Source of the DNA: Cirrosporium novae-zelandiae
Lineage: Eukaryota
NCBI GenBank assembly: GCA_026023565.1
Contig: JAPETS010000038.1
Span: 186,001-250,000, forward strand
Direction of reading: 5' to 3'
Length of the DNA: 64,000 nucleotides
Shown: in pieces, positions 1 through 64,000 of the stretch
How the letters are laid out: every line of letters begins with the position of its first letter
Numbering within the stretch: position 1 is the first letter of the stretch
The notes under the pieces: generated by a model
What the model saw: only the letters and a program-made list of their open reading frames with translations
Told to the model about the DNA's origin: nothing
Database searches by the model: none
Position numbers and translations under genes: made by a program

Positions 1-3000
1 TCTTCTTCTTCTTCTTCTTCTTCATCCCGTCCCCTAATCCCTTTTTCTTGGAAGACCTGAGGCTTGATATTGATCCTTCTCTTTGCTTTAAGATATAGGT
101 TACGGGTTTCAAGTCTAGGGTTATAAGGTTTCAAAGTCCTAAGTTACAGGTTACGGAGGGAGGTTGATAGGGGGTTTGAATGTGGTTGAATCAAGTACGA
201 GAGGGGGGAAGAGGAGAAGGAGGAAGAGAGGAAGGGAAGGGGAAAGGGAGGTTATGAACATATACATATATGGATATATGGATATATGTATATTTATGCG
301 TTTATGGTTATGTAATTATGCTATTTCATATTATGTCCATGTCTATTTCTTTACTTTTTTTAAAAAAAATAATAATTCTTGAGTATAAAGGAAGGAAGAA
401 ACAAACATAAACATAGAACATTAGAGATTAGAGAAAGAAAAGGGAAAACGATGCTGAGGGTAGATGGAGTTGGGGGGGGGGGGGATAAGAGGGGGGTAAA
501 GGGGAGTAGGGGTAGTGATATTTGAGAAGGTGGGAAAATAAGAAGATAAGAAAAGGGGGGTAAGGAGGAGAGTGAGAAGGGAATAGAAAAAGAAAGAGAG
601 AGAGAGAGAGAGGGAGGAAACGAGCTTATATCCCATAAGGCCTTTTGGGATTATGAATCCTAGTTGGCTTGTTAGCTAGTTTATAGTTGGTAAGGTTCAT
701 TGGTTATTATGGATGGTTTGTTGGTTTGTATTGTATAGTTTGTATGAATGAAATAAATAAATAAATAGAAGATGAAAAAGTTAAAAATTTACGCAGATGG
801 TTATACATCTATATATCTATATATGTATATGTAGATACTAAAGGCTCGATTTGATTCAATTTAATTCTATTTCGTCTATCGATATCTATCCCATTAATCA
901 TTAACTCGATTCATTTTACACTTTTATTTTAACCCAGTCCAATCCAAATCCAATCCAAATCCAATCCAATCCGTTTCTTTATTCTATTCTTCTAATCTAC
1001 CCACCTTACCACCACTCTTACTACCTTTACTACTACCTTTACTATTCTTTCTTACCTGCCTACCTACCTAAAATCTAAAAACTAATACCAAAAAGGACAG
1101 ACGAGCGTGCGTACGTGGGATATCATATCATAGGTCATAACTACTATTTATTTAATACTTATTTCATATTTACTTGAGCGGCATATCCCATCTAGTGTTA
1201 GAAAAGAGAGAGGTAGAGATACATATATGTATAATTTAGCTGTGTTGTGATATCTACCTACTTAAGTTAGGTTAGGCTAGGCTGGGTAGGTAGGTAGGTA
1301 CTTGATCTATATTGAGGGGAATATCTTTTTTACGATAGTGGGATGAGGATGGTTAGTTTATTTGGGAAATGACTCATCTTGAGGGGATCGTGGAAATGGA
1401 AATTGAAAAAGGAATATGGGGGATAGGAATAGTACAATCATTTGAGAAATGAAATTATGAGGATATGGGAATACAAGCGGGGAGGCAAGCACTCACACAC
1501 ACTTAGCTTGGCGAGATAGAATATAATTTTTTTTTTGGTTGCTGCCTTGGCTGTAGCCGATAACCCGTAGGTGAATAGGCTGGTAGTACGACAGAGTCAA
1601 ATAGGTAGGTAGATGGATTATCCCCCCGCCTCTGGGCCAGCTGATAATTGATGCCTGATGCTCTTGCCGTTTTTGTTTTTTTGTTTATGGAGAGGGAGTA
1701 AATGAAAGAAAGAAAGAGGAGAAAGAAAGAGAGAAAGGCCTTACTCATCCTTTACCTGGTGGACTCTTCTACCAGAGTCCATCTCCAAGTGTAACCGATG
1801 TATGTGTCGATCCTTCATCAGTCTCGCGCCCTCTTGTCTTGCAACGAGTCAATCAAGTAGCTAGTCGGTACGTCAATTTGCCTATGTAAGCTACGATTTG
1901 CGGTTGCGTTGTTTTCAGCTGCTTTTGAGCTTGGGCTTCGGCTTCGGGACAGTGTTTTTTTTCTGTAGTTTTGGTATCGGGGTCGGATGAGGGGATGAAA
2001 GAGAGTAGGTGTTGGGCATCGATGCCGCAGATGATATTAGATTCTGAGATACAGACAGCTATACCGATAATCTTTATCCCTAAAAAAGAAAAAAGGAGAG
2101 GGGAGAGGGGTTACACTTCGGAGCAGGCTCTACCTTGGCAAGTTGACGTAATAACTTAAAGGTGGTGCTTGGGTGGGCTGTTTTCAGCTGATATTCCCAA
2201 GAGGTCATAACAATTGAAATTTTCTTATGACGTTAACTACTAACCTATCAGTATTAGTATTAACCACTACTATAGGGCTTAAAAGTAGGGGGTGTGATGG
2301 GGTGAGTTCCAGTATCGTTATTACAGATGATGCTGGCTTCTCGATCTTTCCTTAATGTACGTTGAGGAGTATACGCAATTATGTTGAGGCCTTGCGCCCT
2401 TGCGGTCATTACGTTAATCTGTCAACGTAAAGTGATTCGTGGTTAGGTTGCTTCCAGCTGCTTTATTGTTAGGAGATGGTCATACAAGTTAATTTTTCTT
2501 CGTGGCTTTGTTGGGGTGTTAACGTTGGTGGTGGTATTAGGATTGGTATAGGGTTCGGAAGTAAAGGGGGCGAACGTTGGTATCACCATTATACTTAGCA
2601 CATGATACTGACTTCTGGGATACGAACGTCCGATGCGGCTCTGCGGAACATCTGCCTCTTTCTCCGTAATTCCTTCCTTCATCAAACCTGCTGCCTTTTT
2701 TATGAGGGTGAGCTTACTATCTCACCTTCATCCATGCACACGGAGTTAGTCGATTTATGTATTTCCGGACCTGGGTGATTTTTCGGTTGGATTTTGGGCA
2801 CGTACAGTACAGTAATACTTAAGAATTGGGGTTGGGCTATGCTATACTATATTATGCAAGAAATAAAAAAAAACCGTCAAGTATGGGTGGAATTAAAGGG
2901 GGAGTTCACAGTAATCTTCAAGTGAGATATAGAGGCTGTGTTTGTTAATGAGAATGTCCATGTTAATGCGGGAGAAAAAAAGACCCCAGAAATTGGCTAG

Positions 3001-4760
3001 GATGGTATAGGTGGGTGTAATATAATGGTCGCAAACGGTGAATCCTGCCCAAACAAGCCACAGTGCAGTGCTCACTATCTAGGTACGTACCTTGGGAGGA
3101 CTGTGCTTCTGGACTTGCTCGTGGTTGGGGGCCCGTGGGTTTGGTTGGGGTATGATGTGGTGTAGAGTACCTGATCAACATTATCGCAATTACTGTTTGT
3201 GTGATCAGACACCCAAGTCGATTCGGCAGGAACCTCAGCACATAGCCGGCGGATGCGGCTGCGCATGCGCAAGGCCCGGTGTGGAGATTAAAGGTTGTTA
3301 TTATCTGGATGTCCTATTGACCTTCCAAGGATGGTTGGTGCGGGTTCTTGAAGGAAGATGACGATGCGTCGAAGAAGGTTGTGCCGTGGGCGAGTAATTG
3401 TGGAGAAAAAAAATCAAGTCCCTTTGGTTCTACAGCATGAAGAATTCCTAGAAAAGCACGCCGAAAAACAACCATTTGCATCCTCGAACATCTATCGCGC
3501 AATGCTTAAAGGTACTTACTTGTTAAGCAACTACCTAGATGGATAGTGGATTTTACCCTCAGCTTTACAGGGATAAATAAGGATTTGGAGAGGTAGGGGC
3601 ATACCCATTCCCTGGAATTGAAGTGGTGTGTTGAGCACCGCATTTGGGAAAGAGGCGTACATCTGTCAGACCAGTTAGGGTTGTTAGGGTTGTATTATTG
3701 ACAGCCATAGTTGATAAGAGAGGCTGAGGACAAAACAAGCCTGTGTTTCAATACATGTCTAGACACCCAAAGACTCATGATGGGTGCTTCGATGACTTTC
3801 AACTGAGCATAGGTATGTTTAGAAAGTCATATGAATTTTAAAAGAAGAATGCATTAATCAAAGGATGTTCAAAGCTAGACGACAAAAGAGTTGAAAAGTT
3901 GCCAAGGTCAGCTGTACTTTGTTGGCCGCTCTTTTTTTAGGGAAGTACGTACTGGAAAGGTATTATTAAACGAAGGATGGTTGGGGGCGAAATTCTCTCC
4001 ACCAAGTCCCCAATCATCTTTGCAAATTTTAATCAGACCATTACTTTGAGCTTACATCAAACGAATACCTCTTGCACTCGAGAAAATGAGACGAAAAGCC
4101 ACGCAAATGGGACAAAAATATGTAGATGAGAATTCAGTATGCAGTCCAGAGGCGCAGTGGTTTCAACGGGCGATTGTTGAAGCTGGGGTACATGTTCTAG
4201 AAATTTAGAGGAAGAATGTATTCCACGTAAGCGCGTGATGGAGAAAGATCTTGACATGCGACAACAATGGACTGGATGGTCCTGGAGATGAAAATAGGAA
4301 TATGATGAAACAGACATGGTTGCAAATCCAGACTACCAACTAATCACAATACTCGAGTAGTGCGTTGTTGGGTTCCCATCTGCTATTTTGAGAGAAGGAA
4401 ATGTGGTGAATTAAAATAAAAAATGAAAAATAAAAAATAAAAAAATAAACAGGAGCCTAGGAGATCTGTCAGAAACATTTGTTCTATTCTTGACGAGGCA
4501 ACTAAAAATCATGACTGGATTTGATGATGGAGGTGATGATACTCTTTTCCGTTTCAACAGGAATTTCTTAGCGGGTCTGGCGGTTGTAATGGCAACAGCG
4601 CTTGTATGGCATGGTGGTCTTGGCTCTTTGATCAACAAGAGCTGTCTCAGGTAATGGTGGTCTTGTTGAATAGTAGCAGGATTTGAATTAACAAATAGGT
4701 ACTTGGGTAGGTAGTCTATAGGTTTCTGCCTGAGGTATTGAAGTTGAAGCCATCTTGGCG

Positions 4761-4868
4761 TCTTTGCATCTTTGCATCTTTGCATCTTTGCATCTTTGCA
4801 CCTTTGCACCTTTGCACCTTCACATCCTTGGGAATTACCTAGGTGCTTAGGAATTACCTAGGTGCTTA
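4761..4868. repeat. Tandem repeats: about 7 x 8-nt (T/C)CTTTGCA followed by 2 x 19-nt GGAATTACCTAGGTGCTTA
   Basis: Read directly from the sequence; the 19-mer copies are at 4831-4849 and 4850-4868. Confidence 0.9.
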
Positions 4869-5422
4869 GGTACATGTACTTAACCTTTGACATGTCCTCC
4901 ACCCCGTTAATTAGAGGTTAATGTAATTAATCGTCAAGTCAATGTTTGGAGGATTTGAAGTTCTCATCGGCCCATCAGAGTTCAATTCTGAAAGGGAACT
5001 GGTGGGCCAGCCAGCCTTAACCGGTTCAATTGTCTTCAAGTCATAGGTGCAGAGGTCCAGTGCTTTGGGGGCCGTTTGGTTTGAGGGGCAGATGGAGAGG
5101 CAGTGCAAGTTTTTGGCAATGCGCGAGACGCCATCATTAAGGCTGTGAAGTTAATTCCTCCCCTTGCATTAATGATTTGGGACGGGTCATTTCATCATTA
5201 CTACTACTTTAGTATTTCCCTACTTGAATAGCTATCTTACATTTATTACCAATGACAATCATGGTGGGTGTTGAAATAACTTTCCAACAAACAGGGCGAG
5301 AGTTTTTATTGTTTTGGAGTTGGAGCTGGTGGGGACCTCCGATAAGAGAGAGAGAGCAGAACAAGAAACAAGAAGGAAAAAGGAAAAAAGAAGTGTAATG
5401 TGAAGGCGAGAGTGAGAGTGAG

Positions 5423-5460
5423 GGTAAGAGTAAGAGTAAGAGTAAGAGTAAGAGTAAGAG
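5423..5460. repeat. (GAGTAA)n hexanucleotide microsatellite
   Basis: gtaagagtaagagtaag... about 6 units; it produces the spurious poly-L and SYSY ORFs. Confidence 0.9.
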
Positions 5461-6490
5461 TGGGTGAGAATGAGAGAGAGTAGGAGTATTTTGAATTTTT
5501 GACCTGATAAATGAGTCATGGTTGGTCAAAAAGTGAAGAAGGTTATGATTGAAGTTATGATTGAAGTTATGATTGAGGAATTGTAGGTACCTAGGTTCCC
5601 TCTCTTCTCTCTGCTCTCTGGACAATATCTGTCTGTCTGTACAACATAATAAGCCAGGGAGACCATGACAAGTGCTAGGCTACCACTCGCCTTCAGCTGT
5701 CATCTACCTACTGGAATTACAATAATATAATCGGATAAAATCTTCGGCCATCCGGATAGGCCTGAGGCAATGCAAGCCACTTTTATCACATTAGTTCCCT
5801 ACATTGTGGCTTTACCCTCCTTGTCATTGGTCATTGGTCATTTAGTCCAAGAAATCAGCCTTGCTCTCCATGCTCTCCAAGGCACAATCCACAATCCTGT
5901 AACTCGCACATGCCACATACTGCCACAATTTACAATTGAATGAACATGGGGAACCAACATGGGTATGGAAGGGCCGAAGCGGCGCAGCGGCTTAGCTGTT
6001 AGGGATCCCGCGCCAACCATTCCCACCTTAGGCGCGGGTAACTCAGAGCGAGTGACGTTCAAGTCGATGAGTCTTACTCGAAACTCTCCCCCGTACCTAC
6101 TTTAGTTATTTTACTCTAATATCAACTTAACTTAGTTAACCTCCCTTACCTTTTGGTGACCTGATTGTAAATCTCAGAAGGGCGGTTGTTGGTGGTAGTG
6201 TGGACATGGGATCAATTTTGGTCAGGGCGCAACTAGCCCTTTCACTCTTTGGCACACTCCTCCCTCCAAAGTCCCCCCCCCTTCCAAAAAGTCCCCCCCC
6301 CCCCCTTCCAAAAAGTACCCCCCCCCCACCCCCCCAATAAGCTAAACCAGGCAGAAGCACCCTTGTTCTCAACCACTCCCAGGCATCAATCTAGAATTAC
6401 TTGGGTCACCAGGATTGTCAATGGACGAATGAGTAATCTGTCATGATTGGTATTTATCTCTTGCTTCTCCTTCTCTCTCCTTTCACCTAG

Positions 6491-6497
6491 TATAAAG
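6491..6497 (+). promoter_or_regulatory. Putative TATA box flanked by CT-rich tracts
   Basis: TATAAAG within pyrimidine-rich sequence about 390 nt upstream of ATG 6883, a typical filamentous-fungal core promoter layout. Confidence 0.4.
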
Positions 6498-6882
6498 TCT
6501 TTCTCTTATCCTCTCTTTCAATCTGTTTTTTTTATTCACTCACATTCACTCTTGAAACAAGCTACCTCACAATTCATTAACACAAGTATATCCTCTTCTT
6601 AACTGTTTGCTACTGTCTCATACAATAACAACCATCTGCCCCGCATATTCACCACTTACACATCACTCCCATCCTGTCGCTGCCGTCCGCGCAGCAGATA
6701 TCAAGATTCCCGTCCTACCAGAGACAACCGTCTATATTAGAAACACAAACGCCAAAGTGTCTCCTCACAGAGAAAGAACCACGACCCGGATCTATTATAC
6801 GGAGTCCGAGTCAACACGCTCGTCGTCTCCGTCTTCATCGTCACACTACCAGTCCTTGGAAATCCCATATCGACCAACCAGG

Positions 6883-7572
6883 ATGCCGTCCATAGTCCGC
6901 CGTTCCTCTCCACCGGTTGCTAAAACCGCTCCCAAGACATCTCACTCCGGCATGTATGCTGTCAAGCCTGCGGGGCCTGCGGGCCGTCCGCCATACGACG
7001 ACGAGAGCTATGTCATGAAGACCTTCTCCAAGCATTATAGAACCTGCAACACCTGCTCCCTTACCCAACGGGAGCTCTGTGCCAAAGGGATGTCATATGC
7101 TGTTGAAGTGACCGAATATGTTTTTAGGAAGGCCGGCCGACATTACTCCGTTATTGATGGCCAGCAGTTGACAGAAATTGATTTCCCCAAGGATTGCGAT
7201 GCAACAAGGAGACTTTTGAAACTTGTTGAGGACGGAATGGTTCTGAACACCGGGAAGCCGAGGCCAAAGAGCTGGGATGCAACTTATGGCATTTCCAACC
7301 GACCAGTCGGCGGAGAGCCAATTCGCGAGATGAAGCCTAACAGGCATGTATCTTTCAGCCTTGAACCTGAGCGCAACACATCCACCAAGAAGACTGAACG
7401 CCATCACCGGGACCCCGCGAAATACCCTGACCGAGGGTCGTTGTATTACAAAGACATGGAAGACAGGAGGCGGTGGAGGCAAGAGGAAGAGAATGAGCCA
7501 GCTTACTATGTTGTCTCAGCCCACCCGTCGACCCCCTACAAGAAGGAGCGACAGCAAGCCTACTACCGGTGA
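6883..7572 (+). CDS. Hypothetical protein (229 aa from first ATG), intronless, with a H-x3-C-x2-C-x7-C motif
   Basis: Part of ORF 6607-7572; first ATG at 6883 (MPSIVRRSSP...). Coding-like composition; globular core FSKHYRTCNTC...LCAKG...YVFRKAGRHYSVIDG. Confidence 0.75.
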   Translation: MPSIVRRSSPPVAKTAPKTSHSGMYAVKPAGPAGRPPYDDESYVMKTFSKHYRTCNTCSLTQRELCAKGMSYAVEVTEYVFRKAGRHYSVIDGQQLTEIDFPKDCDATRRLLKLVEDGMVLNTGKPRPKSWDATYGISNRPVGGEPIREMKPNRHVSFSLEPERNTSTKKTERHHRDPAKYPDRGSLYYKDMEDRRRWRQEEENEPAYYVVSAHPSTPYKKERQQAYYR

Positions 7573-8369
7573 AATACAATATCAACCTGTTTATTGGAAT
7601 TTTAAGCAACACAATACGTTTTTGCAAGTGACTTGTTATGATCACAATACCACATCAAAGATTGTACAGATGATCGACGATCGAAGACCCCAATGGAGTA
7701 TTCGAGGGCCTGCCCTAGAGCCGCACCCACCAGCTTGGTTTGCGAAATTGGCGTCATTATACTCGCTTCCCCGCACCCTGCACATCGCGTGATTTATTGC
7801 ATGAAGGATATTTAAACCTGCATTGCTTTGACACGGTTGAAGAGGAGAAAGAGGAGGAAGAGGGGGGAAGAGGGAAGAGGGTTTGGAAGTGTGATTATGA
7901 TAATGGACGAGGAAGGAAACGAAGGCCTGGAAGTGAATATTGGATGAATGTGCACTAGCAGTATTTTCTCTGTTTTCTATATGGTATCATCACGTTCTTG
8001 TGCTGGGTCATCTATACACTGCGAGCTAGTTAGAAAGAATCAGATATCTTTTATCAGAATCAAAAACTCCAAAATAAATCGAAACGAAGATTGCAGTATG
8101 ATAGAAATACAAGGATTGAATGTCACTTGGGATATGACTAGCGTTTCGTTGCATTAATCACACGGTGGTGGGTTGGTGATGGTGTTGAGTTTAGAGTGAC
8201 CATTTGATATGTAGCCAAATCTGACACTTAACCTAACTTGGACTAAACACTAAACGCCGATTCGCCGATCTCTCCACCTCACTATCGCAAAAAAAAGCTC
8301 AGCCTTCGAGCTCCAATATCCCTCCATCGACGAATACCTTCTCCATTAACTATCTAGGTATTTCCGAAA

Positions 8370-9917
8370 ATGCCTAAAAGAAAGCTTGACACTGAAACTA
8401 CATCATTTGCCCCATCGAAGAAACATCACACTGATTCTACCACCGTTCAGCGCTTTCGTGTGGAGCGACAACTTGATCATGGGAAGAAGACCTTGTTCCG
8501 TGCTCTAAAAGTCGCACGGGGATTTGAGCGCCAGAAACTTGGAAGAAGACAGAAAACTGCGACCAAGGAGAAAGATGCAGATGCGAGTAAGAGATTGGTG
8601 GAAGAGGTGAAAGCCTTGAAGGTTCGTAAGTTCCTGGACCTAATTTTTATCTACCTGTGTTTTATATTGGATTCTCTAGACTAATTATTTGATCTTTCCC
8701 CGTAGGCTCTAGACCTAGAAATGGTTGCAGAATCCCATCTTTCCAAACAAATGCTAAAGACCAAACGGATACGGGAAGCGCCAGCCTTCCCGGAGAAATA
8801 CGTCCTAGGGTTGAGAACTCATGCGCAGGTGGATGATGCTACGAAGAATGTACTTTCGCGACTGTATAGCTCGAACCCGGCCAAGGAAGCTACGAATGAG
8901 ATTATGAATTCTATACGAGATATTCTTGGCTTGAGCGATGCAAAGGACGGAAGTGACGGAAAACAGCGGAAGGCGACCGACGGAAGGAAGAAAAAAATAG
9001 AGAAATCAGATGAAGAGCCTCGAGACTTGGGGTCAGAGGCTGATGACGGAGACTTGGAAGAGGATGAAGAGGCTGATGAGGCTGATGACATCTCACTTAA
9101 TAGTGATGACCTAGCTCATTTGGGGGTTCGCGTGGTTGGATCATCGGATGAGGGCTCCGACGCTGATCAAAGCGATCCCGGTGACCTGGATCCGAACGAG
9201 ATCACTACAGAAGAGGAAGGAGACCAGGAAAATGATGAACTAGAAGAAGAAGATGATGACGATGATGACGATGACGAACAAGAAGACGACATTTTTATAT
9301 CTTCTGAACCCACACCCCCCTCAGCATCCATATCCATATCCACCTCCCCACCCCCCAAAGCCCCAAAGCCCCCCAAATCCCAACCCCACCCCGCACCTCC
9401 GCCAAAAGATACAACCTTCCTCCCAACCCTCATGGCCGGCTACATCTCCGGCTCGAACTCCTCCTCTCTAGACTCCGCAGACGACCAATTCGCCAACATC
9501 CAACCACGGAAAAACCGCCGAGGCCAACGCGCCCGCCAGGTAATAAACGAGAAGAAATACGGAACCCAAGCCCATCATCTGAAAAAGGAAAATGTGATGA
9601 AAGGGGGGAGAGGTGGTGATGGATGGGATATGAGGAGGGGGGCCGTAGAGGAAGGGGGAGGGAGAAGGGGAGGGAGGTTTTCTGGGGGGTACCGGAAGGG
9701 CGGGTTCGAGAATCCTGCGTCTGCGTCTGGTAATAAGACCAGGACAAGAAGATCGGAACATGGCGGCGGCGGTGGTAGTAATGGTAATGGTGGAAACCCC
9801 AACACCATCTCCAACGCCCCCAAGGGAAAATTACACCCTTCGTGGGAAGCTGCCAGGAAAGCAAAGGAACAGAAAATGAACGCGACGTTTCAGGGGAAGA
9901 AGATTGTTTTTGATTGA
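8370..9917 (+). CDS. BUD22: Bud22-family (SRFBP1-like) ribosome biogenesis protein; exons 8370-8621, 8706-9917
   Basis: N-terminal LFRALKVARGFERQKLGRR, acidic linker, C-terminal PRKNRRGQRARQ and LHPSWEAARKAKE...FQGKKIVFD typical of Bud22. Intron GTTCGT..CTAAT..TAG joins the two ORFs in frame. Confidence 0.9.
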
Positions 9918-10135
9918 TTGATACCAGACTATGCATACTATACTATACCCTGCGGTGTATTTATTAATTGAAAATGTGAATGGTGGGATGTGGTATGATG
10001 GGATGGCATGGGTTTCTTGACTTAGCTAGGTAGGTACTTAGGTATATTTTCATCATGGTCACCATCATCGTGGTGGTAAAGGTAAGTTATGATGAACAAA
10101 TAGCCAAACGGACAAAAAAAAAAGTCTCTGAAACA

Positions 10136-10478
10136 ACTGACTGACTGACTGACTGACTGACTGATCGAACCTAGCTGACCTCTCTCTCTCTCTCTCTCCC
10201 TCTCTCTCTCTCTGATACCCACACACACATACATATATCTACCTTATACATCAACCCCCTCCTCCCTAACCGGACCACTATTAAAAAAAAATACCAAATA
10301 CCAAATATGAAACAGAGCCATCGTGTTAAATAACAAGGAAACAAGGAAACAAGGAATTCGAAACCATCATTTCTGCTTCCACTTTCCGCTTTCCCCTTTT
10401 TCCTTTCCCTTCAAGAGAGATTTCGAGAGAAGGGAAAGGAAAGAAAAGAAAAGAAAAGAAAAGAAAAGAAAAGAAAAG
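10136..10478. repeat. Microsatellite cluster (TGAC)n, (CT)n, (AAAAG)n between convergent genes
   Basis: Direct read: 10136-10163, 10179-10212, 10436-10478. Confidence 0.85.
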
Positions 10479-10914
10479 AGAAATTCTTAGCCCCCTTCAA
10501 TCCCTATCCATATCCATATCCATATATAAAAAATCGGACGAATATCTATCGCCGTCTACAAAGTGTGGGTTTCTTTTTTTTCTTTTTTTTTCTTTTGAGG
10601 GGGGTTTATTATATAAATGGAAAAGATTTTTGGTTTTTTTTGGGTTTTTTTAGGGACATGGATCTGGTTGGTATGATTAACTTGCGAGCGGATGAGAATG
10701 GCGGTGGGTTACCCTACCTACCTACCTACCTGCCTACCTGCCTGCCTGCCTACTGACTCATGAGCTATGACAGAGGGAATAGGAATGGGATGGACGAGGA
10801 AGAGGAAGAGGAAGAGGAAGAGTCTACGGTAGGAAACGTAAAATGCGCGGTCTCGGGGCGCGATTGTTGAGATTATATACAGCTTTACTGAAACAAGAGA
10901 CAATAGAACTACTA

Positions 10915-11941
10915 CTACTTCTTAGGCTCTTCTTTTTTCTCCTCCTCGGGCTTAGGTGTGGGGAGTTTGAACTGTTGGTTTTTCGGAATGTTAGCTAAAT
11001 GAACTGCATTTATAATCGTAGGATATATATGAGTAGCGGTGTCTGGGTTCGGATTTGACTTACCGCATCAGGTTTTCTGTCAGTCCCAGGCCCGACCTGC
11101 TCCCATGCTGCGGACCCTCCCTCGAAATTCCGAAAGGCCTGTGTCAGCTCCAATGGCTCCACAACAATTCTTTTCTTTTCTTCGTCATACCGAATCTCGG
11201 TATATCCGGTTAACGGGAAATCTTTCCGTAACGGATGTCCATCGAAGCCGTAGTCGGTCATGATTCTTCGTAGATCTGGGTGGCCTAGAAAGAAGACGCC
11301 GAACATATCGTAGGTTTCTCGTTCGTACCAATTGGCTCCGTCGTATAGACCGGTGATGGAGGGGACTGGGGTGGTTTCATCGGCATAGGTCTTTACACGT
11401 ATTCTGGAATTGTGGCGGACGCTTAGAAGGTTGTATACGACTTCAAAGCGCTGGTCCCGCGTTGGATAGTCGACGGCGGTTATATCGGCGACCATGGTAT
11501 ATTCCGCAGCAGTGTGATATTTGAGGAAGGAGAAGACGGGAATAACACCGGCCGGCGGGATATAGATGGTCAATTCATCTTTCCAAACCGAGAATTGCTG
11601 GATGTATTTTGGGAGGCAGGACATGAGGTATTGGCCATAGGTGTGGAGGGCGGTGGCCTTGTCCGAGTATTTATCGGTGGGGTTGATGATAGGTGCGTGA
11701 AGTTTGCCTCCGGCTAAAGAGAGGGGATTGCCGGTCAGCGACAAATATTATAAATTCCAGGTCAATTGCACTTACGGGGCCGCGGTGCATGTCGCATATT
11801 GGGTCTATCCTCATGAGATGCTACCTCTTTCTGTAATAAGCATGTCGTTCCAAAGGTCCTGACTGCTGGTAGCTGGAAGCTCCCTGAAACTGGGGCCAGC
11901 CTCTTACTGCCCAAGCGTAAAAGGGCCTTGGAAGGTGCCAT
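10915..11941 (-). CDS. NDUFS3: NADH:ubiquinone oxidoreductase 30 kDa subunit (NDUFS3/NuoC homologue), mitochondrial precursor; exons 11776-11941, 11064-11713, 10915-10971
   Basis: Motifs [18 protein letters not shown] and [44 protein letters not shown]; Arg/Ser-rich presequence. Both introns GTAAG..YAG keep frame; ends ...EEPKK TAG TAG TAG. Confidence 0.96.
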
Positions 11942-12326
11942 GGTCAATTAAAACTGACAACACGGCAGTAGAGTGGAGATGGGATAAAAGTCGAGTAGTG
12001 GTGGTGTACTTTCTTTCTCTCTATCATCATCGACGTCCCGGCAACAGCCATTCACCTTGGCCGTGTTTATCCGAATTCGGTCAAGTGCATCACGTGAGAC
12101 CGGCACTAACGAATCGAATGGAGAAGTGCACTTTCGTTGCTCTCAACTAACATCCACTCTCATTACCTTAAATCACTTACAAAACAACCAGAAACACCCT
12201 GTAACTTTACTCATAGCCGCCTCGTCTCGTACATAAGTACCCGCCATATGTGTACTAACCCTCTTTCTTACCACCTCGCGAGAGTTTCAAACGTTGTCCT
12301 ATTCCCATCCGATCAAACTATTCAAA

Positions 12327-15168
12327 ATGACGGGGCGCGTTCAACAAGACAGCTTCATAGATGACGGCAGCGAACAATGGTATGCTCGCTCTGATCCAAA
12401 ATATATCTCCTCGGCCCTCACATGGCCCCGAGTTTGATGGTTGACGTTGCTTTTTTCTAGTCCACTATGTATCGAAGAGTTCGACCTATCAGACAAAAAC
12501 TTCAAGCCATGCCCTTGCGGCTATCAAGTACGAGAATCCTCCTACGACTTTTTCATACCTTATATATACTCCCCCAAAAAACGACCGGTCCTCTTACTGT
12601 TAGATGGAAGTTGAACAGCTACTAATTACCTGTACATGAACAGATATGCCAATTTTGCTACAACAATATCAAGACGACGATGAATGGCCTTTGTCCGGCA
12701 TGTCGAAGGCCATATGATGAAAAGAACATCGAGTGGAAAGTCATAAGTCCTGAAGAGTAAGGTTTTTTGTCGATCATGATGCTGGAGGGGTCCTTCTAAC
12801 ACTGAGCTAGGTTTAAAGCAGACTTGGCACTACAAGCGAAAAAGAAGGCTGCTGCCCGACAGAAGGAAGCAGAGAAACGGCAGGCCGAATCCCAAAGTCG
12901 AAAGCACTTGGCCGGATTACGGGTTGTACAGAAGAACTTGGTTTACGTCGTTGGACTTAGTCCTCAGGCCCGGAAAGAAGAATTGATGCAAATGCTTCGA
13001 GGCCCAAATTACTTTGGACAATATGGGAAGATTATCAAGATCGTAGTCAATACACCCAAAGAAGGACAGTCGATGGGTGTATATGTCACCTTCTCGTCCA
13101 AAGAGGAAGCGGAAAAATGCATTGAAGCTGTCGATGGCTCCCATAACGGTGACCGAGTTTTAAGGTATGGTAGGAAGTTTTGGTATATTGGCAATGCTAA
13201 TAGGGTATCAGGGCACAATTTGGCACGACTAAATATTGTTCCGCTTTCCTCCGAAATGAGCCATGCATGAACAAGAACTGCATGTTCCTACATGAAACTG
13301 GAGAGGACACTGACAGTTTCAGCCGACAAGATCTTTCCTCCATGAACGTGGTTTCTACTCAACGCCCTGCGCAGCCTGGATCAACGCATTCCTCTCATGC
13401 CCAACTTGCACACCCACCTGTCCACCCTCAAGCGCCGCCTCAGCAAGCTCCTCAAACTATGGCTGCTGCTTCTCAACCTATGCGACGGCAAGGAAGCAAG
13501 GAAGATACAATGAGCCGATCGGATAGCGGCGATGGATCAGCACTCCCTTCCACTGCAAGCTGGGCGGCAAAGTCAAACCAGGCCCATCCAAGTAGAACAA
13601 GCAGTCGAGCTGCCAGTCGAGCCGCCAGTCGAGCCGCCAGTCGAGCCGCCAGTCGAGCAACACCGAGTCCCAAGACTATCAATGCTGCCCCAGCAATACA
13701 GGCGACACAAGCGACACCAGCAACACCAGCAGCACAACCAGTACAGCCAGTACAACCAGTACAACCAGTACAACCAACACCAGCAACACAAGCGGCACAG
13801 GTGCCCGACAGCACCAAACCTGAAGAGCCTCCAGCATCTGTGGAAGCTCCCAAAAGCCCAAGTCTGTCTGATACTCCTGTTGCTCGGACATCTTCAGACT
13901 CCGAAAGTCCCAAAGTCAAGCCTCAGTCGCCCGAAGTTGCTCCGTATCTTAAAGAGATTCTTCAATCAGTCGTTAATTTCGGGTTTTCCTTCTCCGATGC
14001 GTCATTAACCACCGAAGAGCGAAATATATTAGCACATTACCCTTCACTGATAGATAAACATGGAGGTATAAAACGCCGGCTACAACGAGAGAAGGCAGAA
14101 GAACAGTTAAAGAAGAAGAAAGAAGCGGAACAAGCTGCTCTTCGTGCCTCTGAAGAAGCCACCGAAAGTGGTTCTTTACAGCTTGGCGGAGAACCCGAGG
14201 ACAGTCGAGATGTGGGCGCAGGGAATATTGGGAGACAAGGTCCCAGAACAGTTATTCAACCACCGCAGCAGAGTGCCATGCCAAGTCAAGCTCTGGATGG
14301 ATTAGGCAATATTCCGAGCATTCCCAACCGTCGCAGCTTGACCCCACAGCAATTGATGCTGCTGAAATTCACCGGGCACACTTCTTTTGACCAATATCAG
14401 TCTGCTTTTGGCCTTGATAACCTTCAGTCAAGTCAGTACCACAATCAGCAGGTTCCAAACCACGCCAGACAATCTTCACGCTATTCATTCGCAACCGAGA
14501 CTGGGGGAATTCCAGCGGTAAAATCCGCAGTAAACTCTAAATTCTCATCTCAGTCGCAACAACTGCAGTCAAATAACCACTTCTACGGCACTGGTGCACA
14601 AGGACCACCGCCAGGCCTTAAGGCAGCTGGCACTCCGCCAATCAGCGGTGGTGGGATGTTTGGTCAAGGGCATGGATTTACAAGCACGATGAATGGTGGC
14701 CTGAATTTTGCCGCTACAAACAACATGAACAAGGACACCAATGCTGAATTGATGCGAGATTTGTTAAGAGGCCGGAATTCGCTTAGTGGGGTCAGTGGGC
14801 AAGGATTTGACATGACAAAGCGTGAGTTTATGTTTCCTTCCTTTCTTCAGCAACAACGTTATTCCTCTACACCTTCACCTGCCCCTTCTGCCCCTGCCCT
14901 GGGTCTTTTCAGTTCTCTTCATGGACCTCAGTCAGTCTACCATGATTCAGTTCCCCTTAAGCCAAAGAAAAAGGGGAAGAAGCACAGACATGCTAACACT
15001 TCCTCCTTTGGGGGGGGTGGGATAGTTGATCTTGCGGACCCGAGTATTTTGCAGGCGAGAATGCATCAAGGGACCGCTGGCGCGGGGCAGGGGCTCTACG
15101 GTGGTCACGGTCAAGGTGGGTACAACCAATCTAATATGATGTATGGCGGTGGCTTTGGTAAATGGTGA
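12327..15168 (+). CDS. NOT4: CCR4-NOT E3 ligase Not4/Mot2, short isoform (847 aa); exons 12327-12379, 12461-12527, 12644-12756, 12811-13164, 13212-15168
   Basis: Spliced RING CPLCIEEFDLSDKNFKPCPCGYQICQFC..CPACR, RRM (LAGLRVVQKNLVYVVGL..YFGQYGKI) and C3H1 (GTTKYCSAFLRNEPCMNKNCMFLH); all junctions in frame. Confidence 0.93.
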
Positions 15169-15724
15169 CGGAGTTTTTCACTTCATAATCTTGTTTTCTA
15201 TTCTTCGCCTTGCTTTTGGGAGCGATGGAGGTTTTGATGTTGTTTTTCTTCTCAGCTAGCGATGCATGAGACGAAATGGCCGCTTCGGTATCTATGCGGA
15301 AAGTGTCTCTGGCGTTGGGTCATCGGCTCGGTATGGTGGGATATTGAGGATGATGCATGCATGGAGCCATCTACTTCATTCTCCCTTTTTCAATGACAGC
15401 ACCGGTGAAGATCCTTTCAGCGGGATTAATTCTTTCAATTCGTGGCTCCCTAGTTGTACGTTAAGTTCCCCTGCCCTGTCTCTAACTGCAGACAGAGAGA
15501 TGAAAATCCATTCTTACATGTATTATTCCATAGATTTTGGCCACGTCATGTTATGAGAATCTGCGAGCCCAGAAGTTTTGTAGAGGCCATACGTGTATAT
15601 TAATTATGGCCCTTTATGAAGATTTAATCGTTGGCGATCTCCTTTGGAACGAACACAAGTGACGATGCACTATTTTGAAGCTGCTGCTGTCTAGCTGTAC
15701 TTTGCTGACCATGTCATCCTTCAG

Positions 15725-17913
15725 GTTCAGGTTCCATCGTATCTCCTTGGGACACGGCAACTATTGGCTCCAATATTGGCTCGCCCATTAGCATCCAAGC
15801 TCCTATCGGCTCTCGTCCTTGGGCCGAAGTACTTCAATCAAGTAGCAAATCTACGCCCATCTCTGCACCGCCTGGACTTTCTTTGCCCCACGGTCATCCT
15901 GCATCTATTGCCGCTCATCTATCATCCAATATATCTGAAGGGGCAGGTAGTGCAAGGAGTTCGCCTCTTACTAGGCTTGCATTTCCACCTGCAATCCCCG
16001 TCATCCCTCCCGTTCGCGCTGCTACGCCTGCTAAGAAAATTTGGCCAGAGCCAGCACCAAAGAAAGAAGAAAATACTGTAGACGAACTGAAAGCCAGAAG
16101 TCCTTTGCAAGATCCTCATGAAGAGTCTGAACATAAAGGTCCAGGCGAGATCAGCTATGGATCTCCGGTCAAGAAGCGGACAAAGTCTCCAAAGAAAGCA
16201 CAGGAGAAAAGGATTGATGCTCCAGATACCATGAGCAAGTCCGCTGAGTCCAAGGATCAAGTGCATTCCAACAGCAACGAGAAACAAACTGAAACTCAGA
16301 CCCGTACCCAGAAAAAGGCTCCAGGCAAGCTGGATATATCGGCAGCGAAGGCTGCAAGTCATATCTTACATGCAGCTCCTCCTAGCTCGTCGGGTGATGC
16401 CGACAGTCCGTTCAGGAGAGAATCCGTGGCTGCTACTCCTTTAGCACCACTGTCACAACCATCGACGCCTTCAAAGTCTCCTCGAAGGTTAGATTCGCCT
16501 ATACCGAAACACACTCAGCCAAGGACCCTACGCCTCGTGGCTACTCCCAGGACCGAGACGCCTCCTGCAGTTCCAGGGACTCCTACATCTGCCGCCGTCA
16601 AGGCCGCCGGATTCGATACCGCCGTGAAGTTGTCATCGAGACAAGCGAGTATTACTTCTCATCGGCCTGGTACCCCGGCCAGTACTTTTGTCTCGGATAC
16701 CGCATCTTTGACTTCAACGTCTATTTCTCGTGCAAACTCTCCACCTCCTGGTAAAGCCGGACCTACACCTATCAGGCAAATAAGCAAGAGTCAGGCAAAA
16801 AAAGAGAGACAAGCTCGAGCAAAGGCTGCAGCAGCGGATGCAAAAAGGGTCGAGGTCGCGGTGCATCACGAGGAGGTCGTGCAAGCTCCCATTGAAGGAC
16901 GCAAGAAGAAAACGAAGAAACCAATATCACATGTTACTTCCAAGTCAAGACCTGCCACCCCTTCAACAGCACAGGGTTCTGATAAGGAGCGGCAAGATTC
17001 TGACAAGACTTCAGGGAAGGAATCAGGCAAGGAATCAGGCAAGGGAGGAAAAATCAAAGGATCTAATAACGGCACCCAACCTGCCGCCGCGGAACCCCCC
17101 AAACCGGTTGACGAGAAGACGCTTCTTGCCCAACTCACCGCTGCATCCATTCTCTCTGACCTCCAGTCGCGTGGGGACCTCGACTTGTCTTCCCTTGCCT
17201 TTTTTAAGAATGTCCCCGGCCTGAATTATCGCTTTGAGACGTCGAATCCGACCCTTGCCGATTTCCCGGAACCTAAATCTCTTGCGAAATTGACAGTCGA
17301 AGACAAAGCCAGACTGTCGAAAGGCGAGCCTGTTCACATCGTCTCTCCACCAAACCCTGGATCGCGTAGCTTAGGTGTAAAACTTATGATCACCCCAAGC
17401 GGACGACGTCTTTATTGTCTTCCACCAGAGCAAGAGATGCGGTATCTGACACTCGAGCGTTCCATCAAAGAGTGCTCTGGACCGGCTGAATACCATCCAT
17501 CAAAGCCGAGTCCCTGGCTAGATGGTAAGAACCTACCGAGAGTACAAGCACCCACCGCATCAAATACCGACAAAAGAATTCCCACCAGCTGGGACGCCTT
17601 CGTGGACCCCTTGGACGCAGCCGGAGGGGGAAGAGGTAAAGAATACCCAGACTGGGAAGCCCTCCAAGAAGGCGGACCCGTCGGAGGAAACGCAGTTGCG
17701 GAAGCGGTGGTGGCCCCAACACCCAGCAGCGCAAGACAACAGCTGCAGCAAGTACAACAGCTACAGCAGCAGCAACAATCACAGCATCTCAAAGGAATCG
17801 AAGAAATCAAATCCGAATGGGAAAAAGCAAGAAAGCAAACAGAAGCCCAGGAGAAAAAATTAAACGCGCTTATTAAAAAGAATAAACGACTAGCGTTTGG
17901 AAGTGGGCATTGA
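15725..17913 (+). CDS. NOT4: Terminal exon of long Not4 isoform (S/P/T-rich disordered region plus C-terminal coiled coil)
   Basis: Frame is open from 15709 with no early ATG. It is preceded by branch GCTGAC (15704) and TTCAG (15724), and phase 1 matches donors at 14822 and 15116. Ends EKKLNALIKKNKRLAFGSGH. Confidence 0.75.
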
Positions 17914-20240
17914 CTTGTTATGTGCTGTCCCACCACCACTACCACTACTGCAACTACAGAAGAAATACGTAACCACGACCATGACCGAGGAGGTGAGCAG
18001 ATGTGGTGGATGTGTACGTGGATGTGGACAGACGGAGATGCTTTGCTACTGACTCTCACCATGGTGCTATGCCTGTTGTTTTATCAAGAGCTGAGAGCTG
18101 AAATCAAAATGGGCTGCTAGAACATATGTCTGTGTGTTGTGTTGTTTTGTTTTAATGCATGCGGGTTGAAAGATGTAAGATGAGTGCGTGAAGTGAATGA
18201 TGCAGCATGGTCATGGGCATTAATTATTATGATTCCGCCCGCCAACACTCCAACAACTGTCGTTATTGCTAAAAAAAACCAAACATGGGAATGAGGAATG
18301 GGCAAGCATACGTGTATAGTAAGTAGTACGATAACCTTCATGATGGATGGGGGTTTCGCTGTTACATTGTTCTATTGCATTTTGCATTTTGCTATTGCAT
18401 AGATAGTATATAGTATAGTTATAGTACATAATGCATACATGGCATATGGACATATGAACACATGACACATGCACCACCCTATTGTAATCAAAAGGTTAAA
18501 GATTCTAGTTTTGAGGAGGGGGGGGATAAGAAGATGAGGATTTGATTCTATGGAAAAATAGTTGACTACTGTGTATACAGGTACCCGCATGCCCTATAAT
18601 ATATTCCTATATCCATCCATACATCCACCTCCATCCATATATATCTACCACGACTATCCACCATCCGCTTTTCATTCATTTCCCACTCCAAAAACATTAT
18701 TCCCAACCCACCAATAAAATCAAATCAAATCAAATATTTATTATATTTATTTTCTAATTTTCTAATTAGCTTTTTGTTTTGGCCTTTGAAGTCTTTTTTA
18801 ATGTGTGGATAGATGGGGGTGGGGAGTACTTGGTATAGATATGGATATGGGTATATAGGGTATGGAACCAATTATTTTTAAGAGGTAAGTGGATAGTATA
18901 TATATACATCCCCCATCTCATCTCACCTCCCCTTCTTCCATCCATCCATCCATCCATCCATCCATCCATCCATCCATCCCTCAAGCCCACAAAGTACGAA
19001 CGAACGAACAAACAAAGCCCAACCCAATCCATCCCCATACATATATTCAGAAGAAGAAGAAGAAGAAGAAGAAAAGGGTACTATAGATACATATTTATAA
19101 CGACAAAAAGAAAAAGAAAAAGAAAAAGAAAAGGCCATGTTTGGGGATTGAGAGTTGGGGAGTGTGGGGGTTGGGTATATGTATGAGTTCTACTGGTTCG
19201 AAGTTCGAATCATCATTTTATGTTTGATTACAGTAGAACTACTACTACTACTACTACTACTACTATAGGGGTTGCTAGGGTGGCTGGGGTTGTTGGTGCG
19301 TGTTGGTTTTGAGAGAGTGAGTGTGTATAAGTAGGTAAATATATATTTTAAATAAATCATATAATTAAATACAAAGGGGTTCAACCCCTCAACCCCTCAA
19401 ATCCTCAACCAGATTTCAGGCATATTAGTCTACATATTACATATTTACATATTACCAAGGGAACTAAATTACATAGATATAGGTGCCTAGGTAGGTAGGT
19501 AGGGGGGTATCACTTTTTGTTCCTTTGTTCCTTTGTTCCTTTTCTCTGTTCATGCTATGCTATGCTAAAAGCCTGTCGTTGTTGTTGTTGTTGTTTGTCA
19601 AGTATATATAATGTATACTCCTCAAGCCCAAGAATAATATAATAGCTTGATATCCATTTAAAAAAGTGGGGGGAACAAAAAAAAGTCAGAAGAAAAAAGA
19701 GGGAGCCATACATTCACGAATAGCATAGCCTAAACACGCTGAACAAGAACACAAAAAATAACAACATTCTTTGGGTACTTTTTTTTTCACCTTAATTCAC
19801 TCCCCTCACTCCCCGCTAACAATACCCCCCCTTCCCTTATCCCTTCTTCCTACGTTCCTTATCTCATACATCCATCATAAAACAAAAAACAAAAAACAAA
19901 AATTATTTGGTTCTTCCTATTCCTGTTATGCCATTGCCGTGCCATTGATCATGTTGTATGTCGCATTCGCCAGTTTGTTCAAGAAGTTTAAGAGAAAAAA
20001 GAAGAAGAACCATATTGGGAGAATGGTATAGTAGTAATTTGGAGGGTGGAGGGTAGCTTAAAAGAACAAAAAAGAGTAACCAATATTCGTCTCCTATAAT
20101 TAAGAAAAACGAAAACAAAATGTGGGATTAGAAGTGAAGGACAGAAGAACGCCGGGGGTATCGATACAATTTAAAGGGAGGTTCCAAGAATCAGACTGGC
20201 GAAAGAAAGAAAATGTGAAAATGGCCTTTTAAAACATAAT

Positions 20241-22971
20241 TCAGGCGAAATACCATAGGTAACCCTTGTTAGTAACCGGGGAGAAGTCCACTGGTTGGTG
20301 CTGAGTCTGGGTTTGGGCCTGACCATTTTCACTATTCTCCATCTCTGGTGCATCGCTGGCACGGACTGCAACCGTGGCAAGGTGTTGAAGGGTCCCATTG
20401 CTGTCCTCCTGCTTGAAATCTCCATTCGTTGCAGCGGTCGCTGGCTCAGGAATCTGGGGGTTTGCTTCCATGTCAATGGTCTGTCTGATCTTGGAAGCTA
20501 CCGCACGTAGCCAACTTGAGTTGGTGTCGCTCCTCGTGTCATCAGCTTTCTCTTGGTAGGTTTTGATCATGTCATTAAGCTGTCTTAGGAGTTGGGTGAT
20601 TTCGTCGACTTTAATCCCATTCTTGCGAAGTATAAGAAGAACGGCAGTGGTGAGACTATACAGATGGTGATCAATAATCAATATATCTGTTGGATGGGCA
20701 ATAATTCCATTTGCCAAGGTACGTGCTGAGTCAAAGACTATCAGGGGATTAGACAGCTTGTCGTAACAGCTGAGAAGGAGCTTGACATGTTGGTAGGCCA
20801 ACTCAAGTGTTTTCGAGGTAGGGCCAGTTTGACCAGGGGAAATGGCTAAAAACCTTTGATAGTTTCGAAGTATACCGATAGTTATGGTGTTTGTAGTAGG
20901 GTTTGCTATGACTTCTGCTCTATCTTGGTCGCCATAGGCAAGTTGTCCTAATTGCCCCAGAGTAAAAGAGACCTCTGAGAAGGTATAAAGTTAGCAATAT
21001 GATCCGTGAACTTGGTCCCATAGGGTAGGCTTACTCGTAAAATCATAGGCTATAGGTCCAAGGAGACGTTTGTCGTCCTCATTTAATCGGATCTGCTCAA
21101 CAGGAACAAGAGGGGAACCACCTGCGCTTGCCGAATACCAACAATCAAGGGATACAAGAACGAGCCAGATTCTTCGGGCAATATTATCGTTTGTCTCCGC
21201 ATCAGATGGCCCAGTCAGATACGTCGTTGAACGAATTTTATGAATATTCAATTCTCGGCCTCTTCTAATAGCATCACCTAACCATCGTCCTCTAGATGGC
21301 ATCGAGTTCCCGGAAAGTGCACCTGGGCCACTAAGGTCGGAATATATGGAGAGCAGTACGAGTATCCATAGATGAACCAAATTAGGAGTAGAAACACCGT
21401 TCAGATTAGATGTTGGGAGAGGTGCAAACTCATACTCATGTAGACGATCAGCGGCATCTTTAGCAGCTCCTGCCTCGTCTAGGGACTGCGGTGTTCTCGA
21501 AGAGTCTGCGGTATAAGCAGCAATGAGAGCTGATTTAAAGGCATCACGTAAAAGTGGAGGATTGTCATAGAACAAACGCGGAGGAAGATCCTGTAGCTCT
21601 GGCAAGAATGGCAGGAATGGATGGATTGTTTTGTAGTATCTAGGTATCGTTAGTAGAAATTCAAATAACCGCCAACACTTTCAGTCTCGAATGAAAGAAT
21701 ACACATGAATCACGCTTACCTATCCATTGCTTCTGATATCTGCTGGAAATAATTTTCCTCGTCACCAATTACGAGATTTTGCTCGGTGGATTGGACCCCT
21801 TGAGTGTCTCTTTGCTGGAGAAGCCGTTCAAAGTTGTCTCGGTTTGAGAGTGCAGTAAAGTCAGCATCAGGCTGAAGTTCCTGGTGAATTTGTTGGTGAA
21901 GTTGAACAGATTGGGCAGGATCAGCCGGTGGTCTAAACCAGGGGGTACTTGAATCGGGTTGATGGTTTTGCGGAACTTCGTCACGTAGAATAGTAGAAAT
22001 AGACCTCTTCCTCGAACCACTACCAACATGTGGTAGCTGCGACTGGTCAACAAATCCCTGGTTTGCCTGATTATTCACTTGTTGAGGGTTGAACCCCAAT
22101 GGTTGGTTAAATCCTAGACTGCTGGTATGCTGTTGCATCTCTGGAGTATGGACAAAATGTTCATTTCCAGCTTGTTGGTTGCCCTCGCCATGCTGTATGC
22201 CCTGAGTCTTCATAACACCTTCGAGGGTTTCTAGGCGCCTCTCGAGGTCCTTTATATACCTATAGTGAACCATCTATCAGAATTGAGATGGGGTGAGGAT
22301 AGATTCAGGCATACCCTTTATTCGGACCTCTCTTCTGTGGCACTCTAAGATAAGTGCAATTGACTCTCAAAGAGTCGCACTGTTCACAAGGGATCACACC
22401 AGGCTGACTGGAAGCATCGCAGCGCATCTATATTGATTAGTCATCTTGTCATCAACATGACACAATTTAAATCCCATTCTCGTACCTTTTTCACTCGACA
22501 GTTATCGCAAGCTCTCGAAACCTTTTTCTTTTTCTTCATCGGTTGGTCGAGCCCTGAACTTGAATTTGAAGTCGGGCTTATGGCTTGCTGGGATCCTGGA
22601 GCCCCATACGGGACAGGCGAATGGAATTGCCCTTGGGCGGGGCTTTGGGTATTTGCGGGTACTGGCGTCTGCAGCTGCTCAGGCACAGAGCCGCCGAAAG
22701 GACTCCGTAGTTTGTGAAAAGCGCTCATCTCCATACTCGGCTCGTGATTACCGCCATTCTCTTCAGGCATACTCGAAGAGGCTCCATTGATTTCCTGGTC
22801 GAGGCTGTGAGCAAGTGCAAGTTCTTCGGCTCGTCCAAGAGCTTCCGGTGATGATATTCGGTTTTGGTTGCCGTAGAACGGAGCACCGGAGTTCATGGCG
22901 GCATTTGGGGATGGGTATGATTGTTTCGGAGCCATCGTCTCATCTAGCTTTGTCTCTTCAGACGCTGACAT
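20241..22971 (-). CDS. Zn(II)2Cys6 transcription factor, Rgt1-like; exons 22486-22971, 22315-22427, 21720-22259, 21035-21639, 20241-20974
   Basis: Spliced cluster KVSRACDNCRVKK|MRCDASSQPGVIPCEQCDSLRVNCTYLRVPQKRGPNKG|YIKDLERRL resembles Rgt1; middle homology start YYKTIHPFLPFLP. Possible 5'UTR intron at about 23022-23110. Confidence 0.88.
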
Positions 22972-25900
22972 GTCGGTAGTCGACTGCCCTTTTGAGGTGC
23001 CTGTGGGAGATGGTCGATTAGCTATTTGATCCAAGTTGCGTAATTGATTTCACGTCAGCTAGCAGTGTACGTTGCAAGGCCAACTTGACGTCGTCTTTCA
23101 ATCAATGGACTTACTGTCAAGAGGATTTGTAGTTATGGGTGAAGGCGACGTTGGTTTTGGACCTTGAAGGGCAGAATTCGAAGAAGAAGTTGTGGGTGTG
23201 GAATCGATCTTGGATTGAGACGCGCTCATGGTGGAAGTGAAGTTGACTGGGGTTTTACCCAATCGAGAGTCTCGGCTAATTTATCTAATCACGATGATCA
23301 AATCAACATAAGCAAAGGCAGGCTACACTGCACTCAACTCATATTTGTTGTGCATTGGCCGAACAAACACGCACGAAGGAGTTGACTTCAATGCATTGAG
23401 TTATATTCAAGATGCGATGCGATGCGATAGCTATGCGACAGCGGAGAACGGATTTCTATTCGGCCGCCGGAATAACGTTGCCAGCGGATTTACTTAAATC
23501 CCTAAGATTCACGTTGAACTTTGGCCATCGACTTGGTTATCTACACTGCTTTTATTTCATTGCACTTTGAGAAACCTTGGACGACTTATCCATATTTGTT
23601 CAATATCTAAGAACTGTGAAGTTCAATCCACCATTGAATTTTATGCGTCAGTAGCCGAACCTTCATCTACCATGGACTCCGTTATTGAGTTCTTCGATGA
23701 GTATGATGAAGACCATCAAGGTCTCGAACTCGGAATAATATAACAAGAAACCTAGCTACAATCATCTGGCGAGGCCATTGCAAGTTGAATCGAATGAAAA
23801 ATCAAAGATTTTGCGATTGATTAAGATGCTTACCAGTATCAAACTCGAGGTCAATTATAGGTATGTGTACTTGTACGTGAATACCCTCTTAGCATACCTA
23901 GGTACACCTAAGTCCTATACACAGTTACACATCCCCACCGTAAAGTAAAAACGGTGGATTTCCTTGAACACAGGACATTTTGCTATCTCCAACCTGCTAA
24001 TGAGCAGCCAGCTTACCTTGGCACCGAGTTATTCTTTGCTTTTATTGCCTCAAGGACTATATTCAGTCACTTTCTTATCCATTTAGTTTTCATTACAACT
24101 ATCAGACAATTTCAGAATCCATTGATGATTTCATTCAATTGTCTAATTTTTATTCCTTTCATGAAACAGACAGGGACCTGATAGTCAAAGTGCGGAAAGC
24201 TTCCGCAGGAACCTCAAACTTTCATCCTGCAGATATCGGAGAAGAGCAGGTGACTAGTGTCATTTCCATATGTTTTTCTCTGCACAAGTTGGAGCTAATC
24301 TTCAAACTAAAGGACGACTACTTGCCAACAATACCATGGTACTATTGCACAGCCAGAGAGTCAAAACCACCAAGTGAGGCTTTAACATCAGAGAATACCG
24401 GTTTCTCCGGGAGATCGTCAACAATTGTTATCCTAGTCCATGGCTCATTACTGGCTGTGACTCAATGTACTTCCATTGAGGTGAACCACCATTATGTCGT
24501 AATCCATGGAATCGAATTTTGATAGAAGGTATTGGAAGAAAAAGATTTTGTGGCGAATTGATTCACTTGGATCATTATGGGGACATATGGATAGAAGAAG
24601 GTTGTTATTTGAAATTCGAGAAATATTTGGAAAGGGATTGTCAATGTCTAGACGTCTAGACGTCTCTACAGACTACCATGGAATAGATATAGATACCTTG
24701 TAATTGTGGGACAGCCCCCTTGGGTCTTGACCCTTTTGACTCTCTTAACTCAACTAGGTACCCGCTTAACCGAGTTTGGACCCTGGCAATATTCATCTCT
24801 GAACCTCTTGAATTCTGCAGTTTCAATTTTTCATTTCATTACGGATCCTTGTGCTTTACAGTGGGACCTATGGCCTTGAGCGCCTGAGACCTTTTGACTC
24901 TGATGGTGCATTTCAAAATTTACTTGAAGTGGAACCGTTTACTTTTTTTTTTTTCGAGGGTTGTGACATAGTTGCTGATAGTTTCTCACTTTCCGGAAAG
25001 CTTTACGAAGACAAGCAACACACCATGGGTGCCATGGCAAGCCTACCTCGGTCATTTTCAGGGTCACTGAAAGGTAAAAAAAAGGTAAAAATACAAGCAT
25101 AGCATCATAGGATACATGGTATGCACCTAGAAGGCTTGGGGGGACAATTTGGTATAACGACAAAAGATGTTATCCATGATAAATTAATCATATTTGTTAA
25201 CCTTGAATGACGAACGTTTTCAATTGTAGGCCATATGGGGATTTGGACGGATCTCCGAAACAAGGTCCATGAAGCTTGACAAAACAGGGAGACTGGACCG
25301 TAAAAAGTTCATGAATATCCTAGTAAAATTGATAGGGCTGGATTCGAACCAATCTGACCTGTGATTACCATCGTATGCGAGGATGAGGATGTGATGAACC
25401 TAGACTCAAGGGTATATCAGATACTAGCTAAGGCAGATAGAGAGAGAAAGAGAGGGTGAGAGGTACAGGAAGTAGGTAAAGTACCTAGGTACTCACAGGT
25501 GAGTCTGACGTTATTCTTCTATTCGACCACGATAGAACAAGGACAAAAAAGTGATGGTTTTTGTTGAATAGGTTAATCAATATTTCTCTTTTTTTTTTAA
25601 ATTGTGCGATGATAATGATGATAATGATGGTGTTAGTGATAGTTGGTGGGGCATTTTTTTTGTGTTGGACATTGTGTTGTGGACTCTTCTACGTTCTTAC
25701 GTTGAATTTCGCCTTTCCAGTTGCTAAACCTTTGACTTTCGCTTTTCGGCCTTCTTTCTCAAGTAGCGCCAACTAAAAAAGGGTCCCGTTGTCCTCGTCA
25801 AATCCCTTCTCCTTCCCTTTTGATTTTCCCTTCTTCTTCTTCTTCTTCTTCTTCTCTTACATCTCTCATCCCTCCACCATATACTCGATATAACGAAAAT

Positions 25901-26378
25901 ATTTTGGTCGTGCCTTCACCGGCAACAGGTGTCCTGGTTTTAAAGCCGGCGCCTTCGGTGTCTGGCTGAGGCCACCCACACACGCTTTCAACGATTATTC
26001 TCCACTCAGGCGTTATTCGGTGGTTTTCTCCTGCAACTTATTTACTGCGATACATTGAACCGGCTACGGCTACGGCGGCGTTGATAACAATTACCAACAA
26101 CAACAAATATCCCAATACCCAATTTCTAGGCCAAAAAGAGAGAGAGAGAAAGGGCCCTCTCTAAAAATCCAAAAAATACGATAACGATTCGGCGATACGT
26201 CAATTCCAAAATCGACTCGATTTCATCGACTCCGCGTCCTATTGAGGTCGCTATTATTTTGTTCCTATTATCCTTGCCTCGACGGCTTGTAATTTCATCT
26301 ATCTCATATCCGAAAATAAAAGTCCGGTCATACGAAGACCGGTTACGATAAGAATAAACCTTTATAGGTACCTCCGCC

Positions 26379-27974
26379 ATGGTTGTTGACTCAGCCGGCG
26401 AAAAATGGGCTTGCGAAGCCTGCATCCGAGGCCATCGTGTGAGTGGCTGCACTCATACCAGTAAGTTGGACATGTCTCGAATGATTTATCGAGTTGCGAT
26501 GCGATCATGTACTGACTTTGCGACACCAGCTCGGGAACTGCAGCACATCAATAAGAAAGGTCGGCCTGTAACGCAATGTATTCATTGTCGGAGCCTTCGT
26601 AAATCAAGAGCAGCTCATGTCAAATGCAACTGTGGCGAAAAATCTCATACCAAAGAAGAATGCAAGACAGGAAACAAGAGCGGCTCGAAACGTGAGCATA
26701 GTAGTAGTTATAGCGATTCACAAAAAAATTTGTCTGACCATTCATTAGTTGATCCACCTTCCTGTTGCTGCCATCATGGTGCTAAATGTGCCTGCTCTCT
26801 GAAGAAAGAAGGACAGCTTGAACCAGTCCCGGAGCTCGTTCCAGAGCTCGTTCCAGAGTTGAAGCGCCCTTTCCCATCTTCTTCGTCACTATCATCGCTC
26901 ACCGATGACAACAGCTGTAAACCTCGGCTTACTGCCGTTCAATCTGACCACACTGTGCATACCCTCGGCAAGCCTCATCATAGGCCTGTACATAAGCACG
27001 AGGCGGCGCATAACAGCGTTGGTCTTCCATATCAGATCCCAAGATGTCATAGTTATGGTCATAGTGATCATCACCCACGTCCCAGTGATACCCATCATAG
27101 ATCGCATCATACCCCATCAAATTCTCGCAGCACACATCATCAGCTGGATCCAGTTTCTACTATCAAGCATGAAGAGCGTCTTGTGCAATCCGAACACAAC
27201 TCGCCTCAAAGTAAACCTGCCCCTATGCTAGATATTCCACCTATTAGCCCTCTTAATTTGACAGGTGCCGGCTACAAAAACTTCTCCGCACAGTTTCATT
27301 ATGGTCTGGAGGATTCATATGAGCAAAACTTTGCATCTCCCGCTTACGATAAACCCCTATATTCAGCTGGGCCTGAACCTCCTGCTGTCGACTGGTCTAC
27401 CTTTCCAATTTACGACACCTCGCAAGAATCGGCTACGTACAGTCAACCACAATCGCATGCTGGCTTGGATGTTAACCATCTCGGGCCACCTGGACTGACG
27501 GCCTCCTCTTCTGGAGATGTTTCTGAGTCTGAAGATTTCAAGGCAACTGCCGACTCTCCTCATTCAACGAGCGACCCTATACCATTCGTCTCAGATAACT
27601 CGGCTGAATTTTCTGGCATGGATTGGTCCAAACTCGATTTCAGTCTCTCGACTCTCGGAATGGCCTCTGCCACCACGCAATATCAGAACATAGACTTGGA
27701 TGAGGTTCTCGGAGCTTCTGAAGGCGATTTTAAATTCAATAACGGGCTTTCTTTAGGCACCGCTCCTGTCGGACAAAGCCTGACCATCCAAGATGCGCAA
27801 CGACTGGCGCATTCGGGCGACGCACAGCAAACCGACGTGTACGACTATTCGACGACAGCATCGACATTTCCCTTTTCCACCACTTCCACCGACCCCGTTC
27901 TGTGCGGTTACGAAGACCTGATTCCGCCCTTCAGCTCTGAACCTATGGTGCCCGATTCCCAATGGCCCAGCTGA
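26379..27974 (+). CDS. Copper-fist transcription factor, AceA/Ace1(Cup2)-like; exons 26379-26460, 26530-26691, 26749-27974
   Basis: GEKWACEACIRGHRVSGCTHT|RELQHINKKGRPVTQCIHCR..KCNCG, then CCCHHGAKCAC; acidic C-terminal activation region. Confidence 0.9.
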   Translation: MVVDSAGEKWACEACIRGHRVSGCTHTSKLDMSRMIYRVAMRSCTDFATPARELQHINKKGRPVTQCIHCRSLRKSRAAHVKCNCGEKSHTKEECKTGNKSGSKREHSSSYSDSQKNLSDHSLVDPPSCCCHHGAKCACSLKKEGQLEPVPELVPELVPELKRPFPSSSSLSSLTDDNSCKPRLTAVQSDHTVHTLGKPHHRPVHKHEAAHNSVGLPYQIPRCHSYGHSDHHPRPSDTHHRSHHTPSNSRSTHHQLDPVSTIKHEERLVQSEHNSPQSKPAPMLDIPPISPLNLTGAGYKNFSAQFHYGLEDSYEQNFASPAYDKPLYSAGPEPPAVDWSTFPIYDTSQESATYSQPQSHAGLDVNHLGPPGLTASSSGDVSESEDFKATADSPHSTSDPIPFVSDNSAEFSGMDWSKLDFSLSTLGMASATTQYQNIDLDEVLGASEGDFKFNNGLSLGTAPVGQSLTIQDAQRLAHSGDAQQTDVYDYSTTASTFPFSTTSTDPVLCGYEDLIPPFSSEPMVPDSQWPS

Positions 27975-28581
27975 CATTAACTCTCCCGAGCCAACTAATC
28001 ATCCGCTGCCATACCGTAGGGGCGGAAGTGCCTCAAGATTTGTCCCTGCTATCTTCGAACTGATACAACGTTTCTCACAATCCTCTGATCCACTATCCGT
28101 AGGTCATTTTGACCGCAATATTCCCCTCACGAAATTCACGAATGATGAGGTGTGTATAAGGGCGTAACAAAATCATCTCAGTTCATAGATTTGACTTCTT
28201 TTTTCCCTTTTGTGACTCCCTATCGCATCCGTTTGGAGCGAAGGTTCAATCTAACTTTTTTTCAATGTATGTTGAGCATATCATCAAGTGTCACATATTT
28301 CGGGAACGCTGCTCTTGGTCGGCTCCATAATTTCATTAATAAGATCTCAATTCAAATATAGATTACAGTATGTCCAGATTAGAGTAATCATCTCAGTGTC
28401 TATGGTGTAGAAGATGGGAGATGCCTAGGTAATCATTTTTTCAAGCGTTGCCCTTCCAAGGTGATATTATCGAAATTAAGCAGTGTTCATTTCTGCGTAT
28501 TTGTATTCTCCTTTTGCACCCAAGAAACTTTTCCATCTATCATCAAACATGATATAATCATTGCTTATGGTCTCATCATCC

Positions 28582-28951
28582 TCAAGCCCTCTTTTTTTGT
28601 GTCATAGTAGTACCAGCTCTACCCTGTTTCTGCGAATAAACAACCCATCCAACAAGTGCAGCGCCCAGCACAGCCAGAATCAAGAAGTTGTCTACATTTT
28701 TTTTCCATTAATATCTATCTTATCAAAGCATCATCATCAAAAAACTTACTAAAGAAAAATTTAAAGACATCTTCGACCAAGTTCACGGAACCCTTTATCA
28801 GAGCGAGGAGGGTATCATAGATGGATGCGAGGAGGGTGGTGAAGACGGCGAAGACGGATTGGAAGACTGAGAGAATTGCGGTGAGGAGGTCGTGGAGGAT
28901 GTTTGTTAGGGCGGAGAGGAGGTTGGAGAGGGATTGGGTTATGCTTGTCAT
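28582..28951 (-). CDS. Small (103 aa) fungal membrane protein; exons 28750-28951, 28582-28691
   Basis: Amphipathic helix MTSITQSLSNLL... splices (GTAAG..TAG, phase 1) to NNFLILAVLGAALVGWVVYSQKQGR...KKRA-stop, a transmembrane segment plus basic tail. Confidence 0.8.
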
Positions 28952-29834
28952 TGTTTTTTTGGAAAGGGGAGTTGGTGAGATGGGAAATTCTTGTATGTGT
29001 GTATGTATGTATGTATGTATGTATGTATGTATGAGAGTAGAGTAGAGAGAGATTCTAAAAGATAAATGGTAGGTAGGCAGTGTTTTTTTTTGTTCCTTTC
29101 AGTTTCAGAGATGGGAGGGAATATTGGAGAGAGAAAGGAAGCTTGATGAGTATTCGAGGGGAAAAAAGGGATATGTGTATATATATCTTGTTTACTGATT
29201 GAAATCCGGGGGATAGATAGGTAAATAGATATACGTAGGTAGTTTTGCCACAATAAAAGAAAGTAGGACAAAGACAAAGAGAGCCAGCCACACACATACA
29301 CATGAGCTTTATTTCCCAAATGATGTTCTCACAGCTCTCTTACTTGATCATAATGATGTAGGTGTCGAACGTAGGAAATAATCTTGCATGCATGCATGCA
29401 TACCAGAAGATGGCTTAAGTTAAATGAGGCGTTTTCTAGTTCAAATTCCAGACGATTTGGCTCCTGGGTTCTTGAGCGATGCTATGACGTAGTAGCGTAT
29501 TGGATGTAGTGCCTAAGGCAGGTAAGTAAGTGCCCAGGTAGGCAACATGTTCTTTCTCTTTTTTTTCTTTCGAGCTGGCTTTGTTTTGTGTCTTTTGTGC
29601 TCCTCCTGGATCTTTTAAATGGGAAAATGAAAATATTTATTGGTTTGATTTCTTAGGGGATTTAGAGTAGAGGTACTCCGATGGGCTTTGATTTTTCGAC
29701 TTCAGTGGTACTTCTTCTCTTTCTCTTTCCACCTCTCTAGCCCTATCTATCTATCCACATGAAATGCAAAAAATAAGCACAGTGAGCGAGCAAGCAAGCA
29801 AGAATAGAAGCATCAAAGCAAAAAAAAATGTAAG

Positions 29835-29934
29835 GGGTCTGACCGGGATTTGAACCCGGGGCCTCTCGCAATTGAGACTTTCGAAGAATCGAAGGGAACC
29901 CAAAGCGAGAATCATACCACTAGACCATCAAACC
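29835..29934 (-). tRNA. tRNA-Pro(TGG) with 28-nt intron (29871-29898)
   Basis: Reverse complement GGTTTGATGGTCTAGTGGTATGATTCTCGCTTTGGG-[intron]-TGCGAGAGGCCCCGGGTTCAAATCCCGGTCAGACCC. Acceptor, anticodon and T stems pair; oligo-T Pol III terminator just downstream (A-run at about 29820-29828). Confidence 0.96.
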
Positions 29935-30902
29935 GATTAATGGAAGCCAGATGAGACTTTGTTTGTTGCTCTCGGACTCGTTGGATGAGAAGGGCATAGT
30001 AGAATTTAAAATTGACACAATTCATTACGCGATGGAAAAAAGAAATTTGGTGATTACCTAGGTAAATTACCACGTTTTTTCTTTTGATGGTGGGGGGGAG
30101 GAGAAGGGGAATACACGAATTACAATTTACAACCCAATCAACCGACGGAGATTGTAGTTGTGCACAGGTCATCCTCTGTGCGTTTTCTAAGTTTCCACGT
30201 TTCTAGTCTTTCTAGTAACTTGGTCCAGGTTTCCCCTGACTGGCAATAATAATTACTGTGGAAATAATCCTTCTTCTTCTGTGATAATGAAATTTTATTG
30301 CAACACTATCAATAATACTAAAAAGTATGAATTTTAGATAAGATACAATAGTTGTTGTATTTCGGAGGATAGAACGGACGTTGGTACCCTAAACCGTATT
30401 AGACGGACAATAAAAATCCAAAATACCAATCAAACGTCGTCGTAAGATCAATGTCTCTCTGTGGTACCCCAGATTGGAAAGATTACTACCAATTGGTACC
30501 TGCATTCGTCCCTCCAAACTCTTCTTTCTTTACCTTTTTTTGCCTTTGCAAGTTGAGAGTATAATCCAGGATTATAATCTGGTAATATCTAATCGTGTCG
30601 AGATATCCCATCTACCAAATCCGGGGACCAAGAAACAAAATCTTCGACGTTATCCATATTCACCGAATCTTGGCCCATCAATCAGCTTGTGTCGCAACAT
30701 ACACAGGCCGTCGAGGCTACTTATGTTTCGTCTTCACACCTAAGTCATACGGCGAATTGAGCGCTGTTGATTTCCTCTGTTTAAATCAACCACTCGACCA
30801 TTTGACATTGCTCTCTGCCTTGTCACTTCTTGCGCAATTCTTGTCGTTGTCGTGTTTTGGTATGCGACAATTGCTCTTCCATATTGATTCCAAACTTCCA
30901 CC

Positions 30903-32459
30903 ATGGCGCTGAAAGTTAGACATCTCAATGCGGATAGGTACGTGCAGTACAAAAACGTCAACTTGCCAGTTGGGACTTTCTGACATCTCTGTAGTACATA
31001 TCTCCTCACCTTTTCTCCTAGCGAAACATCCACCGACAGCGTACTTCCTCCTTCACCTCGATCCTTTGACGACCCGGACTGCTTCTCAATACTAGTTGAT
31101 CCCTGGTTATGCGGGTCCTGCTCTGTTTTACATCCAAGATTTGCTCTTACTAGACATTCTTCTCCACCGTTAATACAGCACCTATCCGAGATCCCTGATC
31201 CAGATGTCGTTCTCATATCCCAGGATAAACCCGACCATTGTCACGAGGAAACGCTGCGTCAACTCTCTCCAGATACCAGAGCCCTGATAATAGCGGAACC
31301 CAGAGCTGCGAGGAAGATACGTCAATTTAAGCATTTCCCTCGATCTCGCATATTCTCTCTTCCCAGATATGATTCTCGGAAGCGTAATACGATATGCCGT
31401 ATCCAAATCCCGGCCTTGAGCTTTCATGGCAGCCCAGGCGAAGTCACTTTAACCCTTTTAACTCCCAAGTTTGATATGACGGGGTTGCATAATGCAATTG
31501 GAATCACTTACCGCCCACCTACTTCATCTGGGAACCCATCTGGCGGTAAAGCTCCTCCGACAACATCATTTGATCTTCCCATCCAATCCGCCTCTGGGTT
31601 TGATGAGTATATACCACCTGTACCGCCACTCCCTGCGCTTCGACCCGCAATGTCTATGCCGAATATGGCGTCTCCTCTAATATCCCCACAAGTTGATTCC
31701 AACTTTGACGCATCATCCACTTATGCTGAGTCCACATATGCGGAGTCCACCTCGTCTAGTGTTTTCACCCTCCCAATCCAAGGCTTCAACCGTCCGAACA
31801 TGCACAAACGCGCCTCGACAATCATGACTCTTGATCTACCCATCCAATACCCCTCGACCAGCGTCGCCCCCACCTGTAAATCGACTGTTAGGCTCCCAAT
31901 TCAGCACAATACGGTCCGTTTTAACGAACCTCTTCCGACACCACCAGACTCTCCAGCATCCTCCTCATCCACATTACCCGACTGCAGTCGCACAACTTCG
32001 CACAATCGTACCCCACCTCTTCCACCCGCCGCGAACCCACAAATCCTCTCTGTACTCTACGCTCCGCATGGTATCAATCTCGTCTCCGTCCTACCATATC
32101 TCTCGGCCCACATTTCCCCCATGACCAGTCACCTCTCCCTCCTTCTCCACCCATTTACCCGCGTAACAAGCCCCTGGTATCTTGGTGGGTGTATCAGCAC
32201 TGGCGCTCCAGGAGGTACCGAGATTGCCAGGGCATTTGATGCACGGTGTTGGGTTAGTACGCATGATGGGAGGAAAGAGGTTAGCGGGGCGAGTGTGAAG
32301 AGGGTGAAAAGGCAGTGTTGGGAGGTAGGGGAGATTAGAAAAATGGTCAAGGGGATTGATAATCATGATGATGAAGAGGAGGTGTGGGGCTGTGGCGGGT
32401 GTGAGGTCCGAATTATGGAAGCAGGTGAAGAAATGGTCATGGTGGCGGATATTGGATGA
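30903..32459 (+). CDS. Metallo-beta-lactamase-fold-like conserved fungal protein; exons 30903-30937, 30995-32459
   Basis: MALKVRHLNADS|TYLLTF..FSILVDPWLCG..VLISQDKPDHCHEETLRQL..LYAPHG..WVSTHD; the frame continues into ORF 31416-32459. Confidence 0.8.
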
Positions 32460-35036
32460 TCAATCATCTGGTATCTAGGGAATATTTTGGTTTTGGGGTA
32501 TGTGTGGGGATTTGCGATTCCCAACATGCCCTTTACCATGTTTATTTTTTCCCGCCATTTCCCTTAACGTGGCATTCAGGGCATCATGCTGGATCATTCC
32601 ATCTCCCCCATAACCCCAGAACGCCATTCCCGCCCCCACCAAACCCTTATTATAAATCTACCTCGAATTCTAACCCCTCACCGACCACATACTCACCCTC
32701 AACCAAACCCCAACCCCATATCCACAACCCCATTACCTTTCCCTTTCCCAACCACGACATAATGTAATAAATATACCCCCATCACCATCTTTCCATAAAT
32801 CTATCTCTCAATATCCATTATCCATTCGAAAATACCCCTTTCCTGCCAAGTTTTAGCAAGCGAATTGTTTTCTCCCTTCTCGTTTTTTTTTTGATGCATG
32901 TTGAAGATGAGAGGATTTCTATTTTTATGGCTTGAAGAAGGAGGGAAGGAGGGTTTTTTTTCTATTACTATTACTTCTTGGATGTGATGCGATGTGACGT
33001 GTGTATGGAAACTTGACGTATGAAGTTAGTTGGTTGGGTGGCTATATTGTGTGTCCTTTCTCGGTTTTTTTTTGATGATGACGAGGATTGTGATGTGCTG
33101 TCGGGAAGGCAAGGCAAGGCAAGGCAGGGTACTGGAATAGAAGGAAGGCAGCAAGTTAAGGAGGATGGGGAGGTTCGGCAGACGAATGAATAGATGGATG
33201 TGGATGGATATGGATGATGGTTGAATTGATAGAGAGAGATTTAGGTAGTTGGCTAGTTTATACCCCATTTATTTATTTTTTGATTTTCGTTCAATACCCA
33301 ATTATATATCTATCTATATATTTTTGAGAGGGAGAGAGAAACTTGATATTGAACCATTTTTCTATAATTGGTTAATTTACCTAGACTATATACTTACTTT
33401 CTTTTTCTAACCTATTCCCCATTCCCCATTCCCTATTTCGCGATATATATATCACAACCCCCCCCCCCCCTTTTTTTTTTGATTTAATGAGGTTTTTTAT
33501 TACATAATTACTCAGATAGGATAGGATTCGATAGGATGGTGGTAATGGTAATGTTATAATTAAGTATATGAACAGGTTGAAACAAAAAACCCCAAGTACA
33601 GTACTTGTACACGGACATTGTATTTGTTAGTCATTAGGTATAGTAGGTAGGGAAGGCCTCCTTAGTAAGAGATTTTATCCCTAAATTTCCTAAATTCTTA
33701 AATCCCTCCAAGGTAAAGTTATGAGATTTTACGGGGGGTTCCGTCTCCTACTTCCTACTTCCATTTCTCTCTCATCTGCTTCGGCTTTAGTCCCTTTTTC
33801 TTCGAAAAAGGGATTTCCTCCGTTTCCCTCGGGGCTTTGTTGTTAAACCAAAACATAGGTCTGAGGATATGTTCGTTGTACATGTACATGTACAGATTAT
33901 AAGAACCTAGGTATGAATGGTATAGATTATGGGTATGGATGTTGTTCGTTGTTCGTCCCGCTTGGTTTTTTTATGTAGCTATTTATGCTATTAGTTTCCC
34001 TAGCCATGGAATTTGCATCCATCCTTTTTCAGGTTCCTGCCATCTTTCCTAGCTACCCTTTCATATGAAATTTTGACGTTGGTTAGAGTGTTGGAGTCCT
34101 TTGGTGGGGGGGGGTCGGGGAAAAAGCTATGTTCGTTTGGACATACCTGGGTAATGGAGTGTTGAATGAAAATTCCGGGTATGGGGGTTCCAGGCTATGA
34201 GAGATATCGCTTTGGGGTATTGATATTGCCTTTAACACGGGGTTGTAGGGGGACTAACCACCTGGGTTAGGTCCTAGGGGATGATACAATATTTGAGTAC
34301 TAGAAACGACGTTCAAGTAGGATCAACGGAAAAAAAATCGATATATGGATTTTTTTTTATAGATAGGATGCGCTTAACTTCCAATCTTGCAATCTTTTAT
34401 CTATGCTCTGTAGTTGTTTCGTAAATACATCTCATTTTTTGCTTTGTCATACCATCTGCCCCTTGATGGCTTCTTGAATCATCGACAGCTATGCTTCTTT
34501 GTAGTAGGGGTACCTCGTCACAAAAAGACACTTCCTCTCTAAGGTTAATAAACCTGTCCTATAGAGATAGATCAGTGACTGTAAATATTGGTTCGAGATC
34601 CGTGAATATATTTTACCATGAGCTTCAAAGCTTTATGTTATCAGCAGAACATCTGGAGGATAGCCCACCATGACTATGGCGGTACCTCCTTTTTTGTGCA
34701 CCGTTTCACATATCCACGAGGGATTGGTCATTAGTCTGCGATTGAGCTGGATTGAGACGACCCGATCCACCTAGCTCGAAAGACCATATTCGATTTCTGA
34801 CCCTTGTCTAAATCCAGATTGACTTTAGATATGGACCATCATGATGGTTGGGTAGAGTACCTGTTCCGAGTATTCTTTGCCTTTAGGTAGCTTCCGCAGT
34901 TTATCCTGACACCACAAGAGGCCGCCAAGGGAGCTCCTTGTATATCTGACTGACTCAGACCCGAATGAGAGAGAACTTGTGTTCACTTATAGGCCTTCCT
35001 AAGAGTCACGGCGCTACTTTCTATACAATACTTAAC

Positions 35037-35952
35037 TCAAGCATAAAACTTCAAGCATTGCCCCTCATTATGCGCATCAAGACACTCCATCCCACAGACT
35101 CGTTTACCGCAACGTATGCACCTTACAAGACCCCAGTATCCGCAAATTTCGCAGAAATGTCGTTGTGGGTATCCATTATTAGAGGGCTCAGCTCGCGATG
35201 CTGCATATGAAAGAGGTGGTGCGGTTAAAAGAGCATGAAGAATATGGGGTGGTGGAGCTGATGGAACAGTTGATTTCAGGAGTTCATTTGTTGTCTCATC
35301 CGCAGGGAAAAGTTCCGAGGGAGGGATCTGGAGGGAATCTGGTGGAGCTGTGGGGTGTCCCAATGGAGGTATTGCAGAGCCCGCACGGGTTTGCTTGGCT
35401 TGGTGAGAGTTGTAAGGAGTTGATGCAGAACTGGTTATAGTACTTTGGTGGGAGGGTTTTGAAGCTAAAAATGCTGCTTCATCGTCGAGATAGTTGGCAA
35501 TGGTTTTCTGCGACTGAAGAATTTTGCGTACAGCAGGAGTGAGCTTGCTTCGTGCCCCTAAAAACGATAATAACAGATTAGCTTCAGCAAATAATGCAGA
35601 CGTTTTCACATATTAATTAGAATAGTCCTAGAGACGAGGTTTAGAGAGATGAAAAGGATGTTATCGCGCTCTCACCTTTCCCCTCTTTTAATTTTGATGG
35701 AATTGGAATTTGCACATCACGGTGATTATCTCTTTGCAGGTCTTCCAACCGTTTTGCCAATGCATTTAACTGTCTTCTTGAGGATTCATCCCCTGCCGCA
35801 ACACCCACGTGACGAGAAGCGCGAACGCGCGTGGTGGAAGCAGGCTGTAGAGCAGCTTTAGAGGGGTCATAGCCTGTATCTGTAACATAAGCCCATCCTG
35901 GAGCAGCAGAGCTAGAATTTGGGAGTTCTTCAACGAGTGTTGAAACAACCAT
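35037..35952 (-). CDS. VPS71: SWR1 complex HIT zinc-finger subunit Vps71/Swc6; exons 35676-35952, 35037-35557
   Basis: APGWAYVTDTGYDPSK N-terminus, VRKILQSQKTIANYLDDE, C-terminal zf-HIT RHFCEICGYWGLVRCIRCGKRVCGMECLDAHNEGQC. Confidence 0.85.
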
Positions 35953-36611
35953 ACTGGAATATGTGTCGTCATGAGACGGAGATTATTGTAAAAGCATGAT
36001 GGAACTTAAGAGTTTAAGATCTTGATGCGATAAGAACAAGACCGATATACATACACGTGACACCTAAATAAGTTCTTGATAGCATACACCAAAAATTGAA
36101 ATTGATACACCATCGAGGTTCATATTAGCAAGTATGACCTCCCAGCTACTTTACAAAAGAAGTGTTTTATTGTTGGAGAAGATTAATCATCATATTATAT
36201 CCAATGCTTTTAATTTCATGTTTAATAATAAATTAGTGTACAGCACTCTAACCCTTATTTCTTGCCAATACCTAGTCATCACCTAACCTCTGCTTCTTTT
36301 AATCTCCTTGCATAATGGAGCTTAAAGCCCTAGTTATCCGCAACTCCATGAAACGCTGATATACGTCCTTAACTCCTTGCTATGCTTCTTAGAAATTCTG
36401 ATTGCCGATCAAAGATAAGAGACCCAACGCAAGGTAGCGTAACGTAGAAAGCCGTAATCTATTACCATTCGCACTGTCCCCGATCGCTTGCGGCCCATTC
36501 ATCTCACATGACACCATAAACCTGAGATCATTTGGTCCAAGGAGTTTCGATAACTAACCTGATGGCCGAATAATCCCATGAATCTGTTATGAGAAACAAG
36601 GAACGTTCTGG

Positions 36612-38040
36612 TTATTCGAGAGAACCCTCCAGTTGTTGTTTTGCATTCATATCTCTTGCCATCTTCTTACCTATTTCATAACTGCTGATCATAATCGCAC
36701 ATGAGGGTGCAACCTTTAAGCATCTGGGAAGACCGCCTTTGAATAGACCACGGATTCCTTCTTCTTTGAAAATATGGTACAAAAATCGAGGCATAGAAGT
36801 CTCTTCAGGCCTCGGAGAATTTTTGATGCCGACGGGAGCAGCTTTCTTCAAGGTATCATTGGCATGTCGCAGAACTTGTTGTCTTGTTTTGCCCACGTCG
36901 AAAGGTGTCGTGACTATGGCCGCAAAAGATCCAGCAATAGCCCCCGAAGTAAAGCTATCAATAAACGTCTCTGAACGGTTTTCTCGGCTTCGCGATTGAC
37001 TCCTCCGACGCGTTGTTTTACGCTCAGGGTCAAGGGTGACTCCTTTTGCCTTTTCTCGAGCGTCAACCAATGTATTCCGGATTGTTTCATATCCCCACCA
37101 ATATATAGCAGAGAAAGGAACATCTCGCCACAAGGTTAATGTGAGTCCTCTCCACATAGAGGTCGGACCGTGGACTTGGACCAGATCCCGCATCCCTTTT
37201 AGTGTGTCCATGAAATGGTTGGTCCCATGTCCAGAGGTAGCTTGAAGCCTTGTCCGAAACATCTCGATGGGACTCACACATATTGCTGCAGCTACTCTTG
37301 CAGAGGATCCTGCTATCAAAGGGGCATATGAATCATTTATAAGTTTACTGATCGGACTCCTCGGACTAAAGCGCAGCCAGTCATACCCGGCGAAATATAT
37401 TACATTAGCAGGTATGGCCATCATAAGGGTGGGGCTTAGGCCTCTCCATAATGTTGTTGGTCCTTCATGCCGAGCAATCTTCCGCAGCCCATCAAATGTT
37501 GAATTAAACGTTTTACGCTGATTCTCTTGAATAGCACATTCTCCAATCGGGAGAGTTGAAGGGCCAGTAAAATTTGAAGCCGGAGGTCCAGCAACACAGA
37601 ATTGAGCATTGTTGTTCACCCAGAAGACTTCGCGACAACAAGCTGTAACACCGAGATTGGAAGGAAGATTGCTAAAAGCGGATGCTTGCGATATAGGAAT
37701 TCGGGCTGGAGATGGCTGTGTTGCTTGTGATTGAAGACGTACTCGAACAACATCAAGTGGCGTAGCTGTAGGAACCGGTGATTAGCACTTGGATATTGTA
37801 TTGTGGATGGCAAATCATACCCAGTAAAGATGTGAGGAGACTTCCATAAACTGCAGACAACATTTTTTGCCCAGTAGATATATCTTTCTCTGTAACCCCT
37901 TCTCCATTACTCGAAGGTGTTACTGGCGCTGCGTTTCCATCCTTATCCGACATCCGATCATGCCTTTGTCCCATGTATATCTCCGTATTCCCATGGTTAG
38001 CTTTGATCGTTTCTCTTGGCTCTGATATGAATCCTGACAT
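36612..38040 (-). CDS. MTM1: Mitochondrial carrier, Mtm1/SLC25A39-40 type; exons 37821-38040, 36612-37765
   Basis: Three MCF signatures TPLDVVRVRLQ, SPIEMFRTRLQ, TPFDVGKTRQQ; LWRGLSPTLMMAIPANVIYFAGYD and LWRDVPFSAIYWWGYE characteristic of Mtm1. Confidence 0.9.
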
Positions 38041-38732
38041 TGACAGAATTTGTCTCGGAATTACAGGTTGATGTAAAAAAGCCTGTATTGAGAGGTGTCA
38101 AATCCGTAGAAGAATGAAGAACATGATTGCATGGTGAGTGCGGAGAGGAGAAGTTTAATAAATGTGCCGGGCGGGCGAAAGCACGGAGCTCTTCCATGAT
38201 AGATCCTTGTCATTGCATCTGATAAGATAGAAAATTTCTCCGAACCTCGGCCGTATTTCTCCATTCGGAACATAATTAGGCTACAGGACCATCCCACGCC
38301 CTTCGTATATCCTTCAAGTCCGACCGTAAGGCCGAGTAATTACCCAGATATTACTATGAGATGTTACTCTTCAAATGTTGTTTACTAAAAAACACTATTA
38401 GAGAGAAGAAAAGAATATCCAAAGACAGTAGTCTTTAATAAATGAAGACGTCACACTGACCACCAGTGCGTCCCACCTTATTTAATCACCCTAAAAAGTA
38501 GTGTAGCCAGCATGACAAGACAGATAAGATAAATAATGGACATTGCCCTATGATTCGGTGGATCTCCCATAACTCAAGGTATCCTTAACGAATGATATTT
38601 CATGAACATACTGGCTTATTATCATTTTATATACATACCTTATATACCTATAATCTTAGGCTCTTTATTCATAATCGAATTCCTGCTATAATTCACTGCA
38701 ACTTCACAGCATTCCTTGAATAAATTACCGCA

Positions 38733-40282
38733 ATGGAAGACACCAGCGCTGAGCTAGAGTCATTTCGAAAACAATGGCGTGAAGAAGTTATAGCACGCAC
38801 AACCACCACTGGAAAGGGGAAGCAGCGGCAGCAAATCGTGTCTGGGGCAGGTTCTTCGTCTTCATCTAAAAAGACAAGAACTAAGTCGACATCAATACCA
38901 TTGCCCTACTCATCAACGATCAAAAATGAAGACGAAGATGGATCCGGGCCCGAGGGCTATGACAACATTGAAGAGAAGAATCAGATGCAGGAAGGGCAAA
39001 CTAGTAGTTCTACATCCCCTTTAGCAAAGAGCAAAGAGCCGCAGACTGCACTGGAGCATTACGAAAAGGCGGTAGAACGAGAGGCCCAGGGACAACTTGG
39101 CGACAGCCTCAACTTCTACCGCAAAGCCTTTAGGGTTAGTAGCTATCTCCGATAAGCAAATGTTTAGAGCGGAAGCTGATGATCTGGTTCTAGCTTGACG
39201 ATCGAGTCGACAGAGCGTACAAGAATAAACATTTCCCACCAACGGCCGTCTCAAAACCTACAAATCTGAATCCGTCCAATGCACCTGCTACCGTACCTAA
39301 TACCGCCCATCACTCATTATATGGTCCTGATCCATCCCTATCAGCTCTCATTGGAAGTTTCTCAGGACTAGCAATTGAGAGCGTGCCTCCTCCGACAGAA
39401 GCTTCTCCCCCACCACCGTGTCCAATATCTACAATTCCAACCGAAATACTAGTTCATATCCTTGAGCAACTCGCTATAACTGATGTTGCGTCTTTCGTTC
39501 GCCTTGCGCAAGTATGTAAACGATTTGCCTACCTCGTTATGACAGAAGACTCAATCTGGAAGCGGCTTTGTTGCGGCTCTGAATTTGGATTTGCGGCTAT
39601 GCATTATAAATTTGCATGCAGTATTTCTAGCGACACTTCATATTTTGATACCTCAATAGATGAATATGATACAGTCGAGCCTTTGAAGGGGCTTCCTACA
39701 CCAGCCACGCTTCAACTTTTACAGAAGGACCATCATTTGCTCTGGTCCCATATGTTTTGCACGAGGCCTCGTATACGGTTTAATGGTTGCTATATCAGCA
39801 CGGTCAATTATACTCGACCAGGCGCTTCATCCCCCACCCAAGTTTCCTGGAACACGCCCGTGCATATTGTGACCTACTATCGTTACTTGCGATTTTTCCG
39901 TGATGGTAGCGTCATCTCGCTTCTTACTACTTCTGAGCCGATTGAGGTTGTGTCCTTGCTCACTAAGGAGCAACTTCGATCTACGGTTCCCAGCGTTATG
40001 CAATACGCACTGCGCGGGCGCTGGCGCCTAAGTAGTGTTGAAGAAGGTGGTGAAGGCGATATCCACATTGAGACAGAAGGAGTTGATGCAAAATATACGT
40101 ATAAAATGCATCTAGCGCTGCGTAATTCCAGCAGTCGCCCTGGTTCAACAAAGAATAATAAGATGCTCTGGCGTGGGTTCTGGAGCTACAATCGATTAAC
40201 AGATGATTGGGCAGAATTTGGGCTCAGAAATGATAGAGCGTTCTTTTGGAGTCGGGTTAAAAGTTATGGGATGGGAGAGTAG
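38733..40282 (+). CDS. HRT3: F-box protein Hrt3/Pof7 (FBXO9 family); exons 38733-39134, 39194-40282
   Basis: ELESFRKQWREEV, YEKAVEREAQGQLGDSLNFYRKAFR|LD, F-box ISTIPTEILVHIL, and RPRIRFNGCYIS..VTYYRYLRFFRDG. Confidence 0.9.
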
Positions 40283-40862
40283 ATGGTAAGGGAGATTGTC
40301 TAATAGCAAGGACAAAACTAGAGCGGAATATATACGAGGTTTCTCGTTCCTCTAGGTCAGAGGGGTTAAATATAAATACGGGAATCCGTCTATTAACGTA
40401 GGGTTCTTGTGATTTTTTGGTTTCGTTGGTTCGTAACGGCCGATTTCGTCATTCTGTCATTTACTTTTGGGTTCGTTGGGTGTTTTATGCTTGGGGGCCA
40501 TTTTCTTCAAACTAGACAAGATTTGTACAGTGATAGACATCTATGCTCAATAGTTTTAATAATGATGAAATGATTGTTACACCGTTTGACTGTGTATCTT
40601 CAAAAACCTGCTTGTAGCCAATCAGACCAACACTTTTCGACAGTTACGTGCCAAGCCAGGGGCCAAACTTAGGGTCGACCACAGACCACTACTTTGATTA
40701 GGGCCACGGGGTCCAACTGTCAGGTAGCTGTTCTTATAGAAGTTTCTCTGGCCTCCAATTCGAATTCTTTTCCTATTTCCATAAAGTAGAAGGGTATCGC
40801 CTTGATATTGTTATTATTCCCACACACAACATTCTTAAATTTCCGCTATTGAACCCTTCAAA

Positions 40863-42234
40863 ATGCTTCAGATTCCTACGAGGCAAAAGACCAATGGAAA
40901 TGTGGCCCAAACCAAGGCCGTGATTCTGGTACGTAAGAAGCTCATCTATCCTGAATTGAGGCTGACTCTGTTTACCCAAGGTTGGTGGACCTTCTAGAGG
41001 TACCAGGTTTCGGCCACTGTCCCTCGATGTTCCAAAACCGTTGTTCGATGTTGCCGGTCACCCTATTATCTGGCACTGTCTACAAGCTGTGAACAAAGTC
41101 CCTAGCATTCATGAAGTCTACCTGGTTGGATACTATGACGAGACAGTCTTCAGAGACTTCATTAAAGAAGCTCACCATGAGTTTCCAAACCTCAAACTGC
41201 AGTACCTTCGTGAATATCAAGCTTTAGGAACTGCTGGTGGTCTCTACCATTTCCGAGATGCCATTCTTCGAGGCCATCCTGACCGCTTCTTTGTCCTCAA
41301 TGCTGATGTCTGCTGCTCGTTCCCATTGACGCAAATGCTTGACCTTTTCGATGAGAAGAACGCAGATGCAGTGCTCTTAGGTACTCGAGTTCCCAACGAT
41401 GTAGCTACCAATTTCGGCTGTATTGTTCTAGACCCTGAGACAAAGCGTGTGTTACATTATGTTGAAAAGCCCGAATCTCATATCTCCAACCTTATCAACT
41501 GCGGTGTCTATTTGTTCTCGGTTGAATGCATTTTCCCCTCTATCCGTACCGCCATCAATCGCCGCATTGAACGCCCCCGCCTAGTATCATACCCCTCATC
41601 CGAAAATCTTGAGACGACAATCATAGGAGATGACGAGGATGCTGAAAAGAGCGAGGTCCTTCGCCTTGAACAGGATATTCTCTCAGACCTTGCAGACAGC
41701 AGAAACTTCTTCGTCCATGAAACCAAAGACTTTTGGCGCCAAATCAAAACTGCCGGCTCTGCTGTCCCCGCAAATGCCTTATATCTACAAAAGGCCTTCC
41801 AATCACATCCCGAGGAACTAACTCCACCTTCGGCTAATATTATTCCCCCGGTGTTTATCCACCCTACCGCAAATGTTGACCCGACCGCCAAGCTTGGGCC
41901 AAATGTTTCCATTGGGGCACGGGCCCATGTTGGAGCTGGAGCCAGAGTTAAGGAATCAATTGTGCTCGAGGATGCTGAGATTAGACATGATGCCTGCGTT
42001 CTATATTCTATCATTGGATGGAGTAGCAGAGTCGGTTCATGGGCAAGAGTCGAGGGAACACCTACACCTGTAGGGAGTCAAACCACATCCATTATAAAGA
42101 ATGGTGTCAAGGTTCAGGCAATCACTATTTTGGGGAAAGATTGCCACGTGGGAGACGAAGTCAGAGTACAGAATTGTGTCTGCTTGCCCTACAAGGAGTT
42201 GAAAAGGGATGTTGCAAACGAAGTTATCATGTGA
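40863..42234 (+). CDS. Mannose-1-phosphate guanylyltransferase, alpha/GMPPA-like subunit; exons 40863-40928, 40981-42234
   Basis: KAVIL|VGGPSRGTRFRPLSLDVPKPLF (GMPPA-type insertion), LGTAGGLYHFRD, HYVEKP, C-terminal hexapeptide left-handed beta-helix. Confidence 0.93.
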
Positions 42235-42745
42235 TATGGATGAATCATTTCTTAGCTAGACTTTGCTACTGAAAAGCCCCTTATGTGTATGTTCCTAGTA
42301 TTGGCGTCTTTACTGAGATTTCGAGACAACCATGGGATTTTCTTTCAACTTGAAATAAAATAAAAGGAATTGTAGCATGCGATATGATCGCATGACGTTC
42401 ATGGTACTGTACATGATTTGGAACATAATGATAGCTCAATCTCATTTTTCGATATGTTTTAATTTCGGATATTTCTCTTAGCTAGTCCAACTACCTAGGT
42501 ATATTAGCTGGTGTAGCAATGGTCATGTAGTCTCGGTAGCACAGCATTTCGTATTTTAATGTATTAAATACCACAAAACGAGGCGTGCGATGGTCAGTAT
42601 TATAAGAATCTGATAATGTTTCGGCCGAGAGATTATGACATAGGACGCGCAGACCAGTGAAGCCTACAAACACTTCTCATAAAATTATATTCTCTTTTTC
42701 TTTCAAGATTTAGTTCTCTCAAGTCATCCCAGTCACATAGCAAAG

Positions 42746-43650
42746 ATGGCTACATACGAAAGTATCTCCCCCATTTCTTTTGTAGCGCATTCATCTAGAA
42801 GAAAGTCAGATCTAAGTGATGCCCTGGCGCAAAAGCAAGCCCATCTTCAAAGCCCTCTGAAGATAATTTTGCGTGCTCAAACCCTCACATAGTCCTTGCG
42901 ATTTGTTTGATCATACATAACACAAAAACTAACCCTCTACTAGTCGAACACTCCATCTCCACTCAACCCACCTCTCAGCCGCGTCCCAATCGCTTCGATT
43001 TCACCGACTTCTTCTCCACCATTGATTCAGTTGATACCAGAACTTCCCATACAAATCCCCATGCTCTTCCCACTCCCCCAGATGTCTCAGGAGTCTTCCG
43101 ATCGCTCGCCGAGTCTTTTGAGAGATATCGACTAGCGCGGGAGCGCGAGGGACAGGAGGAGGGCCACTCGGAAGAACCACCAGCATTATTGACAGATCTG
43201 ATAAGCCAGTTGCTTAATGAGGCAGACATGCCGCCGAAGGAGGTCAAGGGTGTTCCCGATGGATACATGGATGGTGAGATATTCTCCGGCTTCTATTGGA
43301 GGGATGGGTTGGCTGAATTGGTTTTTAGAACTTGAACGGGTGGATAAGAAAAGTTTGAAGAAAGATGATACTTGCCCCATTTGTGGTATTGCTTTTCTTG
43401 ATGGTACACTCCTTCTCTAGCCTCATTGATTAAGTATCCGACTAAGCCCCCGCTTCCAGACCCATACCCCCTTGTTGTATGCCTCCCTTGCCATCCAGCC
43501 CACAGGTTCGATCTTGATTGCATAGCACCGTGGTTAAAACTACATGCTACATGCCCACTTGACCGAAAGAATCTGTTGAAAAAGAAGGAAATTCCTCCTC
43601 CAGCGGATGACGAGGAAGAAGAGGAGGATTATGACATGATGTTTGGATGA
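42746..43650 (+). CDS. Small RING-H2 finger protein; exons 42746-42761, 42944-43273, 43329-43403, 43460-43650
   Basis: Spliced MATYEIEHS...ELERVDKKSLKKDDTCPICGIAFLD|DPYPLVVCLPCHPAHRFDLDCIAPWLKLHATCPLDR; all junctions phase-consistent. Confidence 0.88.
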
Positions 43651-44117
43651 AATCAAGGAACATATGAATCCAATATTTCTCTATAGATTCGGGCGCCGAG
43701 GAGTTGGCATTGAAACAGAGACAGCAGAACTATTTTGTGCATAAGCGAGGGTTTCGAGTTCCACTGTGCATGGCGGGTATATACAGAGGTAGGTGCACCG
43801 AGCTCCAGGTATCGATGTTTCAAATTTTACTTGAACCTTTCAGAAGCATTTCAATTCATTTCCTAAAGCTACAGTCATCCTTCTACCAAATTTTCCCCTC
43901 GCCAAATCCATCGTCCCAATTCAGGTATTAGAGATGAAATTCATCCCAAAAATAATCGACCATTTATTCTAGAACACCTTGAATTATATCTCGCATCTTG
44001 TCCATCTATCAATCAAATATACCATTCTCTATCCTTGCGTTCCAATTGTGGATTAGCCCATCCTTTCATGCGCACCTATTTCGTTCTAAACATTATTCAT
44101 CATATCACTCGATTATC

Positions 44118-45464
44118 TTAATTATGATATCCGATGCGACTTAAATCATGCCGTAATTTCTGTAGGTCATTTGGAGCTGAGCATTGACCCCTAGCATTAT
44201 GCCCTGTTGGTGAGGGATGGGATGCAAGATATGATGCAAAATCTTCCTCTCGTTTGGTGGATAGACTGTTTGTTGTGCCCAAGTTATGCGCTTGTGAATG
44301 TTGATTAGACGTCTGTGCACCATTGGTACCATTCTGAGGTCTCGTGTTGTAGTCAGAGAGTGCTGCAATCGAATTATCAATCTGCGCCTGTTGATTTGTC
44401 ACTTGGGATGTATGAACTTGTTGAGGCTGAGATATCATGTTGTGTTGGTTGGATGGTGTATGAGATTGGACTTTTCTGCTAGTGACTGATGCTTTCAACC
44501 ATGCTTTCGAATATGTTGAGTATGGTGATGTTAAGACCCAGTTTTCAGGAGCGGTATGTGTACCATCGAAAGAGCCGGTGATAGCTGGTGTTTGATTATG
44601 ATGAGATGTAGCGTTTTTTGTGGATAACTCATATGCTGGCCCATAAGAGGGTGGTGCGAGCCTAGAATTCCGATTCTCAATAGATGGCCCTTCTGTGGCG
44701 AAGGATATGGCAGTATTATCTTGTCTTTCCATTGCAAGCTTTCTTCTTTTTGCTCGTCGCTGTGGGGGTTTATCTGTCGCACCTCGAGGCTCTGCAGTAT
44801 CTTCGACGACTTGTTCAATACCTCTCTTTGCCTTTCTTCTCCTATTTGGGCAGGACCCATTCCCGCGCGCCTCCAAAGCCTTCACCTGCGCCCTAGTTAG
44901 ATCATGAAATTCTCTCGTCGAGTTTGCAGCCTTCATTGCATCCGTCATATCATCAGCTATCGCCTCTTCAAACCTCCCACTCGTCCCATGATGTTGCCAC
45001 GCAAGACACCGCGTCCTACGTCTCCATCTCAGCATCCCTTGTTGAATCGCATGCTGCGAAGGACGATTATCTTCTCCATTAACACTTGGCATCATTCGCG
45101 CCCGAATATCCCTAAGCCCAATCCGAGGATCCTGGCGAATTATGGCCTCGATACGGAATTCTTCAGCCCCATTGGACAGGGTGAAGTTGAGATTCACAAA
45201 ATCCCAAATGGGTTGAGAGTCTAGGTCGAGGACGAGACGACCGCTGTGGTGCATAAGTTGTACATTGTAGTTTGGGTCTTGTCTTGTGCCTTTCTTCCAT
45301 TGGAAGAGGATGCTGGGACGGTTTTGCCTAGCTGGGCCCCAGATAATCTGGTCGGGATGAAAAGCAGTTCCATGCAACTCTTGAGCAATGGTTCTCGGTG
45401 CGATATCTGCATCGATATCAATCAGACAATTCAAGTAAGCAAAACGGATGAACTTACTAAACAT
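44118..45464 (-). CDS. Hypothetical protein with NLS-like basic clusters; 5' end uncertain (possible upstream exons to about 45620)
   Basis: 448-codon ORF; ordered core LVLDLDSQPIWDF..EEFRIEAIIRQDPRIGLRDIRARM, then RRRKAKR, RRAKRRK and a Q/N/S-rich tail. Confidence 0.65.
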   Translation of the reverse strand: MFSKFIRFAYLNCLIDIDADIAPRTIAQELHGTAFHPDQIIWGPARQNRPSILFQWKKGTRQDPNYNVQLMHHSGRLVLDLDSQPIWDFVNLNFTLSNGAEEFRIEAIIRQDPRIGLRDIRARMMPSVNGEDNRPSQHAIQQGMLRWRRRTRCLAWQHHGTSGRFEEAIADDMTDAMKAANSTREFHDLTRAQVKALEARGNGSCPNRRRKAKRGIEQVVEDTAEPRGATDKPPQRRAKRRKLAMERQDNTAISFATEGPSIENRNSRLAPPSYGPAYELSTKNATSHHNQTPAITGSFDGTHTAPENWVLTSPYSTYSKAWLKASVTSRKVQSHTPSNQHNMISQPQQVHTSQVTNQQAQIDNSIAALSDYNTRPQNGTNGAQTSNQHSQAHNLGTTNSLSTKREEDFASYLASHPSPTGHNARGQCSAPNDLQKLRHDLSRIGYHN

Positions 45465-46977
45465 TCCTAGATAAGGCGGCCTATCTGCAATTGCATACAG
45501 ATAAATAGCATATTCTCCAAGAAAAGTCAGCCATCAGCCATCATCTCAATGCCACAGGCATCTTCCAGTCCCAAAAAGAACCTGTCGAATATAAATACTC
45601 ACCCTCAGTCCCATCTCCATGAACAAACTTCAAGTTTCCAGCCTCATCAGTGTGGACTCTCCCTTGTACCACCGGCACTATATATTATCAAAATCTCTTG
45701 TAAGCAAAGTATTTAACTATGAAAGGGGAAACGAGGTTTTCAGACTCTTCTGGACGCCTCCGCGGCGAGGCATTTTCGTGTTTAAATATGGGAACAAGAT
45801 GAGAGGTCACGCATGCGCTAGGGAGCTTCTAAACTCGGTTTGACAAGCGGCAGCTGGCTGGTTGATTTGTTGGTTGTCTCACGAGGACAGCTTCTGTGAT
45901 GTGGGTGTTGAATTATTCAATCATTCATTCATAGAGTCAGACACATGCACAATCTCTCAGGAAAACCGTCTTAACAAGCCGAAATCTGAGCGCCAAACCA
46001 AACCTCAGAATAAACACCTCTTAAGAGAGTAATAACAATAACAGCCTCCTCTCCTCGACTCACGTCAAGTCAACTCAAGTCAGCTCAACTCAACTCCAAA
46101 GCATCAAAGGATTAAATCGTCCTTTCTTGCTTGCCAGCAGTGTTTGTGTCAGTTTATCACTAATCACCGAAGTTAAAGAAGAAGAAAGGAGTTAAGAAGT
46201 CCAGACGAAACTGAACCTAGAAATAGGCCAGCGGGCAGATGGTAGTTCTTTCGCTCGAAGTGTTGTTGTTAATGTTGTTGGTATTGGAATTACGGAGTAG
46301 GTTTTCTTCGTCTTCTTCCTTTTCTTTGAGGCCTCCGAGTGCCAGGAGGGGGGGAGAGGGAGGCAGGGGAGTTGTAAGCACACTGCTGCTGCTGCTGCTA
46401 ATGATGTTATTGCCACATAGAAGGATGGATGGAAGGATGCGGTCCCTTTGGTGGTGTTGATGTTGGGATGAAAGAAAGCAAGGTAATGGCTAGGAAACGC
46501 AGACTTGGAACTTGGAATTTGCCACCCTAGAGGTTCCATTTCCATTTCGAATTTGTTTTGTTTGATTTGCATAGGAACTACTACTCCCCTCTCCTTAACC
46601 CCCCTCGACGGAAATAGGTATTGGTAGGTAGGTAGGTAACCATGGGAGATTTATTGTTTGTTTATCCATCTACTCAGCCTCTTCCTCCGCTTCCTCCTAC
46701 TATTACAACGACAACTACTACTATTACAGTAATACTACAACTTGACAAATCTACGAATCTTGACACCAACCTCGTCCTCAACCCCAACCCTCTACCCGAA
46801 TCAAGCTCCACATATAAGTATAAATCCACCCTCAAGCTCAAGCTCAAGCTTTAGGAAATGCTATTTCGCATTTGACGTTCTACACCACCACCAATATATC
46901 CCCCTCAGCTCGAATAATACACCATGATACGACATACATGACATGATATGATATGATATCCATATCCATATTCATAC

Positions 46978-47055
46978 CTCTTCTTCTTCTTCTTCTTCTT
47001 CTTCTTCTTCTTCTTCTTCTTCTTCTTCTTCTTCTTCTTCTTCTTCTTCTTCTTC
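46978..47055. repeat. Long (CTT)n/(AAG)n trinucleotide microsatellite, about 25 units
   Basis: Direct read; causes the poly-R and poly-L ORFs. Confidence 0.95.
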
Positions 47056-49430
47056 CTCCTCCTCCCTCACCTCTACGTCCACGTCCCATCCCATGCCCTT
47101 CTAACACAACCATACAAAAACGTCAAAATAAATAAATCAATACGACAAGCATACAAAGGTTAAAACGGACTAAAATGGAAAAAAGGGGGGAGTAATGGGG
47201 AAAATAATGGGAGGGGGGGTGAGGTTGTTGTTGTGGTGGGTCTATTTATGTACGAGCCATGAGCCATGAGCCATGAGCTATGAGCTACAGTACGGTGTCA
47301 TGCTATGTTATGCCATACTATACCATGTTATGCCGTCTATTCATTCGTCCGTCCGTCCGTGTGGTTTATATTATACCAGGGCGCGGGGAGTAGATGCCTA
47401 GATAAACACGATGTGCGGCATGCGATATACAAGAGGTAGAGTAGGTATAAAGATACAGTATAATGTATACAGTATATTATAGGAGGTATCTAGGCAGGTA
47501 GGTAGTTGTACACAGGTATAGGGATAAGCATAGGGATGGGGATGAGGATAGGGATAGAAATGGAAAATGAGAATAGGTGAACAGATAGCTAAACAATTTT
47601 ATATAATATCATCATTATTATTACTATTATTATCTCTAGCTCATTTGTTATTCCCCTCTTCTCTTTTCCTTCTTCTTTTTTTCCTTTTTTTCTTTTTCTT
47701 CTCTCTTTTTTGTTACAAAGGCCAAGCCAACACTCCATCCAACACTCCATCCAACACTCTTAATGAGCTAACTAAAGGGAAAAAAAAAAGGGAAAAAAGG
47801 GGATGTAAGATGTAGGATGGATATTCTATTACGTTACAGTATGTTATTTGAGATGGATATGGATATGGATATGGATATGGATATGGGATACCCCAAGTGT
47901 TTAAGTTAAGATGTATATACACACAGACATCTAGAACGATGTGACATCTTCCTAAACATATATATCCATCTATTACCAAGTATATATATATATATTCGAA
48001 AAAAAAAAAACCTATATTTCCACCTACTTACTTACTTAAATCCAGAGCATTTATTCCTCCTTCCTCCTTCCTCCTTCCTCTTATTCTTCCTTCTTTCTCC
48101 GTTCCATCTACCCCCCATCCAAAATATCCCTACATCATTTTTACTATTTCATTTAGTATGTATAATGGCGAGGATCCCTATCCTATCCTATCCTATCCTT
48201 TTGCAAAGAACTTTTTCCTTTTTTTTGGAGGAGGAGGAGGAGGGGCTTGAGGGTTGAAAAGATTCTTTGAGGAATGGGCTGGGGGGGGAGGAAGATTTTT
48301 TGTTGGTGGTTTGGTTGAGGGTTATTGAGTTGTTGGTTCAGTTTCTCTCTCCTCAGAAGGACGAAGGAAGGAGGAGGGGAAAGGGGAATTATTTATCTTC
48401 GTAGGTAACCCAAGCAAGGAGAACAAAAAAAATTTTATTTACATGTCTCTCTTTTTTTTTTTTTTTTTTAGAGTGGAGAGGAGGGGAGAGGGGGGGGGGA
48501 ATAGATAGGTGTGTATGATTTCTCATCCCTTTTTCTCTCTTAATCTCTTTTACCCATTCATATTTATCCATTTATCCCTTCACATAGGCATTAGTGCACC
48601 CCCATAGTAGAAAGTAATAAATAGTTAAAACATACCATGTTTCTCCTCCTCCTCCTCCTCCTCCTCCAACACACCCTCCTACACACTCACAGTATCTTAG
48701 TGAAACTCATTTTAAAAAGGGACGAAAATTAGAAAATTAAAAATATGAAAAAAGGGGGTATGGATATAAAAGTAGGAGAGTAAAGATGAATGGATGGATG
48801 GATGGATATATAAACCAAACCAAACCAATCAATCAATTCGAAAAAAAAAAGAAAAGAAAAGGAAAGAAAAGTATTACGGTGCGCAGCTAGGTTATATTAT
48901 CTTAACACTAGGTATCCATCCGCTCTCAAGCAGCGTAGCGGATATATCTATCCTATTCTATCCCACATCCTTTTGGCTGGCTTTAGTTGTAAGTTATAGT
49001 TAGGGTAAAGAGAGTGTGTGTTGGGCTTGCTTGCCTTTCTAACAATTACTGTTCTAGAAAGCTGTGTATATATATATATGTATATCCCCTCTAAACGCTT
49101 TCCTGTGGCCTTTAATGCTGGAATCCGCATATATATAGATGTATACATAATTAATCATTCCCATATTAATTTCACATCCTCGTTCTATAAGTTCGCCTAA
49201 TCGTTAATTTTCATTCGATCCGTTGGGTATTTCTATCAAAACAAGACAAAAAAACAACCAGGTTTTTCTTAAATTTCAAAAAATGCTGTGGAAGAAAGAA
49301 TTAACACACGAACAAGAGGCCTGCCCCCTCTTCCAATATCATTCAAAAATCCCTTCCAATTCCATATATTCCATATTTCCATTTCCAAATCCATTCCATC
49401 TACCACCTTCATCTTCTTATTATAGATATA

Positions 49431-51183
49431 TTAATCTGTCCGTTTGACATACTCAGATGTGACAGTTACATCATTAGTGACCCTAACACCATCAGCCCTC
49501 AAAATCTCATCCTGGCTCCCATTCCTGCCCTCGATTCCTGCTATTGACCTACCGCTATCGGACCCGTGGTCGTCTTGGCGGTTGATGTTGTGGCTATCGG
49601 GGGACTCGTGGTTGACCTCCACGCGCACGAGGCCGTAATTTTCGGGGCCGTATAGACCGTTCATTTCGTCCTCGAAGGCTTTGTTGGCGGAGTAGGGGGA
49701 GGCATGGATGTGGGTGTGGTTTCCTGTTTGGATCTTGACGTGGTTGTGGCTGCGGTTGCCGCTTCGGTTGGTGGGGTTGTTGCTGTTGCTCTTGTTGACG
49801 GCGTTGCTGGGGGTGCCGGAGTAGAAGATCGGGGTCGCGTTGCTTTTGGATGGGTGGTAGGGGGCGAAGAGGGCTTTGATGCTTGGTCCTGATACGCATA
49901 CGATGCCTAGATTGAGTTCGATAAAGGACCACATGTTTATAGGTGCGAGGTTGTAGAGCCGGTGGTTGGGGGATTCGGCTAGTTTGATCGTGTAGAGACG
50001 GATGCAGCTGGTGTGAGTGTTGGATGTTAGTGACGGTGGTTTTGTGAAATGGTTTGTGAGAGGTTTGGAGGTTACTGTACCTTGCTACTGTGGATATGGC
50101 ACCGGCTAAAAATACCGCTATCAGGAAAAGCTTTTCTTTCGTCGGACGGTTTATCTTCCACAAGGTTGGTATGGGTAAAGCGAATATCCAGAGATCGGTG
50201 ACAATCGTGAATATACCCATTGCTAGGGACATCTGTCAGCACACACCCAGGATTTTCGGCATGAGAGACGAGGGGTCCTTACCGTAAAAAAACGCTGTAA
50301 TGTTAATGCAAGTGCCATCACCACTCCCGGTCCAGTAGTAGGATATTGGACGACATTGGAGTGAGGCTGTGATTATTGTTGCGACAGAGAAGCACGTGAT
50401 AAATATCACGGTGCCAATTGTCAATTTGTAGAAGAGACCTCGCAGACCAGAGGCTATAAAATTGTTAGTCTAGGGAATACATAGACTTTTATACCGATGC
50501 CCATGGTAGGCCAAGTTGTACTTGATTAGATCTTGCTCCAAGTAATGAGTGAGTACCTAGGTATTCAATACGAATAGGAGCAGAGGTCTCGGTAAAGGGT
50601 TCGGATGGTGTTCAACTCACAGAGGCGGAGATACAATGCTAGAAGGGCCATTTTAATAAAATATATACCAACGAGGTAGGTAATTTCATTCTTATTTATT
50701 AATCATATTGTCTCATAAAGACGGAAGAGGAAGACCAACCCAAAAAATATACTGTCATCACATTAATTTTCTGTATCTCGGTGACAATTAATAGAAGACC
50801 ATGAATACATACTTGCATAGCATGAACGATTATCTCGTTACTCGCGTCTATATAATCACCCTCTCTATAATGAAGTGCCATGATGGTGGTGGCGGTAAAT
50901 CCTACAGAAAAGGCCTAATTGGGTTACTAGACCAACCATGTGATAGAGGTAGTGATTGTATATACACTGGCAATAAATACCCAGAGATCATCGTAGCCAA
51001 TGCGACGGGTCCTGAATGTCAAGGCGGCTATGCGGAGTATTACGGCAAGCGCTTGATTGATATACATTAGAAATAGAGAGACGGGTGGCGGGGATCCAAA
51101 AACGTACTTGAAAGAGTCGCAAAAACACCCGTAACTGCAATGAGGGCCATCCGATGGTCGGCATGAGAGGACTCGGTAGACAT
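49431..51183 (-). CDS. PTH11-like integral membrane protein (fungal rhodopsin-like GPCR, no CFEM); about 8 exons
   Basis: Spliced LAVILRI..IGYDDLW, IKMALLALYLRL, LQCRPISYYW..GTCIN, TDLWIFALPIPTLWKI..EK, SCIRL, WSFIELNLGIVCVSGPSIKALF: the PTH11-family motifs in order. Confidence 0.88.
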
Positions 51184-52344
51184 CTTCGCAAGAGATGGCA
51201 TTTAAAATCCGGTAGTAAAGTCAAAGAGAACTGACAGGACGTTTGGCTGCCGGTCAGAAAAAAAGGAATGTAATCAACAGCGACTCCATTGGGGGGAAAG
51301 AAGCCGGTAGGAGTTTCTAAGGAGTGTAATATACTATTGATGATGAATGCTTCCATGGTTTTGTTTAGCTTTATGAAATGTTAAGCTAACAAGTATCAAA
51401 GGGTATCAGAGGGTCAGAGGGTATCAAAGGAAAATGGAGCTATGTGCTAACTATCTAAATTCTAGATAGTTAGTGTTTTGAGTTCGTCATTGCATTGGCG
51501 TGTTCTTTTCTATATATTGGACGGATCAGTTGTTGTCGATCCCCCGCGAGGATTCTACATTTCATACCTCCTGGTGGATATGGGAAATCTAGGAAGTGCA
51601 TGACAATAAAGTTGACGGGGGAGGGGGATGGGAAGTTAGTTTACCCTTTCATCTTTCAACCTTTTTGAAGCCAAGGGACGACAAGGGACCAAAGCGTAAC
51701 TAGACAGCCACGAGTTTTGTTAGCATGTAGGGGAATGATGGGAATTATCTTGTGGAGTCGTAAGCCCTAGGGAGAGCAATGTAGATAATATGGTTTCATA
51801 GCCGAACTTGTGGCTGAGAAGGGACATGGTGTAGGAGGAAATAACAACGGCTGTCATGCCATGATATTAATTGACTACTCGAGTAGATGGCCTTATGTCC
51901 GAAGAGAAACAAGGATGGAGAAATAAAGGTGAGAGCCTATCGGGAAAGTATAAAAAAATCCCTGGAATTGAAATCCTTCGAGTCGTTGGAACTATTAAAC
52001 TCACTCATTAGTGAATACCTAGGTACTACAAGTAGCTGTTTATGTCAAGGTCGTTTAACTTCTGTCACCTCTCATCGTGCCATCCATCGTCTATATTTCC
52101 GCCTTTTCCGTCTTTTTCGACTTTCGCCTATTTCTCCTCTTTGGTCTTTTTCAAACCCACCAAGAAAAAGAAAAGGGTGACATGGTCTGTATTCTACCCA
52201 GGTACCTAGGTGCCTCGGTATTTACTCAAATAAAAGTTGTAAACTTTGGGGATATATGGTTTAAAATGCAACTTCTTTTGTTTCGTATGTTTTTTTGTCG
52301 CCTGGGTGTCCTGATTCAAAGGTTGTGTGCCAGCAAATCAGCTG

Positions 52345-52468
52345 AGGGAATACAGGGAATACAGGGAATACAGGGAATACAGGGAATATACTAATTATGT
52401 AGAGAAGGGGTAGACTTCCCAGTGGCCCCCCCCCAGTGGCCCCCCCCCCAGTGGCCCCCAGTGGCTCC
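52345..52468. repeat. 5 x AGGGAATAC followed by 4 x CAGTGG-Cn units
   Basis: Direct read at 52345-52390 and 52418-52468. Confidence 0.9.
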
Positions 52469-53685
52469 ATATCCCAGGTTGAGCACAAGTTACTTGGAAT
52501 AAATTCTCCTTGTAGATTAGTTGCATCAACCATTGCTAATCAATCATCCAATTATTCGTCCTCTCCTGAATCCTGCATTCTGCACTTGATCCTCACACCG
52601 TCTCATAATTATGCAACCCTCCGTAGACCACAATCGCTTGATGTTGATAAAGACATCTATTCTGCTCATATATCGTCTGAGAGTTTGCCTGTGATAGGTG
52701 AATGGTTTGTTCTATTACCGTACCGAGATTGGTACTGATACTAGGACCAAAATGACCAATACCCAAGGTAATACATCTGTCATAACACCCTTAGTAGAAA
52801 ACACCATCTTCGAAGAGCTCAAGGGAGAGATCAAGGTCGCCCTCACTCATCATGTACAATGTTCTTGCCCAAGTCCTCCTTGATTTCCCTTCTGACTCAT
52901 TCAACACATCATATGCACGGTAGCAATCAAAAATGTGAACGCGACAACATATTGAGCCAAATGGATGCCTGGACAAGAAACACGATGATCTCGCGACACG
53001 TCTTTGAGAGAATGAATGTGTTATTCTCCAGAAAATATATAAAAAGCTGAAGAGCTACTCCAATCAACTTTTCTCCTCTCATCAACAGCTATGCTATCCT
53101 GAAAACACATTCAGGCCTTCTCCCTATTTATTTGCTGTCATCAAGTTCACATCATCGAAATCATCTCAGTTTCATTTCTACTCATCTAAACTCTCCTACG
53201 TTACTCTCATTCTCCGCTCAACTGTTCTCACCAGATCGAATCAAGGTCTTCATCCCAAGAAATACTCTTCAACCATTCTGACCATACCAATCACACTTCA
53301 CTCATTTCATCCTATCAATATCAAGCCACTCAAGCTCCAAAAACGGTAAGACATCCTCAAATTTTGTCCACTTCAATCATCCTCTACATATCTGCTACTG
53401 GTTTCATATCTGGTCTTTTGAGCCATTTTGCGTGTTCTCACAAGTCCTCAAAACCTCGTGTAATAGGTCAGCATATATCGCTACTCATAATAGGGTGATA
53501 TCTCAGTTTCCTCACATTTATCTTGTCAATTTCAACTGTCATTTCAGAGGCTACCCTTTTCATGTATAAGTCCTGAGTTTCTGAACAGCACCCCATCAGT
53601 CCTTGTGACTGTGAATCTTCTATTTCTAATTACTAATACCTAAACTTGAAAGGAATCACATCAACCAACTCACTTCTTTGTTAAC

Positions 53686-56341
53686 ATGAAGTCAGACAAT
53701 ATGATAAATGATCTACCTCTTCATAATATCCCTGCTCACCCCCCAGGGCAAGAGAACAACACACCAGAAATAGTCAACTCGAGGGATTTAATTCCCAACT
53801 CAAATCAAATGGCGCCAGTTACCTCAAGAGGAGGCTCGATAGAATCTCAACAAACTGCAGAAATTTCTACCACAGGAAGGGGATCTCTTGACAACATGGT
53901 ATGCGGCGTAAAAACTCTTGTCGAGGGAATTCAAAGGCTCCGTCATATGGGAGTGGAAGACCTGGTACTGCCACTTCCGAAGATCGTCGTTGTGGGCGAT
54001 CAAAGTACTGGAAAGAGCTCTCTCATTGAGGGGATATCGGAGATCAAGGTCCCTAGGAGCAGCGGGTGCTGCACTAGGTGCCCCCTCGAAATCAATTTGA
54101 CAGAAGATAATGACCCCGAGTCTAGCTGGAAATGTATTATCACCTTAAGCAAGAAGTATGCTTATGATGGCCCCGAACACATGACCAGACGCGGGGCGAG
54201 AGATTATCCTCGCCTAACACGAGTGAGGCCTTATGGACCCTGGGTGATGCAGGACCAGGAGGATTTCCAGTTTTGCAGTCTGACATCCAAAGAGCAAGTC
54301 CAAGATGCCCTTCACTGGGCCCAGCTGGCGAATCTGAATCCAGCAAAGCATCATCAGGTCTTTGTGCCAGGGTTTAACGAAAACACTACACCTGACGAGA
54401 TGCAAGTCAAATTTTCTCCAAACGTTGTTCGCCTTGAAATCAGCGGGCCTGGCCTTCCGAACCTGTCCTTTTACGATCTGCCGGGTGTTATCGCTGTCCC
54501 TGAGATTGATCATGAAGCTTACCTTGTGGGCGTTGTCAAAAATTTGGTTAAGGAATATATAAAATCGGAAAACTGTATCAATTTACTGACTTTACCTATG
54601 AATGCCGATGCAGCCACATCAGCTGCGGCAGGTATTCTGAAAATGGCATCTGCTCAGGAAAGGACCATTGGAGTTCTGACTAAACCGGATCGTGTTCAGA
54701 TTGGGATGGGAGAGTCTTTTGACGAATGGAAGAATATACTGGAAGGCAAAAAGTTCTCCGTTGGCCATGGGTATTATGTTATCAAAAATAACCCGGATCC
54801 AAAGATTGAGCACGGGCAGGCACGGAAAGAAGAACTCGATTTTTTTGAAGTAGGTTATCTAGCCTCAAATCTATATGGCAATGACAGTTAAAAAATCATT
54901 AGGGTGAGCCGTGGATAACAGATCTCTTGTCGTTCAAAGATCGATTCGGAACTGTGCAGCTACAAACGAAATTGTCGCAATTGCTCACCGACCAAATTAA
55001 AGCATGCCTTCCCGAGATTAAGAATAAAGTGGAAGAAAAGCTTGGTGACGTCGAGGCGGAACTGGCTACTCTACCTGAGCCACACGGAAATCAGCCGATG
55101 TTGTTGTTAAGACAACTCACCTCCTTCGAACAGGATCTAAAAACACATTTTAACGGAGGATCAGAAGATTTTCCATTACAGAAACAGTGGATTGATCTCG
55201 CTACTAGCTTTCGAGACGGCCTAATGTCATCCCGCCCGGCATTCACTATGCGGGATGCCACTGAGAAGGTTCGATCTCAGTCCCCGACAGCTAGGTCGAT
55301 GGAAGATGCAATACTCATAGATGACGACGAATCCGACCACAAGCCCCATGGAAATAAGAGGAAGCTGGCAAATTCAAACACGCCTCATACACCACGTAAG
55401 CGCGTAATGAAAACATTTGATGGAGAATGGATAATAGAGACTAAGGAAAGTTTCACCTTGGCTAAAATTCGCAGCGTGAATAAAGAAGTTCATACCACGG
55501 GCATCCAAACTGCCGTAAATGACAAGGCTCTGGAAAAAATTAGCAAACTAAGCATTTGTCACTGGAAAAAGGTTGGCGAAGAGTTTATAAATCTTACCGG
55601 CAAGATCCTGAAGAACATTTTATTGAACCAACTTTCGGAGACGTTCGGGCGTTACAAGGGTACCCCACTATATACAGAATCGGAGAAGACAACGGAACGT
55701 TTTCTCAACAATGCCCTCAAGGAACAGCTGGAGTACACTGCCTCCCATTTTGAAATGGAATATAGCAAACCAATGACGATGAACCGTAAATATCTCATCC
55801 AGGTTAAAGAAGAGAACAAGGCTCAACTTGTCGCCAAACGGCTAGAAATCCGCAGAGAGGTTGCCGTCGTGAGATCTCCGAACAAGGCGGACAGAACCCC
55901 AAAGCTAGCCGATGCACTGCTGGGACCGGATCCATTTGCTGACGAGGTGGATGCTATGGCTGCGAGTATCATAATACCTTAGTGATCGATCTTGAAGCTT
56001 ACATATCACAGAATATTCGAGCCTACTACGAATGTGCTTGCTCGCGATTTGTTGACACTATATGCCAAGGCATACAAATTCAACTGTTTGAGAAAATTAG
56101 GGATAAGCTTCCTAAAACACTCGAGGACATGTTCGGCATTATGAAACCGGACGGTAAGCTGCTCTACCCTTGAACCCCCTTTTCATGACATCAAGGCTAA
56201 TTGAAGGAAGCAAACGAACGCTGTGCTCGTCTGATGGCCGAAGACGAGGAAAAAGAATTTCGACGCTGTCAACTGAAGAAGGAACAACAAACTTTGAAAG
56301 AAGCCCAGGAGTGGATTTCAACTGTTCATGACGGGTACTGA
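53686..56341 (+). CDS. Dynamin-superfamily GTPase, Mx-like fungal type; exons 53686-54849, 54903-55961, 56012-56153, 56211-56341
   Basis: LPKIVVVGDQSTGKSS (G1), CTRCP (G2), DLPG (G3), TKPD (G4); GED-like IRAYYECACSRFVDTICQ..LMAED. Probable 5'UTR intron 53346-53652. Confidence 0.9.
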
Positions 56342-56918
56342 ATGTCACAACTGTCTTCTGAAACCATGGACAGTCTTTTCTTATCTCTTTTTTGTTTTGT
56401 TTGTGGTGCTGTGCCAGGAAAGGCTCTAGGTATTAGTAACCGTTGTTGGACGTTGTTAAGATAATGAAGTAAAGGATAGCATGCTTTACTTCAAATCTCA
56501 GGGACCGAAGGACCAGAGCTCGTCTGATTAGATTCATTCAATATAGAAAGTTATTTGTCAGTATCGGTCTCAATTAGACTAGCATGGAAATGAACAGACG
56601 AGAATATGTCTAAGTAGCATAGGTTCGGTTCAACGAATCCGATACCGAGGGGTTCATGCATAGTAAATATCTCAGTTTACCATAGAACACTAATTTCAAG
56701 TACACCCTAGGCATCTGAACTTGAAGATATCGCATAATGTATTTCATAATTTAAGGCTTTGGATTTCACAACAAGGGCCTACAAGAATTTAACCTCCCCT
56801 GCCACTCGTCTTACCCTGCGTCATACGGTCCCCACATGTAAGCCGACTAGGATATCTAACATCTAACTTCTCTATCATAAATTTTCTAGATTCTGCAGGG
56901 TTTTAACACGCCACCAAC

Positions 56919-57995
56919 ATGTCCTCCCCATTGTCAGCCTCCGCCCTTTTCTCCGTCAAAGGTCTTGTAGCCGTGATAACTGGCGGGGCCACAGGTCTTG
57001 GACTTACCATGGCGCGAACGCTGGCTCAAAACGGGGCGTCGAAAATCTATATAGTCGGGCGGACTCCCGGGACTCTTGCTTCAGCGGCCTCGTCGCCGGA
57101 TGTCCCCCCCGGTGTGCTTATTCCGGGTGAATGCGATGTCACCTCTAAGGCATCTCTTGAAGCTTTAGTTAAGCGAATTGAGAGCGAGATAGGGTATGTC
57201 GATGTTTTGATTTCCAATGCCGGGATTATGGGACCGGGAACGTTGGGACCTGCAAAGACGAATCCTGATTGCGATGTGAAAGTCTTGCAGAAACATCTGT
57301 GGGAGGAGGCAGGCGTGGAGGACTGGATGGAGACGCTAAAGACAAATGTAGTGGGTGTGTTTTTCTCGGCGGTGGCATTCTTGGGTTTGTTAGATGAGGG
57401 GAGCAAGAGAAGGAGAGCAGCAGTTGAGAGAGAGGGGTTGTGGATGGGTGGGGAGAGTATGGTAATCGTGACCGGGAGTGCAGGCGGGTTTAATAGAAGG
57501 CCGTTGGGGAGTTTCTCGGTGGGTTGATGGCTACCATGGACGTGTTCAGCAAGAGGTGGTTAAGCTAACTGATGATTATGATGGGGACAGTATGCAGCTT
57601 CCAAAGCCGCAGTTACACATCTCACCAAACAAGTATGTATTTCAAAAATCACCCTCCTTCAAATTCCCATCCATCTCAACACCACATTCACACACTAACA
57701 TTTTCAGCTCTCAACGGTCTTCTCGCCCCTCGGCATCCGCGCAAACGTTCTTTGTCCAGGCGTTTTCCCTAGCACACTCTCCTCGCATCTAACGGCTCCT
57801 AGGGGAGAGCCAGCTCAGCGGGCCACCACGGTTGGATCTGTACCTAAAAGCACAGTCCCCGCTGAGAGATGGGGAGAAGAACAGGACATCGCGGGTGCCA
57901 TATTGTATCTGTGTGGAAGGGCCGGTGCTTATGTGAACGGGAGTGTGCTTTTGGTGGATGGGGGAGCTCTGACGCAGTTGCCAGCGACCTATTAG
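56919..57995 (+). CDS. Short-chain dehydrogenase/reductase; exons 56919-57518, 57591-57632, 57708-57995
   Basis: TGGATGLG cofactor motif, NAG, catalytic YAASK, IRANVLCPG, and YVNGSVLLVDGG. Confidence 0.92.
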
Positions 57996-59932
57996 GTGGA
58001 GCTGTTCGAGGAATGGTTGATATGAAAGCATCTATTCTGTGCTCGTATTTGGACTCGGATTGGTATCGGCGGTAGTCTAGCAGAGGTTAGCATGGACCCT
58101 TTTCGAGGCCATTGGCAGAACTAATAATTAATTGGAAATGTGTCTAGTGAGATTTGATAGGTCATTATTAGTTTTTGTACAGACTCCACATGGTGTAGAT
58201 AATGGATCCTCTCGGGAATTAATGGAAATAACAGCAAACAGACTATTCTTATCTCTTTTGCTAATCTCAGTTTCATTCGCAACATTTTTCAACTCAGCAT
58301 CTATTTCATCATAATATACTTGCCTCCTTCAGTGTTTTGCGAAATCCTTCAACATGCCGGCGAAACAAGATTGGACCGAATATTTCTTAGTTCGTTTATC
58401 TCCTTGTCGCACAAGCATATTACTTGCATTTAACGTACCCTAAAAAGACAACCTGAAGAGAAATTAGAGATCAATTTCAAGAGGTTGCAGATCTTTGATC
58501 AAATCAAGACAAGATGAATGGCGTTTTTCTGCTTATATCGTTATCACCACCGATAGTTGACTATTTTCGTATCGTTGACATTCGAGAAATGTCCCGACCC
58601 TCAGAAGAGCATTTACATCTAAAATTGGTCCAATCATATTTATACAATTCAAAGGGGGATTTGCGTGCTTTTTCATGTTAACAAAATACTTACCGGCTTG
58701 TTAATAAAACTTTCCACATAAATATGCTAGGAAAGTATCAAAACCGGTTTTTTTGCTCTCTTATCTGGGATACTTGCTGGTGATAATTTGCAGATCGACA
58801 AATGTTTGGCGTGCCACTTGATCAAATGCGGAGTACGCATACCTTTACTGAATGTCTGTCAAACACAACAAGCTGGAGCCTGGCGATATTTGGGAGTTGG
58901 TGTTGAGCTTCAGAAGCACGTCAAGGCACCAGAATCACATAGATACACATGATGTTATTTGCTTGTTCCGAGTCAGAGTACGGGTTTCGGAAAAGTTTCT
59001 GGAAGAAAGGTAAGTCACTATAATGGTTCGCCGAAGTTAACCACAACCTCGAGGACAGATGTCGAGCACACGCCAGGAACCCGATGCGCATGAGTATGGA
59101 ATTCTCATGCTGCCTCTTGGCATTGGTAGCTGGCGCAAATGAAAACAGAAGTTCGAAGTTGTTTTAGAAATGGGATCGATGAAGTGGACAGCATTGCAGA
59201 ACTTGTCGTCTTTTGAAAGATTTTGATCCTTCTTAACACGCCGTCCCATTCAGGCCTTAATACTCTCATGATGACCGCGCCTAGACTGAAGGCCGGTGGT
59301 ACATGTTTCTGGAGTCCAGACTCTCATTTCAAACTAAAGATGGTGGCTGCATTACCGTTGAGAAGACGCGGGCGCCTGGCCCCTCATGCATATGATTCAA
59401 AAAGTCCTCGTGAAATCTAGAAACCGTTGTATGCCGCTTTTTAAGCCTGGGCATAAGGTCAGAAACCTGTTCTCCTTACATTCCCGTGACATATCTTGGT
59501 GAGTCTCGTCTTTCCTGTAGACTATTTCGGGATTCTCCAGAATTTCGAATAGTCTAATTAGGAAATGGAATGCTACCCACCCCCAATCTGTGCAATCCTC
59601 AAACGACCTCTGGAGATCTAGTTTCTTGTCGAGCACACGAGCTCATATGAAATCTTGTAAGAAATATACGAAGGGTTTATTTTCTATTTTGAACATATCA
59701 ACTATAAAAAGGCATAAGCTTCCACTTGAAATCATCACCATCAACAGCATCTTCTCAGCGATCAATCAATCAGTCAATCAATCCATTGAACACAAAAGGC
59801 CTCAAAGCGACCAAAGTATCTTCAGCTTCGAATTCTGTTTCATCATATCCATCAAGCTCCTTAGCTATCAATCCTAGCCAATCAGCACATCTTCCACTTC
59901 TCTAATATCTTCAAACAAACAACGTCATCAAA

Positions 59933-60368
59933 ATGCAATTCTCCATCATCGCCGTCATCGCCCTCGCTACCCAAGCCTTTGCTGGTAAGCCCTAGCCCCC
60001 ACCTCCCTAATTAACACTCACACTAACACTCACTCACCCCCTTAGCCGCCATTCCCCCAACCACCTACAGCCTCTACATCCGGGACCTCCTAACAACCAC
60101 CAACACCAACGCCGCCACCGCCTGCAGCATCTGCACAACCGCCGCCCAATACAGTCTCGCAGTAAAAGACGCCATCGATACAAAGGAGGTCCTCAGCGAC
60201 AACGCCAGCCAGGCCTTCGCGCTCCTGAACGTGTGCACTGAGGATCTGCTCAAGAATGAACCGTCCTGCCCCACACTTATGAGCGGAGTTTTTATGAAGA
60301 TGTTTAGTGAGATGAAACAAGAGCATGATCCGGTGGCTATCTGTAAGGCTGTGAGCCTTTGTGGGTGA
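59933..60368 (+). CDS. Secreted saposin-like protein (SAPLIP), 124 aa; exons 59933-59984, 60046-60368
   Basis: Kozak-like CAAAATG; signal peptide MQFSIIAVIALATQAFA; intron GTAAGC..CTAAC..TAG in phase 1; six Cys spaced C-x2-C-x33-C-x10-C-x24-C-x5-C ending DPVAICKAVSLCG. Not in the ORF track. Confidence 0.82.
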
Positions 60369-61639
60369 GTGGGTGTGTGGTGGGTGGTAGGATGGGACGG
60401 GATGGGAGAAATTATGTGCTTTGCTTTGCTATTTTATGCTTTGCTTTGCTTTACTATGCTATGCATGGGGGTGGAGTTTTCTCGTTCAGTTTTTTTTTTT
60501 TTTCTGTATTACTACAGCATGCATGGCCCGGCGATTTTTTGCTTAGTTATAGGGGACGGGAAAAAAAAGGAACGGGGGATGAGGGGCCATCACTCCAGGT
60601 CATCCAGAACTGAGATGGATGATTTATTCAGGTTTTTTTTATTTCCATCTTATTTTTATTTTTGATGTTTCTCTCGAACGAATTGAAACGATCAAAATGA
60701 ATGAAATCCATTACCTGTACTTCCTTTCTCTCTCACTCACTCACTCACTCATACAAACTACAGAAATTCAAAATCACCCCCTGCCTACCTAACCATCTTA
60801 ACCATCTTAACCAACCAATTTAACGAATAAAATCACCCCAAATCAACTCAAATTAATCCAAAACCAAATAAGATCAATTAATTGGATGGCTTATCCGGTT
60901 TTCCTATTTCAATTCAGCTTTCCATCCCTAATTATTTCTATTTTGTTCTTTAGTCTAACTCGAAACGAAATTTTTTTTTTGGATAAATAAAATGAATGAA
61001 AACGTTTATTTATTTTTTTTTGTTTGTATTATTATTATTATTATTATTTAAGTAAAACTATAAATTAATAAGATAAGTGATAGATAAACATGGGCATGGT
61101 TTTTTTTTTTTTTTTTCGTATGTTATTATATCCTATATCCTACTATATCCTACTATACCCCTAACACCAGGCAATATCAAAGGTATCAAACCCATCTCAA
61201 GTAGCGGTAGCGGATAGCGAATATGTATGTATCTCACGCCCCCCCCTCTTTTAGCTTAAATGGCTAGGTAAATAAATAAAAGTATTTGTTGGGGCTTGAT
61301 ATCTAACACAATATCTAAGCATTTCAAAATGATTATTTTTTGTTTCGTTGCGTTCCGGTTCTTGTCCTGTCCTGTCCCTTTTTTTTTTTAATGATAATCC
61401 CCACGCCAACGCCGGGGTGACGGGTATAGATGGCTATGCATGCATGCATGTGTATTATGCATGTAAGTAAAGAGAAAAAAAGAAGGAGAAGGATTTTCTC
61501 CCTTCTCATCTCCCTTCCCATATCCCTCTCTCTCTTTTTCCACCCCTCTAACACCTCAATTCTTCCACCTACCACTGCACACACATCAACCAAGCAGAGG
61601 TAAAAACAACAAATATCCAACACCCCATCCATACACCCC

Positions 61640-64000
61640 TCACAACCTCCTAAAAACATTCCCACTCGCACTCCTCCTATCCCCCCCACCCTCACCCCCC
61701 ACCCACCTCGGCCGTTTCCTCCCCGTATCCCCCCCTTCTCCTCCCTCCCCATCACTCCGTCCCTTAGCCTTAGCCGCCAAAAACGTAATTTCCTGATCCC
61801 CAACAACAGCAGCAGCATGTCCCTGCCCCTGCCCCTGTTGTTGAAAAGATCTAGAATTCGATTTCGACTTCGAAATCCGGGATCCGAAGGTTTGGTTTGA
61901 GTTGTTGGTCCAGTGGAGATGTTTATTGTTGGTGTTGGTGTTGGTGGCGTTTTTGGAGGAGGAAGCGGAGATTTGCATTTTGAGGGGTCGAGATTGGGAT
62001 TGGGATTGGGATTTGTTTTGGTGATTGGAGCGCTTGTAGGAGGTGCTTGAGATGCGGTTTTTGTTGTTAGTGTCGGGTTCTGAGTCTGAGGTGTGATTGC
62101 GGGCATTTCTTCTGCTTTGTTGCTGGTTTTGATGGTGTTGGCGGGTGCGACGGTCGTCTTCGCTGTCGGATTCGGATCCGGATTCGGAGGAGCTGGATCC
62201 GGAGACAGAGTCCAGTTCTTCTTGTTCCACGGCCGTGAGGCCGCGTTCCCTACGGGAGTGAGGATTGAGGTTTGTAGAGTTGTCCGCGGTAGCGGTGTTG
62301 GTGCTGGGGTTGAGTTGGCGGAACTCGTGGGAAGTTTCGTCGATGGCAAAGTTTTCGTCTTGGAAGAGCTTGGAGAATCGGGAGTCGGTGAGGAGGGTGC
62401 GTGGGCCGGTTTTTTCTTGGGTGGGTTGGTCATTTGCTTCGGCTTCGGCTTCGGGTGCTGGGGCTTCGACATCTGCTTGCAGAGCAGTTTCGGCATCCAC
62501 CATGTCGTCGTCTCCGCCTTTCTTGAGGACCCTCCGTGCCCTCCTCCGCTCGTTCCTCTCCTCGCGCTCGAGGAGCCGCTCCGCTAGTCGTCTGTTGACC
62601 TTGGCCGTGACCTTCTTCCCGCCACGGATTCTGCTCTCCCTCTCGGCATCGATCTTGGCCTTTACCTTCTTCGCCCGCTCCTCTTCCCACGTGAATGGGT
62701 CGCTTATCAATCTCGCCTCCTCGTACAGTTTCTGTGCCACAAAGTATCCATGCATGTATGGACGCAGCAGCGACGTCGTTCCGATAAGGTGGTCGAGGTT
62801 CAAGGACGCGAGCTGCGGTTTCGTCAAAAATTTGTAGTTGTCGTATACCGCGCCGGTGCCGCTAGTAGCAGAGTTTGCGCTGAAGGCATTAGGATCTGTA
62901 GGATCGTCCGCCATTTCTTCGACTAGGTTGTCGAGGAATGAACACCATTTCGGTGCGGGGCCGAGCTGCGGGATAAAAAATGCATGTTGCTGGCGTCCCT
63001 CGTTGGCTGTAAGGAGCATGCCGCTGTCCGGATACCATGCCACGTCGTTGAGATCTACAGCGGGCTCGACGGCCGTCCAGGGTGCGCCATTGTGCTGAGA
63101 CCATATTTTTATGATGCGTTTATCCGAGGAAAGGATTTTGGGGTCGTCGGGGGAGAATGTGGATGCGGAAGCGAATGTTGTGGAGGACGGCGTCAGAAAT
63201 TTTAGCGTCTGGATTGGATAGCCATAGCCTTGATCCTTTTTTAGAAGAGGTTTCGGAGAACGGAGGTCATAGAGGTATATTAGACCGGTTGAAGTGCCGG
63301 TTGCGATGGTGAGGCCGCCACGGTGGAATTGTAAAGCTGTGATTTCAGGTCGAGGAGTAGATTCAGATGAGACAAAAGATGATTGGGGGGTCTGCAGGAT
63401 ACCGGCGCGGTTCTTGGACCGTGGATCAAAGAATTCAACAGTCCCTAATGAGGTTCCAAAGGCATAGAGGTTATGCGATTCTTCTGCAATGGAGGCGACG
63501 TTCACGCTCCCTGTATTAATACCACCCTGTAGCGCACCTCCACCGAGTGAATTTAGATCATCCCCACCAACATCAACCTCATAGCTGCGCATATAGCGGC
63601 CCACTTCGAGATTGAGGCGAAAGACCTCGCCAGACCCATCTTCGTTGACACCGACAGAAGGAACAAGAGCTTCGGCGGAGCGTTTATCATACTGCAAATC
63701 ACGACCATAGCGAGGCAGCCGGGTCTTATAATGGCAAGCTCCAGAAGTATGAAATTCCAACGACCGATCGCTCTGAAGATGTATCGATTTCGTATAATCA
63801 GACGAAAGAAGCTGGAACTTTATATTGAGGACTTCAGTGTGTCTCGCGAACGAGAGAGACAGCTGGGGGAGATAGTGGGTGTGTATTTGTGGCTTGTAGG
63901 TCCCGGTGCTCATGATCCAGTCGCCATCTTCGCTAATACGGATGCATTGAGAAGCTTCTTCGAATTCGAAATCCTGCAGCAGTTCCACCCTGTTTGCATA
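61640..64000 (-). CDS. ENP2: Small-subunit biogenesis WD40 protein Enp2/NOL10, 5'-partial
   Basis: RVELLQDFEFEEAS, STGTYKPQ, LSSDYTKSIHLQSDR, FFIPQLGPAPKWCSFLDNLVEEM, YDNYKFLT, RPYMHGYF, and NUC153-like DSRFSKLFQDENFAIDETSHEF. Confidence 0.95.
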   Translation of the reverse strand, partial: YANRVELLQDFEFEEASQCIRISEDGDWIMSTGTYKPQIHTHYLPQLSLSFARHTEVLNIKFQLLSSDYTKSIHLQSDRSLEFHTSGACHYKTRLPRYGRDLQYDKRSAEALVPSVGVNEDGSGEVFRLNLEVGRYMRSYEVDVGGDDLNSLGGGALQGGINTGSVNVASIAEESHNLYAFGTSLGTVEFFDPRSKNRAGILQTPQSSFVSSESTPRPEITALQFHRGGLTIATGTSTGLIYLYDLRSPKPLLKKDQGYGYPIQTLKFLTPSSTTFASASTFSPDDPKILSSDKRIIKIWSQHNGAPWTAVEPAVDLNDVAWYPDSGMLLTANEGRQQHAFFIPQLGPAPKWCSFLDNLVEEMADDPTDPNAFSANSATSGTGAVYDNYKFLTKPQLASLNLDHLIGTTSLLRPYMHGYFVAQKLYEEARLISDPFTWEEERAKKVKAKIDAERESRIRGGKKVTAKVNRRLAERLLEREERNERRRARRVLKKGGDDDMVDAETALQADVEAPAPEAEAEANDQPTQEKTGPRTLLTDSRFSKLFQDENFAIDETSHEFRQLNPSTNTATADNSTNLNPHSRRERGLTAVEQEELDSVSGSSSSESGSESDSEDDRRTRQHHQNQQQSRRNARNHTSDSEPDTNNKNRISSTSYKRSNHQNKSQSQSQSRPLKMQISASSSKNATNTNTNNKHLHWTNNSNQTFGSRISKSKSNSRSFQQQGQGQGHAAAVVGDQEITFLAAKAKGRSDGEGGEGGDTGRKRPRWVGGEGGGDRRSASGNVFRRL

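Follow-up and report, generated by a model that had tools for sequence, protein, structure and literature searches.

The DNA analysed here is a window of 64,000 nucleotides from contig JAPETS010000038.1 of Cirrosporium novae-zelandiae, which the NCBI taxonomy places in the Pezizomycotina, class Xylobotryomycetes; all coordinates refer to this 64-kb window. On its plus strand, between positions 59933 and 60368, lies a two-exon gene for a small protein with six cysteines. A short-chain dehydrogenase (SDR) gene is located upstream on the same strand and ends near 57995; the AT-rich DNA between it and the candidate gene, approximately 1.9 kb, has no ORFs that are convincing. Downstream, a stretch of approximately 1.2 kb, very rich in AT and made of simple sequence, separates the candidate from a NOL10/Enp2-like gene that lies on the minus strand with its 3' end towards the candidate. 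In the two adjoining ORFs (59521-59877 upstream and 60369-60665 downstream), no Pfam family was detected. The other genes of the window are housekeeping genes, which encode BUD22, a copper-fist factor, a mitochondrial carrier, an F-box protein, a GDP-mannose pyrophosphorylase-like protein and a dynamin-family protein. The locus is neither an effector island nor a metabolite cluster, and a tblastn search with the protein found no paralogue in the 64-kb window. The features of the candidate gene and of its product are as follows:

59703-59709, plus strand: TATAAAA box, putative core promoter, approximately 225 nt upstream of the ATG (read from the sequence)
59933, plus strand: start codon ATG, with an A at -3 (read from the sequence)
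59933-59984, plus strand: exon 1 (52 nt), a 17-codon leader and the first base of codon 18
59985-60045, plus strand: predicted spliceosomal intron (61 nt), phase 1, with GTAAGC donor, ACTAAC branch site and TTAG acceptor
60046-60368, plus strand: exon 2, the remainder of the mature protein and the TGA stop codon (60366-60368)
60048-60122, plus strand: N-terminal extension of 25 residues, rich in Pro, Thr and Asn, weakly predicted as helix, outside the profile alignment
60123-60362, plus strand: SapB-like core, Cys1 to Cys6, 80 aa, aligned with positions 4-76 of a 14-domain profile HMM
60201-60209, plus strand: putative N-A-S glycosylation sequon, 11 residues before Cys3
60243-60365, plus strand: best-conserved part (by hhalign and BLASTP), the SapB_2-like C-terminal half with Cys4 and the D-P-x2-I-C-K-x3-L-C end
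60365-60370, plus strand: GTGAGT overlapping the stop codon, within a G/T-rich run

The TATAAAA box is followed by a pyrimidine/A-rich leader. In the intron, a perfect ACTAAC branch site lies 19 nt before the 3' end, with the branch A near 60026. The frame of exon 2 is closed by a stop codon just upstream (ORF 60027-60368), and its in-frame ATGs are located solely 3' of the fourth cysteine; therefore, an upstream exon is needed for the protein. Removal of the predicted intron restores the frame and results in a CDS of 375 nt, coding for 124 aa. This product is identical, letter for letter, to P0002 (NCBI KAI9730131.1), which is annotated as "hypothetical protein" of a metagenome-assembled genome of C. 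novae-zelandiae. Splice sites, frame restoration and identity to the deposited protein thus agree with the two-exon gene that had been proposed in a preliminary description of this DNA, and a gene predictor had arrived at the same model independently. In the same description the gene was called hidden, which was mistaken, since KAI9730131.1 was already present in NCBI under this model. Its reported absence from the ORF track is correct for a prokaryote-style list of ORFs, but goes no further because of this deposited hypothetical protein.

The composition of the gene also points to a coding sequence. Codon usage was scored with a table built from four Pfam-supported ORFs located in this window (1767 codons); exon 2 reached a log-likelihood of +22.8 bits in the proposed frame, while the other five frames scored between +5.8 and -53.2 bits. 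The GC content of the CDS is 0.55 and its GC3 is 0.70; the flanks of 500 nt have 0.39-0.40, and within the AT-rich spacer the gene is seen as a GC island. A regular expression for the six-cysteine pattern matched once across the six frames of the 64-kb window; when the window was shuffled block-wise, any match was obtained in 1 of 200 shuffles. We conclude that this Pezizomycotina fungus has a genuine gene of two exons standing alone at the locus; it lacks a name but is not hidden.

The GTGAGT motif is present at 60365-60370 as previously noted, and a longer form spliced from this site had been considered possible. We joined the CDS at this donor to every AG located 40-2500 nt downstream. Extensions of more than 100 codons were obtained only at 62209-62483, antisense to the NOL10-like gene, and no plausible coding continuation was found in this range; the longer spliced form via 60365 was therefore rejected. 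Fusion to a larger enzyme was rejected as well, because the ORF just downstream contains no Pfam family and no coding extension was found past GTGAGT. As far as can be told from the DNA, this motif is not a used donor.

The encoded protein starts with a leader of 17 aa that has a hydrophobic core and, by eye, the residues A-F-A at positions -3 to -1 of a cleavage site predicted by the -3/-1 rule, an established guide to signal-peptide cleavage. The mature protein would comprise 107 aa (approximately 11.4 kDa) with a pI of 4.68, 7 Lys and Arg versus 11 Asp and Glu residues and a single His; the core from Cys1 to Cys6 has a pI of 4.64. Both a signal-peptide-like leader and a domain that is not strongly cationic had been described before, and both observations were confirmed. 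A strong net positive charge, by which SAPLIPs of the NK-lysin/granulysin type are recognised, was not found in the mature protein. Its charge is that of lysosomal saposins and not that of NK-lysin. The N-terminal extension has no counterpart in the SapB domains compared, and the profile alignment begins at Cys26 of the mature protein. From there, the six cysteines are spaced 2/33/10/24/5, as already described, and the protein ends with one residue (Gly) after Cys6. Further SapB domains or a catalytic domain are absent from the polypeptide, which contains one domain and a stop codon directly after Cys6-Gly.

Family models and structure prediction did not identify the protein as a saposin. The Pfam models SapB_1 (PF05184), SapB_2 (PF03489) and Saposin (PF20825) were not matched, as neither the mature protein nor its N-terminal half, C-terminal half or core, each searched separately, gave any family at E <= 10. 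A direct phmmer search of the PDB sequences gave no saposin; its lone match, RNF4 (E 0.049), was treated as noise. AlphaFold2 predicted all-helical structures, with a mean pLDDT of 55.9 without alignment (low confidence) and of 50.6 with a three-row alignment, in which MAFFT had misplaced Cys3, which was possibly harmful. In these low-confidence models, helices are located on Cys1 and Cys2, extend to or past Cys3, start from Cys4 and cover Cys5. This is the order of helices expected of a saposin, whose fold is a compact bundle of four or five alpha-helices; the packing of the modelled helices in three dimensions is untrustworthy at such low pLDDT values. With the first of these models, again at low confidence, Foldseek found no match in the PDB at E <= 0.001. 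An exhaustive VIA fold search with the same model returned generic helical matches (best Z 7.9), and no saposin was among the best 50 matches listed.

Sequence comparison was more informative. A phmmer search of 1,835,955,588 cluster representatives, run without a word index, found three proteins at E <= 0.001: the candidate itself and two longer proteins, P0003 (678 aa; E 1.5e-7 over 6 stretches) and P0004 (692 aa; E 2.4e-5 over 7 stretches). P0003 and P0004 are unnamed JGI/IMG metagenome proteins, and their best matches are 27-28% identical to the candidate. In Pfam they are recognised clearly (SapB_2 at E 5e-63 and 1e-81, SapB_1 at E 4e-55 and 7e-80, respectively), with 6-7 SapB_1 and 7 SapB_2 stretches each, i.e., they are proteins with seven SapB domains. 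The phmmer values for whole proteins are inflated, since they sum 6-7 matches of repeated, non-independent domains, and for this reason a single-domain profile was tested. We cut 14 SapB domains from P0003 and P0004, aligned them and built an HMM. These domains have cysteine gaps of 2/26-27/9-10/24/5, versus 2/33/10/24/5 in the candidate, so that the spacer between C2 and C3, which is 6-7 residues longer in the candidate, is the sole deviation in spacing. Several of them also have an N-x-T sequon at a place similar to that of the candidate's sequon, 13-14 residues before Cys3 (by eye).

The 14-domain HMM aligned with residues 26-105 of the mature protein (C1 to C6) at 22.7 bits. None of 1000 shuffles in which the cysteines were kept fixed reached this score (mean 1.7, sd 2.4, max 18.7), and neither did any of 1000 full shuffles (max 9.2). 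Using hhalign against the alignment of the 14 domains, a probability of 92.5% and a score of 38.9 over 41 columns were obtained, covering residues 66-106 only; among 100 cysteine-fixed shuffles the highest probability was 2.8% and the highest score 16.9. As profile and hhalign scores both lie above those of cysteine-fixed shuffles, residues other than the cysteines also match SapB. Such residues in the C-terminal half, the SapB_2 region, carry the family signal in these comparisons. In BLASTP, the C-terminal 32-59 residues aligned with every repeat of P0003 and P0004, and the core (residues 18-105) aligned with the last domain of P0004 (residues 592-672); in the latter alignment five cysteines coincide and Cys3 is shifted by one residue. 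The N-terminal half has little in common with SapB beyond C-x2-C and helicity.

Protein-language-model neighbours of the candidate included SapB-bearing clusters (top score for the core 0.88, with 197 of 256 features shared), a score that counts as a lead and not as proof, since it lies below 0.9 in the calibration of the tool. The nearest clusters also included one of ARMET_N, a family that is saposin-like as well. The SAPLIP match of the preliminary description is thus upheld in part: spacing, phmmer, profile and hhalign speak for it, whereas the Pfam models were silent and the similarity is clear in the C-terminal half only. The saposin reading is backed by sequence statistics and not by family models or structure prediction, and on the evidence as a whole the protein is probably homologous to the SAPLIP superfamily.

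No orthologue or paralogue was detected in the protein sets, in the metagenome and viral scans or in the 64-kb window. In word-indexed searches of 5.8 billion proteins, the candidate itself was the only protein recovered among 715 candidates of near length, and none was recovered among 180 candidates of longer length; with the three-row alignment (A1) as query, it was again found alone, among 757 candidates. The metagenome scan confirmed two loci out of 164 pattern matches, both of which were spurious. At one of them the match overlies a membrane-protein gene on the opposite strand, and at the other it falls in an open frame that is unrelated and does not have the cysteine pattern. In the viral scan, 5 pattern matches led to two loci within the same open frame of 658 aa, which by eye looks like a Rad50/SbcC-type ATPase; its likeness to the candidate consists of C-x2-C and one common eight-residue word and was dismissed as chance. 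Single-domain relatives at approximately 30% identity fall below significance in a search of 1.8 billion sequences. We therefore use the term orphan for a gene with no relative detectable by the searches used here, which at the DNA level covered metagenomes, viral sequences and the 64-kb window. Recent horizontal transfer was considered and found no support: the best matches are only 27-28% identical, codon usage is like that of the neighbouring genes and the intron is of fungal style.

Among known systems, the SapB domains of prosaposin-type proteins resemble the candidate most directly. They share six cysteines in the same order and with nearly the same spacing, the C-terminal ending D-P-x2-(I/V)-C-K-x3-L-C, the acidic charge and, in several domains of P0003 and P0004, a sequon before Cys3. 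Unlike prosaposin-type proteins, the candidate is a single domain without SapA modules. It also differs from SapB domains in sequence (identity approximately 23-34%, with only the C-terminal half clearly similar), in its C2-C3 spacer of 33 instead of 26-27 residues, in the extra 25-residue N-terminal extension and in being missed by the Pfam models. Saposins A, C and D were the best matches of known structure for a profile dominated by the P0003 and P0004 domains, and for that reason they are not independent evidence for the candidate.

Animals and amoebae are well-known sources of stand-alone SapB-type saposins. Amoebapore A, NK-lysin/granulysin, the caenopores (SPP) and the Dictyostelium Apls are small proteins with one SapB-type domain behind a signal peptide, the architecture predicted for the candidate. 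NK-lysin is strongly cationic. For the Apls, activity is credited to a cationic charge at low pH (PMC11542183). The candidate, in contrast, is net negative (pI 4.68). The direct search of PDB sequences found no stand-alone antimicrobial SAPLIP, and such families were matched only by the profile dominated by P0003 and P0004.

In the literature on fungi, the nearest cases are Cbp1, Drechmeria coniospora SapA, a threading hint from Sclerotinia and the SapB modules of sphingomyelinases outside the Dikarya, each cited here from the available parts of the respective papers. Cbp1 of Histoplasma capsulatum is described as a small, secreted, helical and lineage-restricted virulence factor of the Ajellomycetaceae with six cysteines, three intramolecular disulfides and an acidic surface, and it was once called a structural homologue of saposin B (PMC5463121, PMC9255746). 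According to its crystal structures (e.g. 7R79), Cbp1 adopts a novel 'binocular' dimer fold without a saposin bundle (PMC9255746). Like Cbp1, the candidate is a small ascomycete protein with six cysteines, and its secretion and helicity are predicted only. In our PDB sequence search, which includes Cbp1 structures such as 7R79, no Cbp1 chain was found at E <= 10. The candidate matches SapB domains, whereas the available parts of the Cbp1 papers report no SapB sequence match. D. coniospora SapA contains three Saposin-A domains, not SapB, and was called atypical for fungi in the accessible text (PMC4859500). Sclerotinia SS1G_12769 was listed as an analogue of Na-SLP-1 by low-score threading (C-score -2.32, TM 0.585; excerpt of PMC4039746). 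Fungal acid sphingomyelinases with an N-terminal SapB are reported for Mortierello-, Zoopago-, Glomero- and Mucoromycota and not for Dikarya, as far as the available text of PMC13161914 goes. The earlier statement that fungal SapB domains occur mostly in such enzymes is supported by these modules for lineages outside the Dikarya only (PMC13161914, same text). SapA, SS1G_12769 and the sphingomyelinases are, as far as these excerpts describe them, fungal proteins of the secretory pathway linked to saposins, like the candidate as predicted here. The sphingomyelinase SapB is part of a large enzyme, in contrast to the single domain described here. In the literature searched, we found no account of such a stand-alone protein of SapB type from Pezizomycotina; subscription journals and InterPro or UniProt annotations may record some.

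Taken together, we propose that the gene codes for a secreted, very diverged, single-domain SAPLIP with acid-favoured binding of lipids or membranes, a reading to which we assign a probability of about 0.6. On sequence grounds, the protein is most likely a highly diverged, lineage-restricted member of a known SAPLIP kind. The signal peptide of 17 aa would direct it to the ER and the secretory pathway, and the mature protein would consist of the N-terminal extension of 25 residues and one saposin-B-type domain. By analogy with the saposin family, the cysteines may pair as C1-C6, C2-C5 and C3-C4, and the three disulfides would then lock a helical bundle. At low pH the carboxylates would be protonated, and the protein would preferentially bind membranes or lipids. 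The helical shell may open, so that lipids are extracted or solubilised and, for example, handed to hydrolases, either inside the vacuole or outside the cell in an acidified niche. The available part of a study on the Dictyostelium Apls describes the membrane activity of SAPLIPs as pH-dependent, with affinity gained as the pH drops, and reports that Apl activity rises with acidity and almost vanishes from pH 5.2 upwards (PMC11542183). Because of the acidic charge and this behaviour of the family, an acid-activated role in lipid binding or extraction is favoured over pore formation.

Alternatively, the protein might be a membrane-permeabilising antimicrobial or cytolytic SAPLIP of the amoebapore, caenopore or Dictyostelium Apl type, activated at low pH and secreted against bacteria or competitors. 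Amoebapores and caenopores consist of a signal peptide and one stand-alone SapB domain, and the predicted architecture of the candidate is the same. According to the Apl study as available to us, depolarisation of liposomes by Apls occurs at acidic pH only, which is also consistent with this possibility; however, its authors credit the activity to a cationic charge in acidic surroundings (PMC11542183). The candidate is net negative (pI 4.68, 7 Lys and Arg versus 11 Asp and Glu) and has only one His in the mature protein, and the net negative charge makes a pore-forming antimicrobial role unlikely in our view. The main sceptical alternative is that the protein is a non-homologous, lineage-specific, cysteine-rich helical secreted protein, effector-like and comparable to Cbp1, whose likeness to SapB arose by convergence or chance. 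The lack of a Pfam match, of a confident saposin fold and of detected relatives is in line with this explanation, as is an N-terminal half that shares little beyond C-x2-C with SapB. Cbp1 itself provides a precedent, since the resemblance to saposin B seen by NMR was later overturned by crystal structures, as stated in the accessible part of the report (PMC9255746). Against it, the only non-self matches among 1.84 billion representatives are true multi-SapB proteins, all six cysteines align (Cys3 one residue off in BLASTP), and scores well above those of cysteine-fixed shuffles mean that non-cysteine residues match too. We consider this non-homologous explanation improbable, to about the same degree as pore formation.

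Finally, there might be no independent gene at all, the frame being either a chance or decayed ORF or the N-terminal saposin module of a larger enzyme reached via GTGAGT. An orthologue was not detected and a consensus donor does overlap the stop codon, as this explanation would have it. It is nevertheless highly improbable. Both the codon signal, which is specific to this frame, and the high GC of the gene favour coding, the six-cysteine pattern arose in just 1 of 200 shuffled windows, long extensions past GTGAGT run only antisense to the NOL10-like gene, the flanking ORFs (60369-60665 and 59521-59877) lack a Pfam family, and the candidate is set apart from the SDR gene by the AT-rich spacer of approximately 1.9 kb. 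A more far-reaching version of the SAPLIP reading would regard the protein as the sole detectable stand-alone SapB-type saposin in Pezizomycotina, either an ancient SAPLIP or an old acquisition from a protist, that acts as an acid-activated lipid factor. If ancient, it would have been kept by the Xylobotryomycetes, a lineage of which little has been sampled, whereas other Dikarya would have lost it or changed it too far for it to be recognised. The N-terminal extension and the lengthened region of helices 1 and 2 would then be features unlike those of described SAPLIPs. We consider this version doubtful.

As a diverged single-domain SAPLIP, the candidate would be no surprise of principle and is of moderate interest as a member of this family. 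Its practical weight is modest, because it is a single orphan gene from a single metagenome-assembled genome. If the fold and the lipid activity prove true, the small secreted proteins of the Pezizomycotina would come to include a SAPLIP, and curated family models would be shown to miss such diverged members. Moreover, pH-gated extraction of lipids could then be studied on a simple saposin that is acidic and has a single domain.

The closest relatives of the saposin-like protein are P0003 (678 aa) and P0004 (692 aa), two prosaposin-like proteins with seven domains each and no assigned name. Both derive from JGI metagenomes, where each is found on one short contig (2.2 and 3.2 kb), and P0003 carries its own signal-peptide-like leader at the N-terminal start.

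On the 5' side of the saposin-like gene, a short (TCAA)n-like microsatellite (CAATCAATCAGTCAATCAATCC) is located at 59757-59786, downstream of the TATA box but before the start codon, and is presumed to be within the 5' leader or promoter region. The 3' flank (60369-61130) consists of simple sequence of an unusual kind, and its GC content falls to 0.21 at ~60900-61100. The following elements were observed within 60369-61130:

G/T-rich run GGGTGAGTGGGTGTGTGGTGGGTGG
repeated TGCTTTGCT units
several poly-T tracts, 13-17 long
(CTCA)n/(CTTAACCAT)n-like units
(ATT)n stretch

Elsewhere in the window, no Pfam family was assigned at E <= 1e-5 to five long open frames (338-734 codons):

6556-7572, + strand, long open frame
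13204-15168, + strand, long open frame
15709-17913, + strand, long open frame
30984-32459, + strand, long open frame
44118-45533, - strand, long open frame

A dynamin-family gene (53650-55982, +) is divided between one long open frame with Dynamin_N and another with Dynamin_M, with a gap of just 11 nt; a frameshift, an error in the assembly or an intron of very small size would account for this split. Downstream of the saposin-like gene, a Pro/Thr/Lys-rich open frame of 416 codons (61333-62583, -) overlaps the NOL10-like gene (61640-64000, -) in a different frame, at the region that encodes the low-complexity C-terminus. This open frame is probably not a gene but a by-product of biased composition.
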